The notes below the pieces were generated by a model. That model was not told where the DNA came from, searched no databases, and saw only the letters and a list, made by a program, of their open reading frames with translations. From Spirochaetaceae bacterium (lineage in GTDB: Bacteria; Spirochaetota; Spirochaetia; DSM-2461): 64,000 nucleotides of DNA. The stretch covers positions 2,400,001 through 2,464,000 of the forward strand of contig OZ245056.1 of NCBI GenBank assembly GCA_965224705.1, read 5' to 3'. This document shows positions 1 to 64,000 of the stretch, piece by piece. A program made the translations under genes and the position numbers. Each line of letters starts with the position of its first letter. Position 1 is the stretch's first letter.

Positions 1-378
1 AAAACTTCCTGGAAGAAGAAAACAGATGACAGCCATCAATCCCCTGCAGCGGAACTCATTAAACTGTGTCCAGCGTACACGGTCAGGTTCAATTAACTCA
101 AAGCGGTTGACAGTCCGGTTCCACACCCCTTTTGCCTCATAGGTGAATGTCATTGTATCTGGAAGAGAACGTTCCTGCAAGGTTTCAATCATTTCCAGAC
201 GTTTCCCATTCATGTCGTAAATAAGGCGCATTCTGGCTCCCGGAGACTTACGATCTTCATCAAGAAATTCGTAACTCAACAGACCCGGCTGCCAGTTTTT
301 CATGCCCTCAGGGTCTTCCAGAATCTCAAGGAAGCGATCTCTGCTCATATTTATTTCTATGGATGTTTGATACTTCAT
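1..378 (-). CDS. SRPBCC/START-like family protein (3' end runs off the window)
   Basis: Not in the ORF track. Manual translation from ATG 378 gives MKYQTSIEINMSRDRFLEILEDPEGMKNWQPGLLSYE...GARMRLIYDMNGKRLEMIETL..., open to position 1. GGAGG RBS upstream. Confidence 0.75.
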   Translation of the reverse strand, partial: MKYQTSIEINMSRDRFLEILEDPEGMKNWQPGLLSYEFLDEDRKSPGARMRLIYDMNGKRLEMIETLQERSLPDTMTFTYEAKGVWNRTVNRFELIEPDRVRWTQFNEFRCRGLMAVICFLLPGSF

Positions 379-461
379 ACATACCTCCGATACATGGTTT
401 TAGAGATATATTAAACGATTGGATTCAATTTGTCCTGTCCGTATCAGTGTCTTCTTCCCCG

Positions 462-529
462 GTGTCAGAAAGCCTGTTAATGCAATAAAAAAACCATGTC
501 AAACTCATATCACACAGGCTTTCTGACAC
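462..529. repeat. Perfect 16-bp inverted repeat with a 36-bp spacer
   Basis: GTGTCAGAAAGCCTGT (462-477) pairs with ACAGGCTTTCTGACAC (514-529). TATCAGTGTC (442-451) also matches GACACTGATA (525-534). Confidence 0.85.
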
Positions 530-630
530 TGATATTGTTTGCAAACACGACCCATTATATAAATCCACTAATCACCTGTATAGTTGTTTCCTGTTTATTG
601 AAATTTTTTGATGAATTTATCGATATCACC

Positions 631-660
631 TTGACGTATCATGTTTGCGGAATATACTAT
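631..660 (+). promoter_or_regulatory. Putative sigma70 promoter of the dcw operon
   Basis: TTGACG (631-636), 16 nt, TATACT (653-658); alternatively TACTAT at an 18-nt spacing. Directly upstream of mraZ. Confidence 0.6.
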
Positions 661-664
661 CTGA

Positions 665-711
665 TGTGTAAAAAAGTATTCAGATGTGGTGAATTAATTG
701 ATCTTTGTGGG
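665..711 (+). promoter_or_regulatory. Possible MraZ operator (GTGG-type direct repeats)
   Basis: TGTGTA 665, TGTGGT 685 and TGTGGG 706, spaced about 20-21 nt apart between the promoter and mraZ. MraZ is known to bind GTGG-type repeats with ~10-nt periodicity. The match is degenerate. Confidence 0.4.
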
Positions 712-719
712 GAGTGATC

Positions 720-1190
720 TTGATACTTCAAGGCCAATACAGTGTGATTATTGATGACAAAGGCCGAATGCTGCTGCCAGCCAAATTACGGCAGCAGATC
801 CCCGGCGAAACTCTTATACTCACAAAGGGGATTCAGAAATGCCTCTGGCTTTTTCTTCCTGGGAAATGGAAGAAAATTTCTCAGGAGATTTTGAGTCAGG
901 CATCAGTTTTTTCTCTGCGCAATCAAGATGTCATGCGCCGTATTGTTGCTCCTGCGGAGGAGATTTCGATAGATAAAACCGGACGGGTAAAATTGTCGTT
1001 ATCCCTCATGAGGGCTATCGGAATTTCAAAGGCATGCTATGTCATGGGAATGGATGAGCAGTTGGAAATATGGGATGAAACAGCTCTTAATCAGTATGAA
1101 TTGGACAAGGCTGGCGAGGTAGAACAGGTCTGGGAGGACTTCGGCATTATGGATGAGACAGAAAAAAATGAGTGTGATTCCAATTCATAA
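720..1190 (+). CDS. mraZ: Division/cell-wall cluster transcriptional repressor MraZ
   Basis: Two DxKGR-type motifs (IDDKGR, IDKTGR); first gene before rsmH. Start TTG 720 chosen from the GGGGAG RBS (track start 705). Confidence 0.93.
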   Translation: MILQGQYSVIIDDKGRMLLPAKLRQQIPGETLILTKGIQKCLWLFLPGKWKKISQEILSQASVFSLRNQDVMRRIVAPAEEISIDKTGRVKLSLSLMRAIGISKACYVMGMDEQLEIWDETALNQYELDKAGEVEQVWEDFGIMDETEKNECDSNS

Positions 1191-2082
1191 ACCAGTTATG
1201 TCTGAGGAGGTACTCAGGCATCTCGTCCCCAGCTGCAGGAATGTCTGCATCATTGATGCCACCCTTGGAGAGGGTGGTCATGCGTCAATGTTTCTTGAGG
1301 CGTATCCAGAATCGAAGGTTGTTGGTATTGATGCTGATCCAATCATGGTTGAAAGGGCTTCCATGCGATTATCATCATATTCTCCTGATCGGTTTGAGGG
1401 CAGGGTGGGGTGGAATGATGATGTACTGGCTGACTGGAAAGGCCCTGCACCCGGCATCGTTCTGGTGGATCTGGGGGTTTCTTATTATCACTATAAGAAA
1501 AGAGGGAAGGGATTTGCGTTCACTTCATCAGAGCCCCTGGATATGCGTCTCGATGACAGTGCTGAAGTTTCGGCATCAGATCTTGTCAATAAGCTTGGAG
1601 AAGATGATCTGGCCAATCTCATCTTCAAGTATGGGGAAGAGCGTTACAGCCGTCGAATTGCCAGACGGATTGTTGCCAGACGTCAGCAGAAAAAAATAGT
1701 AGAGTCCTCTGATTTAGCAAACATTGTTTATTCTGCTGTGCCTTCCAATTACAGATACGGTCGGCTTCATCCAGCTACAAAGACATTTCAAGCTCTTCGC
1801 ATTGCTGTTAATCATGAGTTGGACAGATTAGCCCGCATTCTGGATATGGTACCTGGAATGCTTGCCTCAAAGGGGAAACTGGGTGTAATCAGCTTTCATT
1901 CCCTGGAAGATCGGATGGTTAAGCAGACCTTTCGCAGCAGAGATGTGAAATACGGTGGGGATTGTACTGTTTATACGAAGAAACCGGTCGTTCCTTCTGA
2001 GAGTGAATGTCTGGAGAATCCTTCATCAAGGAGTGCGAAGTTCAGAGTTCTGGGCAGACCTGAAGTTGGAGGGAGTCAATGA
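1168..2082 (+). CDS. rsmH: 16S rRNA m4C1402 methyltransferase RsmH (MraW)
   Basis: HKPVM, DATLGEGGHA, DLGVS, PLDMR, HPATKTFQALRIAVN, ISFHSLEDR, NPSSRSAK motifs. Confidence 0.97.
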   Translation: MSVIPIHKPVMSEEVLRHLVPSCRNVCIIDATLGEGGHASMFLEAYPESKVVGIDADPIMVERASMRLSSYSPDRFEGRVGWNDDVLADWKGPAPGIVLVDLGVSYYHYKKRGKGFAFTSSEPLDMRLDDSAEVSASDLVNKLGEDDLANLIFKYGEERYSRRIARRIVARRQQKKIVESSDLANIVYSAVPSNYRYGRLHPATKTFQALRIAVNHELDRLARILDMVPGMLASKGKLGVISFHSLEDRMVKQTFRSRDVKYGGDCTVYTKKPVVPSESECLENPSSRSAKFRVLGRPEVGGSQ

Positions 2083-2369
2083 AACATGTTCTCGCTGCAC
2101 TGATCTTAGTGAGTATTCCGGCATTGTTGATGATGAAGGCATTGCAGTCCTATCGTTATACGGTTGCCCTTGAAGAAATAGGGGTTTATGAGGGTGCACA
2201 GGAAGAGTTGTTGGAGGAGAATAAACGATTACTGGCAGGAATAGCTGTATTCAGTGCGCCGGAAAGAGTGCATACCCTGGGGAAAGGTCCTCTGGAGCTT
2301 AATCCAGCTGATCATGAAAATGTGCTGCAGGTACAATTGCCTGAATCAATCGGAGAAAGCAGTGAATGA
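2079..2369 (+). CDS. ftsL: Cell division protein FtsL
   Basis: Small TM plus coiled-coil protein directly after rsmH (ATGA overlap). Called mainly from position. Confidence 0.75.
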   Translation: MKHVLAALILVSIPALLMMKALQSYRYTVALEEIGVYEGAQEELLEENKRLLAGIAVFSAPERVHTLGKGPLELNPADHENVLQVQLPESIGESSE

Positions 2370-3729
2370 ATTGCTGGATATGTTCAATGCCTCCATGCTT
2401 GCAGAGTTGACCGATGGTGAATTGCTGGGGAATCCTGATGCCGGGATTTGTCGAGCGAGAGCTGATTCTCGAATCTGCCAGACAGGTGATCTTTTTGTTG
2501 CGCTGCCAGGAAGAACGCAGGATGGCAGTCAGTTTGTCTTATCAGCATGGGAAGAGGGAGCAGAAGCTGCTCTTGTATCGAAAAGTCGAGATCTGCCTGC
2601 ACCGCCGCCGGGTAAATCATTGGTTATAGTTGATGATGCCCGGACAGCTCTTCTGAAAGCAGCCAGGGCTCGAAGAGAAGCGGCAAAGAATCTCAGGGTT
2701 GTCGGTATCACAGGGAGTAATGGGAAGACAACGACGAAGGATATCCTTGCAGCCATCATGGAGGCATGGAAGGGTTCTTCTGTTTTACACACCCAGGGTA
2801 ATTATAACTCGGATATTGGTCTTCCTCTTACTCTTTTTGATCTCCGGTCAAGACATGAATTTGCGGTTCTGGAAATGGGGATGAATCGCATTGGAGAGAT
2901 TGCACTTCTTGCGGATATTGCCCGGCCGGAAGTCGGGATTATAACAAATATCGGCCTGGCTCATGTCGGGGAAATTGGCTCTCTTGAATCTATTGCCAGT
3001 GAAAAAAAGGCAATTTTTAATTCATCCTCCTCCGTGGCTGTTGTTTCCGCAAATGAACCCTGGCGGGATTTTCTTGTTGGGAATTTTCCGGGTGAAGTGA
3101 GACTGTTTGGAAAGTGGGGGGAAAAAAACTGGATTGATTTTAAGGATGATGGAATTAAAGGGTATCGCATAAGACGGGGGAGGGGGGAGGTAAAATACCC
3201 TCTGGCCGGCAGGCATAATCTCCTTAATGCCATGGCGGCAGTGGAGGCCGCTCTTGCCCTTGGTGTGCCGGAATCTGCGATCGCATCCGGTTTGGAATCT
3301 GTAAAGCCGGCGGACAGCCGGTGTGAAATAATTGAAGGTAAATACACTGTTGTACGAGATTGTTACAATGCGAATCCTGAATCGCTGAATGCGGCACTTG
3401 AGTTCTTCAGGGGATTGAAATTGACTGGACGCCGCATTGTTATTTTAGGTGAGTTATTAGAATTAGGGAATGAAACCATACCAGCACTGAAGGTCGCTGG
3501 CAAAACTGTCGCCAGGATTGAACCCGAAGCAGTTTTTCTTTACGGGGATACTTCAATTTCAATAGAAGAATCTTTACTGGCCAGCGGCTATCAAGGTTCT
3601 CTACGGCGATATACAAATATGGGACAATTGAAATCAGATCTTCTCGGGTATAAAAAACCTGGGGATATTGTATTGATAAAAGGATCTCATGGGAATGCTC
3701 TTGAGCGTTTGTATGATGTTTTTGCATAA
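2362..3729 (+). CDS. murF: UDP-MurNAc-tripeptide:D-Ala-D-Ala ligase MurF
   Basis: DSR..GDLFVAL, GITGSNGKTTTKD, GNYNSDIGLP, EMGMN, DCYNANPES, KGS. Likely start GTG 2362 (track start 2254). Confidence 0.95.
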   Translation: MNELLDMFNASMLAELTDGELLGNPDAGICRARADSRICQTGDLFVALPGRTQDGSQFVLSAWEEGAEAALVSKSRDLPAPPPGKSLVIVDDARTALLKAARARREAAKNLRVVGITGSNGKTTTKDILAAIMEAWKGSSVLHTQGNYNSDIGLPLTLFDLRSRHEFAVLEMGMNRIGEIALLADIARPEVGIITNIGLAHVGEIGSLESIASEKKAIFNSSSSVAVVSANEPWRDFLVGNFPGEVRLFGKWGEKNWIDFKDDGIKGYRIRRGRGEVKYPLAGRHNLLNAMAAVEAALALGVPESAIASGLESVKPADSRCEIIEGKYTVVRDCYNANPESLNAALEFFRGLKLTGRRIVILGELLELGNETIPALKVAGKTVARIEPEAVFLYGDTSISIEESLLASGYQGSLRRYTNMGQLKSDLLGYKKPGDIVLIKGSHGNALERLYDVFA

Positions 3730-3734
3730 TATTA

Positions 3735-3764
3735 TTGACAAAGTTTTTGTTAATGAAGTATGAA
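3735..3764 (+). promoter_or_regulatory. Possible internal sigma70 promoter upstream of mraY
   Basis: Perfect TTGACA at 3735-3740 in an AT-rich intergenic gap; the -10 is weak (TATGAA 3759-3764). Confidence 0.4.
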
Positions 3765-3808
3765 TAAATAATCCAACTGGAATTCATTACGCCGTTTAGG
3801 GAGGGGTG

Positions 3809-4888
3809 ATGGTCAAGGCTCTGTTTTATCCATTGGTGGATATTGCCAATGCTTTCAATATCTTTCAATACATCAGTTTCCGTTCAGCTTATGCCGCTGT
3901 TACGGCGTTATTAACAGCCTTCCTCTTTGGCCCGAAAGTCATACAGTTTTTGATTCGATTTAAAATCGGTCAGGAAATACGGGCCGATGGACCTGAGGCC
4001 CACCTGTCCAAGGCTGGAACTCCCACGATGGGTGGGGCTCTTATCCTTCTTGCATTCTTAATTTCCGTTCTTTTATGGCAGGACTTATCATCCAGTTATA
4101 CATGGATAGTTATTCTCAGTGCTGTTGGATTCGGTCTGCTGGGTTTTGTCGACGATCTGTTGAAGATTACGAAAAAAAACTCAAATGGTCTGCGTGTTGG
4201 AGTGAAGTTTGTGGGGCAGATAATTGTATCACTTTTTGTGATGATTCTTCTCTACATCTTCAGGAATCCTGAAACAACAATGCTGTACGTCCCGTTTATT
4301 AAGAAGCCGATTCTGGATATGGGACTCCTGTACATCCCATTTGGTATCCTTATGATTGTCGGAGTCTCGAATGCGGTTAATTTGACTGATGGTCTGGACG
4401 GACTGGCAGTCGGACTTGTTGTCATCGCTCTTGTTGCTGTTGCCGGCCTTGCCTATCTTTCCGGCCATGCTGAATTCGCACGATATCTCATCATTCCATA
4501 TTTAGCAGGAGCAGGAGAATTGACAATATCGACCACCGCATTGCTCGGAGCCTGCGTGGGTTTCCTCTGGTTCAATGCGCATCCGGCTGAAATCATGATG
4601 GGAGATTTAGGAAGTCTCACTCTGGGCAGTCTTCTTGCCGTCTTTTCTTTGCTGCTGAAGAAAGAAATCTTGTTTCTTGTTATTGGAGGAGTGTTTGTTA
4701 TTGAAACCCTGTCAGTCGTCATCCAGGTCCTGTATTACAAAAAGACGAAAAAAAGAGTCTTTCTGATGAGCCCCCTCCACCATCATTGCGAACTTTCAGG
4801 CTGGAAAGAGAGCAAAGTCGTTACTCGTTTCTGGATCCTTGGGGGTCTGTTTGCCATCCTGGGATTGAGTACGCTGAAGATTCAGTGA
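3809..4888 (+). CDS. mraY: Phospho-MurNAc-pentapeptide transferase MraY
   Basis: KAGTPTMGG, GFVDD, NAVNLTDGLDGLA, MGDLGS, PLHHH motifs. Confidence 0.97.
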   Translation: MVKALFYPLVDIANAFNIFQYISFRSAYAAVTALLTAFLFGPKVIQFLIRFKIGQEIRADGPEAHLSKAGTPTMGGALILLAFLISVLLWQDLSSSYTWIVILSAVGFGLLGFVDDLLKITKKNSNGLRVGVKFVGQIIVSLFVMILLYIFRNPETTMLYVPFIKKPILDMGLLYIPFGILMIVGVSNAVNLTDGLDGLAVGLVVIALVAVAGLAYLSGHAEFARYLIIPYLAGAGELTISTTALLGACVGFLWFNAHPAEIMMGDLGSLTLGSLLAVFSLLLKKEILFLVIGGVFVIETLSVVIQVLYYKKTKKRVFLMSPLHHHCELSGWKESKVVTRFWILGGLFAILGLSTLKIQ

Positions 4889-4899
4889 GAGAGGATGTG

Positions 4900-6024
4900 A
4901 TGGGATTTGTCGTCTTCAGACCTGAAAAACTGGCAGGTGCAGAACCTGCGAAAGGAATGCCGGGCTTGCAATTTCTGCTTATAGGGATTGGTACAGCCTT
5001 CCTTTTTTCGGCCTCCTGGCATTTTGCGGATGCTGTTTTCGATGATCCTTTCAGGATCTGGAGGCGTCAGCTTGTATGGGTGTTTCTGGGTTCTATTGCC
5101 GGTGCCGCTGTCTATAGAATTCCTCTGGTTTACATAAAAAAATCTGTTCCCATTCTGGTGTGGATAGCTTTGCTTTTAAATCTCATGACCTATGTTCCGG
5201 GTGTTGGTTATCTTTCTGGTGGTGCCCGCCGCTGGATTGAGATTTATGGATTGACCTTTCAGCCTTCTGAACTTACCCGGGTGGTTTTGATTCTGTATCT
5301 TGCACGGATGTTGGCAAAAAATCGCGGTAAATTGATCAATTTTCGTGACGCCCTGCTGCCTCCTCTTCTGGTCGCTGCGGCTCTGGTGGCAACTGTATAT
5401 TTTCAGAATGATTTTTCAACAGTCGCTTTTTTGCTGGTGCTGACTCTGATGCTTTTTTTTATTGCCGGTGTTTCCGGAAATGTTATTGGAGTGCTTTCCA
5501 TCTCCGGAATTCTGGTCTCGATTGCTATGCTGGCTGCCAGACCGTATCGTCTGAGCCGCATCCTTTCGTGGTTGACACCTGAGGCTGATCCCGGCGGTTC
5601 GGGGTATCAAATCCTGAAAGCCAGAATGGCTCTGGAACGCGGGGGAGTTTGGGGCAAGGGTGTCGGTCAGGGGATCGTCAAACGCGGCGGTCTGCCATCC
5701 GCTCATTCGGATTTCGTTGTTGCCGTGGTTGGTGAGGAAACAGGATTTCTTGGTATTTCCCTGATCATGCTGCTGTTCGTCATACTGGCCATTAAAGGCT
5801 GGGCCATGGTCGCAAAAATTGATGATGACTTCTCCAGATGGGGAGGTTTTGGAATTGTAACGGCAATTTTCTGGCAGGCCCTTGTCAACTTTTCCGTCGT
5901 TTCAGGAGTATTGCCCGCTACGGGGATTCCCCTGCCATTGTTTTCTGCAGGAGGCTCGTCTGTCTTTATGACTCTCGTCTCTTTTGGATTGGTTTTTAAT
6001 CTGGCCAGGGGGAAGGCGCGATGA
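4900..6024 (+). CDS. ftsW: SEDS peptidoglycan polymerase FtsW
   Basis: GARRWI, FQPSE, GYQ..., LPSAHSDF, EETG, TGIPLPLFSAGGSS. Start ATG 4900. Confidence 0.93.
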   Translation: MGFVVFRPEKLAGAEPAKGMPGLQFLLIGIGTAFLFSASWHFADAVFDDPFRIWRRQLVWVFLGSIAGAAVYRIPLVYIKKSVPILVWIALLLNLMTYVPGVGYLSGGARRWIEIYGLTFQPSELTRVVLILYLARMLAKNRGKLINFRDALLPPLLVAAALVATVYFQNDFSTVAFLLVLTLMLFFIAGVSGNVIGVLSISGILVSIAMLAARPYRLSRILSWLTPEADPGGSGYQILKARMALERGGVWGKGVGQGIVKRGGLPSAHSDFVVAVVGEETGFLGISLIMLLFVILAIKGWAMVAKIDDDFSRWGGFGIVTAIFWQALVNFSVVSGVLPATGIPLPLFSAGGSSVFMTLVSFGLVFNLARGKAR

Positions 6025-6800
6025 ATATATCCAGGCGGGCAGGTCTGCGAATAATCTGTGTACTTAGTATCCTCATGCTCTCAGGATTGATCGCCGGGGA
6101 ATTTGTATGGGGTATATGGTCCAATCGCCGCCATGCAGGTGTCAGAACAATCACTCTTGACAGCGATCTGGGGCTTGCTGACAGTCAACTGCTGGAGATC
6201 CTTGATCTTGAGGGTGTCCGATGGAGTCGTGTGGATGCTGATGAACTGGAGGCCAGGCTTGAGTCGTATCCTGTGGTCAGAAAAGCCCGGGTACTCAAAG
6301 TATTCCCTGATTCCTTGAAAGTATTTCTTTACCGGCGGAAGCCGCTGGTCATTATGCTTTTCGCTGGAGATTCAGAATCTCAATCAGCCGTTTTTGATGA
6401 AGAAGGATACACGGTGAAATCTGGCGAGATTTCAGGAACTGAAGACTTGCCCATTATCTCTGGCCTGATCTTTGAGCGTCCGAAGCTGGGAGACCGGTTC
6501 CCGGAAACGGTGCAGAGAGTGCTGTTCGATTTATCCAGGCTGAGAAAGGATGATCCAGAACTGTTTTCCCTGCTGTCTGAGGTTGAAATCCTTCCTCTTG
6601 AAAGCGGAGGTTATTATCTCAAATTGTTTATGAATCACATCAGAATTCCCGTGTTGGCAGGCAGAAATCTCACCTCAGAGAGTTTAAACAAGACAGTATT
6701 GGTCCTCGACGTGTTATCGTCAGGAACCGTGGGGCAAAAAATTGAAGAGGTCGATATCCGGGGGGGAAGCGTGGTTTTTCGAAACGCAGGGGAAATTTGA
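6021..6800 (+). CDS. ftsQ: Cell division protein FtsQ/DivIB
   Basis: N-terminal TM, POTRA-like segment (LESYPVVRKARVLKVFPDSL), position between ftsW and ftsA. Confidence 0.85.
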   Translation: MNISRRAGLRIICVLSILMLSGLIAGEFVWGIWSNRRHAGVRTITLDSDLGLADSQLLEILDLEGVRWSRVDADELEARLESYPVVRKARVLKVFPDSLKVFLYRRKPLVIMLFAGDSESQSAVFDEEGYTVKSGEISGTEDLPIISGLIFERPKLGDRFPETVQRVLFDLSRLRKDDPELFSLLSEVEILPLESGGYYLKLFMNHIRIPVLAGRNLTSESLNKTVLVLDVLSSGTVGQKIEEVDIRGGSVVFRNAGEI

Positions 6801-8032
6801 TGGACGGTCAGGTTATTGCCGGGTTGGATGCAGGGAATGATACAGTTCGAGTTCTTATAGGAGAACTGTTCCCTGATGGTGAGATTGTTTTCTCTGGTTG
6901 GGGATCCTGTCCTGCCAGAGGTTTATTGAATGGCTTCATCGTCAATATAGTGGATTTCCAGGAATGCACTGAAAAAGCTGTTGAGCATGCGGAGCAGAAG
7001 GCTGGGAGAGAAGTGGAAGACCTGCTGGTTTCCTTTGGGGGGATACCCACCTACAGTTTCAATTCAAAAGGTGTTGTGAAAGTCTCGGGGAAGAACAGCG
7101 AAGTTGGACAGCCGGATATTGACAATGTTCTTGAATCAGCGAGTGCTGTCTCTCTGCCTGTGGAACAGAGTATTCTCCACATCCTTCCACAGGATTACAT
7201 CCTGGATTACCAGCCTGGTATCCACGACCCAAGGAATATGAATGGTGTCAGACTTGAGTGCAACGTCCATATAACTACGGTGCAGTCTTCATACATTGGG
7301 AATATGGAAAGAGCATTCGAACGGTCAGGGTACAGGATTCGGGATAAGTTTCTGGGTTCCTGGGCATCGTCAAACGCAGTGCTCAGTAGAGATGAAAAGA
7401 ATGCGGGAGTTCTGCTGATTGATGTCGGATCACTGGTCACTGATTTCATGCTCATCCGGGATGGGATGCCCGGATTTTCGGGTTCAATCAATATCGGCGG
7501 TAAACTTGCAACTCATGACCTTGCCACAATACTGCATGTTTCAATGGAAACAGCGGAGACTCTCAAGAATGAGTATTCAAGTTCCTGGCCGGCTTTTGCG
7601 GATCAGGATAGAACAATTCCGATAAAGGGTGCGATCGGACAGGGTCCTTCCTCGGTTCAAACGTCAAGTCTTGCCAGCATACTGGAGGCTCGAATGGAGG
7701 ACCTGTTCAAATCAATAAAAAAAGAAGTTGATAAATTGCAGGGTGGGCAGTTGATTGGTGGTGGATTGGTTTTAACAGGCGGAGGGTCATTGCTGCGGGG
7801 TATGACAGAATTGGCCCAGAAGGTGTTTTCAAAACCTGTGAGGGTGGGTGGAGCTAAGTCTGTTTTGAATCTGCCAGAAGAGTGCTGTGATCCGCGGTGG
7901 GCTACAGCGGCCGGACTGGTGCAGTTGGGGGCTGAATCTTTTTTCGTCGGAAAGAGTGGGAGATCAAAAGGTTCAGCTGTTTCACAAAGTTTTCTGAGCA
8001 GTATCTCTGATTGGCTGCGGCGTTTTTTTTAA
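6800..8032 (+). CDS. ftsA: Cell division protein FtsA
   Basis: Actin-like motifs GLDAG, LIDVGS, LVLTGGGSLL, ATAAGL; C-terminal amphipathic helix ending WLRRFF. Confidence 0.95.
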   Translation: MDGQVIAGLDAGNDTVRVLIGELFPDGEIVFSGWGSCPARGLLNGFIVNIVDFQECTEKAVEHAEQKAGREVEDLLVSFGGIPTYSFNSKGVVKVSGKNSEVGQPDIDNVLESASAVSLPVEQSILHILPQDYILDYQPGIHDPRNMNGVRLECNVHITTVQSSYIGNMERAFERSGYRIRDKFLGSWASSNAVLSRDEKNAGVLLIDVGSLVTDFMLIRDGMPGFSGSINIGGKLATHDLATILHVSMETAETLKNEYSSSWPAFADQDRTIPIKGAIGQGPSSVQTSSLASILEARMEDLFKSIKKEVDKLQGGQLIGGGLVLTGGGSLLRGMTELAQKVFSKPVRVGGAKSVLNLPEECCDPRWATAAGLVQLGAESFFVGKSGRSKGSAVSQSFLSSISDWLRRFF

Positions 8033-8042
8033 GGGAGGGAGA

Positions 8043-8192
8043 ATGTATTTAAAAACAATCGACATGTTGTTTATTGGAAGAACTGCATCAGGGCTCTTGT
8101 GTGCAGTCATGGCGGAAAAAGATGCGGATGACCGTATGATGATGAGATTTGGAGTGAAACGTGTGAATTTCTGGGGGGGAAAATGGATTTAG
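8043..8192 (+). CDS. Putative 49-aa small protein between ftsA and ftsZ
   Basis: Strong RBS (AAGGGAGGGAG) before ATG 8043; MYLKTIDMLFIGRTASGLLCAVMAEKDADDRMMMRFGVKRVNFWGGKWI*; its stop overlaps the ftsZ start. No recognisable motif. Confidence 0.4.
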   Translation: MYLKTIDMLFIGRTASGLLCAVMAEKDADDRMMMRFGVKRVNFWGGKWI

Positions 8193-9409
8193 AAGTAACG
8201 GATGATTTGTTGTTTGGACATGCTGTAATAAAAGTCGTTGGATGCGGCGGTGCTGGAAATAATGCTGTTGATCGAATGATAACGTCTGGTCTGGGGAATG
8301 TGAGTTACATCGCTGTGAATACAGATTTTCAGGCTCTCGACAAATCAAAGGCTCCCACCAAGATCCTGTTGGGCCGCAAGGTTACCGGGGGATTGGGGGC
8401 TGGTAATGACCCCGCTGTAGGTGAGAAGGCAGCTGAGGAGGAAGTGGAAACAATTAAGGAACATCTCAAAGGGGCTGATATGGTGTTCCTCACAGCAGGA
8501 ATGGGGGGAGGAACTGGTACGGGAGCAACTCCGGTTGTCGCTCGAACAGCCATGGAATTGGGTTGTCTGACTGTCGCTATCGTAACAATGCCTTTTGTTC
8601 ATGAGGGGAAACAAAAAATGATCCGGGCCGAATCAGGAATTGAGAAACTGAATCACCATGTCGACACTTTGATAAAAATGTCCAATCAGAATCTCATTGA
8701 CAATGGTCATGGTCAGTTAAATATAAGCGAATCCTTCCGTAAAATCGATGAAATTCTGCATCTGGCCGTACAGGGGATAACAGATCTGGTAACGAAGAGG
8801 GGATTGATGAATATCGATTTTGCAGATCTCAAGTCTACAATGAAGGGGCAGGGTGCTTCTCTGATGTGTATCGGCCGGGGAAAAGGCAGTAACCGGTTTG
8901 TTCAAGCCGCCAGAGCAGCCATTACCCATCCTATGTTTGATGGTGTGAAAATTGACGGGGCAAAAAATATTCTGGTTAACATTCGAAGCACCACGGACAT
9001 TTCGGCAAATGCATTGAATGAAACAATGGCCATAATCACCGAAAAGGCGGATCCTGATGTTAACTTCAAACATGGATTGATTCTTGATGAAGATCTCGAG
9101 GATGAAGTGATGATAACTGTAATCGCTACTGGTTTGAGTGATCAAAAAACCGACGAAACGGTGGAGAAGGAACCCGTCCCTAACAGGACGTTGATTCCAC
9201 CTGACACAAACAGCAATCGTAAAGGAAATGAACTTTCATACCACCAGTGGAATGCCGTGTTCAATAAGCGAGGTTTAAGAACAGGTTTACCAACCTCAAA
9301 CTCTCTGGAAACTTCACCGAACCATGGAGACGGCGATAAAAAAGACAGCGGTGAGGACATGCTTATTCCTTCTTTGTATCGCAGGCATAAACCAGAGAAT
9401 AATGAGTAA
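8183..9409 (+). CDS. ftsZ: Cell division protein FtsZ
   Basis: GCGGAGNNAV, NTD, GGGTGTG tubulin signature, NIDFAD, C-terminal IPSLYR core peptide. Confidence 0.98.
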   Translation: MDLEVTDDLLFGHAVIKVVGCGGAGNNAVDRMITSGLGNVSYIAVNTDFQALDKSKAPTKILLGRKVTGGLGAGNDPAVGEKAAEEEVETIKEHLKGADMVFLTAGMGGGTGTGATPVVARTAMELGCLTVAIVTMPFVHEGKQKMIRAESGIEKLNHHVDTLIKMSNQNLIDNGHGQLNISESFRKIDEILHLAVQGITDLVTKRGLMNIDFADLKSTMKGQGASLMCIGRGKGSNRFVQAARAAITHPMFDGVKIDGAKNILVNIRSTTDISANALNETMAIITEKADPDVNFKHGLILDEDLEDEVMITVIATGLSDQKTDETVEKEPVPNRTLIPPDTNSNRKGNELSYHQWNAVFNKRGLRTGLPTSNSLETSPNHGDGDKKDSGEDMLIPSLYRRHKPENNE

Positions 9410-10286
9410 TCAGCAGCTGATCATTGATTTTCAGGGCTATCTCAGGCATGAACTGCATGCAGCGAATTCCACGATTGAAACCTATGTTTCGGAAGTTCAA
9501 CGATTTACAGTATGGCTTGATGAATCCGATGCAGGAGATGTGACTGAATCAGAACTTGAGTCCTATATTGTGGCACGGAAAACAACCTGCCTGCTGAGCA
9601 GCAGTACAGTTTCCCGTATCATCAGTTCATTGAAGTCTTTTTTTATCTTCCTGCAGAACACTGGTTACCGAAAAGATAATCCAGCACAGGAGATGCAGCG
9701 CTCCAAAGTTGCAAGGCATTGGCCGGAGGCTCTGGATTCGGCTGATCTGGAAAAATTCTTCAAGTCAATCGACTGGGAAACTCCTCTTGGACTGCGGGAC
9801 AGGGCACTCTTTGAACTGATCTATTCCTGTGGTTTAAGAGTGAGTGAGGCCGTCAGTTTGGAACTGTCTCACATCTCTTTCGAAGAAGGATTAATTCATG
9901 TGTACGGTAAGGGGAACAGGGAAAGACTGGTTCCGTTAGGGGAGGATGCTGAGCAATGGATGAAGCATTATCTTTCATCGGGCAGACCCCATCTGCTCAG
10001 AGGCGTTTCCAGTACCAACCGGGTATTTCTTAATCACAGAGGAGGAGGTTTGAGCCGGAAAGGCATGTGGAAGAGATTTCGTGGGATTGCGGCTATGGCC
10101 GCTGTGGATGGAAAAATTCACTCTCTGAGACATTCCTTTGCAACCCATTTACTGAAGGGGGGAGCCGACTTGAGAAGTGTTCAGGAACTTCTTGGGCATG
10201 TGGATATTGGTACAACTCAGATATATACTCACTTGAATCGGGATGATCTGGCCAGTGCCCATAATGAGTTTTTTCCGAGGAAGTGA
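9402..10286 (+). CDS. xerD: Tyrosine recombinase XerD
   Basis: RDRALFELIYSCGLRVSE, GKGNRERLVP, HSLRHSFATHLL, VQELLGH, TTQIYTH. Start ATG 9402. Confidence 0.9.
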   Translation: MSNQQLIIDFQGYLRHELHAANSTIETYVSEVQRFTVWLDESDAGDVTESELESYIVARKTTCLLSSSTVSRIISSLKSFFIFLQNTGYRKDNPAQEMQRSKVARHWPEALDSADLEKFFKSIDWETPLGLRDRALFELIYSCGLRVSEAVSLELSHISFEEGLIHVYGKGNRERLVPLGEDAEQWMKHYLSSGRPHLLRGVSSTNRVFLNHRGGGLSRKGMWKRFRGIAAMAAVDGKIHSLRHSFATHLLKGGADLRSVQELLGHVDIGTTQIYTHLNRDDLASAHNEFFPRK

Positions 10287-10453
10287 TGAATACGACATTG
10301 GACGATATTCTTTCTGGTTTTGACCTGGCTTTTTCAATTACTGTGGAGGGGATGAGTATTTCAGGCTCCAGGATACATGAACGAAGGATTCCGCTGTGAG
10401 TTTTCGGAGGATCTCTTCACCGGATTCCGGGAGCACGTCTTATAGAGGATCGC

Positions 10454-11200
10454 ATGAGTGTTAATCAAGTTCTTTTTCAGAGAATACTTATGATCAAACT
10501 GCGATGTTTTTTCATTTTACTGATCACAGGACTTATTTCCTGCGGTAAAAATGATAACCGTACAGTTCTGGCAAAGCGGCTGATGGAATTGGAAGGAAAT
10601 CTTGAAGAACCTGAGAGGATCCGGGAATTGAAATTCAAAATAAGAGCTGTAGACTCTGAGGTCGAAAAAACTCTTGAATTGGTAGAAGATAAAGCTACTT
10701 ACTGGCGTTTGCTCGGACTCAAGTACATGGATTATAAAATGTGGGGAAAGGCTGCGGAGGCGTTTGACGAGGCAATAGAATTAACACCTGATCATGCAGT
10801 ATTGCTGTATAGAAAAGCTCTCTGCATCGGACAACTCTCATTGTCCATTGCTGATGAAGAGTTGAAAAGGAAGTATATGGAAGAAGCCAGAAATGGATAT
10901 CAAAGAGTGCTGGCCATTGACCCTCGTTATACACCGGCTATGTACGCCCTGGCCGTTATCTATGTTTTTGAGACCGGAGAGTACTTGAAAGCAGCTGAAT
11001 TGCTGAATAATTTACTTAAAATAGAGAGAAGTGATATTCAAGCTCGTTTTCTGTTAGCAAGAAGCCTTATGGAAATCGGAAAAACAGCGGATGCCCTTGA
11101 TGTTTACAGCGACATTGTACGCAGTGCTGAACGTGATTCAGATAAGAAAAAAGCTGAAGATTTGTATAAGAGGATTCTGGAGGATGCCGATGGAAACTAA
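10454..11200 (+). CDS. TPR-repeat lipoprotein
   Basis: Lipobox-like GLISC after a hydrophobic stretch; several TPR-like helices (AAEAFDEAIELTPDH, YQRVLAIDPRY). Alternative start at 10490. Confidence 0.8.
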   Translation: MSVNQVLFQRILMIKLRCFFILLITGLISCGKNDNRTVLAKRLMELEGNLEEPERIRELKFKIRAVDSEVEKTLELVEDKATYWRLLGLKYMDYKMWGKAAEAFDEAIELTPDHAVLLYRKALCIGQLSLSIADEELKRKYMEEARNGYQRVLAIDPRYTPAMYALAVIYVFETGEYLKAAELLNNLLKIERSDIQARFLLARSLMEIGKTADALDVYSDIVRSAERDSDKKKAEDLYKRILEDADGN

Positions 11201-12191
11201 TCTCCAGTTGGCACTTGCTGTTAACCGCTTCCCGGGCCATCGTGGATGGCTTAAAAAGAAGGTGCTTGAAACGTGTCGCGATGAAACCGACCTGATGGAT
11301 GCTTTTCAGCTCTATCTGTCAAAGATCACTACCTCCAGAAACCGAAAAAAAATAAATCTATCCTGTCTGCTAAAGGAGTCTGAAACTGAAATCACCCGTC
11401 TGAAGAACTGGGGCATCCGGTGCCGTATTCTTGGTGATAGCAGTTATCCAGCCAGCCTTGCCATGATAAGTGATCCACCCCTGGTGCTGTACAGCCGGGG
11501 GGAGTGTTCATGGATGGAGAAACCATGTATTGCCATCGTTGGAACGAGGAGGCCAACGGCCGGAGGTCTGCGGGAAGCATACAAACTTGCCCTGGAATTC
11601 TCCCTTGCAGGGTATCCTGTGGTATCAGGACTGGCTTTTGGAATCGACAGGGCTGCCCATGAAGGGGCACTGGATGGTGGTGGGCCAACCTGGGCCGTTC
11701 TTGCAGGCGGATTGGACAGGCCAAGTCCTGTGTCCCATCGACAACTTGCATCAAGGATACTTGACAGGGGAGGTGCTCTTATGGGGGAGATCTCTCCGGG
11801 CGGTTTCCCGGTTCGGTATGCCTTTCCAAGACGGAATCGTATCCTCAGCGGATTGTGCCGGGGATGTATTGTTGTGCAGGCACCAGAGAAATCAGGAGCC
11901 CTGATTACAGCTGATTTTGCACTGGAACAGGGCCGGGATCTCTATGTTGGATTGTCAGGAATCAGTTTCCCCAACTTCAGGGGAACATGCGAACTTGAAG
12001 AACAGGGGGCTCCAGTGATAAGCAGTGCATCCGATGTTTTGATGGACTGGGGAAAGCCGGGAGATATCCGCTGTGTGCAGGCAGTTTCTGAGCCTCAAAG
12101 TTCAATCGACCTTGTTCGGCTGATCAGGAAGGAATTGGAAGGACGTGTTTTCAAACACATGGGGGGCTGGTTTGAATATCAAGGTGTATGA
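11190..12191 (+). CDS. dprA: DNA-processing protein DprA/Smf
   Basis: YP..L..I.DPP.VLY.RG, AIVGTR, VSGLAFGID.AAH, FPRRNRILSGL, SGALITA.FALEQGR. Confidence 0.95.
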   Translation: METNLQLALAVNRFPGHRGWLKKKVLETCRDETDLMDAFQLYLSKITTSRNRKKINLSCLLKESETEITRLKNWGIRCRILGDSSYPASLAMISDPPLVLYSRGECSWMEKPCIAIVGTRRPTAGGLREAYKLALEFSLAGYPVVSGLAFGIDRAAHEGALDGGGPTWAVLAGGLDRPSPVSHRQLASRILDRGGALMGEISPGGFPVRYAFPRRNRILSGLCRGCIVVQAPEKSGALITADFALEQGRDLYVGLSGISFPNFRGTCELEEQGAPVISSASDVLMDWGKPGDIRCVQAVSEPQSSIDLVRLIRKELEGRVFKHMGGWFEYQGV

Positions 12192-13065
12192 CTGGCTGGA
12201 TCATCTTCGCAATGTCAGAGGTCTGTCGAATGCCACCATCAAAGCGTATACTCAGGATGCTGCCGCCTGGACATCATTTCTGGATCAGCAGGGAATGGAT
12301 ATTGATACCGCTGATCAGATTGAAGCACGATCATTTGTAAACCAGATGTCAGTGGACAATTTATCAGCAACAACTGTGAATCGCAGGCTGTCCGCTCTCA
12401 GAGGATTCTACAGGTGGTGTCACCACCGGGATAATTCATGTACTAATCCATTCAATGGAGTGAAAACCCTCAAACAGGGACGTCAACTCCCCGGGTATTT
12501 AACCTGTGAAGAGATTGATGGAATACTGGACAGTACGGACAGCAGCTTTACAGGGAAGCGGGATAGAGTAATAATTGAATTACTGTACTCAACCGGGTGC
12601 CGTGTTGGAGAACTCTGTGCTCTGAACGTAGCAGATGTTCTTAAACGGCAGATCAAAGTGATGGGGAAGGGATCCCGTGAGCGCTATGTCTTCATCGGTT
12701 TAAGGGCTGAGGAGGCATTGGAAGATTACCTGCCTCTCAGAGAGGAACATGTATCCGATAGTCCTGACAGCCGGATGGCCCTGCTGCTCAATATGAGGGG
12801 CAGGCGATTGACTACCCGGGGTGTTCGATATTTGATAAAGAAGCTGTCAGTTCGGAGTGGAACAGCGAAGGTTGTACATCCTCATACTTTTCGGCATAGC
12901 TTTGCCACTCATATTCACGATGGGGGTGCGAATATCAGAATAGTTCAGGAGCTTTTAGGGCATTCAAGTCTATCGACAACTCAGGTTTATACTCATACGG
13001 GTATAGAACGTATAAAGAAAGTGTACAGAGATGCCCATCCCCATGGGAAAAAATCAAACTGTTAA
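12172..13065 (+). CDS. xerC: Tyrosine recombinase XerC
   Basis: ELLYSTGCRVGEL, MGKGSRER, HPHTFRHSFATH, VQELLGHSSLSTTQVYTH, AHPH. Start uncertain (TTG 12172 or GTG 12184). Confidence 0.88.
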   Translation: MNIKVYDWLDHLRNVRGLSNATIKAYTQDAAAWTSFLDQQGMDIDTADQIEARSFVNQMSVDNLSATTVNRRLSALRGFYRWCHHRDNSCTNPFNGVKTLKQGRQLPGYLTCEEIDGILDSTDSSFTGKRDRVIIELLYSTGCRVGELCALNVADVLKRQIKVMGKGSRERYVFIGLRAEEALEDYLPLREEHVSDSPDSRMALLLNMRGRRLTTRGVRYLIKKLSVRSGTAKVVHPHTFRHSFATHIHDGGANIRIVQELLGHSSLSTTQVYTHTGIERIKKVYRDAHPHGKKSNC

Positions 13066-13074
13066 GAGGTATGA

Positions 13075-13620
13075 ATGGTAGAAATACGGGGAACGACAAT
13101 AGTTGCAGTTCGGAAGGATAATGAAGTGGCCATGGCCGGTGATGGTCAGGTCACTCTGGGTCAGTCCGTTATAATAAAAGGCCTGGCCCAAAAAGTAAGA
13201 CGTCTTTACAACGGGCGTGTTCTGGTGGGTTTCGCTGGATCCACTGCCGATGCATTTACCCTTGAAGAACGCTTTGAGGCTAAATTGAAGGAGTTTGCAG
13301 GGGATGTGACTCGAGCGGCTGTAGAACTGGCCAAAGATTGGCGTACTGACCGCATCCTGCGCCGCCTGGAAGCCATGCTGCTGGTAGCTGATGAAAACCG
13401 GACACTGCTTTTAAGTGGTACAGGGGATGTGATTGAACCGGATGGTGATGTTGCCGCTATTGGCAGCGGCGGGAACTATGCCAGTGCTGCTGCTCGGGCT
13501 TATCTGGATACTTCCAATTTCAATGCGGCTGAAATCGCCCGAAAATCCATGGATATAGCGGCTGATATCTGTGTTTTTACAAACAAGAATATAGTTATGG
13601 AGACATTGCCGAATGAGTAA
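13075..13620 (+). CDS. hslV: ATP-dependent protease subunit HslV
   Basis: [34 protein letters not shown] motifs. Confidence 0.97.
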
Positions 13621-14974
13621 ACTGGATGGATTAACACCACAGGAAATTGTTGACTGGCTGGATCAATACATCATTGGCCAGAATGCCGCTAAGAAAGCTG
13701 TTGCCATTGCTCTGCGGAATCGCCAGCGCCGGGCTGTGCTTCCTGATGATATAAGGGATGAAGTGGCACCGAAAAACATACTGATGATTGGTCCTACTGG
13801 TGTTGGAAAAACAGAAATCGCCCGTCGACTGGCAAAACTTGGCGGAACACCATTCATCAAGGTGGAGGCGACTAAATTCACAGAGGTTGGTTATGTTGGC
13901 CGGGATGTCGAATCCATGGTCCGGGATCTTATCGCCAGGGCCGTATCAATGGTAAAGGATGAAATGAAAACCAGTGTCGAAAAGGCGGCCCATGAAGCCG
14001 CCGAGGAAGCACTTCTGGACATCCTTCTGCCCGGCTCTTCAGTACCACCTCCGGAGGGAGTTAATAGTACTACCCCGGTGGAGCCTGACAGGGGTAAATA
14101 TGCAAGAGAAGTCCTGAGAAAAAAACTCCTGGCCGGTGAACTGGATGACAGACTGGTGGAGATCACAGCAGGTTCCGGTCATCGTCCCCAGGTGGAAGTT
14201 ATTACCGGCTCAGGGATTGAGCAGATGGGATTTGATTTCAGCAGCTTCGGATCATTGTTTCAGGGTCAAAAAAAATCCCGTAAGGTGAAGGTTTCCCAGG
14301 CAAGGGATATTCTTCTAGCAGAGCATCAGGAAAAATTAATTGATTCTGAAAGTGCTGTGGAACTGGCAAGGGAGAAGGTTCAGAATGGCGGAATCATATT
14401 TATTGATGAGATCGATAAAATTGCGGGTAAGGGAGGTCACTCCGATGGACCCAATGTGTCACGGGAAGGGGTTCAAAGAGATATTCTCCCCATTGTAGAA
14501 GGATCCACAGTCAATACGAAATATGGGATGGTGGAAACCGATCATATTTTATTCATTGCCGCCGGTGCTTTCAATCTTTCCAAACCATCCGATCTCATTC
14601 CAGAACTTCAAGGCCGATTTCCTCTCCGAGTTGAACTTGAATCCCTTGATGCGGACGATTTCGAAGTTATTTTGACTTCGCCAAGAAATGCACTGACAAA
14701 GCAATATGTCGAGCTTCTGGCTACTGAAGGAATTGAACTCGAATTTCGGGATGATGCCGTTAAGCAGCTGTCGAAAATTGCAGCTGAAGTCAATGCACAA
14801 ACCGAGAACATTGGTGCCCGGCGGCTTCATACCGTTCTGGAGCATTTGCTGGAAGAGATTTCATTTGATGCCCCCGATCGGAAAGGGGAGAAGATAGTGC
14901 TGACAAAAGAATATGTGGATGAAAGACTGAGTGAAATTGTTGAGGATAGAGATTTATCGCGTTACATCCTCTGA
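13613..14974 (+). CDS. hslU: ATP-dependent protease ATPase HslU
   Basis: [19 protein letters not shown] pore motif, [17 protein letters not shown]-terminal DLSRYIL. Confidence 0.98.
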
Positions 14975-15040
14975 TATTCTCAGATTGCGGGGAGGGATTG
15001 TCGAAGATGAAGAAGAGGGCAAACCCTTTGGGAGGAAAAA

Positions 15041-15454
15041 ATGGAATATTCCAGTTTGAATCGTACGACGGATCTGTTACTGCGCAGCATGTCTGCGGCC
15101 ACTTTGCGCCGTCAGGTGATAGTAAACAATATGGCTAATGCCGAAACGCCTGGTTTCAAGCGTTCAGAAGTGAGCTTTGAAGCTGAACTTGCCCGCGCAC
15201 TGCGGAGAGAAAAAGGCAATCAGTCAATTGGAGTTACAACCCATGAGAAGCATATTCCATTCACCCAGAATGTTGATTATCGCAGTGTGAAACCAAAAGT
15301 TACTCTGGATTATCTTACTGTGGCTAAGAATAATGGCAACAATGTGGATGGGGAGATCGAATTGAACAACAGCATGAAGAATCAGATGATGTATGAACTG
15401 ATGACCAGCGTTATGGGACACCAGTTTCGAGTAGTGAACCTGGTTATTGAATAG
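15041..15454 (+). CDS. flgB: Flagellar basal-body rod protein FlgB
   Basis: R..VI.NNMANAETPGFK and NGNNVD motifs. Confidence 0.95.
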   Translation: MEYSSLNRTTDLLLRSMSAATLRRQVIVNNMANAETPGFKRSEVSFEAELARALRREKGNQSIGVTTHEKHIPFTQNVDYRSVKPKVTLDYLTVAKNNGNNVDGEIELNNSMKNQMMYELMTSVMGHQFRVVNLVIE

Positions 15455-15468
15455 GAGTGGTCTGATCA

Positions 15469-15927
15469 ATGGGTCTATTTACAACAATTAACACAGCCGC
15501 TTCCGGTTTAACGGCACAACGGCTGCGGCTGGATGTGATCTCTGACAATATTGCGAATGCCAATACAACAAGGACAGCGGAAGGCGGGCCGTACAGACGC
15601 AGCCGAGTCGTATTCAGGCCGAGAACAAAACAAACCTATTGGAGAAGTCCGTTTCTGCCTGATTTTCTCAAGAACAGGGTTGGCGATGGCGTTCGGGTTG
15701 TGTCCATTGAAAAGGATATGGATTCCGATCTGGTTCTCAAATGGGATCCTTCGCATCCGGATGCAATTAAAACAGGCCCGAAAACTGGATACGTTGAACT
15801 TCCCAATGTCAACATTGTCAATGAAATGGTGGATATGATTTCGGCTTCCAGGGCCTATGAAGCCAATATTGCCATCATTGATGGATCCAAGAGTATGTAT
15901 AGAAAAGCACTGGAGATAGGGAGGTAG
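15469..15927 (+). CDS. flgC: Flagellar basal-body rod protein FlgC
   Basis: SGLTAQRLRLDVISDNIANA, GGPYRR, PSHPDA, PNVNIVNEMVDMISASRAYEAN. Confidence 0.97.
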   Translation: MGLFTTINTAASGLTAQRLRLDVISDNIANANTTRTAEGGPYRRSRVVFRPRTKQTYWRSPFLPDFLKNRVGDGVRVVSIEKDMDSDLVLKWDPSHPDAIKTGPKTGYVELPNVNIVNEMVDMISASRAYEANIAIIDGSKSMYRKALEIGR

Positions 15928-15929
15928 TT

Positions 15930-16253
15930 ATGAATCCAGTTTCCCCTGATGGGAATATTGTAAAAATGGAATTGACAGATGCAATGCATCTTAACAGTAC
16001 CGGACAGTTGAATCCGGAGGTGAATACCGATGGAAAGGACTTCAGTACGGTAATAGCGGGTGCTTTCGACAGGGTATCCGACAGGCAGATGGCAGCAAAC
16101 AATATATTTGAACGGATGATAACACATCCTGACGAGGTGGAAATACATGATGTTACGACGGCCATGGCAACAGCTGAAATGAGTGTACGTCTTACGAAGG
16201 CCATAGTTGATAGAGCTGTTAAAGCTTACAATGACATCACTTCAATGAGGTAG
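15930..16253 (+). CDS. fliE: Flagellar hook-basal body protein FliE
   Basis: IHDVTTAMATAEMS...DRAVKAY; follows flgC. Confidence 0.92.
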   Translation: MNPVSPDGNIVKMELTDAMHLNSTGQLNPEVNTDGKDFSTVIAGAFDRVSDRQMAANNIFERMITHPDEVEIHDVTTAMATAEMSVRLTKAIVDRAVKAYNDITSMR

Positions 16254-16309
16254 AAGTATAACAACCATGGGACGGGGAATCCTGTGGCTTGAATGGGAGG
16301 GGAAAGTAC

Positions 16310-18025
16310 ATGCTTGAATGGCTTGAGAATATCTACAGCAGGTTCAAGGAATTCTGGGGGCAATTAGCAGCGATAAAAAAACTGGCCTTTATCGGTATAA
16401 TTGTAATAGTGGCAGGGGCATTTATTCTCCTTGGAGTATTGTCCTCAAGTCCAGTCCAGACAGCGATATTCAATGCGGCGATTACTGATGAGGAGTGGCT
16501 CATACGGATATCGACAGCACTGGATTCTGAAAATATTGATTACAGCAGAGGTGCCGATGGACGCTTCTATACTGAAAATGAAGCAACGGCAAGGTTGGCA
16601 AGAACATTGCTTGTACGGGAAGATCTTATCCCCGGCCAACTGGATCCATGGAATTTCTTCACAAATATGGACCGGTGGACACTCACTGATTTTGATAGAA
16701 ATATAAATTTACAGCGTGCTCTGACAACGAATCTTGAGGAACACATTGCGGCACTGAGCGATGTGGATTCTGCCAAAGTCACTCTTGTCATGCCAGAAAC
16801 ACAGTTCTTTGTAGAAGACCAGAAACCGGTAACGGCATCGGTTATCATCCACCCAAAGCCGGGAAGTGATATCAGCGAGAACAGGAACAAAGTTGAAGGT
16901 ATCGTCAAGCTTATCCAGTTTGCCGTGGAAGGACTGACAGCTGAAAACATAACAATAATGGATTTTCGCGGTACACTGCTCAATGATTACGATTCATTGG
17001 ATGAAGTCGATCGTTTGAATCTTACAACTCGAATGCTCCGTCAGAAAAGAGCACTGGAAGCACAGTATACCGCAGGCATTCTTGAATCCTTGAGCAGTGT
17101 ATTTACACCCTCACGCGTGAATATCGTAAACTTTGACATTGATCTGGAGTTCGTAAAAAAATCGATCGAAACGCAGGAACATTTTCCCGTCACCATGAAA
17201 GAAGATGATCCTGGCACACCCTACAGTGAATTGGAAGTTGCACCATCAATTATTCGCAGTCGGGAAAACACATCAGAGAACTTTGAAGGTACTGGCTTCA
17301 ATCCCGAGGGCCCCCCGGGCCAGGAAGGTCAAACACCGCCCGCATATCAGGATTTAACCAATCTTGTTGGACATTATGAGTCCGACAGGAATATTGAGAA
17401 TTTTGAGATCAACAAGCGAAGCATAATCGAGGAAAAAAGTCCCTATGAGATAAAAAGGATAAGCCTGGGAATGGTTATTGATGGGACATGGGAGACTAAA
17501 TACGATGAAAACAACGATCCCGTCATTTTACCCGATGGCGGACGAGAGCGGGAGTATTCTCCAGTCCCTGAGGAAGTATTGAAACAGGCACAGGACGTTG
17601 TTAAAAGTGCCATTGGTTTCTCTCTGCTTCGGGGAGATGTTGTGACGGTTGAAAACATTCCATTTGATAGAAGTGCTCAATTTGAACTTGAAGATGCTCA
17701 GTGGATGAAAGCACAGCAGACAAGAAAAATAATCGTATGGAGTGTCCTCGGCTTAATCGGAGCTGTTGTACTGTTTGTAATAGCACAGGTCATCAGCAGA
17801 TTCCTTGAAAAACGACAGCGTGACAGAGAAGAACGACTGGCGAGACAACATCAATCCATGCGTGAACAGGCATTACGGGATGCCGTGGATGATGGAATTG
17901 AAATAGAAATGTCCGTAGAAGAAAGAGCACGTCTTGAATTACAGGATAATGCCAAGAGTCTGGCACAGGAATATCCTGAAGATGTAGCTCAACTCCTGAA
18001 AACCTGGATCGCTTCGGAGAAATAA
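16310..18025 (+). CDS. fliF: MS-ring protein FliF
   Basis: Two TMs, SAKVTLVMP, ASVII, AVEGL, C-terminal PEDVAQLLKTW. Confidence 0.95.
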   Translation: MLEWLENIYSRFKEFWGQLAAIKKLAFIGIIVIVAGAFILLGVLSSSPVQTAIFNAAITDEEWLIRISTALDSENIDYSRGADGRFYTENEATARLARTLLVREDLIPGQLDPWNFFTNMDRWTLTDFDRNINLQRALTTNLEEHIAALSDVDSAKVTLVMPETQFFVEDQKPVTASVIIHPKPGSDISENRNKVEGIVKLIQFAVEGLTAENITIMDFRGTLLNDYDSLDEVDRLNLTTRMLRQKRALEAQYTAGILESLSSVFTPSRVNIVNFDIDLEFVKKSIETQEHFPVTMKEDDPGTPYSELEVAPSIIRSRENTSENFEGTGFNPEGPPGQEGQTPPAYQDLTNLVGHYESDRNIENFEINKRSIIEEKSPYEIKRISLGMVIDGTWETKYDENNDPVILPDGGREREYSPVPEEVLKQAQDVVKSAIGFSLLRGDVVTVENIPFDRSAQFELEDAQWMKAQQTRKIIVWSVLGLIGAVVLFVIAQVISRFLEKRQRDREERLARQHQSMREQALRDAVDDGIEIEMSVEERARLELQDNAKSLAQEYPEDVAQLLKTWIASEK

Positions 18026-18028
18026 TCA

Positions 18029-19084
18029 ATGGCTAAGACGAATGAGATGGACAATAGTACAGCTTCTGAATCAGGTGGATCGGTAAACACACTCAATGGG
18101 AAACAGAAATCCGCTATATTTCTTGTAACCATGGGAACTGAGATATCATCTGAAATTTTCAAGCACCTGAAGGATGAGGATATAGAAGTACTGACATGGG
18201 AAATTACAAGACTGGGTGACATCGATTCTGCTGACAGAGATCTTGTTCTTCAGGAATTTCATGCACTGATGCTTGCCCAGGACTTCGTTACATCAGGAGG
18301 TGTCGATTATGCCAGGGAAATTCTTGAAAAATCTATGGGGGCACAGAAATCTGCGGAAATCGTAAGCCGTCTTACCAGTTCTATTAAAACTCGTCCATTT
18401 GACTTCATTCGCCGCACAGATCCAGCGAACCTTCTCAATCTGATTCAGCAGGAACATCCCCAAACTATCGCACTGATTCTCGCCTATCTTGAACCTGCAA
18501 AAGCCTCACAGATCATTGCCCAGCTGAGTCCGGAAAAACAATCGGATGTTGCTAAGAGAATTGCAACAATGGATAGAACCAGTCCAGAGATCTTGAGGGA
18601 AGTTGAAAGGGTCCTGGATAAAAAACTTGCATCGCTTTCACAGGAGGATTATACGGTAGCCGGTGGGGTAGAGAACATTGTTGACATACTCAACCTTGCA
18701 GATAGATCGACTGAAAAGTCCATTATTGAATCATTGGAAGAAGAGGATCCTGAGCTTGCTGAAGAGATCAAAAAACGTATGTTTGTATTTGAAGATATTG
18801 TTATGCTGGACGACAGAGCTATTCAGCGGGTTCTCAGAGAAGTTGATGCCAGTGAATTGTCCAAGGCACTCAGATCTGTAGATTCTGAAGTTCAGGATAA
18901 AATATTCCGAAACATGTCGAAGAGGGCGGCAGTGCTTCTCAAGGAAGATATGGATTATCAGGGACCCACTCGAAAAAAAGATGTGGAAGAATCTCAGCAG
19001 AGAATTGTCGGAATTATAAGGAAACTTGAAGATCAGGGAGACATTGTCATTGCCCGTACTGGCGAGGAGGATGTTCTTGTTTAA
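18029..19084 (+). CDS. fliG: Motor switch protein FliG
   Basis: KSAIFL, GGVDYA, EHPQTIALIL, MFVFED, RNMSKRAA motifs. Confidence 0.98.
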   Translation: MAKTNEMDNSTASESGGSVNTLNGKQKSAIFLVTMGTEISSEIFKHLKDEDIEVLTWEITRLGDIDSADRDLVLQEFHALMLAQDFVTSGGVDYAREILEKSMGAQKSAEIVSRLTSSIKTRPFDFIRRTDPANLLNLIQQEHPQTIALILAYLEPAKASQIIAQLSPEKQSDVAKRIATMDRTSPEILREVERVLDKKLASLSQEDYTVAGGVENIVDILNLADRSTEKSIIESLEEEDPELAEEIKKRMFVFEDIVMLDDRAIQRVLREVDASELSKALRSVDSEVQDKIFRNMSKRAAVLLKEDMDYQGPTRKKDVEESQQRIVGIIRKLEDQGDIVIARTGEEDVLV

Positions 19085-19101
19085 CGGGGCAGGAGTAAGA
19101 T

Positions 19102-20001
19102 ATGGCAAAGAATTTTTTCCAGCATGTGGAAATAGTTGAGCTGACCGGGCAGAAGTTTGAAGTAAAAGCTCCGGTATTCAAAGTCGAAGAACCAGTCTCT
19201 TCAACTCCTTCGGAAGAGGATGTCCTCAGGCAATACAGAGAAGAAGCTGAGGCTTTCAAGAAATCCTGGGAAGCTGAGAAGTTGAAAATGATTGAGCAGG
19301 CTCAGCATGAAGCAGAAAAAATTAGAACGGAAGCTGAGGAATTCTCCAAAGAGATGATGCGTACCAGTGTCGAATCAGCCAATCAGGAGAGACAAAAAGC
19401 TGAAGCTGAAGCAGAGGGAATAAAAGCTGAAGCTGAAGATGCAGCAAAGCGTATTGTGGAAGAGGCCGAAGCCAAACGGAATGAGATGTATGAAGAAACA
19501 CATACCGCTGCCCTGAAAGAGGCAAGTGAGGAAGGATGGAAAGAAGGAAAAGCAGAAGTTGATCGCTTAGTAGAACGCCTCCACAGTATCATCAATTCGT
19601 CAATTCAGAAACGTCGGGAGATAATAGAGGATGTAGAACTTCAGCTCATTGATCTGGTTTTATTGATTTCCCGAAAAGTCATCAAAGTTATCAGTGAAAA
19701 ACAGAAGAATGTTGTTACTCAGAATATAATCCATGCACTTAAGAAGATCAAAGCCCGTGGTGATGTTGCGATTCGAGTTAATCTGGCTGATCTTGAACTG
19801 ACAACCAGGCATACTGAGGATTTCCTGGCCATGGTGGAAAACTCCTCTATCAAGGTTCTTGAGGATTCCTCTGTTGATAGGGGCGGAGCTGTTATTGAAA
19901 CTGATTTTGGACAGATAGATGCACGGATCCATAGTCAACTGCGGGAAATTGAGGAAAAAATTCTGGAGATTATACCCATTAAATCGACCGAGGAAAGTTA
20001 G
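19102..20001 (+). CDS. fliH: Flagellar assembly protein FliH
   Basis: Long Ala/Glu coiled coil; C-terminal DRGGAVIETDFGQIDA. Confidence 0.93.
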   Translation: MAKNFFQHVEIVELTGQKFEVKAPVFKVEEPVSSTPSEEDVLRQYREEAEAFKKSWEAEKLKMIEQAQHEAEKIRTEAEEFSKEMMRTSVESANQERQKAEAEAEGIKAEAEDAAKRIVEEAEAKRNEMYEETHTAALKEASEEGWKEGKAEVDRLVERLHSIINSSIQKRREIIEDVELQLIDLVLLISRKVIKVISEKQKNVVTQNIIHALKKIKARGDVAIRVNLADLELTTRHTEDFLAMVENSSIKVLEDSSVDRGGAVIETDFGQIDARIHSQLREIEEKILEIIPIKSTEES

Positions 20002-20002
20002 C

Positions 20003-21352
20003 ATGGTATTGGACAAGTATCTGGATGCAATTGTAGATGTTGATCCGGCCAAATTCGTTGGCAAAGTTGTTCATGTACAGGGACTTCTTATTGAAAGTCG
20101 AGGTCCAAGGGCCGCTGTTGGAGAATTGTGCCATATCAATTCTTCCCGGGGAAGAACTCTAGCCGCAGAAGTGGTGGCCATTAAAGGGGAGATTGTTCAG
20201 CTGATGAGTTATGATCCTCTCCACGGTCTGGAAGTCGGTGACGCTGTTGTTGCATCAGGATCTGCTCTTGATGTTTCTGTGGGACTTAAAATGCTGGGAC
20301 GGGTATTTGATTCCCTTGGACGGCCAATTGACGGTCAGGGTCCGTTTTCTGTACAGGGACGATATCCATTGCATGAATCCTCCCCCAGACCAATGGAAAG
20401 GGCCCCGATATCCGGAAGGGTTGATACAGGAATACGGGCAATTGATGCCATTATGCCCATAGGTCAGGGACAGAGAATGGGGATAATGGCCGGATCGGGT
20501 GTCGGTAAATCAACTCTGCTTGGCATGATTGCCCGAAACACTTCTGCGGATGTGAACGTCATTGCATTGATTGGTGAACGTGGACGTGAAGTGAGGGAAT
20601 TCATCGAAAACGATCTTGGCAGGGAGGGCCTTAAACGATCTGTTTTAGTTGTCTCAACTTCCGATACACCAGCTCTTGCACGAGTCAGAGGTGCATTCAC
20701 TGCAACAGCAATTGCTGAATACTTCCGCAATGAGGGAAACCGTGTCATGCTTTTATTCGACTCAATAACACGCTTTGCCATGAGCCAGCGGGAAATTGGT
20801 CTTGCCATAGGTGAACCGCCGACGACACGAAGCTATACACCGTCTGTTTTTTCTCTTTTACCCAGTTTACTTGAACGTTCCGGGGTTTCTGAGAAAGGAA
20901 CTATTACCGGACTGTATACTGTACTTGTGGAAGGCGATGATTTTGATGAGCCAATAGCGGATGCGGCCCGGGGTTATCTGGATGGACACATTGTTCTCAG
21001 CCGAAGTTTAGCCGACAGGAGTCATTACCCCGCCATCGATATTCTCACTTCCATCAGTCGAGTTGCCCCCCGACTAATGAATAAACGTACTGCTGAAGCG
21101 TCCGAAAAAATCAAAAAACTCGTTGCTACCTACCGGGACAAGGAAGATCTCATTGATGTTGGTGCCTATGTAGCAGGAAGCAATGCCGATATTGATGAGG
21201 CCATCGAAAAACGTGAACCAATTAATGATTTCCTCAAACAGAAAATAACTGAAAAGGAAAATTCAGGGAGTGTTTTTGCAAGGTTGGCTGAAATTGCTGG
21301 ATTAGAGCCAGAATCTGGAGAACCTGATGAAGAGATTTCGGTTTACGCTTGA
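20003..21352 (+). CDS. fliI: Flagellar export ATPase FliI
   Basis: GQRMGIMAGSGVGKS, GERGRE, DSITRFA, LDGHIVLSR, HYPAID. Start ATG 20003. Confidence 0.97.
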   Translation: MVLDKYLDAIVDVDPAKFVGKVVHVQGLLIESRGPRAAVGELCHINSSRGRTLAAEVVAIKGEIVQLMSYDPLHGLEVGDAVVASGSALDVSVGLKMLGRVFDSLGRPIDGQGPFSVQGRYPLHESSPRPMERAPISGRVDTGIRAIDAIMPIGQGQRMGIMAGSGVGKSTLLGMIARNTSADVNVIALIGERGREVREFIENDLGREGLKRSVLVVSTSDTPALARVRGAFTATAIAEYFRNEGNRVMLLFDSITRFAMSQREIGLAIGEPPTTRSYTPSVFSLLPSLLERSGVSEKGTITGLYTVLVEGDDFDEPIADAARGYLDGHIVLSRSLADRSHYPAIDILTSISRVAPRLMNKRTAEASEKIKKLVATYRDKEDLIDVGAYVAGSNADIDEAIEKREPINDFLKQKITEKENSGSVFARLAEIAGLEPESGEPDEEISVYA

Positions 21353-21779
21353 AACCCTCCTCAATCTGCGCCGTGAAAAGGAACAGGAATGTGAGATCAC
21401 ATTGGCACGTGCCGCAGGAAAACTCAAAATGATAGAGAAGGAAATAGAAGCTGTTCGGCAGACTGGTGATGAAGTTTTTACCCAGAAAATTGAAACTCTT
21501 GATGATCTACAGGCCAGAGATAGAATCTGGTTGAAAATGGTGAATGAACTCAAAAAACTGGAGGTCTCCAGACAGGAGGCTTTTTCTCACTATGAAACTG
21601 CTGGAAAGCAATACAGAGAAGCCTACATGCAGCATAAGACTCTGGATAGATTGAAGGAGCGGCGATTGGAGCATTGGAAAGGAACTGCGGCCCGAGAAGA
21701 AATCAATCAGCGTGATGAAGTGGCAAGAGGTGTGGGAAGAAGAAGACGTGTAATGGGAGAAACATATGAGTATTCGTGA
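21327..21779 (+). CDS. fliJ: Flagellar export protein FliJ
   Basis: MKRFRFTLETLLNLR N-terminus, coiled coil, follows fliI. Confidence 0.9.
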   Translation: MKRFRFTLETLLNLRREKEQECEITLARAAGKLKMIEKEIEAVRQTGDEVFTQKIETLDDLQARDRIWLKMVNELKKLEVSRQEAFSHYETAGKQYREAYMQHKTLDRLKERRLEHWKGTAAREEINQRDEVARGVGRRRRVMGETYEYS

Positions 21780-22422
21780 AATTGGTGTTGTGATCGCCAA
21801 AATAGTATTCATGCTCATACTCCTGCTGACCGTGATAACCGGCGGTCTTGTCTGGATGGATTATCTTGGATTCATTGACTTCAGATCCCGGCTGGCACCT
21901 GTCGCTTCTTTTCTGGGTTTCAAAGCATTGGAACAGGAAGAACAGCCTTTTTCTCCTGTCCTGCTCGATGATGAGCGCCTGGAAAAAGAGCGCCAGGCAT
22001 TGACCATTCGGCAGCAGGAATTTGAGAAGATGATGGAGGAGTTTGCTCTCAGGGAAGCAGAATTAAAACAGAGAGAGAGTGAAATAGCCGAAAGAGAAAA
22101 ATCGGTTGAAGAAAGACAGAATTCTCTAAACGAGGCCATCAGTCAATACGACAATAGAATAGTAAACCTGGAGCAAACGGCACAGTACATGATGGGAATG
22201 CCTCCCTCTGATGCTGTTGCGATTATGGATCAATATGAGTTGAATAATCTTGTCGATCTGCTCCGGACGAGTGAACGTCTGTCCCAGGCGGCTGGAGAAG
22301 CATCACTGGTATCCTTCTGGCTTTCCATCATGTCTGATCGAAATCGAGCGGCAGAAATACAGCGTTTACTGGTGGAGAAACCCGGTATGAGTCTGAATAG
22401 TCAAAGATTTCAGGAGAATTGA
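21766..22422 (+). CDS. flbB: Periplasmic-flagellum collar protein FlbB
   Basis: TM ending GGLVWMDYLG, coiled coil, MPP..AV.I and SLV..WLS motifs; located between fliJ and fliK as in other spirochaetes. Confidence 0.85.
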   Translation: MSIREIGVVIAKIVFMLILLLTVITGGLVWMDYLGFIDFRSRLAPVASFLGFKALEQEEQPFSPVLLDDERLEKERQALTIRQQEFEKMMEEFALREAELKQRESEIAEREKSVEERQNSLNEAISQYDNRIVNLEQTAQYMMGMPPSDAVAIMDQYELNNLVDLLRTSERLSQAAGEASLVSFWLSIMSDRNRAAEIQRLLVEKPGMSLNSQRFQEN

Positions 22423-23702
22423 TGACCAGTTTGTCGTTTAAAGAATTGAATAATGTTGAAGGACAGGAAAACGCTCTTCGATTAGAATCCGGGAAAATTT
22501 TCAGGAACAATGATCGAAAAAAAACTTCAAAGGCAACATTCAAAGACGCACTGAAGAAGGCTGCATCAAACGATCAAACGACTCCTCGGAAGAATGCGTC
22601 AAAGAGCAGTCCTCCGTCCAGAAAAAATGCGGCAGAACTGCGGACAGATGTGAAACTGACAGGAATAGAGAAATCGGGCAGAACACTTGCAAAGATAAAA
22701 CTGACAGGGACTGAAAAAACAGCGGATCAACCTTCCCCGGACGTTAAAGAAGCAGCAGAGATAAAAGAAAAAAATGCAGTTGATCATAGATCAGATGATT
22801 CCCTGTTTGAATTACAGGGGAAGAAAAAAAATGGGCTGAAAAAATCCGCAGCATTAATCTCAAAGTCAGCCGAGGATGATGCGCCTTTATCTTCCAGGCT
22901 GGATGCAGAGAGTATAGCAGCCGGGTTCAATGATGGTAAAGACGGGCAGCAAGTCAAAAAGGGAAGGAATGAAAAAACCAGGGAGCTGGAAAACACAAAA
23001 AAATTCTCCAATGGTGAACAGTCGATAATAAAACTCTCAAACCTGACAGATAATTCCAGACGGGTGGAGGTTATCGACAGGCGAGTGCTCTCCTCTCAAA
23101 AAGTGGCCGAATCCAGGCAGAGAAATCATAGGAAGAAGGCTGCCGGGTCAGGTGCGGATCTTTCAGGAACTTTGATTCGAAATTCTGGTGATTCCAAATT
23201 TGCCATTCTCGAAACCGAAATAAATATTCCCAGGAGTTTTGGGAATAGAACAGGTACAGAAAGCATTGCAGAGGCATTATCCAGGAAGCTTGATAATCAA
23301 TCCGGAAATGAAATCGTTCAGCAGGTGAAGCTTCTTCTCAATCGTGCGGAATCTGGTGAGATCAGGATTAATTTGAAACCGGACAGTCTTGGCCGGGTCA
23401 GAGTGAATATACAGATGGAGAATAATCGTCTTTCCGGCAGAGTTCTTGTTGAATCTGCTGCGGCAAGAAATGCTTTCCGTTCCAGCCTGGATAATTTGCA
23501 GGCGAAATTAATTGAAAGCGGGTTCAATGACGCCGATCTTACTCTTACATGGGATGACAGGAGCAATCAGCATCCCGGCCAGGGCGGCCGCTTTGCAAAC
23601 AGGGATAGCAGTGGCGATATAAAAAAAGCCATTCAGGATTTTGAAGTCTTATCTGCCGGGAACTACAGTGTTTTCGAAGGGCAGATAGATATGGTGGTGT
23701 AG
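22422..23702 (+). CDS. fliK: Flagellar hook-length control protein FliK
   Basis: Low-complexity N-terminal region; C-terminal GEIRINLKPDSLGRV (T3S4 domain); precedes flgD. Confidence 0.88.
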   Translation: MTSLSFKELNNVEGQENALRLESGKIFRNNDRKKTSKATFKDALKKAASNDQTTPRKNASKSSPPSRKNAAELRTDVKLTGIEKSGRTLAKIKLTGTEKTADQPSPDVKEAAEIKEKNAVDHRSDDSLFELQGKKKNGLKKSAALISKSAEDDAPLSSRLDAESIAAGFNDGKDGQQVKKGRNEKTRELENTKKFSNGEQSIIKLSNLTDNSRRVEVIDRRVLSSQKVAESRQRNHRKKAAGSGADLSGTLIRNSGDSKFAILETEINIPRSFGNRTGTESIAEALSRKLDNQSGNEIVQQVKLLLNRAESGEIRINLKPDSLGRVRVNIQMENNRLSGRVLVESAAARNAFRSSLDNLQAKLIESGFNDADLTLTWDDRSNQHPGQGGRFANRDSSGDIKKAIQDFEVLSAGNYSVFEGQIDMVV

Positions 23703-23710
23703 GAGTCAGT

Positions 23711-24145
23711 ATGGATATAGTCAACACTTTGAGTGGGCCCAGTCTTGTGGATCTTGAGAGACAGGTTGATTCATTGAATGCAAAGATGAGTCACACACGC
23801 AGCGTACAGGAAAATCTTCAGAGGGATGATTTTCTCAAGATTCTGATTACTCAGCTTCAGCATCAGAATCCATCAAAGCCAATGGAAGACAGGGAGTTCA
23901 TTGCTCAAATGGCCCAGTTCTCATCATTGGAACAGATGACCAACATGAGCCGACAGTTTGCGGAGCTTTCAGCAACGATGAAAAATGCCCAGGCTGTGAA
24001 TCTTGTGGGGCGGAGTGTGGAGATAAATCATGGGAAATCAACAGTTCATGGAATTGTTGAAGCTGTCAACGGCAACACATTCCCGCAATTACTTGTGGAT
24101 GGTGTGTATTACAACTATGACGATGTTGTAAAAGTAATGAAATAA
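23711..24145 (+). CDS. flgD: Hook capping protein FlgD
   Basis: DDFLKILITQLQHQNP..PM...EFIAQMAQFSSLEQ. Confidence 0.96.
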   Translation: MDIVNTLSGPSLVDLERQVDSLNAKMSHTRSVQENLQRDDFLKILITQLQHQNPSKPMEDREFIAQMAQFSSLEQMTNMSRQFAELSATMKNAQAVNLVGRSVEINHGKSTVHGIVEAVNGNTFPQLLVDGVYYNYDDVVKVMK

Positions 24146-24161
24146 CAGGAGAGATAAGACT

Positions 24162-25574
24162 ATGATGCGATCACTTTATTCCGGTGTCTCCGGTTTGCAG
24201 AATCACCAGATCCGAATGGATGTTATTGGTAATAATATTTCCAATGTGAATACGATTGGATTCAAAAGAGGGCGAGTGAATTTCCATGATCTTATTTCTC
24301 AGAACATGAGTGGTGCAGCCAGGCCAACTGATGAGGTTGGAGGTGTGAATCCCAAACAGATAGGCCTGGGAATGATGGTGGCCAGTATTGACACAATTCA
24401 TTCACAGGGGTCTTTGCAGACAACTGGGGTGATATCTGATATTGCCATCCAGGGCAATGGTTTTTACATTCTCCGTTCAGGTGATAAAGAACTCTATACG
24501 CGGGCAGGGGCATTCGACCTGGATGCTGAAGGGTATGTCGTGAATCCTGCAAATGGAATGAGACTTCAGGGATGGCTGCCTGAGGATCTGGGAGATGGTC
24601 AGTTCGGTGCCATAAAAACGGCTGCTGATGTGCAGGATCTCATTGTTCCTGTGGGTTCTAAAGATCCTGCCCGGGCTACAACTCTGGTGGAACTGGCAAG
24701 TAATCTGGATAAAAGAACCCCTGTCATACCTCCGGGTGCTGGACCGGCAACTGTTGCGGAAGGAACCTGGAATCTGGATAAGGAGATCTATGACTCCTTC
24801 GGCAATGCCCATGAAATACGCATAAACTTCACCCGGACACCGGATATCAACAATTCCTGGGATGTTGTTGTACAGATTGACGCGGACAGACCAGCCGATG
24901 CAGAAGTTCCCTCCAATGTTACATTGGGTTTCGATCCGGCAACGGCGGCTGGAAATGGTAACAATGAGGGTGAATTTACCATAACGTTTGACAATCTCGG
25001 GGCTATATCCACTGTGACTGATGCCCAGGGTAATGTAATTGATGCTGGCCGAATACAGATTCCCGTTACATTTGATATCGAAAATGACGCCAATGGTGAG
25101 ATAATTACGCAGAACTTTTTGATAGATGTGGGAGAAGTTGGCAGCTATACAAATTCCACGACTCAATTCGCAGAATCTTCAAGTACGAAGGCTTTCAGGC
25201 AGGATGGGTTTTCCATGGGCTATCTGGAAACCTACAGCATAGATCAAAAGGGCGTTATTTCCGGAATCTACTCCAATGGAACTATAAGGGAACTTGGTCA
25301 GGTAGCGTTGGCCAGCTTCACAAATCCTGGAGGCCTAACGAAAGTTGGAGAAACAGCATTCAGCCAATCGATAAATTCAGGTGAAGCTTTGCTGGGGCCT
25401 TCAGGCGTTGCCGGGAAGGGAAAAATCATTTCCGGTGCGTTGGAGATGAGCAAGGTTGATCTGGCTGAAGAATTCACTGATATGATAGTGACTCAGCGCG
25501 GTTTCCAATCCAACAGCAAGACCATCCAGACTTCAGATCAAATGCTTCAGGAACTTTTGACACTTAAACGATAA
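24162..25574 (+). CDS. flgE: Flagellar hook protein FlgE
   Basis: MMRSLYSGVSGL..HQ.RMDVIGNNISNVNTIGFK, YTRAGAF, LEMSKVDLAEEFTDMIVTQRGFQ. Confidence 0.98.
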   Translation: MMRSLYSGVSGLQNHQIRMDVIGNNISNVNTIGFKRGRVNFHDLISQNMSGAARPTDEVGGVNPKQIGLGMMVASIDTIHSQGSLQTTGVISDIAIQGNGFYILRSGDKELYTRAGAFDLDAEGYVVNPANGMRLQGWLPEDLGDGQFGAIKTAADVQDLIVPVGSKDPARATTLVELASNLDKRTPVIPPGAGPATVAEGTWNLDKEIYDSFGNAHEIRINFTRTPDINNSWDVVVQIDADRPADAEVPSNVTLGFDPATAAGNGNNEGEFTITFDNLGAISTVTDAQGNVIDAGRIQIPVTFDIENDANGEIITQNFLIDVGEVGSYTNSTTQFAESSSTKAFRQDGFSMGYLETYSIDQKGVISGIYSNGTIRELGQVALASFTNPGGLTKVGETAFSQSINSGEALLGPSGVAGKGKIISGALEMSKVDLAEEFTDMIVTQRGFQSNSKTIQTSDQMLQELLTLKR

Positions 25575-25618
25575 TCAGGATATTCGTCTCACTGAGAAGA
25601 CGTTGAGGAAGATTTGGT

Positions 25619-25828
25619 ATGATCAAAGTTAGTTTGCCGGGTAAATCAGAGCGGCATGTTCTTCTGAATCCTCACTTGATTGAGTATATCGAGGAATCCG
25701 GTGCGGGAAGAACAGGGTTGTTGTTAACAACTGGCAAACGTTTTGTTGTAAACGAATCACCCAGTGAAATCCAGGCTCTGATTATTGATTACAGACGGAA
25801 GATCGGTTCTTTCTCACAAGAGGAGTAG
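25619..25828 (+). CDS. flbD: Flagellar FlbD-family protein
   Basis: MIKV...LNPHLIE.IE...L.TGK..VV.ES..EI...II.YRRKI pattern, between flgE and motA. Confidence 0.85.
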   Translation: MIKVSLPGKSERHVLLNPHLIEYIEESGAGRTGLLLTTGKRFVVNESPSEIQALIIDYRRKIGSFSQEE

Positions 25829-25832
25829 ATGT

Positions 25833-26612
25833 ATGGATATTGCAACAATCGGTGGAATGGCAGCAGGTTTAATCCTCATATTTACAGCCTTCGTTCTTGG
25901 AGGCAACAATATTATGGGGTTGGTGGATATCAACTCATTTGTTGTCGTCATATTTGGTTCTCTTGCAGCGGTTATTGCTGGTAATCCCCTGCGAAGAACA
26001 ATGAATCTTATCCGGTATATGAATATTGCTTTTCAACTTCCTTCATTGCAGGACAAAACTGTTCTTATCGGACAACTTGTTGAGTTTTCAACCAGTGCCC
26101 GCAAAGAAGGACTTCTATCTCTTGATGATTCCCTGGATGATCTGGAAGATGATTTCTTACGTGGAGGACTGCGGCTTGTCGTTGATGGTACGGATCCGGA
26201 TATTATCAAGAGAATTCTTTATACAAATCTCGATCAGGTGGAATTCCGGCATGAAAATGGAATCGGAGTATTTGAAAGATGGGCTAAACTTGCTCCGGCA
26301 TTTGGTATGATTGGAACACTTCTCGGACTCATTGGTATGATGGCGAACCTTGAAGATACAGCTTCAATCGGCCCCAATATGGCGATTGCCCTTGTCACGA
26401 CTCTTTATGGCACCATTTTTGCCAATTTGATTATCATTCCAATTCAGAGCAAACTACAGGATAGACATAATGATGAAATGCAGTTGAAGGAGATCATCAT
26501 TCAGGGAATTCTCTCCATTCAAAGTGGTGATAATCCTCGAATACTTGAGGATAAACTTTTGACATTTATACCTCCATCAGAAAGACCTACCCAGAGTGTA
26601 ACAGGAGATTAA
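25833..26612 (+). CDS. motA: Stator protein MotA
   Basis: MDIATIGG, ARKEGLLSL, APAFGMIGTLLGLI, TTLYG, GDNPR. Confidence 0.96.
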   Translation: MDIATIGGMAAGLILIFTAFVLGGNNIMGLVDINSFVVVIFGSLAAVIAGNPLRRTMNLIRYMNIAFQLPSLQDKTVLIGQLVEFSTSARKEGLLSLDDSLDDLEDDFLRGGLRLVVDGTDPDIIKRILYTNLDQVEFRHENGIGVFERWAKLAPAFGMIGTLLGLIGMMANLEDTASIGPNMAIALVTTLYGTIFANLIIIPIQSKLQDRHNDEMQLKEIIIQGILSIQSGDNPRILEDKLLTFIPPSERPTQSVTGD

Positions 26613-26615
26613 TGC

Positions 26616-27359
26616 ATGTCCGATCAAGAGAGGGCCGCTAAAAAAGAAAAAGGTTCTGGTGGTGCTGATGACTGGCTCACAACTTACGCTGATATGGTCA
26701 CTCTTCTCCTTACTTTTTTTGTTTTACTGATGAACCCAGATAATCCAATTGACAGCCAGAGAGTTGAATTAATTATGCAGGCTTTTCAGGGACTTGGCCC
26801 CATGCAGGGTGGAAATACTCTGTCGGAAGGAATCCTGGCTGAGTTGGGCAATGATGTGGCGAATTTGCCATCAAAAACTGGGGGGAACCGTCTTAAGAAT
26901 GCCCGCAAAAAAGCTGTAAGTGAATTTCAACCAGAAATACAAAACCGATTTGTGAAGATAAAGGAAGATGAACGGGGTCTGGTCATTACCCTTGCCGGTG
27001 ATTTCCTTTTTAAGAGGGGCAGTGCTGAAGTTGATCTGGAACAATCCAGAAATACACTGCGAAAACTTGCTCAATATCTTGAATCCGACGATCTGGAGAA
27101 TAGAAAAATTCGTCTTGAAGGTCATTCAGACTCACTGCCAACAGAACCCCAGGGTCCATGGCCTACAAACTGGGAGTTATCAGCCGCTCGTTCATCATCT
27201 GTTTTGCATTATCTTGTTGATTATGGAGCAACAGAAAATCGCTTTCAAATTGCAGGTTTTGCCGATACAGTGAAAATCCGCAATCCAGAACGAACGGAAG
27301 CCGATCGTGCTGAAAACAGACGAGTTGATATTGTTATTCTCAAAGAAGGACATGAATGA
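26616..27359 (+). CDS. motB: Stator protein MotB
   Basis: WLTTYADMVTLLLTFF; OmpA-like EGHSD, NWELSAAR, NRRVDI. Confidence 0.96.
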   Translation: MSDQERAAKKEKGSGGADDWLTTYADMVTLLLTFFVLLMNPDNPIDSQRVELIMQAFQGLGPMQGGNTLSEGILAELGNDVANLPSKTGGNRLKNARKKAVSEFQPEIQNRFVKIKEDERGLVITLAGDFLFKRGSAEVDLEQSRNTLRKLAQYLESDDLENRKIRLEGHSDSLPTEPQGPWPTNWELSAARSSSVLHYLVDYGATENRFQIAGFADTVKIRNPERTEADRAENRRVDIVILKEGHE

Positions 27360-27380
27360 ATAAAATATATAAAACAGGGG

Positions 27381-27410
27381 CTGACACACTTTTCGTAAAT
27401 ATGCTATTGT
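27381..27410 (+). promoter_or_regulatory. Putative internal sigma70 promoter upstream of fliL
   Basis: CTGACA (27381-27386) and an extended -10 TGcTATTGT (27402-27410), with an A-rich UP-like tract upstream. Confidence 0.45.
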
Positions 27411-27440
27411 TTTATAGACATCAAGGGAGGGCGATGTCCT

Positions 27441-28006
27441 ATGTCTGATGAACAGCTGGAACTTGGTAACGCCTTGGAATCTGAGGGTGAAGGTTTTACT
27501 TCTGAGCCGACAAAGCGCAAATTATTCTCAGATCGAATAGTAAAACTCTTATTCTTTCTTGTATTCGGTGTCATTGCTATATTCCTGAGTATTACGATCG
27601 TTTCTTTACATATCGGTTCATGGATAGGGGGAATCGAACGCGTCAATTCCCGGTTTTATCCGAAGAGTATAATACAGTTGTACCAGAATATGCTATCTGG
27701 ACATTTCTCGCTGATGATGGCTATGATTTGAGAACTCAAACAAGTGATCAGGAACGGTTCACAGTTTCAGCAAGAATCAAGTTTGGTTACGATGATAAAA
27801 CTTACAAAGAACTCTCCAGTGAACTGACCAGTAAGAATGATATTTTGATGGATGCGATACGCTTTTATTTCAGCCAGCGAACGAAGGCTCAGTTATCGGA
27901 TGAAATGGCGGTGAAAGCAGAATTGCTGAGCAGGGTTAACAGTTACCTTTCCCAGGGAGAAATTGAGCAGATATTGTTTTTGCAGTATCAAATTATTGGG
28001 CTGTAG
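27441..28006 (+). pseudogene. fliL: Flagellar basal-body protein FliL, split by a -1 frameshift (or a sequence error)
   Basis: The N-terminal part with TM is in frame 27441 and the periplasmic domain is in frame 27620-28006. Adding one T at the 27601-27603 T-run joins them as ...ITIVFFTYRFMDRGN... (188 aa). Located between motB and fliM. Confidence 0.85.
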
Positions 28007-28023
28007 TTAAATAGGAGAACCAA

Positions 28024-29055
28024 GTGACAGAAGTTCTGTCCCAGGACGAAATTGATCAACTACTCACCGCCATTAGTTCTGGAACTACCGAAACTGAGGA
28101 AACGACACATACAGCGGAACGAAGAAATATCCGTATATGGGATTTTCGCCGTCCTGATAAGTTTTCAAAGGAGCAAATTCGGACAGTTTCATTCATGCAT
28201 GAAACGTTTGCACGTCTTACAACTACAAGTTTGGCCGCTCAGCTGAGATCCATGGTTCATGTCCATGTTGCATCAGTCGATCAGCTTACATATGAAGAAT
28301 TCCTTCGGTCAATACCCTCTCCAACTGCCCTGGCTGTTATCAGTATGGATCCTCTCTCTGGTTCTGCCATACTTGAAATCGACCCGGCCATTACTTTTAC
28401 AATGATTGATCGATTGTTTGGCGGCCCCGGAGAAGGGGTTAAAATCAACAGGGAAATATCGGAAATTGAACGTGCCGTCATGGAATCCATCATTGTCCGG
28501 GTCCTTGGAAACCTGCGTGAATCCTGGAGTCAGGTAGTCGATCTTCGCCCAAGATTGGGTCAAATTGATACGAATCCCCAGTTTGTACAAATAGTCCCGC
28601 CGACAGAAATGGTGTTATTGGTAACATTGGAAACGAAAATCGAAAACGTTGAGGGAATGATAAACATCTGTATACCCTACCTGACGATTGAGCCTATTAT
28701 TTCAAAGCTGTCAGCACAATACTGGTATTCTTCAGTTCGCCGGGGTATTTCTTCAGAGAATCTGATTTTGCTCAAGGAGAAATTGGAGAAGGTTTTTATT
28801 CCGATTATTGCTGAAATTGGGAAAATCAATCTGCCTATGAAGAATATTATTTCAATGGAGCCTGGAAATGTCATACGTCTTCCAGGTGTTCGAATTGGAG
28901 ATCAAATGACTCTAAAAATGGGGAATAAACCAAAATTTGAGTGCAGGCCGGGTGTGATAGGAACTCGGCTGGCTGTTCAGGTGACACGGCAGATTGAAGG
29001 TATTGATGAAACAGAATTTGACGAGCTTATTTCCGAAGGAGAATTAGATGAGTGA
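28024..29055 (+). CDS. fliM: Motor switch protein FliM
   Basis: VLSQDEIDQLL CheY-binding peptide, DFRRPDKFSKEQ, LFGG.G. Confidence 0.97.
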   Translation: MTEVLSQDEIDQLLTAISSGTTETEETTHTAERRNIRIWDFRRPDKFSKEQIRTVSFMHETFARLTTTSLAAQLRSMVHVHVASVDQLTYEEFLRSIPSPTALAVISMDPLSGSAILEIDPAITFTMIDRLFGGPGEGVKINREISEIERAVMESIIVRVLGNLRESWSQVVDLRPRLGQIDTNPQFVQIVPPTEMVLLVTLETKIENVEGMINICIPYLTIEPIISKLSAQYWYSSVRRGISSENLILLKEKLEKVFIPIIAEIGKINLPMKNIISMEPGNVIRLPGVRIGDQMTLKMGNKPKFECRPGVIGTRLAVQVTRQIEGIDETEFDELISEGELDE

Positions 29056-30172
29056 TGGAGTCCTCTCTCAAGATGAAATTGATGCTTTGCTGGGAGGTGA
29101 TGCAATTCCTTCCATGCCTTCAGATACTGGTGCTGGCGGTCCGAATGCTTCGGGCAGCATGGATTTGAGCGGCATAATTGAATTGCTTGAACCAGTCGCC
29201 GACAATCTGGGTGAATCACTGACTGCTGCCCTGTCAAAGAAAGTAAGCTTTGGTAAACCAGATATACAAATAGTTGCCAGGGAAGATCTTCTTCCTGTTC
29301 TACCGGATGAAATTGTGGAGTTTAAGAGTAACTTCAAGGGGGGATTAACCGGCATGCATCTCCATCTGATCTCCAGGGATGATGCATTGAAAATAGCCGC
29401 ACCAATGATAGGTCAGGATGGTTTGGAACTGGATGAAACAACGATTGGTGCTGTCGGTGAAGCTGTGAATCAAATTAATGGTATAACTCTGGCTGCAATT
29501 GGAGAAAAAGTAAGTGATGCAATTCTACCGGATGTGCCGGAAGGTCAGGTAATCCCTAAAGCAACGATCGGCCTTCCTGACGGTCAGATAATCCAGGCGA
29601 TTTACAATGTTGAGGTTGAGGATCAGGGCAGTTTTGAAATACGGGAAATCTTTGAGATGGAAATGCTGAGCAGTTTCATTGGCAAACAGACACTCAGCAG
29701 TGATGCAGATTCTCTGAGTTCTTTTGAATCATTGATGGAAACGGCCCCTGCAGCGAACCAGATGAGTAATCCTGGACAGGTCTCGCTTAATACGGACATG
29801 TCGTCTGGACTGGGCAGCCCATTGATTGGAGTTTCAGGTGATAATGCTTCTGCCAGACCCAGTGTTCAGGGAATACAACTGCCCAATCTTTCGCCATTAA
29901 GCTCTGCGGGTGAACAGAGAAACATTGGACTCCTCATGGATGTGTCCATGGAACTCTCCGTTGAACTTGGACGAACAAAATGGAAAATTAAGGATATCCT
30001 TGGTATTGGTGAAGGTACAATCGTTGAATTGGATAAACTTGCCGGTGAACCTGTGGATATTCTGGTTAACAACAATCTTCTTGCTAAAGGTGAGGTTGTT
30101 GTTATTGATGAGAACTTCGGAGTCCGCATAACTGAAATTGTCACAACAATCGATAGAATGACTGAGCATTGA
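29048..30172 (+). CDS. fliY: Motor switch protein FliY (CheC-like domain plus FliN domain)
   Basis: LSQDEIDALL, middle CheC-like domain (GEAVNQ), C-terminal SpoA domain (GEVVVIDENFGVRI). Confidence 0.92.
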   Translation: MSDGVLSQDEIDALLGGDAIPSMPSDTGAGGPNASGSMDLSGIIELLEPVADNLGESLTAALSKKVSFGKPDIQIVAREDLLPVLPDEIVEFKSNFKGGLTGMHLHLISRDDALKIAAPMIGQDGLELDETTIGAVGEAVNQINGITLAAIGEKVSDAILPDVPEGQVIPKATIGLPDGQIIQAIYNVEVEDQGSFEIREIFEMEMLSSFIGKQTLSSDADSLSSFESLMETAPAANQMSNPGQVSLNTDMSSGLGSPLIGVSGDNASARPSVQGIQLPNLSPLSSAGEQRNIGLLMDVSMELSVELGRTKWKIKDILGIGEGTIVELDKLAGEPVDILVNNNLLAKGEVVVIDENFGVRITEIVTTIDRMTEH

Positions 30173-30233
30173 GCGGTCGATAATCCAGGCCGGTTGGGGA
30201 AGAACTGGCTTGAGTTGAACTGGGAGGAACAAA

Positions 30234-30833
30234 TTGAAAATCACATTTATCATACTCATTCTGCTTGTAAGTGGTCTCCAGGTTACAGCTCAGGAGGGCA
30301 GCACAGCAACTCCCCCAGCAGACAGACCGGAAGAAACGGAGATTCTGCTGGATCCAGGAACTGAAACAGACCCTGGAGATGCGGTCATCGGTGGAGAAAA
30401 CCTTCCAGGCCTTGGAATCGGCGATTTCATACGCATGATACTGATCCTTGGCTTTGTGATTGCCCTGGTCTATGGCTTCTTCTGGCTTCTCAAAAGGTTC
30501 TCAGGCGTCAAGGCTGAACGGGAGGATGTCATTCATATTATTTCCACACGACCGCTAAAGGGGGATACCGCTCTTCATCTGATTGAAACTGGAAAAAGAC
30601 TGTTCCTTATCGGAGGTTCCGGGAACTCTATCAATTTAATTACAGAGATTGATGACAAAGAATCAATTGATGAGATTCGATTAACTGCCTCGAAGAACCC
30701 AACCCCCGCAAATGGGTTCAATTCTTTGATTAAGAGGCGATTGAATTCTGGTGCCGGGATAACGGATGCGGGAGAAAACAAGGATCCCGCAGAATTTCTC
30801 CGCCAGCAGAGAGATCGATTACAAGACTTATGA
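30234..30833 (+). CDS. fliO: Flagellar biosynthesis protein FliO (spirochaete FliZ-type)
   Basis: Signal-like N-terminus, one TM, FliO-like cytoplasmic domain; between fliY and fliP. Confidence 0.82.
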   Translation: MKITFIILILLVSGLQVTAQEGSTATPPADRPEETEILLDPGTETDPGDAVIGGENLPGLGIGDFIRMILILGFVIALVYGFFWLLKRFSGVKAEREDVIHIISTRPLKGDTALHLIETGKRLFLIGGSGNSINLITEIDDKESIDEIRLTASKNPTPANGFNSLIKRRLNSGAGITDAGENKDPAEFLRQQRDRLQDL

Positions 30834-31630
30834 GACGTTCATGGCTCAGACAGAAGATTTTCACTCTATTTTTGATCTTTTTGTTCAGTTCACAGTCCAT
30901 TACTGCCCAGGAAGCGGAAACCGCCGGTGATACCCAGAACGATGGAATCCCCATTCCTTTCGTCGATTTGACACTGAGGGAACCCCTGTCCAATAATGAA
31001 ACATCCCTTTCGATACAATTGCTGTTATTGCTTACAATTATCAGTCTGGCACCATCCATAGCCGTACTGATGACCAGTTTTTTACGGATCTCCATTGTTC
31101 TTGATTTCGTAAAGCGCGCTCTTTCCCTTCAGCAGGTACCTCCAAACTCTGTGCTCATGGGAATCGCTCTTTTTATTACATTGTTCATTATGTTCCCTAC
31201 GTTTACTTCGGTGTATCAAGAGGCCTTTGTACCCTATGCCGATGGTCAGATTGAAACAGAGGAACTGTATGCGAAGGCTGTCTCGCCTCTTAGATACTTC
31301 ATGTATCGTCAAATGGCTTCGGATACAAAGAATATCACATTATTCATGAATCTATCGGGATTGGAAAAACCGGAAACTTTTGCAGATGTTCCAACATACG
31401 TGCTGATACCAGCCTTTGTCCTTCATGAACTGATAGTTGCATTTCGTATCGGTATATATATATATGTACCGTTTATTATCATTGATATGCTGGTTGCATC
31501 CATCCTGATGTCGATGGGGATGATAATGCTTCCACCTGTGATGATATCAATGCCGTTCAAATTGATTCTTTTTGTTCTGGTGGATGGCTGGACTCTGCTG
31601 GTTGAACAAATTGTCCTGGGTTTTCAATAA
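30830..31630 (+). CDS. fliP: Export gate protein FliP
   Basis: LAPSI..LMTSF.RI, QQVPPN, LIPAF, MGMIMLPP..ISMPFKLILFVLVDGW. Confidence 0.97.
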   Translation: MRRSWLRQKIFTLFLIFLFSSQSITAQEAETAGDTQNDGIPIPFVDLTLREPLSNNETSLSIQLLLLLTIISLAPSIAVLMTSFLRISIVLDFVKRALSLQQVPPNSVLMGIALFITLFIMFPTFTSVYQEAFVPYADGQIETEELYAKAVSPLRYFMYRQMASDTKNITLFMNLSGLEKPETFADVPTYVLIPAFVLHELIVAFRIGIYIYVPFIIIDMLVASILMSMGMIMLPPVMISMPFKLILFVLVDGWTLLVEQIVLGFQ

Positions 31631-31641
31631 GGAGAAGCTGA

Positions 31642-31911
31642 ATGGAATTAAGCAGTGTTATTGAGTTAATGCGTTCATCTGTAACGATGATAGTCATCGT
31701 AGCTGCTCCAGTTTTACTTGTAGCCATGGGTGTCGGATTGATTATTTCAATTATTCAGGCAACGACAAGTATTCAGGATCAAACGCTTACCTTCGTACCA
31801 AAAATCCTTGCAATTCTTGCAGTACTTGCAACACTGTTCGGCTGGATGGCCACCCGATTGATAAGTTTTACGACTATACTTTTTGAAAGGATATCCAGTC
31901 TCACCGTATGA
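31642..31911 (+). CDS. fliQ: Export gate protein FliQ
   Basis: VGLIISIIQATTSIQDQTLTFVPK. Confidence 0.96.
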   Translation: MELSSVIELMRSSVTMIVIVAAPVLLVAMGVGLIISIIQATTSIQDQTLTFVPKILAILAVLATLFGWMATRLISFTTILFERISSLTV

Positions 31912-32705
31912 ATGTCTGGGGGGATTTAATCAATGAAGCACAACTTTTTCTGATTGTGTTTGCCAGGGTGGCGGCCCTGCTGCGAACGGCCCCATTGACT
32001 TCTTCTTCAGCAATACCCCCATTGGCCAGAGGAACACTGGCTTTCTTTGTGTCTATAATCTTCTACTATTTTGCCGGTGCATTGTATGGCCCCCTGCCGG
32101 AAACCGGGATTTCCTATGCTTTCGTCATTGTTGCCGAAGTGCTATTAGGAATACTCATGGGTTTGTTCCTGCAAATAATATTTGCAGTTTTCCAGACATC
32201 CGGACAGTTGTTTTCCTTCCAGATGGGATTTGGTGCCTCTCAGGTGTACGATCATATGGCTCAGGTTGAGATACCATTAATTGGACAGTATTTTAATTTA
32301 ATCGGTCTGGCCGTATTCCTGTCCGTCAGCGGCCTGCAAAAAATCTTCTTATCAGGACTTGCCGCTTCATTCAGGGTTATGAAGGGTACTGATTTTCTTC
32401 TTGCCGATGCCTATCTCAGAGATACCCTGATCCGATCTTTCGGGCGGTTGTTTGAACAATCATTGATTCTGGGTTTCCCCATCCTGGGAACACTGATTTT
32501 AATATCGGTGACGATGGGATTGCTGGCAAAAGCAGCACCACAGATGAATCTTCTGATCGTGGGGTTCCCCATACAGATAGGTGTCGGATTCACCATCATG
32601 ATCATTGTAACCCCATTTATTGTAGAGAAGATGTCTTTACTGATTGATGTAGGTTTTCAAATAATTGCTGACTATCTCCGAATGACGGAAAGGGCTTTGC
32701 CATGA
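31908..32705 (+). CDS. fliR: Export gate protein FliR
   Basis: FARV, E.LLG, QMGFG, KAAPQMN...GFP. Confidence 0.95.
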   Translation: MNVWGDLINEAQLFLIVFARVAALLRTAPLTSSSAIPPLARGTLAFFVSIIFYYFAGALYGPLPETGISYAFVIVAEVLLGILMGLFLQIIFAVFQTSGQLFSFQMGFGASQVYDHMAQVEIPLIGQYFNLIGLAVFLSVSGLQKIFLSGLAASFRVMKGTDFLLADAYLRDTLIRSFGRLFEQSLILGFPILGTLILISVTMGLLAKAAPQMNLLIVGFPIQIGVGFTIMIIVTPFIVEKMSLLIDVGFQIIADYLRMTERALP

Positions 32706-33859
32706 TGTCGAGCAATTTGCTGCCCTGTAAGAATAGACCGGTGAGATATCCAGCTCTGGGAGATGGCACCGTATTCGATATTCATATTCAATGGTTTGCT
32801 GCCGAGGATGAAGGGCGGACTGAGGATCCCACCGAGCACAAAATTCGCAAGGCCAGACAGGAAGGAAATGTTGCAAAGTCCAGCGATATTACGTCAGCTC
32901 TTGTTATGATCTTCGGACTCATTGCACTTATTCTCTTCTCCGGAAACATTGTCACTATCATTATTGATATGATGCGTCATTTCATTTCCCTGGCCAATCC
33001 TGAACCGATAAATTCAAACAGAGCCATTATATCATTCGGAAATTACATCTTACGGCTGATTCTACCATTTATGTCTGTCTGTTTCATTGCTGCCTTCCTT
33101 GGAAATATTGTGCAGGTTGGGTTTTTGTTTTCAACAAAACCGGTCACACCCGATTTCAGCCGCATTCAACCAAATCTGGCCAAATGGGCCCAGAAATCGT
33201 TCTTTTCAACAGAGGCCATCTTCAATCTGTTTAAATCAATATTCAAGATGCTGATTATCGGACTGCTGGCTTACTTCAATATCAAATCAGAGATACCTCG
33301 ATTAACGAATTCCATTGGCATGATGCCATTCCGATCTCTCATCCTGGTGTCAGGAATTGCTGTTCGTCTCATGCTGGAAGCCGCCATATTGCTGCTGATA
33401 TTCGCGATTCCGGATTACATGTTTCAGCGGAATAAACACCGTGAATCATTGAAGATGTCCAGACAGGAAGTAAAGGATGAATACAAACGAATGGAAGGTG
33501 ATCCCATGATAAAAAGTCGGTTAAGGCAGCGCATGCAGGAGTTGTTATCGTCCAGCATTGCAAAAACTGTCCCTGAGGCTGATGTTGTTATTACAAACCC
33601 TACCCATTACTCAGTGGCTGTCAAATGGGATAGCGCAACAATGCTCTCACCAAAAGTCACTGCCAAAGGTATAGACGAAGTGGCATTGAGAATTCGAGAA
33701 ATAGCAAAAAAATCTGATGTTCCCATAGTTGAAAATCGTCCGCTGGCCCGGGTTTTATATAGCAATGTGGAAGTTGGGGATGAGATCCCGGAGGAATACT
33801 GGGATATCGTGTCCATTGTCCTGTCAGAAGTCTACAGACTTGCGGGCCGAGTGGTATAG
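32702..33859 (+). CDS. flhB: Export switch protein FlhB
   Basis: RTEDPT..K..KAR.EG, KMSRQEVKDE.K..EGDP, NPTH autocleavage site. Confidence 0.97.
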   Translation: MMSSNLLPCKNRPVRYPALGDGTVFDIHIQWFAAEDEGRTEDPTEHKIRKARQEGNVAKSSDITSALVMIFGLIALILFSGNIVTIIIDMMRHFISLANPEPINSNRAIISFGNYILRLILPFMSVCFIAAFLGNIVQVGFLFSTKPVTPDFSRIQPNLAKWAQKSFFSTEAIFNLFKSIFKMLIIGLLAYFNIKSEIPRLTNSIGMMPFRSLILVSGIAVRLMLEAAILLLIFAIPDYMFQRNKHRESLKMSRQEVKDEYKRMEGDPMIKSRLRQRMQELLSSSIAKTVPEADVVITNPTHYSVAVKWDSATMLSPKVTAKGIDEVALRIREIAKKSDVPIVENRPLARVLYSNVEVGDEIPEEYWDIVSIVLSEVYRLAGRVV

Positions 33860-33868
33860 GAGTTCGTT

Positions 33869-35956
33869 ATGGCCGATGCAACGGTTACCTCAACAATAAG
33901 AAACATCTTTGGGCAGAAGATGGGTGATGTCTATATTGCCTTCGGTGTCATCTTCATTGTAATGATGCTGATTATTCCCCTGCACACCTTTGTACTTGAC
34001 CTATTAATGGCAATAAACCTGATGCTGTCTTTACTGATTATTCTTCTGGTTTTATATAATAAGGATCCGCTTGAATTCTCGCTGTTCCCGACCATACTGC
34101 TGGTTTCAAGTGTTTTTGGCTTGGCACTCAATGTTTCATCAACACGGTTAATCCTTAGAGATGGCGGACAGTTTAAGGGTCAGATTATCAGAGCTTTTTC
34201 AACATTTGTCGTGGGAACAGACGGGACACAGGGTCTTGTTATTGGTTTTATCATTTTCATCATTCTGGTTGCTGTTCAGTTCATGGTCATCACCAAGGGA
34301 GCTACCCGAGTATCAGAGGTTGCGGCACGATTCGCATTGGATGGACTTCCAGCAAAACAGATGGCTATCGATTCCGAGTACAGTTCTGGAGCTATAACTG
34401 AAGAAGAAACCAGAAAACGTAAGAAACACCTTGATGATACCGTGCAGTTTTACGGCTCCATGGATGGTGCAACAAAATTCATAAGCGGTACTGTCAAAGT
34501 CAGTATTGTAATCACTCTGGTTAATATTGTGGGGGGGTTGACTGTTGGAACAGCGATTCATGGTGAAGCCCTTCAGCAAGCTCTTGTTACATATGTTTCC
34601 CTTACGATAGGGGATGGACTGGTATCACAGATTCCAAATCTCCTGCTTTCCATTGCAACCGGACTGATTGTAACTCGTTCAATCAGTGAAGGGAGTTTTG
34701 GAAGTGATGTTCAGTTTCAGTTCTCAAGACAATCCCGTATTTATTACATTGCCGCCTTCTTCATGACTGCCATGGGCATCCTTCCCGGATTTCCATGGTA
34801 TCTGATGATGCCCCTTGCTGGAATTACAGGATTTCTGGCCTGGCATCTCAGCCGAAAAAAAGAATCGGAGAAAGTGGATCTGGAGGCGGAGAGAAATGCT
34901 GAGGCAGAATCCCTGGAGATCTCGCCAGTTGTCCCCCTTGATCCTATTTCCCTTGAATTGGGATTCGGTTTAATTCCATTGGTTGACAAGGATCAGGGTG
35001 CTGAGCTGCTGGCCAGAGTAACCAGGATACGTAAAGAGGCTGCATTGGATCTTGGTCTGGTTGTTCCCCGGATCAGGATTATGGATAATATGCGCCTGGA
35101 ACCATCGGAGTATGCGATAAAGCTGCGTGGAGTTGAAGTCGGCCGGGGAGCCATTCTCATGGGGCACCTGATGGCTATAAATCCCGGAGGTGAGCGTGAA
35201 GAATTGGAAGGAAAGGATACAAAGGAGCCCGCATTCGGTCTGCCTGCAAAGTGGATTAATGAATCCAGCAGAGAACAGGCTGAACGAGCCGGGTATACTG
35301 TTGTGGACGGCCCATCAATAGTTGCGACTCATCTGACGGAGATCCTCAAGCAGCATGCCGGAGAAATTCTGGGACGCCAGGAGATTCGAGCCATGCTGGA
35401 TACTTTGAGGAATGATTATCCTGCTGTTGTGGATGAAGTCACTAAAAACTTCTCTCTGGGTGAAATGCAGAAAGTGCTTCAGGGACTACTCAACGAGCAG
35501 GTGAGTATACGGAATCTTGTTGCTATTTTTGAAACACTTGTAGATTACTCGTCAGTATCCAAAGAAACAGGGTTCTTAATCGAGAAAACCAGACAGGCTC
35601 TTGGCCGCCAGATTTGCCTGCACTATGCTGATGACAATAAAAATCTCCAGGTTTTAACCATAGCACCGGATGTGGAAAAAACCATACTGGATTCAAGAAC
35701 GGAAACACCCACAGGCGAAATCGCTGCTCTTGATCAGGCATTTCACCAACGCTGGATTAACAGTGTCATCAATACGGTTAAAAAGGCTCGAGATAATGGG
35801 AAATGGCCTGTAATCCTTTGTTCTGATGTTACCAGACCCCTGGTTCGTTCCACAGTGGTCAGGGCCATGCCCGATCTGGTTATTCTTTCAGCTTCAGAAA
35901 TTGCCGATGGAATTCAGTTAGAATCACTTGGTGAAATACCGTCAGGAGAAATATGA
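33869..35956 (+). CDS. flhA: Export apparatus protein FlhA
   Basis: LALNVSSTRLIL, EVAARFALDG, FYGSMDGA.KF, TIGDGLV.QIP. Confidence 0.98.
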   Translation: MADATVTSTIRNIFGQKMGDVYIAFGVIFIVMMLIIPLHTFVLDLLMAINLMLSLLIILLVLYNKDPLEFSLFPTILLVSSVFGLALNVSSTRLILRDGGQFKGQIIRAFSTFVVGTDGTQGLVIGFIIFIILVAVQFMVITKGATRVSEVAARFALDGLPAKQMAIDSEYSSGAITEEETRKRKKHLDDTVQFYGSMDGATKFISGTVKVSIVITLVNIVGGLTVGTAIHGEALQQALVTYVSLTIGDGLVSQIPNLLLSIATGLIVTRSISEGSFGSDVQFQFSRQSRIYYIAAFFMTAMGILPGFPWYLMMPLAGITGFLAWHLSRKKESEKVDLEAERNAEAESLEISPVVPLDPISLELGFGLIPLVDKDQGAELLARVTRIRKEAALDLGLVVPRIRIMDNMRLEPSEYAIKLRGVEVGRGAILMGHLMAINPGGEREELEGKDTKEPAFGLPAKWINESSREQAERAGYTVVDGPSIVATHLTEILKQHAGEILGRQEIRAMLDTLRNDYPAVVDEVTKNFSLGEMQKVLQGLLNEQVSIRNLVAIFETLVDYSSVSKETGFLIEKTRQALGRQICLHYADDNKNLQVLTIAPDVEKTILDSRTETPTGEIAALDQAFHQRWINSVINTVKKARDNGKWPVILCSDVTRPLVRSTVVRAMPDLVILSASEIADGIQLESLGEIPSGEI

Positions 35957-37197
35957 TGCAGAAGTATTTTGAAGAACGTGGACGTAATTATGATGAAATC
36001 ATGGAAAGACTTCGAAGAAAATACGGTGAGAATTTCCGCATTCAGGGCAGGAGGGATGTTCCGGCTTCTGGAATACCAGGATTATTTGGTCGAATGGATG
36101 TCGAATTCTTTGGATACATTATTACAAAAGCAGAAGCCAGACAGGCGCAGAGAAATAAAGATCTGGAAAACAGAGCAGAAATACTGTCATTGGTCGGTGC
36201 GAATGTTCCGGCTGTCAACGTTGAAAACGATGGAGGAAGAGTTGATCCAGAGCCTCCAGAGATGATGACTCGGGTCCTTGAAGAAATTCAAAGTCTTAAA
36301 GGGCAGCTGGCTGTAGGAGCATCAGCAATGCCTCCGAAACCTTATGCTGTTTTAACAGAACTGTCAGATATCCTTAAGGAAAATGAATTTGAACCATCAT
36401 GGATTGACTCCATTATGAACAGGCTGAGATGCAGTCTGACAGCTGACCAGCTGGATAATAGACAGGTAGTTCATGATTCAGTGGCAGGACATATTATTGA
36501 ATCTATCTCATTTATGCCGCCGGAAAAGAAGCAAAGATCACGAATTACAATACTCGTCGGACCCACAGGAGTTGGTAAAACAACAACTATCGCTAAATTG
36601 GCAGCGCAGAGTTTTCTAACAGGAGCAGTAAGCAATGTCCGAATTATAACAGTGGACAGCTATCGTATAGGTGCCCGCGAACAAATGATACAATATGGAG
36701 ACATAATGGAGATTCCTGTTATTGCGGTTAATGAACCTCAACAGCTTGAACAGGAAATTGAATCATCATCTGACTCGGATCTGATACTTATTGATACCTT
36801 TGGGAGCAGTCCTCATGATAAGAATAAGATTGATGAAATGATGAAACTGCTCTCAGTCTGCGGGACAGACGCATCCATACAATTAGTGTTGAGTGCTACA
36901 ACAACAACATCGAACCTGAGAGAGCTCTTATCTCATTTTCGATTCTATGGATATGACTCGATTATAATCACAAAGCTGGATGAAACATCCCGAATAGGCA
37001 GCTTGATAAGTGGATTGACGGGAATTTCGGCCGAATTGAGTTATTTTACTGACGGACAGGGTGTTCCGCTGGATATTGCCGCTGCCCAGCCTTCACGGTT
37101 ACTCGGATATGTGAAAGGGCTTGATTACTCACCTGATATCCTGGAGGCATTGAACACCTCTGTCAATCATTCAGAACGTGGAGTCAATTATGCATGA
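35953..37197 (+). CDS. flhF: SRP-type GTPase FlhF
   Basis: [37 protein letters not shown]. Confidence 0.96.
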   Translation: MMQKYFEERGRNYDEIMERLRRKYGENFRIQGRRDVPASGIPGLFGRMDVEFFGYIITKAEARQAQRNKDLENRAEILSLVGANVPAVNVENDGGRVDPEPPEMMTRVLEEIQSLKGQLAVGASAMPPKPYAVLTELSDILKENEFEPSWIDSIMNRLRCSLTADQLDNRQVVHDSVAGHIIESISFMPPEKKQRSRITILVGPTGVGKTTTIAKLAAQSFLTGAVSNVRIITVDSYRIGAREQMIQYGDIMEIPVIAVNEPQQLEQEIESSSDSDLILIDTFGSSPHDKNKIDEMMKLLSVCGTDASIQLVLSATTTTSNLRELLSHFRFYGYDSIIITKLDETSRIGSLISGLTGISAELSYFTDGQGVPLDIAAAQPSRLLGYVKGLDYSPDILEALNTSVNHSERGVNYA

Positions 37198-38047
37198 TCA
37201 GGCTGAGAAGCTCAGGGAAATAGTTCGATCCAAAAATGACAGTAAAACCCGGATTATTACTGTTACAAGCGGAAAAGGTGGAGTCGGTAAGACCAATCTG
37301 TCTATAAACCTGGCCATCACATATGCAAAGGCAGGCAAGAAGGTGCTGGTTCTTGATGCGGATCTGGGATTGGCGAATGTCAATGTCAATCTTGGAATTA
37401 TACCACGGTTTAACCTTTATCATGTTATTCGCAAACAAAAGACAATGAAAGAAATCATAGTGGACACAGAATATGGTATCCAGATCGTTGCCGGTGCTTC
37501 TGGATTCAGTCGAATAGCAAATCTTCTGGATGAGGAACGTCAGAATTTTGTTAAAGAATTAACCTCTCTTTCCGAAGCCGAAATCATCATAATTGACACA
37601 AGCGCAGGGGTGAGTGCCAATGTTCTGGCCTTCGTTGAAGCGGCAGATGAAACTCTGGTTGTAACCACACCGGAACCACCGGCAATTACCGATGCATATG
37701 GTATAATAAAAATCATTTCAACTGAAATAGATGACCTGGATATGAATCTGAAACTGATAGTTAATCGAGTATCCACTGTCACGGAGGCCAAAAAAGTTGC
37801 CCAGAGGGTTATCGATATCACAGGGCAGTTTCTTAATATCAAAGTGGATTATCTTGGATTTGTATATGATGATCAGGCCGTTTCAAATGCTGTCCGCCGA
37901 CAGCAGCCTTTTACGATCATTGATCCGCAATGCAGAGCATCTCAGTGTATGCAGTTTATAATAAGCCGATTGGAGAAAGTTGAATATCATGAAGGAAAGG
38001 GTGTATCTCAATTCCTTAAAAAACTTTTCAAACGTATGGATAGTTGA
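37190..38047 (+). CDS. flhG: MinD-like ATPase FlhG (FleN)
   Basis: DQAEKLR, TSGKGGVGKT, DADLGLAN, TTPEP..ITDAY. Confidence 0.96.
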   Translation: MHDQAEKLREIVRSKNDSKTRIITVTSGKGGVGKTNLSINLAITYAKAGKKVLVLDADLGLANVNVNLGIIPRFNLYHVIRKQKTMKEIIVDTEYGIQIVAGASGFSRIANLLDEERQNFVKELTSLSEAEIIIIDTSAGVSANVLAFVEAADETLVVTTPEPPAITDAYGIIKIISTEIDDLDMNLKLIVNRVSTVTEAKKVAQRVIDITGQFLNIKVDYLGFVYDDQAVSNAVRRQQPFTIIDPQCRASQCMQFIISRLEKVEYHEGKGVSQFLKKLFKRMDS

Positions 38048-38093
38048 CGGTGTTCCAGAGGTTCAATATCCTTGAATTGTTATTAATGGAGAA

Positions 38094-38663
38094 TTGAGTG
38101 AAAACAGTAATATTGGAACTGGGTCGAAAACAGTTATTGAGACAGACCCTCTGTCGAATTCAGTTTCACGAAAGGAAGACTGTCTTTTGAATGATTTGAT
38201 TCACTGGAAATTTGTCGCAGCAGTAGACATTCTGGCATTTGTAGTATTACTTATAAGTGGTATCCTGGGAGGAGTGAGTTTCTGGGCATTGGTAGTCAGA
38301 GCCTTGATCGCTATTGTTCTGTTTGCAGTATTTGCTGTTGGTATCAATATACTCGTCGTGAAGATGTACCCTGAATTGCTGACGATTATGACATCGGATC
38401 CTGATGGCTCTGCGGAAACAGGAGCAGTGGTTGATATTATGTCGGATGCTGGTGAGCATACAATATCACAACCCTTTCAGGATGAGAGTGAATCATACGA
38501 ATCAGTGAATACTGAGGGAGATGCTGGCCTGGAGACAGACGGTGCTTCCAGAAAACCGGGCAGTAAATCGCAATCACTGGCAGAATCCTTCAGTAATGAA
38601 CATTCGCCAGCCCTGATGGCAAAGGCTATTCGATCTGTTATTGTAAAGGATGAGAAAGGTTAA
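38094..38663 (+). CDS. Hypothetical membrane protein (2 TM, acidic linker)
   Basis: GGAG RBS, two hydrophobic helices, C-terminal PALMAKAIRS; between flhG and fliA. Confidence 0.7.
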   Translation: MSENSNIGTGSKTVIETDPLSNSVSRKEDCLLNDLIHWKFVAAVDILAFVVLLISGILGGVSFWALVVRALIAIVLFAVFAVGINILVVKMYPELLTIMTSDPDGSAETGAVVDIMSDAGEHTISQPFQDESESYESVNTEGDAGLETDGASRKPGSKSQSLAESFSNEHSPALMAKAIRSVIVKDEKG

Positions 38664-38666
38664 TTC

Positions 38667-39461
38667 ATGCTTGATGACGAAATTCAGATAGCCGGCATAC
38701 CAGAAAAAGATTTGTGGAGAGAGTACCGGGCAACAGGAGATCAGAGTATACGGGATACCATTGTCAAGCAGTATGCTCCATTGGTTAAATATGTTGCGGG
38801 AAAGATTTCTATTGGAATGCCGCAGAATGTCGATTTTGAAGACCTGGTAGGATTCGGCATATTTGGACTCTTTGATGCTATTGAGAAGTTTGATGTTGAC
38901 AAGCATATTAAATTCAAGACCTACGCAGTAACAAGAATACGAGGCGCAATATTTGATGAACTTCGTTCAATTGACTGGGTTCCTCGATCTGTTCGCCAGA
39001 AAACTCGTGAAATTGATGAGACAACACAGGAGTTGGAAGCCCGGATTGGCCGCTCAGCCACTCATGAAGAAGTCGCCAACGAAATGGGTGTCAATATTGA
39101 GCAATACAATCAAATAATGCTCAAAGTCAATAGTTCCTCTTTGATGTCGCTCAACGATATCTGGTATTCAGGTGATGATAATGATAAGGTTCCCATTGCC
39201 GACAACATTGAGTCTGTGAGTTCGTTTCGTCCGGATACAATTGCTGAGAAGAATGATTTAAGACGTGTCATTATTGAAGCAATAAACGAATTGCCGGAGA
39301 AAGAAAAGAAAGTTCTGGTCCTCTACTACTATGAAGATCTTACCCTCAAAGAGATAGGAAAAGTCCTGGGAGTGACTGAGTCAAGAATTTCACAGCTGCA
39401 CACCAAGGCTGTCAGCCGTCTCCAGACAAAGCTTACAAACATCAAAAAAGGCATTTTCTGA
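38667..39461 (+). CDS. fliA: Flagellar sigma factor FliA/WhiG (sigma28)
   Basis: YAPLVKYVA, RIRGAIFDELRSIDWVPRSVR, LTLKEIG.VL.VTESRISQLH. Confidence 0.96.
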   Translation: MLDDEIQIAGIPEKDLWREYRATGDQSIRDTIVKQYAPLVKYVAGKISIGMPQNVDFEDLVGFGIFGLFDAIEKFDVDKHIKFKTYAVTRIRGAIFDELRSIDWVPRSVRQKTREIDETTQELEARIGRSATHEEVANEMGVNIEQYNQIMLKVNSSSLMSLNDIWYSGDDNDKVPIADNIESVSSFRPDTIAEKNDLRRVIIEAINELPEKEKKVLVLYYYEDLTLKEIGKVLGVTESRISQLHTKAVSRLQTKLTNIKKGIF

Positions 39462-41428
39462 TGTCACTCAGCCTTGAAGATTTCCGGTCAAGGATGCGTA
39501 CTGAATCAGAAAAAACCAGGAAAATAGTGAGTGTCCAGGTTTCTGGATTCAATCTGGAAGATGCATTGAAGCAGGCCTCATTGGAACTGACACTTCCCCT
39601 TCGAAGTCTGGATTATGAAGTTCTTGAACGCGGCAGAAGAGGATTTCTGGGATTTAAGCGTACTCCATGCCGCATTATAGCCTATGAGGCCCATAAGACC
39701 AAAGCGAAAACACAGAATATGGATTCCGACTCGGAGAGAATCATTGGAATGGATAAGAGTGATTCGCTGCAGGATAATGCTAACCAGGATGGCCGCATTG
39801 CTTTGCGCCTTGCATCGGAAGGCGCATTGGTGAAGGTTTTCCCTCCCAGAGGAACCGGTGTACCTGCAACTATGGAAGAATGTATTGGTAAACTTCAATC
39901 CAGAGGTGTAACAGATATTACCATGCCTCTTCTATCATCAGTCGTAGAAAAAGCAGATCAAATCTGGGTCAAATGCGGTGATTTCGAATATGTACCTGAG
40001 TACAGTGCCATCCCGTCACTTAATATTCTGGAAAATGGAATGAAAGCTTTTCTGACTATCCAGAAGCCAGGTATTGGAGGAACGGATCTATCTGCCGAAG
40101 ACATAAAGGGATTCATGTACAGTCACAGCATTATTCATGGAATTCGTGAAGATGTGATTCAGGAATTGGAAGATTTCCCTCAGTATGGACTTGCATTCTC
40201 AGTGGCTGAGGGAACACCTCCAGTGCATGGATCAGATGCAGAGATCATATATGAATTCGAAACTAAACCCAAACGTATTAATATGGAAGAACAGGATGGT
40301 ACCGTTGATTTTAAAGCAATGAAACTCGTGCACAATGTTGTAGAAGGTCAGGTTCTTGCCAGAAAAATTCCTGCCGAAAATGGAACTGATGGTCAGAACA
40401 TATATGGAATCCACATGCCGGCAAGAGATGGCCGTGATCTGGAATTCGCAACCGGAAAGAATGTTGCTGTTGTCGACGCAGGCTCTACAGTGAAATCGAC
40501 AGTGAATGGTCATGTACTCCTTAAATCTGGAGTGATAAGTGTTGAAACAATACTCATAATACCAGATAACGTTGATATGAAAACAGGTAACATCGATGTT
40601 CTGGGATCCGTGGATATTAGAGGAAACGTGGAAGATGGTTATTCTGTCAATGCCCAGGGAAATATCACAGTATCAGGCTATGTCAGCAAGGCCAATCTCA
40701 CTGCTGGCGGTGACATCCTGGTCTCTCGAGGTATCAATGGAGGAGAAGGTGATGAGTTTGGGCACATTACTGCGGGAAAGAGTCTCTGGTCTACATTTAT
40801 TCAGAATGCTGAAGTTGAATCAGGGGAGTTTGTAATAGTCAGCTCTGGGATTGTTAATTCAAGTATTGTTGCCCAGAGAAAAGTCCTTTGCAAGGGAAAA
40901 AGAGCACGAATTGTCGGCAGCCATGTTAAAACTTCTGAAGAAGTCAATGCGGTTACACTGGGATCTGTCAGTGGAGTAAAAACCATTATTGAGGTTGGCT
41001 TTGATCCAAAAGTAAAGGAGGAAGTCGATAGATTGACAAAGGAAAGAACTCAACTGGAGGAGCAGCGTTTAAAAATTCACCTGAGCCTCCAGAGAATCCT
41101 GCGCAAGGTCAAAGTTAAGAAATACCGACTTACCGATGAGAAAAAAGCAATATTCGCGGATTTGAAAGCTCAATTCAACTCCCTCCAGTCACAAATCGAA
41201 GCAATAAGCGAAGAAATAAAACAACGTCAGGACTACCTGGATGCTCTTGTGCTGAAAGGGAAGATTTCCGCATCAAACAAAGTACAGGCCGGTGTTATTC
41301 TGCGAATTAAAGATATTGAATATGCAGTTCGAGATGCCTATACGAACCCCGTCACTTTTTTACGTGAGAAGGATTACATACGGACGATAAAATATCAGGC
41401 TATAGAGGATGACATAACCAGGAGTTAA
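39461..41428 (+). CDS. FapA/DUF342-family protein with an N-terminal Jag_N-like domain
   Basis: N-terminal EDALKQAS.EL......DYEVLERG.RGFLG; DUF342 motifs VAEG.PP..G.D and VD..TGNI...G.V.I.G.V.DG. Confidence 0.82.
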   Translation: MSLSLEDFRSRMRTESEKTRKIVSVQVSGFNLEDALKQASLELTLPLRSLDYEVLERGRRGFLGFKRTPCRIIAYEAHKTKAKTQNMDSDSERIIGMDKSDSLQDNANQDGRIALRLASEGALVKVFPPRGTGVPATMEECIGKLQSRGVTDITMPLLSSVVEKADQIWVKCGDFEYVPEYSAIPSLNILENGMKAFLTIQKPGIGGTDLSAEDIKGFMYSHSIIHGIREDVIQELEDFPQYGLAFSVAEGTPPVHGSDAEIIYEFETKPKRINMEEQDGTVDFKAMKLVHNVVEGQVLARKIPAENGTDGQNIYGIHMPARDGRDLEFATGKNVAVVDAGSTVKSTVNGHVLLKSGVISVETILIIPDNVDMKTGNIDVLGSVDIRGNVEDGYSVNAQGNITVSGYVSKANLTAGGDILVSRGINGGEGDEFGHITAGKSLWSTFIQNAEVESGEFVIVSSGIVNSSIVAQRKVLCKGKRARIVGSHVKTSEEVNAVTLGSVSGVKTIIEVGFDPKVKEEVDRLTKERTQLEEQRLKIHLSLQRILRKVKVKKYRLTDEKKAIFADLKAQFNSLQSQIEAISEEIKQRQDYLDALVLKGKISASNKVQAGVILRIKDIEYAVRDAYTNPVTFLREKDYIRTIKYQAIEDDITRS

Positions 41429-41432
41429 TACT

Positions 41433-41759
41433 ATGAGTATTAAACCCATTGACCTGCAGTCTTTGTTTGCCAAAATGGATGAGGTAAGCAGAGAGCAGGC
41501 CTATGCCAAAGAGCATTCAACTCTCCAACAATCTCATGCGGCCAGAACACAGGTAGCCAGAGAGCTTGAAGAGGATAGACGGGTTACAGAGTCTTCAGGG
41601 GATGAAGGACTGGATAAAATCAAGGATGATGAGTCCAGTAAACAAAATGCTGATTATAAACGAAATGGCAGCGAAGGAAAGAATACGTCTGGAGATAAAA
41701 AAGGCCGTACCATAATTAAGGATCAGGATGTGGGTCAGCACATTGATCTGGAAGGGTAG
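41433..41759 (+). CDS. Conserved hypothetical protein
   Basis: MSIKPIDLQ...G.HIDL pattern, which I recall in flagellar clusters downstream of DUF342 genes. Confidence 0.7.
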   Translation: MSIKPIDLQSLFAKMDEVSREQAYAKEHSTLQQSHAARTQVARELEEDRRVTESSGDEGLDKIKDDESSKQNADYKRNGSEGKNTSGDKKGRTIIKDQDVGQHIDLEG

Positions 41760-41762
41760 TCC

Positions 41763-42263
41763 ATGCAGGTTCTGACATTGGCTGCTTCATCTCTCATTGC
41801 CGGTATGACAAGTTTGATATTCATTTTATGGTGGAATAAGCGCATAAAGGATAAAGCCGGTACTCAGAAAGCAGTCAATCGGCTGCAGTCTGAGATTGGA
41901 GAACTTATTACCGAGATTAACAGTACAACTGAACGCAGTATTGCATTGTTGGAGAACAAAATATCATCTTTGAACGCCTTGATTGACAGAGCAGGCAGAA
42001 TTCAAAAGGTTCTGACAATAGAAAAAGAAAGAAATGAATCAGCTGACCGTATATACACTGAACTGGGCAGGAGTAAGTCACTTCCGATAGTTCCTCCCGA
42101 CCAATCCCAGGGCTCCAGAACAAATTTTGACTCTTTATCCGATCGGAACAAGGTTCTTTTCCTCCGCCGTCAGGGTGATACCATCGATTCCATTACAAAG
42201 TCACTGGCAATGAGTCGGGGTGAGGTGGAATTGATCATTGCTCTCTACGACGGTAATTCCTGA
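41763..42263 (+). CDS. Hypothetical membrane-anchored coiled-coil protein with a C-terminal HTH-like segment
   Basis: N-terminal TM; C-terminal G.TIDSI.K.L.MSRGEVELI; last gene of the flagellar run. Confidence 0.7.
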   Translation: MQVLTLAASSLIAGMTSLIFILWWNKRIKDKAGTQKAVNRLQSEIGELITEINSTTERSIALLENKISSLNALIDRAGRIQKVLTIEKERNESADRIYTELGRSKSLPIVPPDQSQGSRTNFDSLSDRNKVLFLRRQGDTIDSITKSLAMSRGEVELIIALYDGNS

Positions 42264-42287
42264 CACGATGAAGATGTCCATTGCTTT

Positions 42288-42785
42288 TCAGGCCGTCGAT
42301 TCTGTCCCCCGGCTCATGACTACCTTGCCCGTGCGGACCAGTTCCATTATGCCGAATGGTTTCATCATCTGCTGAAAGGCATCCACTTTTGTTGTTTGTC
42401 CGGTTATCTGGAATGTCATGGTTTCATCGCTGATATCCACAGCCTGACTGCGAAAGGTATCAGCAATCTGGAGGATTTGAGTCCGTATTTCTGGACGGCA
42501 GGTAACTTTAACCAATGCGAGTTCCCGCTGCACAACATTGTCTGCGACGTGATCGACGGCATGGATAACATCAACAAGACGGTTGAGCTGAGCAAGCATT
42601 AGAGTCAGTGTTCGTTCATCGCCGGTTGCTTCAATATTCATTCGGGAGAATTGGGCAGATTGACCCTGGGATACAACGAGACTGTCGATGTTGTAGCCGC
42701 GTCTGGCAAAAACCAATGCAATCCGGGTAAGCACACCTGGCTTATTGCTTACCAGAAGGCTGATCGTGTGCTTCATTGTATTCAT
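42288..42785 (-). CDS. ilvN: Acetolactate synthase small (regulatory) subunit
   Basis: LV.NKPGVL.RI...F.RRGYNIDSL, QLNRLVDV, E.VRTG. Confidence 0.95.
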   Translation of the reverse strand: MNTMKHTISLLVSNKPGVLTRIALVFARRGYNIDSLVVSQGQSAQFSRMNIEATGDERTLTLMLAQLNRLVDVIHAVDHVADNVVQRELALVKVTCRPEIRTQILQIADTFRSQAVDISDETMTFQITGQTTKVDAFQQMMKPFGIMELVRTGKVVMSRGTESTA

Positions 42786-44491
42786 GTTGTTTCCTCCTGT
42801 GTTTCATTCTCTCGAATCCTGGGGGCCTCGATTATCATTTCCTCGAGAGTGGCTCCGGCAGGCACCATTGGAAAAACATTATCATGCTGTTCTACCACAG
42901 CTTCAATCAAAAAGGGACCTTCATTCCAGTCGAGCGCTGTTCTCAATACCTTTCTTACATCGGAACTGCGTTTGACTCTCAAACCTTTTATACCGTATGC
43001 CGCAGCAAGCTTGATGAAGTCGGGGTTGCCGTCCAGATCCACACCCGTCAGACGATTCTCGTAAAAAAGATGCTGCCACTGACGAACCATACCCAGGTAA
43101 TTATTATTGATGACTAAGATTTTTACGGGCAATTTGCGGACGGCTGCAGTGGCCAGTTCACACAATGTCATCTGAAAAGACCCGTCGCCCACAATTGTAT
43201 AAACCCTTTTATCCGGTCTTGCTATCTGTGCCCCAATAGCCGCCGGAAGACCAAAACCCATTGTTCCGGCTCCTCCGGAGGTCAGCCAGTTTTCTCCTTT
43301 CGTGGATTTCACGAATTGGGCGGCCCACATTTGATGCTGACCCACATCCGTGCAGGCAATGGCATCGTCACCCATCATCAGGGCCATTTCTTCAATGATG
43401 TGCTGAGCTCTCAGTTTTCCTCCCTTGCGGTACTTGAGGGGGAATTCCCGCCGCCATCGGTTCACCTGCTTGATCCATTGTGCTGTATCATTGGGTGAGA
43501 GAAGAGGCAGGAGTTTTTGAAGGGAGTCTTTTGCATCACCAAGCACAGAACTCTGGGGGGAGATGATTTTACCGATTTCCACCGGATCTATATCGAAGTG
43601 GATTTTCACTGCGTTCGGGCAGAATTTGTCCGGGTTTCCCGTGATTCGATCATCCCAGCGGGCACCGATTGCCACGATCAGATCACTTTCACAGAGGGCT
43701 TTATTGGCATAGGCCGTGCCATGCATGCCTGGCAGCCCGAGGCTTAATTCATGGGTATCTGGAAAACTGCCCTTGCCGAGCAGTGTGGTGATAACAGGTA
43801 TTTTCATCTTCTCCGCTACTTTCAGGAGTTCGCTGGAGGCTCCGGACAATTGGACACCATGCCCGGCCATAATGATTGGTTTTTCCGCCCTGTTAATCAG
43901 GCTGGCTGCAATCTTAAGATCCTCGGGATTGGCTGACGGTACCTTGTGATAACCGGGAAGGTCGTACTCCTGATCGTCCGTAAACTCTATTTCCGATGCG
44001 GAGATATCCTTGGGAATATCGATGAGAACAGGTCCAGGGCGTCCTGTGGTTGCTATGTGAACAGCTTCCCTGATGACTCTTGCAATGTCATTCGGATTGG
44101 TTACCATGTAGGAGTGCTTCACGACGGGATAAGACATGCCAAGTACATCCGCTTCCTGAAACGCATCCAATCCGATGAAACGTGTGGCGGACTGCCCTGT
44201 CAGTATCAGCATGGGAACTGAGTCCATCATGGCTGTAAGGATTCCGGTAAGAGTATTGGTTGCTCCAGGTCCGGAAGTGACACATACAACTCCCGGCTTA
44301 GAACTGGATCGGGCATAACCATCAGCCATGTGAGTTGCACCCTGCTCATGCCGGGTAAGAACAAGTTCTACAGGATGATGCGTCAGAGCATCATATATGG
44401 GAATAGAATTCCCTCCAGGTATGCCGAAGACTTGACGAATTCCAATTTCATAGAGAACATCCAGGACAACTTCTGCTACGGTTTTCTTCAT
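42782..44491 (-). CDS. ilvB: Acetolactate synthase large subunit
   Basis: FGIPGG, RHEQGA.HMADGYAR, TSGPGATN, GRPGPV, GMHG, DVGQHQMW, GDGSF..NN. Start ATG 44491 (or GTG 44500). Confidence 0.96.
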   Translation of the reverse strand: MKKTVAEVVLDVLYEIGIRQVFGIPGGNSIPIYDALTHHPVELVLTRHEQGATHMADGYARSSSKPGVVCVTSGPGATNTLTGILTAMMDSVPMLILTGQSATRFIGLDAFQEADVLGMSYPVVKHSYMVTNPNDIARVIREAVHIATTGRPGPVLIDIPKDISASEIEFTDDQEYDLPGYHKVPSANPEDLKIAASLINRAEKPIIMAGHGVQLSGASSELLKVAEKMKIPVITTLLGKGSFPDTHELSLGLPGMHGTAYANKALCESDLIVAIGARWDDRITGNPDKFCPNAVKIHFDIDPVEIGKIISPQSSVLGDAKDSLQKLLPLLSPNDTAQWIKQVNRWRREFPLKYRKGGKLRAQHIIEEMALMMGDDAIACTDVGQHQMWAAQFVKSTKGENWLTSGGAGTMGFGLPAAIGAQIARPDKRVYTIVGDGSFQMTLCELATAAVRKLPVKILVINNNYLGMVRQWQHLFYENRLTGVDLDGNPDFIKLAAAYGIKGLRVKRSSDVRKVLRTALDWNEGPFLIEAVVEQHDNVFPMVPAGATLEEMIIEAPRIRENETQEETT

Positions 44492-44522
44492 ATCAACCAC
44501 TATGCCTCCAAAGAATTCTGGA

Positions 44523-44551
44523 AATATAGATTGCAGAGGGATAAAAGTCAA
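44523..44551 (-). promoter_or_regulatory. Putative sigma70 promoter of ilvBN
   Basis: On the minus strand: TTGACT, 17 nt, TATATT, a short distance upstream of the GGAGG RBS. Confidence 0.6.
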
Positions 44552-44731
44552 TCAAGATATACGATAGTTTCATATATTTGGTCATAATAGATGCAAAAAA
44601 CATCTTTTACTTGGAATATAGGTGAAAATATGTTAGTTTTTTTGATGATTGAATGCATGTTCTGATAATTTGGGGAATATTTTGTCCAGATTCTTTTGTC
44701 ATGTAGAATAGAATCCATTGCAGGAGTAGTC

Positions 44732-45808
44732 ATGCCCAGGGAGATTTATAATGTCAACATTCTCAGCCAACGCCCGCTGATCAGTCCCGAGAAACTCAAA
44801 ACTGAACACCCGTTTGACGATGAAATCAAGAATACAATCATCAGTTTTCGAGAGGAAATCGTTCGTATTCTTACACATGAGGATGACAGGTTTCTGATTA
44901 TAACCGGACCATGCTCCATTCACGATATGAAGTCAGCTGTTGAGTATGCTCAGAAATTAAAAATTTTAAGAGACCGCTACAAGGACACTCTCAATATAAT
45001 GATGCGTGTTTACTTTGAAAAACCACGGACAACACTTGGCTGGCGGGGCTTTATAATTGACCCCTATCTTGATGGTTCCTACAACATTCAGGATGGACTC
45101 AAAGAAGCTCGAAATCTCTTGCTTGAAATGGTAGAAACTGGTATACCAGTTGGAACGGAAGTTCTGGATCCTGTCATCCCGGAGTACATTGGCGATCTTG
45201 TTTCCTGGGCGGCTATTGGAGCTCGTACAACTGAGTCTCAGACACATCGGGAAATTGCCAGCGGCCTGTCCATGCCTGTGGGATTCAAAAATGGTACGGA
45301 TGGAGATTTGAACAAGGCTGTCAATGCCATCCTCTCAGCACAGCACAGTCACAGCTTCATTGGAATTGACCAGAGAGGTCAAACCTGCATTCTTAATACT
45401 CAGGGAAACAGGACAGGACATCTTATTGTCAGGGGAGGAAATTCAGGTCCTAATTATTATGAAGAAGATATCATACGGGCAGAGAATTCCCTTACAGAAG
45501 CAGGTGTATTGCCATCTATACTCATTGACTGCTCCCATGCCAATTCGGGTAAGCAGCATAAAAAACAATCCGGGGTATTCCAGGCAGCACTGGATCTCAG
45601 GGAAAGAGGAAGGAATTCTGTGAGAGGGGTGATGTTGGAGAGTCATCTGGTTGCCGGACGACAGGATATGACTGATAATTCTTTCAAGCTCAAATATGGG
45701 CAATCCATTACCGATTCCTGCATCGGCTGGAATGAAACGGAGATGCTCCTATCCATGGCTGCTCAAAGACTTTCGCAGAGATTCTGCGGCAGAATGGAGA
45801 ATGTATGA
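44732..45808 (+). CDS. Class I (AroF/G/H-type) DAHP synthase
   Basis: GPCSIHD, RVYFEKPRT, AIGARTTESQ.HRE.ASGLS.PVGFKNGT, DCSHANS, GVMLES, YGQSITD.CIGW. AGGAG RBS. Confidence 0.96.
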   Translation: MPREIYNVNILSQRPLISPEKLKTEHPFDDEIKNTIISFREEIVRILTHEDDRFLIITGPCSIHDMKSAVEYAQKLKILRDRYKDTLNIMMRVYFEKPRTTLGWRGFIIDPYLDGSYNIQDGLKEARNLLLEMVETGIPVGTEVLDPVIPEYIGDLVSWAAIGARTTESQTHREIASGLSMPVGFKNGTDGDLNKAVNAILSAQHSHSFIGIDQRGQTCILNTQGNRTGHLIVRGGNSGPNYYEEDIIRAENSLTEAGVLPSILIDCSHANSGKQHKKQSGVFQAALDLRERGRNSVRGVMLESHLVAGRQDMTDNSFKLKYGQSITDSCIGWNETEMLLSMAAQRLSQRFCGRMENV

Positions 45809-47271
45809 CGCGGCGTGAAAGACTGAGCCAGCGTTTAGCTGTCTTAATTGAGTCATTGCTTGAAAAAAAGGCTTCATGGTCTGGTGACTTTTACTCCGGT
45901 ATCAGTCTGGAAGGCCGGTCTGTTCACTGGTTTCTCACTGCCCAGCGTATAGGAAAACGTCTCAATCTTATTGAAACCGTTACCGGATCCGATCAGGATT
46001 CAAGGGTTGTACGGGCATGGACAGTTATTTCTGCGGGAAAGGATCAATGGAGCCTTGAAGCCGCTGAAAAAAACCATGAAGAGTTACCGGAAGAATGGAT
46101 AAATGATGAACTTGAAGAGACAATTGGCCGCCTGGAAGACCCGGAAACAGCAAGGTCAACATTGGAAGTTCCCAAGGCCAGATTGATTGACTCAATCGTT
46201 CCTTCACCAATTCATGGAACATGGCCCAGGCGTTTACGGCTCGGATATGGAATCGGGGTATTCATACTGGCGTTTTTCATTCTGGTAACAGTCAGTACGT
46301 ATCAATTTCACAGGATGGCAGGTCTGGTCAGGGAGATTCATTCGACTATAGATGTATCCTCAACCAGACAGATCCAGACGGATCAGACAATCAGTGCCCG
46401 GCTGAAAGCCATGGACAATGAAATAGAGAAACTCAGGAATGATATTCAGCGGGAACGCATGGCCTTTGAATTCACCCGCAAAAATACGGCTATGTCACTT
46501 CGAGAACAGGCGGAAGGTTTCTCACGGGATGACTACTCCAGATTCCGTGCCTGGAACCATCTCGCAGATCGGGTTGAATATGCTGGTAGTTATGGAGATA
46601 TCTTCCAGGAAATCTCACGTTTACCTGAAAATAATGCCCAGGCCGAGACAGTGATGGCACTGGATAGAGCCAGGATAGTTCCTTTGTCGGCATATCGTTC
46701 AACTGTTCACCAGTTGTTGTTTCCGGTTCGTCTGGATGGCAAAGGGGCCGATGGAGATGATTTCATGATTTCCAGTGGTTTCGGAGAATTGCGTCCCTCC
46801 AGTCTGGGTACAGGCGGATATTTGCCCCACATGGCTGTTGATATTATCAATATCAGAAACATTCTCACCGTTACCCCGGGAAACTCCATCATACGATTTC
46901 CAGGTGAACCCGGAAATGTTGTAGCGTCAGCGAATGGCGAGGTAGTCGAGAAGGAATACAGCAGCATCTACGGCTGGTTTATCGAGGTGAATCATCCCAT
47001 CAATCCGATCTGGCAGAAGAATTTTTCGGGACTGAAATATCTCACAACTTTCTATGCACATCTGGCCGATAAGCCGGTCTGGAATGTGGGAGATGCCGTG
47101 CGTCAAAGTGATAAGCTTGGTTCTATAGGCAATACTGGTAAGACAACAGGGCCTCATCTTCATTTTGAAGTGAGAGTTTATCGAGATAATGCAGAGTTTC
47201 ACGGTAAACTTGGAAAATTTGACAGAATCAATCCCTTCGTCCCGATTGGGAATCAGGGTTTGGAGCCATAA
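45805..47271 (+). CDS. Membrane-anchored M23-family peptidase
   Basis: TM near aa 145-165, coiled coil, H-x3-D (HMAVD), YAHL, GNTG.TTGPHLHFE. Confidence 0.88.
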   Translation: MTRRERLSQRLAVLIESLLEKKASWSGDFYSGISLEGRSVHWFLTAQRIGKRLNLIETVTGSDQDSRVVRAWTVISAGKDQWSLEAAEKNHEELPEEWINDELEETIGRLEDPETARSTLEVPKARLIDSIVPSPIHGTWPRRLRLGYGIGVFILAFFILVTVSTYQFHRMAGLVREIHSTIDVSSTRQIQTDQTISARLKAMDNEIEKLRNDIQRERMAFEFTRKNTAMSLREQAEGFSRDDYSRFRAWNHLADRVEYAGSYGDIFQEISRLPENNAQAETVMALDRARIVPLSAYRSTVHQLLFPVRLDGKGADGDDFMISSGFGELRPSSLGTGGYLPHMAVDIINIRNILTVTPGNSIIRFPGEPGNVVASANGEVVEKEYSSIYGWFIEVNHPINPIWQKNFSGLKYLTTFYAHLADKPVWNVGDAVRQSDKLGSIGNTGKTTGPHLHFEVRVYRDNAEFHGKLGKFDRINPFVPIGNQGLEP

Positions 47272-47663
47272 ACCTCCAGGGGATTGAACAGGGGATCAGA
47301 AATGATTTTCAATTTGTTATCTTCAATACGGTAGAAGAAACAGCTTCTTCGGCCTGTATGACACGCAGCATCTCCTGCTTGCTGGACCTTTAGAAGAACT
47401 GTATCCCTGTCACAATCCAGAAAAATCTCCTTCACATATTGTTTATTGCCCGAAGTTTCGCCTTTCTCCCATATGCGGCATTGTGATCTCGACCAATAAA
47501 CGGCGACACCTCGTTCCATGGTCATATTCCACGCCTCAAGGTTCATCCACGCCAGCATCAAAACTTCACCAGAGGTATAATCCTGTGCGATAACCGGAAC
47601 CAGTCCGCTTGCTTCATTAAAACTGGGTATCAAAGGGGATTCAGCTTTCAAGGCGTTCTTCAA
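47253..47663 (-). CDS. hisI: Phosphoribosyl-AMP cyclohydrolase
   Basis: GLVPVIAQD, VLMLAWMN, WSRS...W.KGETSG, DCD.D, ACHTG..SCF. Confidence 0.95.
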   Translation of the reverse strand: MKNALKAESPLIPSFNEASGLVPVIAQDYTSGEVLMLAWMNLEAWNMTMERGVAVYWSRSQCRIWEKGETSGNKQYVKEIFLDCDRDTVLLKVQQAGDAACHTGRRSCFFYRIEDNKLKIISDPLFNPLEVYGSKP

Positions 47664-48102
47664 TCGGACTCAACAGGAAGTGAAGCTCATCGCAGGAGAT
47701 AACTCGATTGTCGGGTTTTCTGCCATCCAGTTTACTGAGTTTTTCTTTGATTATTAGAATATCATCCAGATGATCGGCTGCAATCTTCTTGATTTCTGAA
47801 AATTCAGGCTTGAATACTGTCAGGTAGTCATCTTTCGCCCTGAGAATGGTTTCAAGCAGTTTTCCATACACGACTTTAGTTTTCATGATGGAATGGAGAT
47901 GGGTCGGACCGTGGATGAGATTGTTATTCTCGATCAATGATGTGTAGATTTTTTGAATAATTGTATTGATGAAGAGGCAGTCTTCAAGAATTTTCGATGC
48001 AAAATACTCCGCATTGACATTGAGTTTGATGGCATCATGGAGATTACGAATCATCACCATGAGAAAGAAGATATTGTCATCATATTGAATTCTTTTCGTC
48101 AT
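47641..48102 (-). CDS. Hypothetical protein
   Basis: 153-aa ORF divergent from rpsF and overlapping the hisI start; helical; no recognised motif. Confidence 0.65.
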   Translation of the reverse strand: MTKRIQYDDNIFFLMVMIRNLHDAIKLNVNAEYFASKILEDCLFINTIIQKIYTSLIENNNLIHGPTHLHSIMKTKVVYGKLLETILRAKDDYLTVFKPEFSEIKKIAADHLDDILIIKEKLSKLDGRKPDNRVISCDELHFLLSPIEERLES

Positions 48103-48147
48103 ATCAGTTCTATTACTCTTTCTTTATCGGTGAGTGCGATGATTTGC

Positions 48148-48176
48148 TTGACGCTATTTCGATTTTCATATAGTCT
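48148..48176 (+). promoter_or_regulatory. Putative sigma70 promoter of the rpsF operon
   Basis: TTGACG (48148-48153), 17 nt, TAGTCT (48171-48176). Confidence 0.55.
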
Positions 48177-48181
48177 TCTTT

Positions 48182-48230
48182 GACTCCTTTCCTATACTAT
48201 TTATAGGACAAGTATGTCCATAAGGAGACT
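48182..48230 (+). promoter_or_regulatory. Putative S6:S18 autogenous leader RNA
   Basis: CTCCTT can pair with the AAGGAG SD of rpsF, enclosing CCTATA/TATAGG or GGACA/TGTCC stems. This matches the known S6:S18 leader architecture. Confidence 0.6.
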
Positions 48231-48234
48231 GAGA

Positions 48235-48525
48235 ATGAGGAACTACGAATTGGTTTGTGCCTTCCGAATAAAGGAAGCACAGGATGTTAAAGGAATTGAG
48301 GCAGTCAAAGAAATACTGACCAATATCAAGTCTGACATCAAATCTGAAGTCGATATGGGAGACAGGGAACTTGCTTACGAAGTGGACAATGAAACTCGGG
48401 CACGTTACCGTCTGTTCAATATTGAACTGGATCAGAAATCACTTCCCAGAGTTGAGGAATCGTTGAAGCTGCGTACAGAAATTCTACGCTACCTTTTTGT
48501 CGCTAAGCAATTATCAACAGTTTAG
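48235..48525 (+). CDS. rpsF: 30S ribosomal protein S6
   Basis: MRNYEL, G.RELAYEV, ILRYL; first gene of rpsF-ssb-rpsR. Confidence 0.93.
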   Translation: MRNYELVCAFRIKEAQDVKGIEAVKEILTNIKSDIKSEVDMGDRELAYEVDNETRARYRLFNIELDQKSLPRVEESLKLRTEILRYLFVAKQLSTV

Positions 48526-48533
48526 GAGGGAAT

Positions 48534-48989
48534 ATGGCCGATATAAATAAAGTTGTATTGGTTGGGCGACTCACTCGAGATGCAGAACAATCCTATACAA
48601 GGAATGGTTTTGCCCTTCTGAAGTTTGCAGTTGCTGTGAATCGGCGACGAAAGCAGGGTGATCAATGGATTGATGAAGCAAATTTTTTTGATGCGACAGT
48701 TTTTGGGCGTCAGGGAGAAGCGATTGCGTCCTTTATGAAGAAGGGGAAACAGGTCGCCATCGAGGGACAGCTTCATCAGGAACGATGGGAAGCCCAGGAT
48801 GGATCAAAACGTTCGAAAGTAAGCATAGATGTGAATAATATTCAACTTCTGGGATCAGGTCGCAGGGATGACTTTACTTCAGAGAGTGATTACCAGCCCC
48901 ATGCGGATAAAGAGCCCCTCCCCGCACAGAGTTCCGGAGCCAGCATTGGATTCCCGGAGACGAATTTTGAAGATGATATACCATTCTAG
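48534..48989 (+). CDS. ssb: Single-stranded DNA-binding protein
   Basis: INKVVLVGRLTRD, KGKQV.IEG.L, C-terminal DDIPF. Confidence 0.98.
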   Translation: MADINKVVLVGRLTRDAEQSYTRNGFALLKFAVAVNRRRKQGDQWIDEANFFDATVFGRQGEAIASFMKKGKQVAIEGQLHQERWEAQDGSKRSKVSIDVNNIQLLGSGRRDDFTSESDYQPHADKEPLPAQSSGASIGFPETNFEDDIPF

Positions 48990-49150
48990 GAGTCTGTCGG
49001 ACTTACGCCTCACGGCTCGATTTTTGCCCTTTTCCCCTGCTGCTGCGTTGCCAAAATACTCACGTAGCCCAGCTACGCTCCGTTTTTGTCGCCTTGCATC
49101 AGGGAAAAATCATCAAAAATCGCCTCAAAGACTTAAAGTCCGACGGACTC
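48990..49150 (+). mobile_element. 161-bp palindromic MITE-like element, copy 1
   Basis: TIRs GAGTCTGTCGGACTT / AAGTCCGACGGACTC. Differs from the reverse complement of the copy at 53963-54123 at 17 of 161 positions (manual count). Preceded by CTAG (ssb stop). Confidence 0.9.
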
Positions 49151-49175
49151 CCGAGAAAACATAAGGAGAGAAATA

Positions 49176-49481
49176 ATGTCTGATCATAGTAATGAAATGA
49201 GAGCGGATTCCCATGATTATCGTTCATCCGGACTCCGCGATGACAGGGACGACAGAGGAGGAGCTCGCCGCAAATTTTTCAGACGGAAGGTTTGCAGAGT
49301 GTGTATTGGCAAGATCAGGATTGACTACAAGGAATCGGATGCACTCAGCCGTTTCACAACAGAAAGAGGTAAGATTCTCCCCCGTCGGATTACCGGTACC
49401 TGTGCCAGACATCAAAGGCTGGTTGCGCGTGAGATTAAGAGGGCCAGAATTCTGGCCCTACTCCCGTTTGCCGCTAAGTAA
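49176..49481 (+). CDS. rpsR: 30S ribosomal protein S18 (Zn-ribbon type, N-terminal extension)
   Basis: [42 protein letters not shown]. Confidence 0.97.
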
Positions 49482-49493
49482 GGAGACCTGTCA

Positions 49494-50048
49494 ATGAAAA
49501 TCATACTTTACAGTGATGTTCCCAACCTTGGTGAGGAGGGTGATGTCAAAGTCGTTGCTGATGGCTATGCTCGAAATTATCTGATTCCCCGTAAATTTGC
49601 TGTACGATACTCGAAAGCAACAGAAATGGAATTGACCCAGAAACAAAGAGCAATTTCCCAGCGTAAGGCTGAAAAAACACTTGCGGCTGCTGGAGACAAG
49701 ACCAGAATTGAGTTGTTGGAAATGAATCTGGATGTTGCGGCAGGGGAATCCGGAAAACTTTTTGGTTCGGTTACCAGTTCCGCTGTTGCCGATTATCTGA
49801 GCATTCAGGGGATAATGGTCGAACGGAAGAGAATTGAATTACCGGACAGTGGAATCAAAGTTGTTGGTTCTCACTCAGTGACAGTCAAACTCTATGGCGG
49901 TGAAAGGGCTGTTCTAAAAGTCAATGTTTCGGCTATCGGGAATACGGACTCTGTGGCAGCGCAGGAAATTGCTGACAGCGATAAACCGAACAATCTGCCG
50001 TCAATTGAAGATGAGGATTCAGAAATCGAAATCAACGGGGAGGAATGA
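49494..50048 (+). CDS. rplI: 50S ribosomal protein L9
   Basis: MKIIL..DV.NLG..GD...V..GYARNYLIP, GKLFGSVT. Confidence 0.97.
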   Translation: MKIILYSDVPNLGEEGDVKVVADGYARNYLIPRKFAVRYSKATEMELTQKQRAISQRKAEKTLAAAGDKTRIELLEMNLDVAAGESGKLFGSVTSSAVADYLSIQGIMVERKRIELPDSGIKVVGSHSVTVKLYGGERAVLKVNVSAIGNTDSVAAQEIADSDKPNNLPSIEDEDSEIEINGEE

Positions 50049-51406
50049 TATCTTTGGCGATGGAGTCACTACAAAAATCAATTCCTCCATACAATGAAGA
50101 GGCGGAAATGGCCACTCTTGGAGCTCTACTGCTCAATTTCTCCGTGGATTTCCTGGACGAAGTTCAACAGCATGTCAATGCTGATGATTTTTATAAGAGT
50201 GCTCATCAACTCATATTCAAGGGAATTGCCACTCTTAATGAAAAGGGCGAGGGAGTTGATATCCTCACTCTCACTGACATGCTTACCTCTACGGGTGACA
50301 TAGAGAGGGTCGGTGGAACATCGTACATAGCATCCCTCACATCCAGAGTTCCTACAACGGCCAATGTTTCCTACTATGCGAAGATCGTTAAGGAAGCAAG
50401 TATGCGCCGTTCTTTGCTTAAGGCGGCAAGGGATGTCATTGCCCAGGTTTACGATGATACATTGGAGATTCGTCATGCAATTGAAGAGGCAGAGAAATCT
50501 ATTTTTGACCTCATCGACAACCAGAGACGGGGAGAACTCAAACCAGCCGGATCCGTGATATCGGATACGGTTAAGAAAATCGAAGAACGAATTCATTCAA
50601 AGCAGGCATACACCGGAATACCGTCAGGATTCAAGGAGATTGACACCCTCACCAGTGGTTTTCAGGATTCAGAGGTAACAATTATTGGAGCCAGACCATC
50701 CGTCGGTAAAACAGCATTGGCTCTTACCATGGCAACCAATATTGCCGTAAGGAGTAATATTCCCTGCGGATTTTTTACCCTGGAGATGTCTGCGGTCTCA
50801 CTGATGATGAGGATTGTATCATCGGTCAGCAACATAGATTCCAACAAAATCCGCACTGGATTAATGGGAAAGAAGGATATGAATAAACTCACATTGGCTG
50901 CAGGAGATATCTATGAAGCTCCATTGATATTGCAGGATACTCCCAACATCCCTCTTCTCGATCTTCGATCTCTGGCCAGAAAAATGGTCATTAAGCACAT
51001 GGTTCGGATCATTTTCATTGATTACCTGGGCCTGATAACCCCTGAAGATATTTCTATTCCACGTCATGAGCAAATTGCATCTATCAGCCGTTCCTTGAAA
51101 TCTCTTGCTCGTGAACTCAACATCCCTGTCGTTGCCCTCTCCCAGGTTGGCCGACAGTCACATTTTAAAGCACCCTCATTAGCTGATTTGCGTGAGTCAG
51201 GAGCTTTGGAGCAGGATGCCGATGTTGTATTCTTGCTGTATCGAGAACACGATGCGGATAAAACAGGTGCTGAACAACAGAGCAGTGAATTTGTTGAAAC
51301 TATACTATCGGTCGCCAAGCAGCGAAACGGCCCTACTGGAGTTTTGAAGCTTAATTTCATACCTCGATATACACGTTATCAGCAATTCAATTATGATGGT
51401 GCTTAG
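50045..51406 (+). CDS. dnaB: Replicative DNA helicase
   Basis: PP...EAE, GARPSVGKT, IDYLGL, LSQ, DLRESGALEQDAD, AKQRNGPTG. Normal length, so no intein. Confidence 0.98.
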   Translation: MISLAMESLQKSIPPYNEEAEMATLGALLLNFSVDFLDEVQQHVNADDFYKSAHQLIFKGIATLNEKGEGVDILTLTDMLTSTGDIERVGGTSYIASLTSRVPTTANVSYYAKIVKEASMRRSLLKAARDVIAQVYDDTLEIRHAIEEAEKSIFDLIDNQRRGELKPAGSVISDTVKKIEERIHSKQAYTGIPSGFKEIDTLTSGFQDSEVTIIGARPSVGKTALALTMATNIAVRSNIPCGFFTLEMSAVSLMMRIVSSVSNIDSNKIRTGLMGKKDMNKLTLAAGDIYEAPLILQDTPNIPLLDLRSLARKMVIKHMVRIIFIDYLGLITPEDISIPRHEQIASISRSLKSLARELNIPVVALSQVGRQSHFKAPSLADLRESGALEQDADVVFLLYREHDADKTGAEQQSSEFVETILSVAKQRNGPTGVLKLNFIPRYTRYQQFNYDGA

Positions 51407-51414
51407 GAGGAATT

Positions 51415-51720
51415 ATGGCTCTATCTGATATGTATGATCTTTCAGTTCTCGGCAATCAAATCGAAGAATTTGTATTCGATGAGTTGGAAAGCCAGCTTGA
51501 TTCAGTTGAACACAAAGGCATCTGTAAGTGCAATGATTGCATTCTTGACATGGCTTGTTTTGCTCTGAATCAGCTCTCACCCAGTTACAGCTCATCCCTG
51601 ATGGGAAAAATCTACAACCAGGAAGTATATCAAAATGAAATACCAAAAGTTAAAGCAAAAGTCAGGGAAGCTATAATTAAAATTAGTCAGAATCCATTGT
51701 GCGGCAATAATACTCTTTAA
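51415..51720 (+). CDS. ComFB-family protein
   Basis: N..EE.V...L.......CKC..C..D.AC.ALN.L.P.Y signature; AGGAGG RBS. Confidence 0.85.
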   Translation: MALSDMYDLSVLGNQIEEFVFDELESQLDSVEHKGICKCNDCILDMACFALNQLSPSYSSSLMGKIYNQEVYQNEIPKVKAKVREAIIKISQNPLCGNNTL

Positions 51721-53789
51721 TTCAGATCCAGGATATTCAGGTTTTTCAGCCTGGATGGATTGAGTTCTTTTCTACCGCTGTACAGGATGAAATTCCCCAG
51801 TGCTTCTTTGGTTGTCCACATTGTATCCCGGTTCGGACTCTGGGCCAGCCATAGATCTCCCTTGAAGAAACGGACACTCAGCAAGGCTTGCTTACCTCTT
51901 TTTGCATCCCAGAGAATCAGTTTCCCGCCCGCATCTATTCCGTAGAGAAAATTTCCCTGTTCGTAGAGACTTATTATCTGTTCATCCCATTCAAATTTTT
52001 TCCTCTGATTTCCGCTAATCCTGGTTATTGTACCGCCTAGAGTCGTGTACACTCCACCATCTGATTGATCTGGAATAACAATGGCATTGAAATCTTCACC
52101 ATCGATTCGAGCCAGTAGTCTGGAAACCGCGGGATCTTCAATATTATGAGCCCTCAGTTCTGTGGTCATCTCACCGCGATTTTTTCGGGAAGCACCCAGA
52201 GTGTAAAAGAATTGTCCATCAGAAGTAATGCTGTAAACTATAAATCGATCATCAGGAATGGGAGAGGACTCTTTTGTTGACATCTCAATTCTTTCCAGAG
52301 AAGCATGGTTTTTCTTATTAACGGATCGGCCGACAAGGACGAAATTCCCATCTGGAGAATAAGATGCATCCAGTATTCCCAGAGATGTGTATTTATCCAG
52401 TATCATTCCGTTCTGGATGTCTGAAATTCGTATCGTCCCGGTATTATCCACGGTCAGGGTCTGTTCACTGTCAATGACTTCAAGTTCCTGTATCATTGTA
52501 TTGTTCATTAGATATTTCATGTCTGCGGGATAATCGAAATCTAAAACTCTTATTCCTTTATCAGCTGTCTGTTCAGTCCACAGAAGAACGTCACCGTTAG
52601 AGATGATTTCCAGACCAGTGCCCCCAACAGATAGACCTGACATTGTCAGATTATCTGTGAGTTTTTCCAGATTATTGGAATCTTCATGGGAGTTTGAATT
52701 AAAAAATGGAGATGTGAAACGCAGTATTCTGCGACTGTTACTGATGTACATTTGATCATTGTAAAACTCTGAATCCTGTGGATACCACAGTACATCACGG
52801 ATGATTTCTGATAACCCCAGTTCTGTATGCTGGAATAATTCACCAGAAGAAGTCGCAATATAGGTATGATCTTTGTCTCTGGTAATGCTGACAGGGGGAG
52901 ATGGTGTCTGCAATAGGAATTTTGTCGGCTTGTAGTCTCTGTCAATGAAATCTCCATCAATTATTGTAAACTGCTGAACCATTGAACCTGAGTTCGTTTG
53001 AACGAGAACGTCCAGGTAGCCATTTGAAGCATCAATGACGGTATCAATAATTCCAGGGATACTCAATGTACTCTGAACAGCACCTGTTTGACGGTTGATA
53101 GTGTAAAGGGTGTCGGAATTGCGGGCGAGTAGATTCAGTTTTTCACCAGTCTGAAGTACAACAATATCCTGTAAGTCCGGAAGTGTGTTGACAGTCATTT
53201 TTCGGGCCGATGCCGAAATATCCCAGTAATGAATGACGCCGCTTGAAGAGTACGCCATCAAAATTTTTTCAGTTCGACCGATGTATCCCATGTCGTACAA
53301 TGAGGAGATGTTCTTCAAGTAGGATAATTGTCGGCCAGTTTTGCTCTCGATAATGAGTATGTTGGGTGCATCAATTTTTCCTGCAACCAGATATTTCCCC
53401 CTGGTAGACCAGGATATGTAAAGAGGTTGGGCATTGAAAGAAAACCTGTATAGTTCTTTCTCGTCATTCCAATCCCAGACAGAAAGGGTGTATGAATCAT
53501 TCTCTGATGAGATCAATGCTATTCTGTTTCCTGTTGGATCGCTTCGAAACAGATGACTTTTACCATTTGTTACCTTGATTCGATGGAGAACTTTTCTGGA
53601 TTTCGGATTGGTAACGATGAGTATTCCATCCTGCCCGACAGAAAGAATCATGCCGGATTTCCTGTGCCACTGTACATCAACAGGTTTACCCCTGTGAAAC
53701 GATTGGATGACAAGTCGATCAACGGCTGATACCTGATGAACAGACAACGCAAAGAACAGGATGAAAGATACAGGCTGGAAGAATCGCAT
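51717..53789 (-). CDS. Exported WD40/beta-propeller protein
   Basis: Signal peptide MRFFQPVSFILFFALSVHQVSA at ATG 53789; WD-like repeats (LSVGQDG, SVWDW, HYWDI, ILWD). The track's extra 116 N-terminal residues come almost entirely from the repeat element. Confidence 0.8.
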   Translation of the reverse strand: MRFFQPVSFILFFALSVHQVSAVDRLVIQSFHRGKPVDVQWHRKSGMILSVGQDGILIVTNPKSRKVLHRIKVTNGKSHLFRSDPTGNRIALISSENDSYTLSVWDWNDEKELYRFSFNAQPLYISWSTRGKYLVAGKIDAPNILIIESKTGRQLSYLKNISSLYDMGYIGRTEKILMAYSSSGVIHYWDISASARKMTVNTLPDLQDIVVLQTGEKLNLLARNSDTLYTINRQTGAVQSTLSIPGIIDTVIDASNGYLDVLVQTNSGSMVQQFTIIDGDFIDRDYKPTKFLLQTPSPPVSITRDKDHTYIATSSGELFQHTELGLSEIIRDVLWYPQDSEFYNDQMYISNSRRILRFTSPFFNSNSHEDSNNLEKLTDNLTMSGLSVGGTGLEIISNGDVLLWTEQTADKGIRVLDFDYPADMKYLMNNTMIQELEVIDSEQTLTVDNTGTIRISDIQNGMILDKYTSLGILDASYSPDGNFVLVGRSVNKKNHASLERIEMSTKESSPIPDDRFIVYSITSDGQFFYTLGASRKNRGEMTTELRAHNIEDPAVSRLLARIDGEDFNAIVIPDQSDGGVYTTLGGTITRISGNQRKKFEWDEQIISLYEQGNFLYGIDAGGKLILWDAKRGKQALLSVRFFKGDLWLAQSPNRDTMWTTKEALGNFILYSGRKELNPSRLKNLNILDLN

Positions 53790-53797
53790 TACTCCAG

Positions 53798-53958
53798 GAG
53801 TCTGTCGGACTTTAAGACTTCGAGGCGATTTTTGATGATTTTTTTCTGATACAAGGCGCCAAAAGCGGAGCGTAGCTGGGCTACGTGAGCATTTTGGCAA
53901 CGCGGTAGCGGGAAAAAAGGGCAAAAATCGAGCCGTGAGGCGGAAGTCCGACAGACTT
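53798..53958 (-). mobile_element. 161-bp palindromic MITE-like element, copy 2
   Basis: TIRs GAGTCTGTCGGACTT / AAGTCCGACAGACTT; flanked by CCAG on both sides (+ strand). Confidence 0.9.
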
Positions 53959-53962
53959 CCAG

Positions 53963-54123
53963 GAGCCTGTCGGACTTTAAGACTTCGAGGCGATTTTTGA
54001 TGATTTTTTTCTGATACAAGGCGCCAAAAGCGGAGCGTAGCTGGGCTACGTGAGCATTTTGGCAACGCGGTAGCGGGAAAAAAGGGCAAAAATCGAGCCG
54101 TGAGGCGGAAGTCCGACAGGCTC
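53963..54123 (-). mobile_element. 161-bp palindromic MITE-like element, copy 3 (tandem with copy 2)
   Basis: Perfect TIRs GAGCCTGTCGGACTT / AAGTCCGACAGGCTC; interior identical to copy 2; flanked by CCAG and CTAG (rseP stop). Confidence 0.9.
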
Positions 54124-55512
54124 CTAGTGGCTGGCATCTTTATAACCCATTAAATCGCCGGTAGTCGCGATAATGGTGAGAATGAATACGATTATTATAC
54201 CTGCGATTTGATATCTGTAGATTAATTGAGGCTTCAATGGCCGTTTCTGTAACCATTCTGTAATGAATAACACGATTTGCCCTCCATCAAGAACAGGTAT
54301 GGGGAGGAGATTGAGAAAGGCCAGGGATATCGAAATAAATGCTATGAGTCTGGATGTCATTAAAAGACCGGGTCTGAACCCATATTGGAATCCCCTTACA
54401 ACGGTTTCACCGGTCAGGGAAATAAGACGGACAGGGCCGGAAACTGCATTCCGCAACTGTATCCCCATAAACATCATGCGAATACTCCGTAAGGTTGATT
54501 CAATTGTATTCCATGATTCTGATACCCCTCGACCTATTGCACCGAATAATCCCAGCTTTTCGGAACGACCGGTTCTCACTGCAAACTCAATACCCAGGTC
54601 CTCCCCGGAGGATAAATCCCAATTAGATTCAAGACGTTTCCCATCGCGCAGGAATTCGATGTTCACGGTGGTGTTTGAACTCTTCAGTGAATTGTAGATA
54701 TCAAAAGTGTGGGAGACAGGTTTATTGTTGATTGAGATGATCTCATCTCCAGATTGAAGCCCTGCCAGAGCGGCTATGGATTTTGATTCAATAGATGATA
54801 TCACCGGGTTCACCCAGTTCATCACTCCAATAACAGCTCTCCCATCGACTTTATCCAATTGAGGAGTAATTGTGGTGGACAGTTTTTTACCATCTCGAAG
54901 AAAAGTCAATGCGATTTTCTCACCTGGTCTGAATATCAATCTCTGCCGCAATTCCTGAAATCGGTCAATTTCCCTGTCATCAATTTCAAGAATGAGATCA
55001 CCAGTTTTCAATCCGGCTTCATCTGCGGGCCAGGTAAGGCCATCATCTGAGTATTCTGAGATCAGAATAATTCTAGGTTCTGTATACTGCTCATTGTATC
55101 CAATCCATGCAATTACTGTAAAAACAAGAATGGATAAAACAATATTACCTGCGGGGCCGGCAATGGATACAAGGATCCTTTTCCAGGGCGGACTGGCATA
55201 GAAATCACCTTTATTGGCAGGAATGGCCTGCATTCTTTTTTCCAAAGCCAATCTCAATGACTCTTCTCCGTCGAAACGGCAATACCCACCAAGAGGAATC
55301 AGGGATAACCTGTAGTCTGTTCCTTTGTATTGAAATCCAAGCAAACGCTTACCAAATCCTATAGAAAATGTCGTTACTCTTATTTTTACCAGTCGGGCAG
55401 CAAAGTAGTGACTGGCCTCATGGATCAATACAACGAAGGATAAACCTGCTATTCCAAGAGTTACTTTGGCAACGATGCTCAGTATTGGACTACTCAATTG
55501 TGTGCCTTCCAA
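54124..55512 (-). CDS. rseP: Site-2 intramembrane metalloprotease RseP
   Basis: HEASH, FSIGFG, IPLGGYC, AGP, two PDZ-like domains, NLLPIPVLDGG. Confidence 0.95.
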   Translation of the reverse strand: MEGTQLSSPILSIVAKVTLGIAGLSFVVLIHEASHYFAARLVKIRVTTFSIGFGKRLLGFQYKGTDYRLSLIPLGGYCRFDGEESLRLALEKRMQAIPANKGDFYASPPWKRILVSIAGPAGNIVLSILVFTVIAWIGYNEQYTEPRIILISEYSDDGLTWPADEAGLKTGDLILEIDDREIDRFQELRQRLIFRPGEKIALTFLRDGKKLSTTITPQLDKVDGRAVIGVMNWVNPVISSIESKSIAALAGLQSGDEIISINNKPVSHTFDIYNSLKSSNTTVNIEFLRDGKRLESNWDLSSGEDLGIEFAVRTGRSEKLGLFGAIGRGVSESWNTIESTLRSIRMMFMGIQLRNAVSGPVRLISLTGETVVRGFQYGFRPGLLMTSRLIAFISISLAFLNLLPIPVLDGGQIVLFITEWLQKRPLKPQLIYRYQIAGIIIVFILTIIATTGDLMGYKDASH

Positions 55513-56335
55513 TCTTAAGGAATATAATAAAAAGTGGTGCAGTGAACAGACATGAATCTATGGAATCCAATATCCCCCCTCGGCCAAGGATCACTCTTCC
55601 TGAATCCTTAACTCCAACAGCACGTTTAAGAGCCGACTCAACAAGATCTCCAATAATAACAGTAATACCCAATATGATGCCGAAAAAAAGAAGCTGCCAT
55701 AGTGTGTGGGGGAGCAGGCGGGGAAGAAACCGCGATGCGACGACGATGACAATGGCCGAAGATATAACACCGGCTATAAAACCTTCAAGGCTCTTATTGG
55801 GACTGACAGCAATCAGTTCACGGTGTTTACCAAGAAGTACACCAATAAGCCATGCACTTGAATCATTGAGAAAAATGATCAGCATAAATACAAAGATTGC
55901 ATAGCGATTTTGGGGCAGCAGACTGATTTCATGCATCCACCAGAGAAAATATCCTGGATATACAACCATTATCAATTTAGCACCAATGTTTTTGATAACA
56001 GAGGGGAACTCAGCCTCCGAGGCAAATACCGCATGGGTAAAAGCCCAGGTTATTCCGAGAGTAAGAGAAAGAATGGGTATTTCAGGATAAATCCAGCCTT
56101 GATGGACCAGCCATGAGAGGACAGGAGCCATAGCAGGAATAAAGATAGACCAGGGGGGAATGCTGATATCGGCCTGCCTGAACATGGCCCTCATCTCAAG
56201 ACCGGCAATAAGTCCAAGAATAACGATGAGTACTGTGTACCATATGTAGTATTTGAGAGGTGTAAAAAGAATCAGCATTCCCAGAAAAGGTATGGCGACG
56301 ACAAACAGGATGACTCTCTTCATTACATTACTCAT
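55490..56335 (-). CDS. cdsA: Phosphatidate cytidylyltransferase
   Basis: SPNKSLEG, GDLVESALKR..GVKDSG....GRGGILD.IDS. Confidence 0.95.
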   Translation of the reverse strand: MSNVMKRVILFVVAIPFLGMLILFTPLKYYIWYTVLIVILGLIAGLEMRAMFRQADISIPPWSIFIPAMAPVLSWLVHQGWIYPEIPILSLTLGITWAFTHAVFASEAEFPSVIKNIGAKLIMVVYPGYFLWWMHEISLLPQNRYAIFVFMLIIFLNDSSAWLIGVLLGKHRELIAVSPNKSLEGFIAGVISSAIVIVVASRFLPRLLPHTLWQLLFFGIILGITVIIGDLVESALKRAVGVKDSGRVILGRGGILDSIDSCLFTAPLFIIFLKIGRHTIE

Positions 56336-57035
56336 GGACCCTCCCAAATCGGCGCTGACGGGATTGAAAATGAGATATTGCCTCATCAAGATGCTCTGGT
56401 GACCAATCCGGCCAGAAAATATCGGAAAAGTAGAACTCTGAGTATGCCGTTTGCCAGAGAAGAAAATTACTCAATCGGCACTCTCCCCCAGTGCGTATCA
56501 TTATGTCAGGATCAGATATTTCCGGCTGATCCAGATTCTGGCGTAAAAGTTCTTCCGTCAGTGATTCCAATTTCCCGCCTTTTTGGGCAAAACATTTGAT
56601 GGCTCTCACGATCTCATCTCGGCCACCATAATTTATAAGGAGGTTGACCTTCATACCATCGAACAGGGCTGTTTCGCTCTCAGCCCGAAGAATTTCATCC
56701 CGTACTGACTTCGGCAGACTTTCGAGATTTCCAGAATGGATGATTCTTATCCGGTGCTCTTTATAAAAACCATACTGTTTCCTGAGATTTGAATTCAAAA
56801 GGTTCATCAGGAAATCCACTTCAATAACAGTACGGTGCCAGTTTTCAGTGGAAAAAACATACAGAGACAGGACTTTGATGCCCAGATTTGAAGCATGAGC
56901 CACAATTCGTTTTGCTGTTTTCAATCCTTCCTTGTGACCACTGGTCCGGGGGAGGCCTCGTTCCTGTGCCCAACGACCATTCCCGTCCATTATTATACCA
57001 ACATGGTATGGCATAATGGGGGTTTCATCCCTCAT
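56328..57035 (-). CDS. uppS: Undecaprenyl diphosphate synthase
   Basis: HVGIIMDGNGRWA, FSTENW, NYGGR.EI, IRTGGE.RLSNFLLWQ. Confidence 0.97.
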   Translation of the reverse strand: MRDETPIMPYHVGIIMDGNGRWAQERGLPRTSGHKEGLKTAKRIVAHASNLGIKVLSLYVFSTENWHRTVIEVDFLMNLLNSNLRKQYGFYKEHRIRIIHSGNLESLPKSVRDEILRAESETALFDGMKVNLLINYGGRDEIVRAIKCFAQKGGKLESLTEELLRQNLDQPEISDPDIMIRTGGECRLSNFLLWQTAYSEFYFSDIFWPDWSPEHLDEAISHFQSRQRRFGRVHE

Positions 57036-57580
57036 TAAACTTCCATAATCTCCTGCTCTTTGGCCTTAAACATATTGTCAATCTTTTCTATATGGGAATC
57101 TGTCAGCTTCTGGATAGTGGCTGTTTCTTTTTTTTGTTCATCTTCGGTATATTCACCGTGTTTAATCTGATCATTTAAATCACGGCGAATGTTTCGGATG
57201 GAAACCTTGGAGGCTTCGGCAATACTTTTTGCCTGTTTGACAAGTTCCTTACGCCGCTCTTCATTAAGCGGGGGAATGGCTATGCGGATTATCTTTCCAT
57301 CATTACCGGGATTCAGACCCAGTTCAGAGGTCAGTATTGCTTTCTCGATATCCCCTATGGATTTTCTGTCAAAGGGCTGGATTACGATTAAACGAGCCTC
57401 AGGAATGGAAATATTGGCCAGCTGGTTCAAAGGGGTAGGGGTTCCGTAGTAATCAACATGTATTCCGTTGAACAGAGATGCTGAAGCACGGCCTGTTCTT
57501 AACTGACTGAAGTCGTCTTCAAGAGCATTGATACTTTTGCCCATTCTCTTTTCGGCATCAGTCCTTTTCGTATCATCCAC
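57035..57580 (-). CDS. frr: Ribosome recycling factor
   Basis: LRTGRAS, VDYYG.PTPL.Q, LGLNP.NDG, PPL.EERRKELVK, IRNIRRD. Confidence 0.97.
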   Translation of the reverse strand: MDDTKRTDAEKRMGKSINALEDDFSQLRTGRASASLFNGIHVDYYGTPTPLNQLANISIPEARLIVIQPFDRKSIGDIEKAILTSELGLNPGNDGKIIRIAIPPLNEERRKELVKQAKSIAEASKVSIRNIRRDLNDQIKHGEYTEDEQKKETATIQKLTDSHIEKIDNMFKAKEQEIMEV

Positions 57581-57603
57581 AAGTATTCTCCTTCGAAAAC
57601 AAT

Positions 57604-58449
57604 CTAGTCTTCCTGACCGATTGCAATGTACGCATAATCAGTCAATGTCAGGCTGCCATTGATACTCTTCGCCGTTTCATTGATTACCTGTTTAACAGAC
57701 TTTTTATTCTCCTTTATGTGATCTTGATCAATGAGACATATTTGACTTAGATGCTTATTCAGTTTTCCCTGAACTATTCCTTTTACTACTTTCTCAGGCT
57801 TGTCGCCCAGTTTATTGGCTTGAGAGAGAAAAATCTCTTCCTGTTCTTTGATGTAAGCTGGGTCAATAGTGTCTCTGCTCAGGTAAGATGGGTTATATGC
57901 AGCGACATGTAAGGCCAGATCAAATGCCAGGGCTCTCACTTCATCCGAGCCTGCAGTTTCTGCACAGTCACATGTCAATTTTACCATACTTCCTATAACA
58001 CCGTCATTATGGGCATAACTGGTAACAATTTCATTATTTGCATAATCCCAGTAGACAATTCTCCCCAGGAGCATGTTCTCCTTAAGAACAGCCATAGCCT
58101 CTTTGACCATATTTTCAACAGAGGTGCTTCTATCGGCGGAACCTGAGTTCAAAATAGCCGCAGCAATTTTTTCTCCAGTTGTCCGAAATACATCATTCTT
58201 AGCGACAAAGTCCGTTTCACAGGTGAGTTCTATCATGGATGCTTTACCACCCTCAATGGATGTGAAAACTAAACCATTTTTAGTTGCCCGGCCCATGCGT
58301 TTATCGGCACTTGCCATGCCCTGCTCCTTGAGAATTTTCTCAGCAAGAGTGAACTCGCCTGCTGCTTTGATCAGAGCATTCTTACAATCCAGCATACCTG
58401 CACCAGTTTTATCCCGGAGTTTCTTTACATCCTGAGGAGTTACAGTCAT
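57604..58449 (-). CDS. tsf: Elongation factor Ts
   Basis: VK.LR.KTGAGM.DCK.AL, ELTCETDFVAKN, KP..V...IV.GKL.K. Confidence 0.97.
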   Translation of the reverse strand: MTVTPQDVKKLRDKTGAGMLDCKNALIKAAGEFTLAEKILKEQGMASADKRMGRATKNGLVFTSIEGGKASMIELTCETDFVAKNDVFRTTGEKIAAAILNSGSADRSTSVENMVKEAMAVLKENMLLGRIVYWDYANNEIVTSYAHNDGVIGSMVKLTCDCAETAGSDEVRALAFDLALHVAAYNPSYLSRDTIDPAYIKEQEEIFLSQANKLGDKPEKVVKGIVQGKLNKHLSQICLIDQDHIKENKKSVKQVINETAKSINGSLTLTDYAYIAIGQED

Positions 58450-59709
58450 TTATTCACTCCCATCTTTGTCAGAACTGACATTATTTTCCTGGTTTGCATC
58501 TTCCTTCTTCTTTTTCTTTTCTTTAGTTGTATTGGAACTTTTGGTTCTGGTTTTTCCAGGGGCTGTTGTTTTTGTCTTCGCGGCAGCTTTTGCCCTGTCG
58601 GAAGTCTCTGCTATGTCAGAAGCCTCCACCCTGTCGGAAGTTTCCTCTATGTCGGAAGTCTCCGCTATGTCGGAAGTTTCCGCTATGTCAGAAGTTTCCG
58701 CTATGTCGGAAGCCTCCGCTATGTCAGAAGTCTCTGCTATGTCGGAAGCCTCCACCATGTCGGAAGTTTCCGCTATGTCAGAAGTCTCTGCTATGTCAGA
58801 AGTCTCTGCTATGTCAGAAGTCTCTGCTATGTCAGAAGTCTCCGCTATGTCGGAAGTTTCCGCTATGTCGGAAGTTTCCACCATGTCAGAAGTCTCCGCT
58901 ATGTCAAAAGACTCCACCCTGTCGGAAATGGTTATGGAGTTCTTTTCCAGGGTGTCTGTTTCAGTAATTGGTTCTGCCTGGAGTTCCTCATCGTCATCCT
59001 GTAAAGTTTCTATAACCTTCAGTCCCTGTTCATTGTCAGCTTCAATAACGGCGTTGGCAATGACCTGGGTAAACAGGTTGATTGCTCTAATTGCATCATC
59101 ATTACCCGGGATCGGGAAGTCAATTCCCTCAGGATTGCAGTTCGTGTCAACGATCGCTATAATAGGGATCCCCATACGCCGAGCTTCAGCAACCGCTATC
59201 GCTTCCTTTCTTGTATCAATAACGAACATGACTCCCGGGAGATCATTCATATTCTTGATACCGCCGAGATTCTTTTCCAGTCGGCCTTTTTCCTTGAGCA
59301 ATTTGGCTACTTCTTTCTTGGTAAGTTGATCAAAGGTACCATCAATCTCCATCTTTTCAAGTTTTTTCAGCCTTAAAAGTGATCTCTTGATAGTACTGAA
59401 ATTGGTCAGCATACCACCCAGCCAGCGATTGTTTACGTAGAACATTTCACAACGCTCAGCTTCATTTTTGACCGAAGCCTGGGCCTGTTTCTTCGTTCCG
59501 ACAAACAATACCGATTGACCGGCCAGAACCGTTTGCCGGACAAGATCGTATGAATTCTTGATGGCAATTATGGTCTTTTGTAAGTTGATAATATGAATCC
59601 CATTCCTCTTGGTGAAGATGTATTTATTCATTCTGGGATCCCAGCGACGGGTGTGATGACCGAAATGGACACCAGATTCCAACAGGTTCTTCATGGTTAC
59701 AACAGCCAC
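58450..59709 (-). CDS. rpsB: 30S ribosomal protein S2 with a long repetitive C-terminal tail
   Basis: [46 protein letters not shown] start with GAGGAGG RBS. Confidence 0.98.
58594..58927 (-). repeat. 18-bp tandem repeat (~18.5 copies) encoding (SDIAET)n in rpsB
   Basis: Unit ~TGTC(G/A)GAAGT(C/T)TC(C/T)GCTA; anchors run from 58596 to 58920 at an exact 18-bp period. Confidence 0.97.
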
Positions 59710-59726
59710 GAACCTTCCTCCTCATT

Positions 59727-59830
59727 TCTACGAAGCATGAACGGCGTAGAGACTGAATTATTTCTCGGTGAATAAGCACCGGAAGATTTTGGCTCTGATT
59801 TATTCAGGCCAGACCGGTATTCTACCAGTC
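59727..59830 (-). promoter_or_regulatory. Structured 5' leader of rpsB (four stem-loops), candidate S2 autoregulatory element
   Basis: Hairpins at 59812-59830, 59790-59811, 59766-59781 and 59727-59750, between the promoter and the RBS. Confidence 0.55.
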
Positions 59831-59836
59831 ATTATC

Positions 59837-59865
59837 AATATGGCATACAGTACCTGAAATGACAA
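59837..59865 (-). promoter_or_regulatory. Putative sigma70 promoter of rpsB-tsf
   Basis: Minus strand: TTGTCA, 17 nt, CATATT, preceded by TGn. Confidence 0.55.
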
Positions 59866-60013
59866 GCTCTGTTTTCAGTATTTGTGGATTAAAGTCTATA
59901 TCACGATTTTGATAATCAAATACTGCTGGTTATTCCTGCATGGCTATGCTGTTTCCCAGGTATGGTAACATGGTCTGTATCATAAAAAACGATTGAGTTG
60001 TGTGCCAATTGAG

Positions 60014-60042
60014 TTGCCTGTTCACCTGGGAACGGCTATAAT
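60014..60042 (+). promoter_or_regulatory. Putative sigma70 promoter of the cheW operon
   Basis: TTGCCT (60014-60019), 17 nt, TATAAT (60037-60042). Confidence 0.65.
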
Positions 60043-60063
60043 GCAGAGTAATCAGGAGAACTT

Positions 60064-60528
60064 ATGGCAGGATCTGAAACAGCTATGCAGGCAGTAACTT
60101 TCCAATTGGGTGTCGATAACTATGGCATTGATATTATGAGTGTCCAGGAGATAGTTGACTGTAATGAGATCCGCAGAATACCACATGTACCAGACTATAT
60201 TGAAGGTCTTTACAATCTTCGGGGGGATATCCTGCCAATTATAAATCTCCATAAACGATTTGATTTAAAAAAAGCAAAAGATATACAGAATGATTCATTG
60301 CTCATTCTCAATATGGGAGATGTGCAGTTTGGTATAATAATTGACAAAGTTCTAAGGGTTATTTCAATCAATACGGATGAGATCCAGAATCCTCCTCAAA
60401 TGCTTTCGGGAATTGGGGTTGAATACATTCAGGGGGTTGTCCATCAGGAAGACGGTTATCTTATACTACTGGATTGCAGTCATCTTTTCCAACAGGATGA
60501 ATTGAGTAAAATCAACCACTATTCATAA
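60064..60528 (+). CDS. cheW: Chemotaxis coupling protein CheW
   Basis: VTFQLG...YGIDI..VQEI, IP.VPDYIEG..NLRG.ILPIINL, GIIID.V. Confidence 0.95.
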   Translation: MAGSETAMQAVTFQLGVDNYGIDIMSVQEIVDCNEIRRIPHVPDYIEGLYNLRGDILPIINLHKRFDLKKAKDIQNDSLLILNMGDVQFGIIIDKVLRVISINTDEIQNPPQMLSGIGVEYIQGVVHQEDGYLILLDCSHLFQQDELSKINHYS

Positions 60529-61559
60529 TGCCCATTCCCGTATTTAAGCCATCCATAAGAAGAAGAGATATGCATTCAGTTCTGGAATGTCTGGTGACCG
60601 ATGTTATTGGTCCAGCCAGTATAGCTGAAGAGTTGGTAGACACAATTGTGAAAACCTACATGTTTTCTGGTGGAGCTGCACTCAGGGAATATGTAAGGGC
60701 AATTGAAGTCGTCTTTGGTACTCTTGATCTCAAAAGGGGAGATAAAATAATGATCTCCTCCCTTGCACCTGGTGCGTATGGAAATGCCATTAAACGCTCT
60801 GGACTTTCTCCCGTATTGGTGGATGTTATTGAGGATAACGCCTGTCCGGATCCAGATTCAGCACGCAAAGCCCTAAAAGAGAATATCAGGGCAATGGTTA
60901 TCCATGCTCCCCTCGGAAGAGTCCCCGATATGAATTTTTTCTATGAAACAGGCATCCCGGTTGTTATTGATATTGGTGAAGCACTGGGCGCAAAGGAAAT
61001 CGATGGATTCCTTGGGCAGGAAGCCGCAATCGTTGTATTACCAATGGAAACAGACGGTATTGCAACGACCGGGGGTGGAACCATTATCATGGCGAAAGAA
61101 AAGGCATGTTATCTTAAGATGCGTTCAGAGCTGAACGATCTGAATCCCGATGCTTTTCTTCCAGATCTCAATGCCTCTCTTGGTATTGTGCAATGGCGGG
61201 ATTATCACAAAGCACTGGATGAACGTAGAACCATATATGAAGCTTATATGCAGTCGCTGATGAAAGGGAACCATCGGACTTTTAACAGTCCTGAAGATGA
61301 ACTCTATCAACCGGTGCCTTATTCCTTTCCTGTTGTTGTTAAGAGTCCAATGAATGAAGTTCGCCGATATGCAGGGAAAAAAGGTGTTGAGGTATTACCG
61401 GCTTTCTCAGGCCGCTTACTGGAGAAAATTCCCACAGCCGATCAATTATGCCCGAAAGCACGATCCTTAACTCTAAGTACAGTTCTGTTTCCATTATATC
61501 CGACATTGGGCAAAAAAAATGTTCAACTCATCATGAAAGTCCTGTCAACATTGCCTTAG
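60528..61559 (+). CDS. DegT/DnrJ/EryC1/StrS-fold protein, probably catalytically degenerate
   Basis: IP..KP N-terminus, GD.I, G..PVLVDV, VIDIGEALGA, FPLYP.L; the PLP-lysine motif is altered. Confidence 0.8.
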   Translation: MPIPVFKPSIRRRDMHSVLECLVTDVIGPASIAEELVDTIVKTYMFSGGAALREYVRAIEVVFGTLDLKRGDKIMISSLAPGAYGNAIKRSGLSPVLVDVIEDNACPDPDSARKALKENIRAMVIHAPLGRVPDMNFFYETGIPVVIDIGEALGAKEIDGFLGQEAAIVVLPMETDGIATTGGGTIIMAKEKACYLKMRSELNDLNPDAFLPDLNASLGIVQWRDYHKALDERRTIYEAYMQSLMKGNHRTFNSPEDELYQPVPYSFPVVVKSPMNEVRRYAGKKGVEVLPAFSGRLLEKIPTADQLCPKARSLTLSTVLFPLYPTLGKKNVQLIMKVLSTLP

Positions 61560-61578
61560 TTCTATATCCTATGGTGAA

Positions 61579-62424
61579 ATGAAGGATACAACTGTAATTG
61601 TCTATAATCAGGCCAGCATTCCTGCCGCCTCACTTTACGAAGAAATGAAAGTATGGATGGAGAAACGCGGTATTTCTGTCAGTGGCTGTAATTCACATTC
61701 GTGTCAATTCGGGGATGCTGATTCGGATGCCCAGTTTGCGGTTTCATTGGGAGGAGATGGCACTTTTCTTTCCTGTGCTCGCGCAGTATCCCATCGGCCC
61801 ATCCCGATTTTGCCGGTTCACCTGGGAACATTCGGGTTCATTACAGAAGTAACCGGAGATGAGTGGGCTGAAGTTCTTGAATTGTGGCTGGAGGGACAAC
61901 TGGGTATAGAGGAACGTCTGGTTGTTGATGTTGAATTAATACGTGCTGAGAATTGTATAGCCCGGTTCACCGGTGTGAATGATGCGGTTGTGAATACTGC
62001 TGGAATGAGCAAAATCATTCGGCTTTCAATTCAGCTGGGCGGGTTTGATGCGGGACGTTTTCTTGGGGATGGAATAATACTCTCGACTCCGACTGGTTCA
62101 ACAGCCTATTCCATGGCTTCAGGCGGCCCTATTATGGTCCCTTCCATGCCTGCCATGGTTCTTACTCCGATCTGTCCGTTTTCCCTTGCCTGGCGGCCAA
62201 TGGTCATTCCCTCCAGGGATGAAATTGTTATTAATATTGAACCGAATCAACGAGCCAGTCTTCTTTTAACAATTGATGGTCAGGAATCACACCCCCTTGA
62301 GGAGGGTGATTTGGTCAGCATTTCTGGAAGACCGGGTGGAGTTAAACTGATACAATCAAATAAGCGCCGATTTTATGAAGTTGTTAGATCTAAACTAGGT
62401 TGGTCTGGAGGCCCATATGCTTGA
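61579..62424 (+). CDS. nadK: NAD kinase
   Basis: LGGDGTFL, GTFGF, ND, DG.I.STPTGSTAYS..SGGP, TPICP, DGQ. Confidence 0.96.
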   Translation: MKDTTVIVYNQASIPAASLYEEMKVWMEKRGISVSGCNSHSCQFGDADSDAQFAVSLGGDGTFLSCARAVSHRPIPILPVHLGTFGFITEVTGDEWAEVLELWLEGQLGIEERLVVDVELIRAENCIARFTGVNDAVVNTAGMSKIIRLSIQLGGFDAGRFLGDGIILSTPTGSTAYSMASGGPIMVPSMPAMVLTPICPFSLAWRPMVIPSRDEIVINIEPNQRASLLLTIDGQESHPLEEGDLVSISGRPGGVKLIQSNKRRFYEVVRSKLGWSGGPYA

Positions 62425-64000
62425 GGAGCTTAGAGTTAAGAATTATGCACTGATTGATGATTTAACTGTATGCTTTGAGCCAGGATTCAATGTTCTTACT
62501 GGAGAAACGGGTGCCGGTAAATCCATTCTTATTGATGCACTGTCTCTTGTCCTTGGAGGAAAGAGTAAGGGTGATGGTGTACGTCAGGGAGCCAGTGAGG
62601 CTGAAGTAACGGCGATTCTAAAAACAACAAACTCGCCTGAATTACAGGAATGGATCAGAAAGTATTCAATACAGCCGGAAGATGATACCCTCCTGCTGCG
62701 ACGTGTAATAAAGCCAAATGGGCGTGGGGCTTTCAGTATTCAGGCTGTACCTGTAACACGAACAGCGTTGGAAGAGCTTGCAGGATTTCAGGTAGACATA
62801 CATGGACAACACGAACACCAGTCACTTTTCCAGATCTCAACACATCGTAAACTTCTTGACCGATTTGCTGGCTTGGAGGAAAGGGTCAGCGTTTATACAG
62901 AGCAGTATCTAAAGCTTTCAGCACTGAGTAAGCGTATTGATGAATTGAATCGGGGGAAGGAAACTCTGGAACGTGAGATTGAATTTCTTCGGCATGCTGT
63001 TGAGGAAATAGAATCAGCGGAGCTTCGTGAAGGAGAAGAGGAGGAATTGGTTGAGCGGCAGAAAATTCTTTCACAGCATGAAGAATTGGCACGAAGCCTG
63101 GAAAGAGCTGTTGATGCAGGTGCTGAATCCCGTAACGGAGCGGCAGCTTTCCTGAGAAAAACAATGGAACAGCTCAATGGAGCAGTGAAAATAGACCAGA
63201 GATTTTCTGATCTCCTAAAACGCTGTGAAGGGGTATTCTATGAAGTCGAAGATATAGTTGACGAAATCAGAGGACGGCAGAATTCTGTTGTTTTTGATCC
63301 GGAAGAATTGGAAGAAAATGAAGATCGTCTGACTAAAATCAGAAATCTTGAAAGAAAATACAGTGCCGCTACAGTACACGGTGTACTTGATTACTCCAGA
63401 AATGCCCGCATTAAACTCGATAAATTGAAAAATCAGGATGGTGAAATCCAATCCTTGAGTAAGGAAAGAAAACTATTGCAGGAAAGCGTCAAAGCTGAGG
63501 CTTTATTGATCAGTCGGAAAAGAAAATCTGCGGCTCTGTCGTTCGAGAAAAAAGCTGAGAAGCATTTACATGACCTGGGGATGGTTGATGCTCGTTTTAC
63601 TGTTTCATTAGAGAACAAACTCAGTGATGATGGTCGGCAGGTTATCAGCCCCCATGGAGTGGACAGTATTGAATACCTCCTGTCGGCAAATCGCGGAGAA
63701 CGGGCAAAGCCAATAAAAATGGTCGCTTCCGGAGGTGAACTCTCCCGTGTAATGCTGGCATTGAAAACAGTCCTGGGTGAATCGGATCCAGTACCTTCGA
63801 TGATCTTTGATGAAGTGGACTCAGGAATTGGCGGTGAAGTTGCCCGATCTGTGGGAGAGCATCTCAGCAAACTGTCCAGGAGAAAGCAGGTGTTCTGTGT
63901 CACTCATCTTGCCTCAATAGCCGTTTTTGCGGATAATCACTTACAGGTAATGAAAACCATAGTTGATGGGCGAACTCTAATCAGGATAAATAGAGTTGAG
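62417..64000 (+). CDS. recN: DNA repair protein RecN (3' end truncated by the window)
   Basis: Not in the track. Manual translation: MLEELRVKNYALID...TGETGAGKSILIDAL, IHGQHEHQ, ASGGELSRVMLA, FDEVDSGIGG, VTHL; the C-terminal motifs are in frame with ATG 62417. Confidence 0.96.
   Translation, partial: MLEELRVKNYALIDDLTVCFEPGFNVLTGETGAGKSILIDALSLVLGGKSKGDGVRQGASEAEVTAILKTTNSPELQEWIRKYSIQPEDDTLLLRRVIKPNGRGAFSIQAVPVTRTALEELAGFQVDIHGQHEHQSLFQISTHRKLLDRFAGLEERVSVYTEQYLKLSALSKRIDELNRGKETLEREIEFLRHAVEEIESAELREGEEEELVERQKILSQHEELARSLERAVDAGAESRNGAAAFLRKTMEQLNGAVKIDQRFSDLLKRCEGVFYEVEDIVDEIRGRQNSVVFDPEELEENEDRLTKIRNLERKYSAATVHGVLDYSRNARIKLDKLKNQDGEIQSLSKERKLLQESVKAEALLISRKRKSAALSFEKKAEKHLHDLGMVDARFTVSLENKLSDDGRQVISPHGVDSIEYLLSANRGERAKPIKMVASGGELSRVMLALKTVLGESDPVPSMIFDEVDSGIGGEVARSVGEHLSKLSRRKQVFCVTHLASIAVFADNHLQVMKTIVDGRTLIRINRVE

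Follow-up and report, generated by a model that had tools for sequence, protein, structure and literature searches.

A miniature transposon with IS1182-type ends and an ERIC-like hairpin core dispersed through a Spirochaetaceae genome

The window, a stretch of 64,000 nucleotides from a Spirochaetaceae bacterium, contains three 161-bp repeats at two loci. Copy 1 (48990..49150, plus strand) lies immediately behind the stop codon of ssb (48534..48989, plus; PF00436) and upstream of rpsR, encoding S18 (49176..49481, plus; PF01084). Copy 2 (53798..53958, minus) and copy 3 (53963..54123, minus) stand in tandem, head to tail with one 4-mer between them (period 165) and with identical interiors; copy 3 directly follows the stop of rseP (peptidase M50 with PDZ; 54124..55512, minus), and a beta-propeller gene (51717..53789, minus; likely start 53789) lies downstream of the pair. 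The copies differ without indels at 17 positions (1 versus 3), 16 (1 versus 2) and three (2 versus 3). The coordinates, strands and 17 differences reported in the earlier note were all reproduced, and both loci lie between co-oriented genes; the 15-bp TIRs that it gave to every copy are perfect in copy 3 and carry one mismatch each in copies 1 and 2. The element, described there as palindromic, is an inverted-repeat rod (copy 1: -61.5 kcal/mol, z -7.3, 0 of 200 shuffles equally good) but an imperfect one, with no full palindrome. At both loci it abuts a TAG stop within CTAG, the target 4-mer at 48986..48989 (plus) containing the ssb stop and that at 54124..54127 (minus) beside copy 3 the rseP stop. 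The right 4-mer of copy 1 (CCGA, 49151-49154) is degraded and its duplication inexact, and the other 4-mers of the rseP pair (53959-53962 and 53794-53797) read CTGG on the minus strand. The ORF finder gives the beta-propeller gene 116 extra N-terminal codons, which run through copies 2 and 3 and are absent from the congener G009. Run X3, from another study and from a strain showing scattered SNPs, has contigs that reach into the ends of the element at 49011, 49106 and 53822. This excludes an assembly artefact for the ssb copy and for the left end of the rseP pair; at the rseP-side junction X3 coverage is nearly absent. As first noted, the window holds no transposase with matching TIRs, and every long TIR pair found lies elsewhere in the genome.

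Genome-wide, blastn with the 161-mer gave 100 near-full-length matches and pairing of ends gave 152 copies (99 of 154-162 bp, 18 of 285-287 bp, 21 of 46-56 bp and 14 other), bearing out the prediction of further copies; the MITE repeats cover about 0.9% of the genome. Exact flank repeats occur at k=4 in 68 of the 152 copies (shuffled control for 4 bp: mean 12.5, maximum 23) and in 0-3 at k=1-3 and k=5-9. CTAG, the rarest tetramer in the genome (O/E 0.28), is about 720-fold enriched among the exact duplications, and a TIR stands directly behind 17 of 66 predicted genes ending in CTAG versus 0 of 171 ending in GTAG, with gene positions taken from our own hexamer caller (2478 genes) and not from annotation. 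The drift of CTAG flanks to CCAG or CTGG fits the general depletion of CTAG; C5 methylases are present, and Vsr-driven drift was rejected because the genome gives no PF03852 match. The empty sites called for in the earlier note were found in paralogues and relatives: paralogous empty sites exist for 16 of 152 copies after removal of 16 tandem self-hits, one of them 100% identical, and the rseP site of the sister genome G009 is empty, with exactly 330 bp missing. One copy inserts 55 codons in frame into an amylase-family gene, and the G009 gene lacks exactly those 55 codons; a serine-hydrolase gene carries a 57-bp insert, where its homologue, at only 41%, has gaps and offers no clean empty site. 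No replichore bias was seen (57/108, p 0.63; GC skew irregular and unreliable), and blastn of the element against plasmids gave no match. Open frames in the element are element-length only, with no transposase gene. Short, gene-less and dispersed, with TIRs, target duplications and empty sites, the 161-bp element is a MITE. The original reading as a mobile element is supported; it is extended here by the 4-bp target duplication, several size classes and the shared core described below.

The search for an IS sharing the TIR succeeded. An intact IS1182 element lies about 870 kb away (C1:1526965-1528569), has the same ends as the MITE and is flanked by CTAG on both sides. Its 461-aa frame scores 324 bits against NF033551 (cut-off 270), comprises DUF772 and DDE_Tnp_1_6 domains and has candidate D, D and E motifs, picked by pattern, at 142, 336 and 413. 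The same end occurs on four decayed relatives. The MITE carries both IS ends in the same left/right asymmetry, and its right end matches the left end of the IS over about 20 nt. With these shared ends and an equal duplication length it is a probable IS1182-dependent MITE, having in common with the IS1182 family (NF033551) the TIR, the 4-bp CTAG duplication and the DUF772 plus DDE domains of the partner, whereas nothing in the IS corresponds to its interior. Origin by internal deletion of the IS was rejected because the likeness stops after about 20 nt and blastn finds only the IS ends; the core model likewise detects no core on the IS1182 element. No full-length close homologue of the transposase was found in 13 congeners, several of them MITE carriers. 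G009, G012 and G001 yielded nothing beyond transposase fragments or IS1182 elements of 24-31% identity bounded by other ends, and the IS1182 elements of G009, G012 and G007 were rejected as partners because their ends differ. The best plasmid matches of the transposase include ISAzo2-like records (about 42%), and a PDB search with the protein gave no match.

REP and REPIN sequences are short GTAG-type repeats with a RAYT partner and without TIR or duplication, and the TIR and 4-bp duplication argue against such an identity here. An IS1182-ended MITE as such is a known kind by the published description of MITEPye1 from Paracoccus yeei, a 159-bp MITE with IS1182-type ends (PMC11578231), which likewise has about 160 bp, 4-bp direct repeats, a TIR shared with IS1182, an intergenic location and a long stem-loop, and whose mobilisation was inferred, as here. 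MITEPye1, however, has 1-3 copies per chromosome (PMC11578231) versus about 150 in the present genome; by the published description, the present family also stands apart in its size classes, its in-frame insertions and, possibly, in having a core in common with elements of other ends. As a MITE the element is hence less novel than the earlier note supposed. Rickettsia palindromic elements, too, are described as inserting in frame and adding about 50 codons to a conserved protein, yet nearly half of some RPE families lie inside genes (PMC10969869, PMC2229807), compared with 2 of 152 copies within predicted genes here. Gamma-150, TD-1 and TD-2, described as disjoint hairpins, show no evident likeness (PMC1950547), and the MITE of PMC6053426, ascribed there to an IS630 element, is not relevant.

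The MITE interior consists of a hairpin that is asymmetric between the strands and has fixed loops rich in purines; it is located at 49035..49105 in copy 1, where the structured (GGAG/UGA) strand is minus, and at 53843..53913 and 54008..54078 in copies 2 and 3, where it is plus; the core model score of copy 1, 100 bits, comes from a sequence used in building that model. The structured strand is predicted, with support from covariation, to form a rod whose inner loop is of the tandem G.A type and whose outer bulges, rich in A, lie at a set distance. In 67 dereplicated cores the positions left free by the search pattern pair through compensatory change, and the loops are spaced in one of two ways, which differ by about 10 bp. 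Because the search pattern itself specified the loop letters, the 117 loci conserve them by construction; variants with altered inner-loop letters do occur within the genus. The structures that alifold proposed as the consensus of 72 copies were implausible, and its output was used for single pairs only. A kink-turn or C-D box, in which a 3-nt bulge adjoins tandem G.A pairs, was rejected, as the aligned cores have only 0-1 extra base beside the GA/GA pair. The core is common to this family (A), to a second MITE family of the same genome with other ends (B) and to E. coli ERIC; it is found between many end types, and the elements bearing it come from at least eight phyla. Rather than an IS remnant, the interior is a captured module. 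For family B no autonomous partner was found near a lone end or by pairing ends. The short-arm model R1 matches in 6 of 151 genomes of the phylum, so its distribution there is patchy. No named spirochaete repeat matched, in keeping with the first impression, nor did Rfam in window positions 47000-56000 (E≤1) or on the spirochaete cores.

On the structured strand, this MITE and ERIC, IRU or RU-1 (PMC2759123, PMC2229807) have their motifs in the same order: AAGGYR and an arm, then GGAG, a stem-loop and UGA, then a second arm and AACGC (or a variant). In both, the same strand folds better and open frames lie on the opposite strand. The 161-bp element has the central hairpin layout of ERIC/IRU, a likeness of layout with no blastn-level likeness claimed. 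Membership in ERIC/IRU was rejected because length, duplication and ends all differ: ERIC has 127 bp, a TA duplication, other ends and a long (18-19 nt) arm (PMC2759123, PMC2229807), compared with 161 bp, a 4-bp duplication, IS1182 ends and a short (8 nt) arm. Eleven of 12 E. coli blast copies and sequence L085 fit our descriptor with its 3' motif relaxed after inspection, and 5 of 12 the strict motif; R1 scores L085 at 20.7 bits (E 0.1). We did not find the shared core or the ERIC link in the published literature searched.

Coreless derivatives of about 53 bp are all distinct (17 of 17), and their ends are identical to a common haplotype in 2 of 16 cases versus 48 of 82 long copies. The deletion lies between 5-nt direct repeats, and one 53-mer occupies the same paralogous site as two 161-mers. 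From their sequences these forms seem to have arisen by deletion in place and not to amplify afterwards; for the lack of amplification their short length accounts equally well.

We propose, with a probability of about 0.8, that the repeats are a non-autonomous miniature transposon likely moved in trans by the genome's own DDE transposase of the IS1182 family, and that the ERIC-like core likely aids propagation. By analogy with the DDE family, the transposase would bind both TIRs and insert the element at a 4-nt staggered cut. Surviving copies show a bias towards targets that include a TAG stop or other non-coding sequence, probably as a result of selection. The interior would fold transiently on its structured strand and be bound by a putative widely conserved host factor favouring transposition or retention. 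We infer such a factor because the same module lies between unrelated ends and coreless copies stop amplifying; the layout is likely shared with ERIC and the elements of many phyla because the core helps spread.

The orientation of core-bearing copies, which the script may have miscalled for two or three rearranged ones, is 24:6 within 30 bp of an upstream stop versus 22:15 beyond, and at stop codons 21 of 26 point in the favoured direction. This peak near stops would suit an element that moves as proposed but whose core acts on RNA after insertion, in mRNA processing or stability, so that core-bearing copies are retained by host selection; orientation-dependent effects of ERIC on mRNA in Yersinia, as reviewed (PMC2229807), point the same way. 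Tandem G.A pairs and an 11-bp step also suit RNA, and Rfam V_AS5 and sX9 match distant core-bearing members below threshold, but on opposite strands. We consider this reading unlikely, although it is the strongest competitor: the favoured mRNA strand folds weaker (the forward strand folds better in 0 of 62 distinct 161-mers), as though the structured strand were avoided; insertions are specific to the species; and the ssb site of G009 holds the core between a third end type in the opposite orientation. In the RNA run X5 (contigs only) no contig joined across an element. Under the transposon reading, the favoured orientation close behind genes may reflect selection for a weaker-folding, stop-free strand in the mRNA.

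Nested insertions (A into B, and A into itself) and hybrids joining A and B ends would also fit a functionless core, an old filler of suitable length paired by template switching, which can change both sides of a palindrome in one step, and moved among ends by nesting or recombination. Such a history is improbable, as template switching would remove bulges and treat both strands equally, whereas the arms, free to vary in sequence, still pair (-12.2 versus -5.4 when swapped), show a preference for one strand (47:19 and 50:16) and occur in two lengths only, and ERIC copies found without the pattern retain the same loops. Movement by another enzyme (a group II intron reverse transcriptase via RNA, or a hairpin-recognising recombinase on ssDNA) with incidental IS-like ends is very improbable: the core is strand-specific, as attC-type sites are, and a group II intron sits in these MITEs in 4 of its 6 copies, on the structured strand, but the precise TIR ends, 4-bp duplications as at the IS and compensatory change at TIR positions 13/149 fit a DDE transposase.

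More tentatively than the transposon reading itself, we suggest that this element and ERIC may belong, together with MITEs of many phyla, to one superfamily, set not by their ends but by a portable strand-specific core. Such a core would serve to dock a conserved host factor able to recognise two asymmetric loops from a single side of the helix, their spacing changing in one-turn steps, and would let very short elements hijack unrelated DDE transposases. If so, the genome would be the first complete test kit, with an intact transposase, several end types and coreless dead-ends, and the group II intron would mark the folded strand. MITE interiors have been called decayed filler between TIRs in reviews (PMC10969869), and ERIC has been said to have no DNA motif beyond TIRs (PMC2229807); a core that compensatory change has preserved in different phyla and with different transposase families contradicts both statements and bears on why ERIC exists. 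Since the partner transposase is intact, the question of the core is open to a plain transposition assay. For gene calling, the repeat follows a quarter of CTAG-ending genes and yields false N-terminal extensions, and it has added 55 residues to one protein.

The three 161-bp MITE copies at window positions 48990-49150, 53798-53958 and 53963-54123 were recovered as the earlier note had described them, copies 1 and 3 differing at 17 positions and copies 2 and 3 at three, in both cases without indels. Both loci start directly after a TAG stop codon within CTAG, that of ssb and that of rseP, and the fold of copy 1 is much better than that of shuffled sequences (z -7.3). Of the four outer junctions, three have contigs from a run of another study that stop within the element. 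Elsewhere in the window, ribosomal protein S2 (58450-59709, reverse strand) has a C-terminus lengthened by an 18-bp tandem repeat of ETSDIA units (58527-58963).

The suggestion that more copies occur genome-wide was borne out by blastn of the 3.006-Mb genome, which yielded 100 matches of at least 150 nt. TIR pairing delimited 152 elements shorter than 300 bp (154-162 bp, n = 99; 285-287 bp, n = 18; 46-56 bp, n = 21; other sizes, n = 14), and 29 left and 44 right ends were unpaired. Median identity of the 161-bp class to its own consensus is 95.7%, and one set of five copies is identical. The 18 copies of the 285-287-bp class (e.g. C1:188654-188939, C1 being the contig of this genome) hold about 125 bp extra with three additional hairpins; one of these hairpins has a CCATCC-N-TGG tip which, judged by eye, is similar to the middle of YPAL/RU-2 as printed in Table 1b of PMC2759123. 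Exact 4-bp repeats flank 68 of the 152 elements, other lengths being nearly absent, while shuffled flanks gave 12.5 with a maximum of 23 (2000 shuffles). The targets were CCAG/CTGG (19), CTAG (11) and CAAG/CTTG (9), followed by less frequent ones. No tetramer of the genome is rarer than CTAG (O/E 0.28), which is enriched about 720-fold among the exact duplications; TIRs touch 54 of 305 CTAG sites outside predicted CDS or at stops vs 3 of 370 inside. We also observed a palindrome of about 19 bp inserted at several positions within decayed MITE copies (e.g. C1:380390, 1539100, 2605660), and other TIR-bearing multicopy elements of 1.3-2 kb with 7-9 copies each (e.g. C1:14256-15522, 109923-111625, 1748-3726), some of which carry MITE insertions.

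An IS with the same TIR, which the note had suggested searching for, was located at C1:1526965-1528569, where a TIR pair with CTAG on either side surrounds 1605 bp and an uninterrupted 461-aa frame. This frame scores 324 bits, above the 270 required for IS1182, and contains DUF772 and DDE domains. The left end of the IS matches the right end of the MITE over about 20 nt, its right end resembles the left end of the MITE, and four decayed relatives start with the same end. Mobilisation of the MITE by IS1182 is very probable (about 0.9), and an IS1182-ended MITE has a precedent in MITEPye1, as introduced in PMC11578231. An intact close transposase homologue was not found among 13 congeners, whose IS1182 elements have different ends and an identity of 24-31%, and MITE matches occur in 9 of the 13, many of these being the core alone, so that the helper is patchy in its distribution.

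Empty sites were likewise found. Queries of joined flanks matched for 32 of the 152 copies; after removal of 16 self-hits of tandem copies, paralogous empty sites remained for 16 copies, each with a single 4-mer and one of them 100% identical. The orthologous rseP site of the sister genome (G009) is empty, exactly 330 bp (twice the 165-bp period) being absent there. At the ssb CTAG, G009 carries a different, third type of MITE (locus L012:1957-2096), about 140 bp long and bounded by a 13-bp TIR of its own, in which the inner core is present in the opposite orientation. In four further congeners the gap at ssb is short and empty.

With gene positions from our own gene caller, no predicted gene encloses the element in 150 of 152 cases. 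The forward orientation prevails among copies adjoining a stop codon (21 of 26, p 0.002) and in gaps between co-oriented genes (57 of 87, p 0.005). MITE and duplication together measure 55 codons, and of the 72 exact 161-mers, 70 are open in one forward frame and 68 in another, whereas no reverse frame is open. One copy adds 55 codons in frame to a predicted alpha-amylase-family gene (C1:1828367-1831693, reverse strand), exactly those 55 residues being absent from the orthologue in the sister genome. A predicted PF00144 serine-hydrolase gene (C1:2955875-2956990, forward strand) is extended in frame by 19 codons through a 53-bp copy.

The interior of the MITE is unrelated to the IS. Its core of 70-80 nt recurs in a second family (family B; about 163 bp, e.g. 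C1:964129-964293, 1634333-1634497, 1750310-1750474), which has other TIRs and 4-bp duplications, mostly T-N-N-A/T, and for which an autonomous partner was searched and not found. Family B is the main carrier of the core in the genomes G001, G003 and G012, and in G018 the core lies between a third type of ends. Every one of the 62 distinct 161-mers folds better on its reverse strand, which has purine-rich predicted loops (outer AAG and CAA bulges, inner GGA/GA). Across 24 cores of the IS1182-ended family, 94.5% of cells are paired vs 28-43% in slid controls, and both sides changed in 12 of 25 pairs, a covariation whose shuffle control is inflated by relatedness. The shared core is real and conserved.

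An exact degenerate core pattern, applied to one genome per species, matched at least 117 loci. The hosts of the loci listed, assigned from the record titles, belong to at least eight phyla (Pseudomonadota, Desulfobacterota, Acidobacteriota, Bacillota, Bacteroidota, Campylobacterota, Myxococcota and Spirochaetota). These loci gave 109 distinct cores, 67 after dereplication, on which pairing was tested only at positions left free by the pattern; the loop letters were part of the pattern and their conservation is no evidence. Among these 67 cores, swapping partners weakened arm pairing from -12.2 to -5.4 kcal/mol and pairing of the outer stems from -13.8 to -5.2. Of the apical pairs, one is always Watson-Crick (67 of 67 cores, three types) and another is so in 66 of 67. 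In two comparisons (47 vs 19 and 50 vs 16) the strand with GGAG was the better one. Lengths of the 5' arm are 7-8 nt (n = 12), 16-19 nt (n = 54) or 23 nt (n = 1) and never 9-15 nt, although 5-25 was permitted. Clear TIRs of many unrelated types were present at 41 of the 117 loci listed.

A core model built from the 24 cores and run on E. coli K-12 (E<=10) found five places, all with the inner GGAG-stem-UGA motif. One (L085) is of ERIC type with the full core layout; the other four (L082-L084, L086) belong to another repeat with ends unlike ERIC and the same inner hairpin, and the outer motif did not fit them. Blast from the aceF-lpd copy gave 13 ERIC-type copies, of which 12 were tested, one reversed match being left out; 11 fit the relaxed and five the strict core descriptor. 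By eye, the ERIC consensus as printed in PMC2759123 has the same layout as the MITE core. A core common to ERIC and other MITEs was not found described in the openly accessible literature searched; PMC11602168 reports many MITEs in spirochaetes and enters MITEEc1 as IS630, and the part of its text consulted makes no mention of a shared core.

Clean deletion between direct repeats of 5-6 nt at the hairpin foot accounts for the 53- and 46-bp classes, in which every copy is distinct. Ends identical to a common haplotype occur in 2 of 16 short vs 48 of 82 long copies, so the short ends are more decayed, and short copies are closer to long copies deleted in silico than to one another (mean 2.6 vs 3.4). 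One shares its paralogous site with two 161-mers and has the ends of one of them. The short coreless copies have the look of dead ends, for which their length could be reason enough, and a role of the core in propagation is proposed only tentatively.

A group II intron of 2035 nt (TIGR04416 above cut-off; Rfam) is present in six copies, at C1:333809-331775, 1073373-1071337 and 1654474-1652440 and, truncated, at 1533615-1534287, 1942784-1943455 and 2471783-2472355; an endonuclease domain was not found in it. It inserts between CG(A/G)A and G, immediately 5' of hairpins. Presumably it is class C-like, yet the hairpin lies 3' of the insertion site. MITE sequence forms the 3' flank of four of the six copies, always the structured (GGAG/UGA) strand, and three of these four sit at the inner loop; two of them have a truncated or rearranged 5' side. 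One copy outside MITEs is inserted in another hairpin. The short target word of the intron has 145 of its 4734 sites within MITEs, and the placement hints that the structured strand folds in vivo. The reverse nesting was observed in G001, where a family B MITE lies within several copies of one related group II intron (loci L051, L056, L060, L064, L068, L076).
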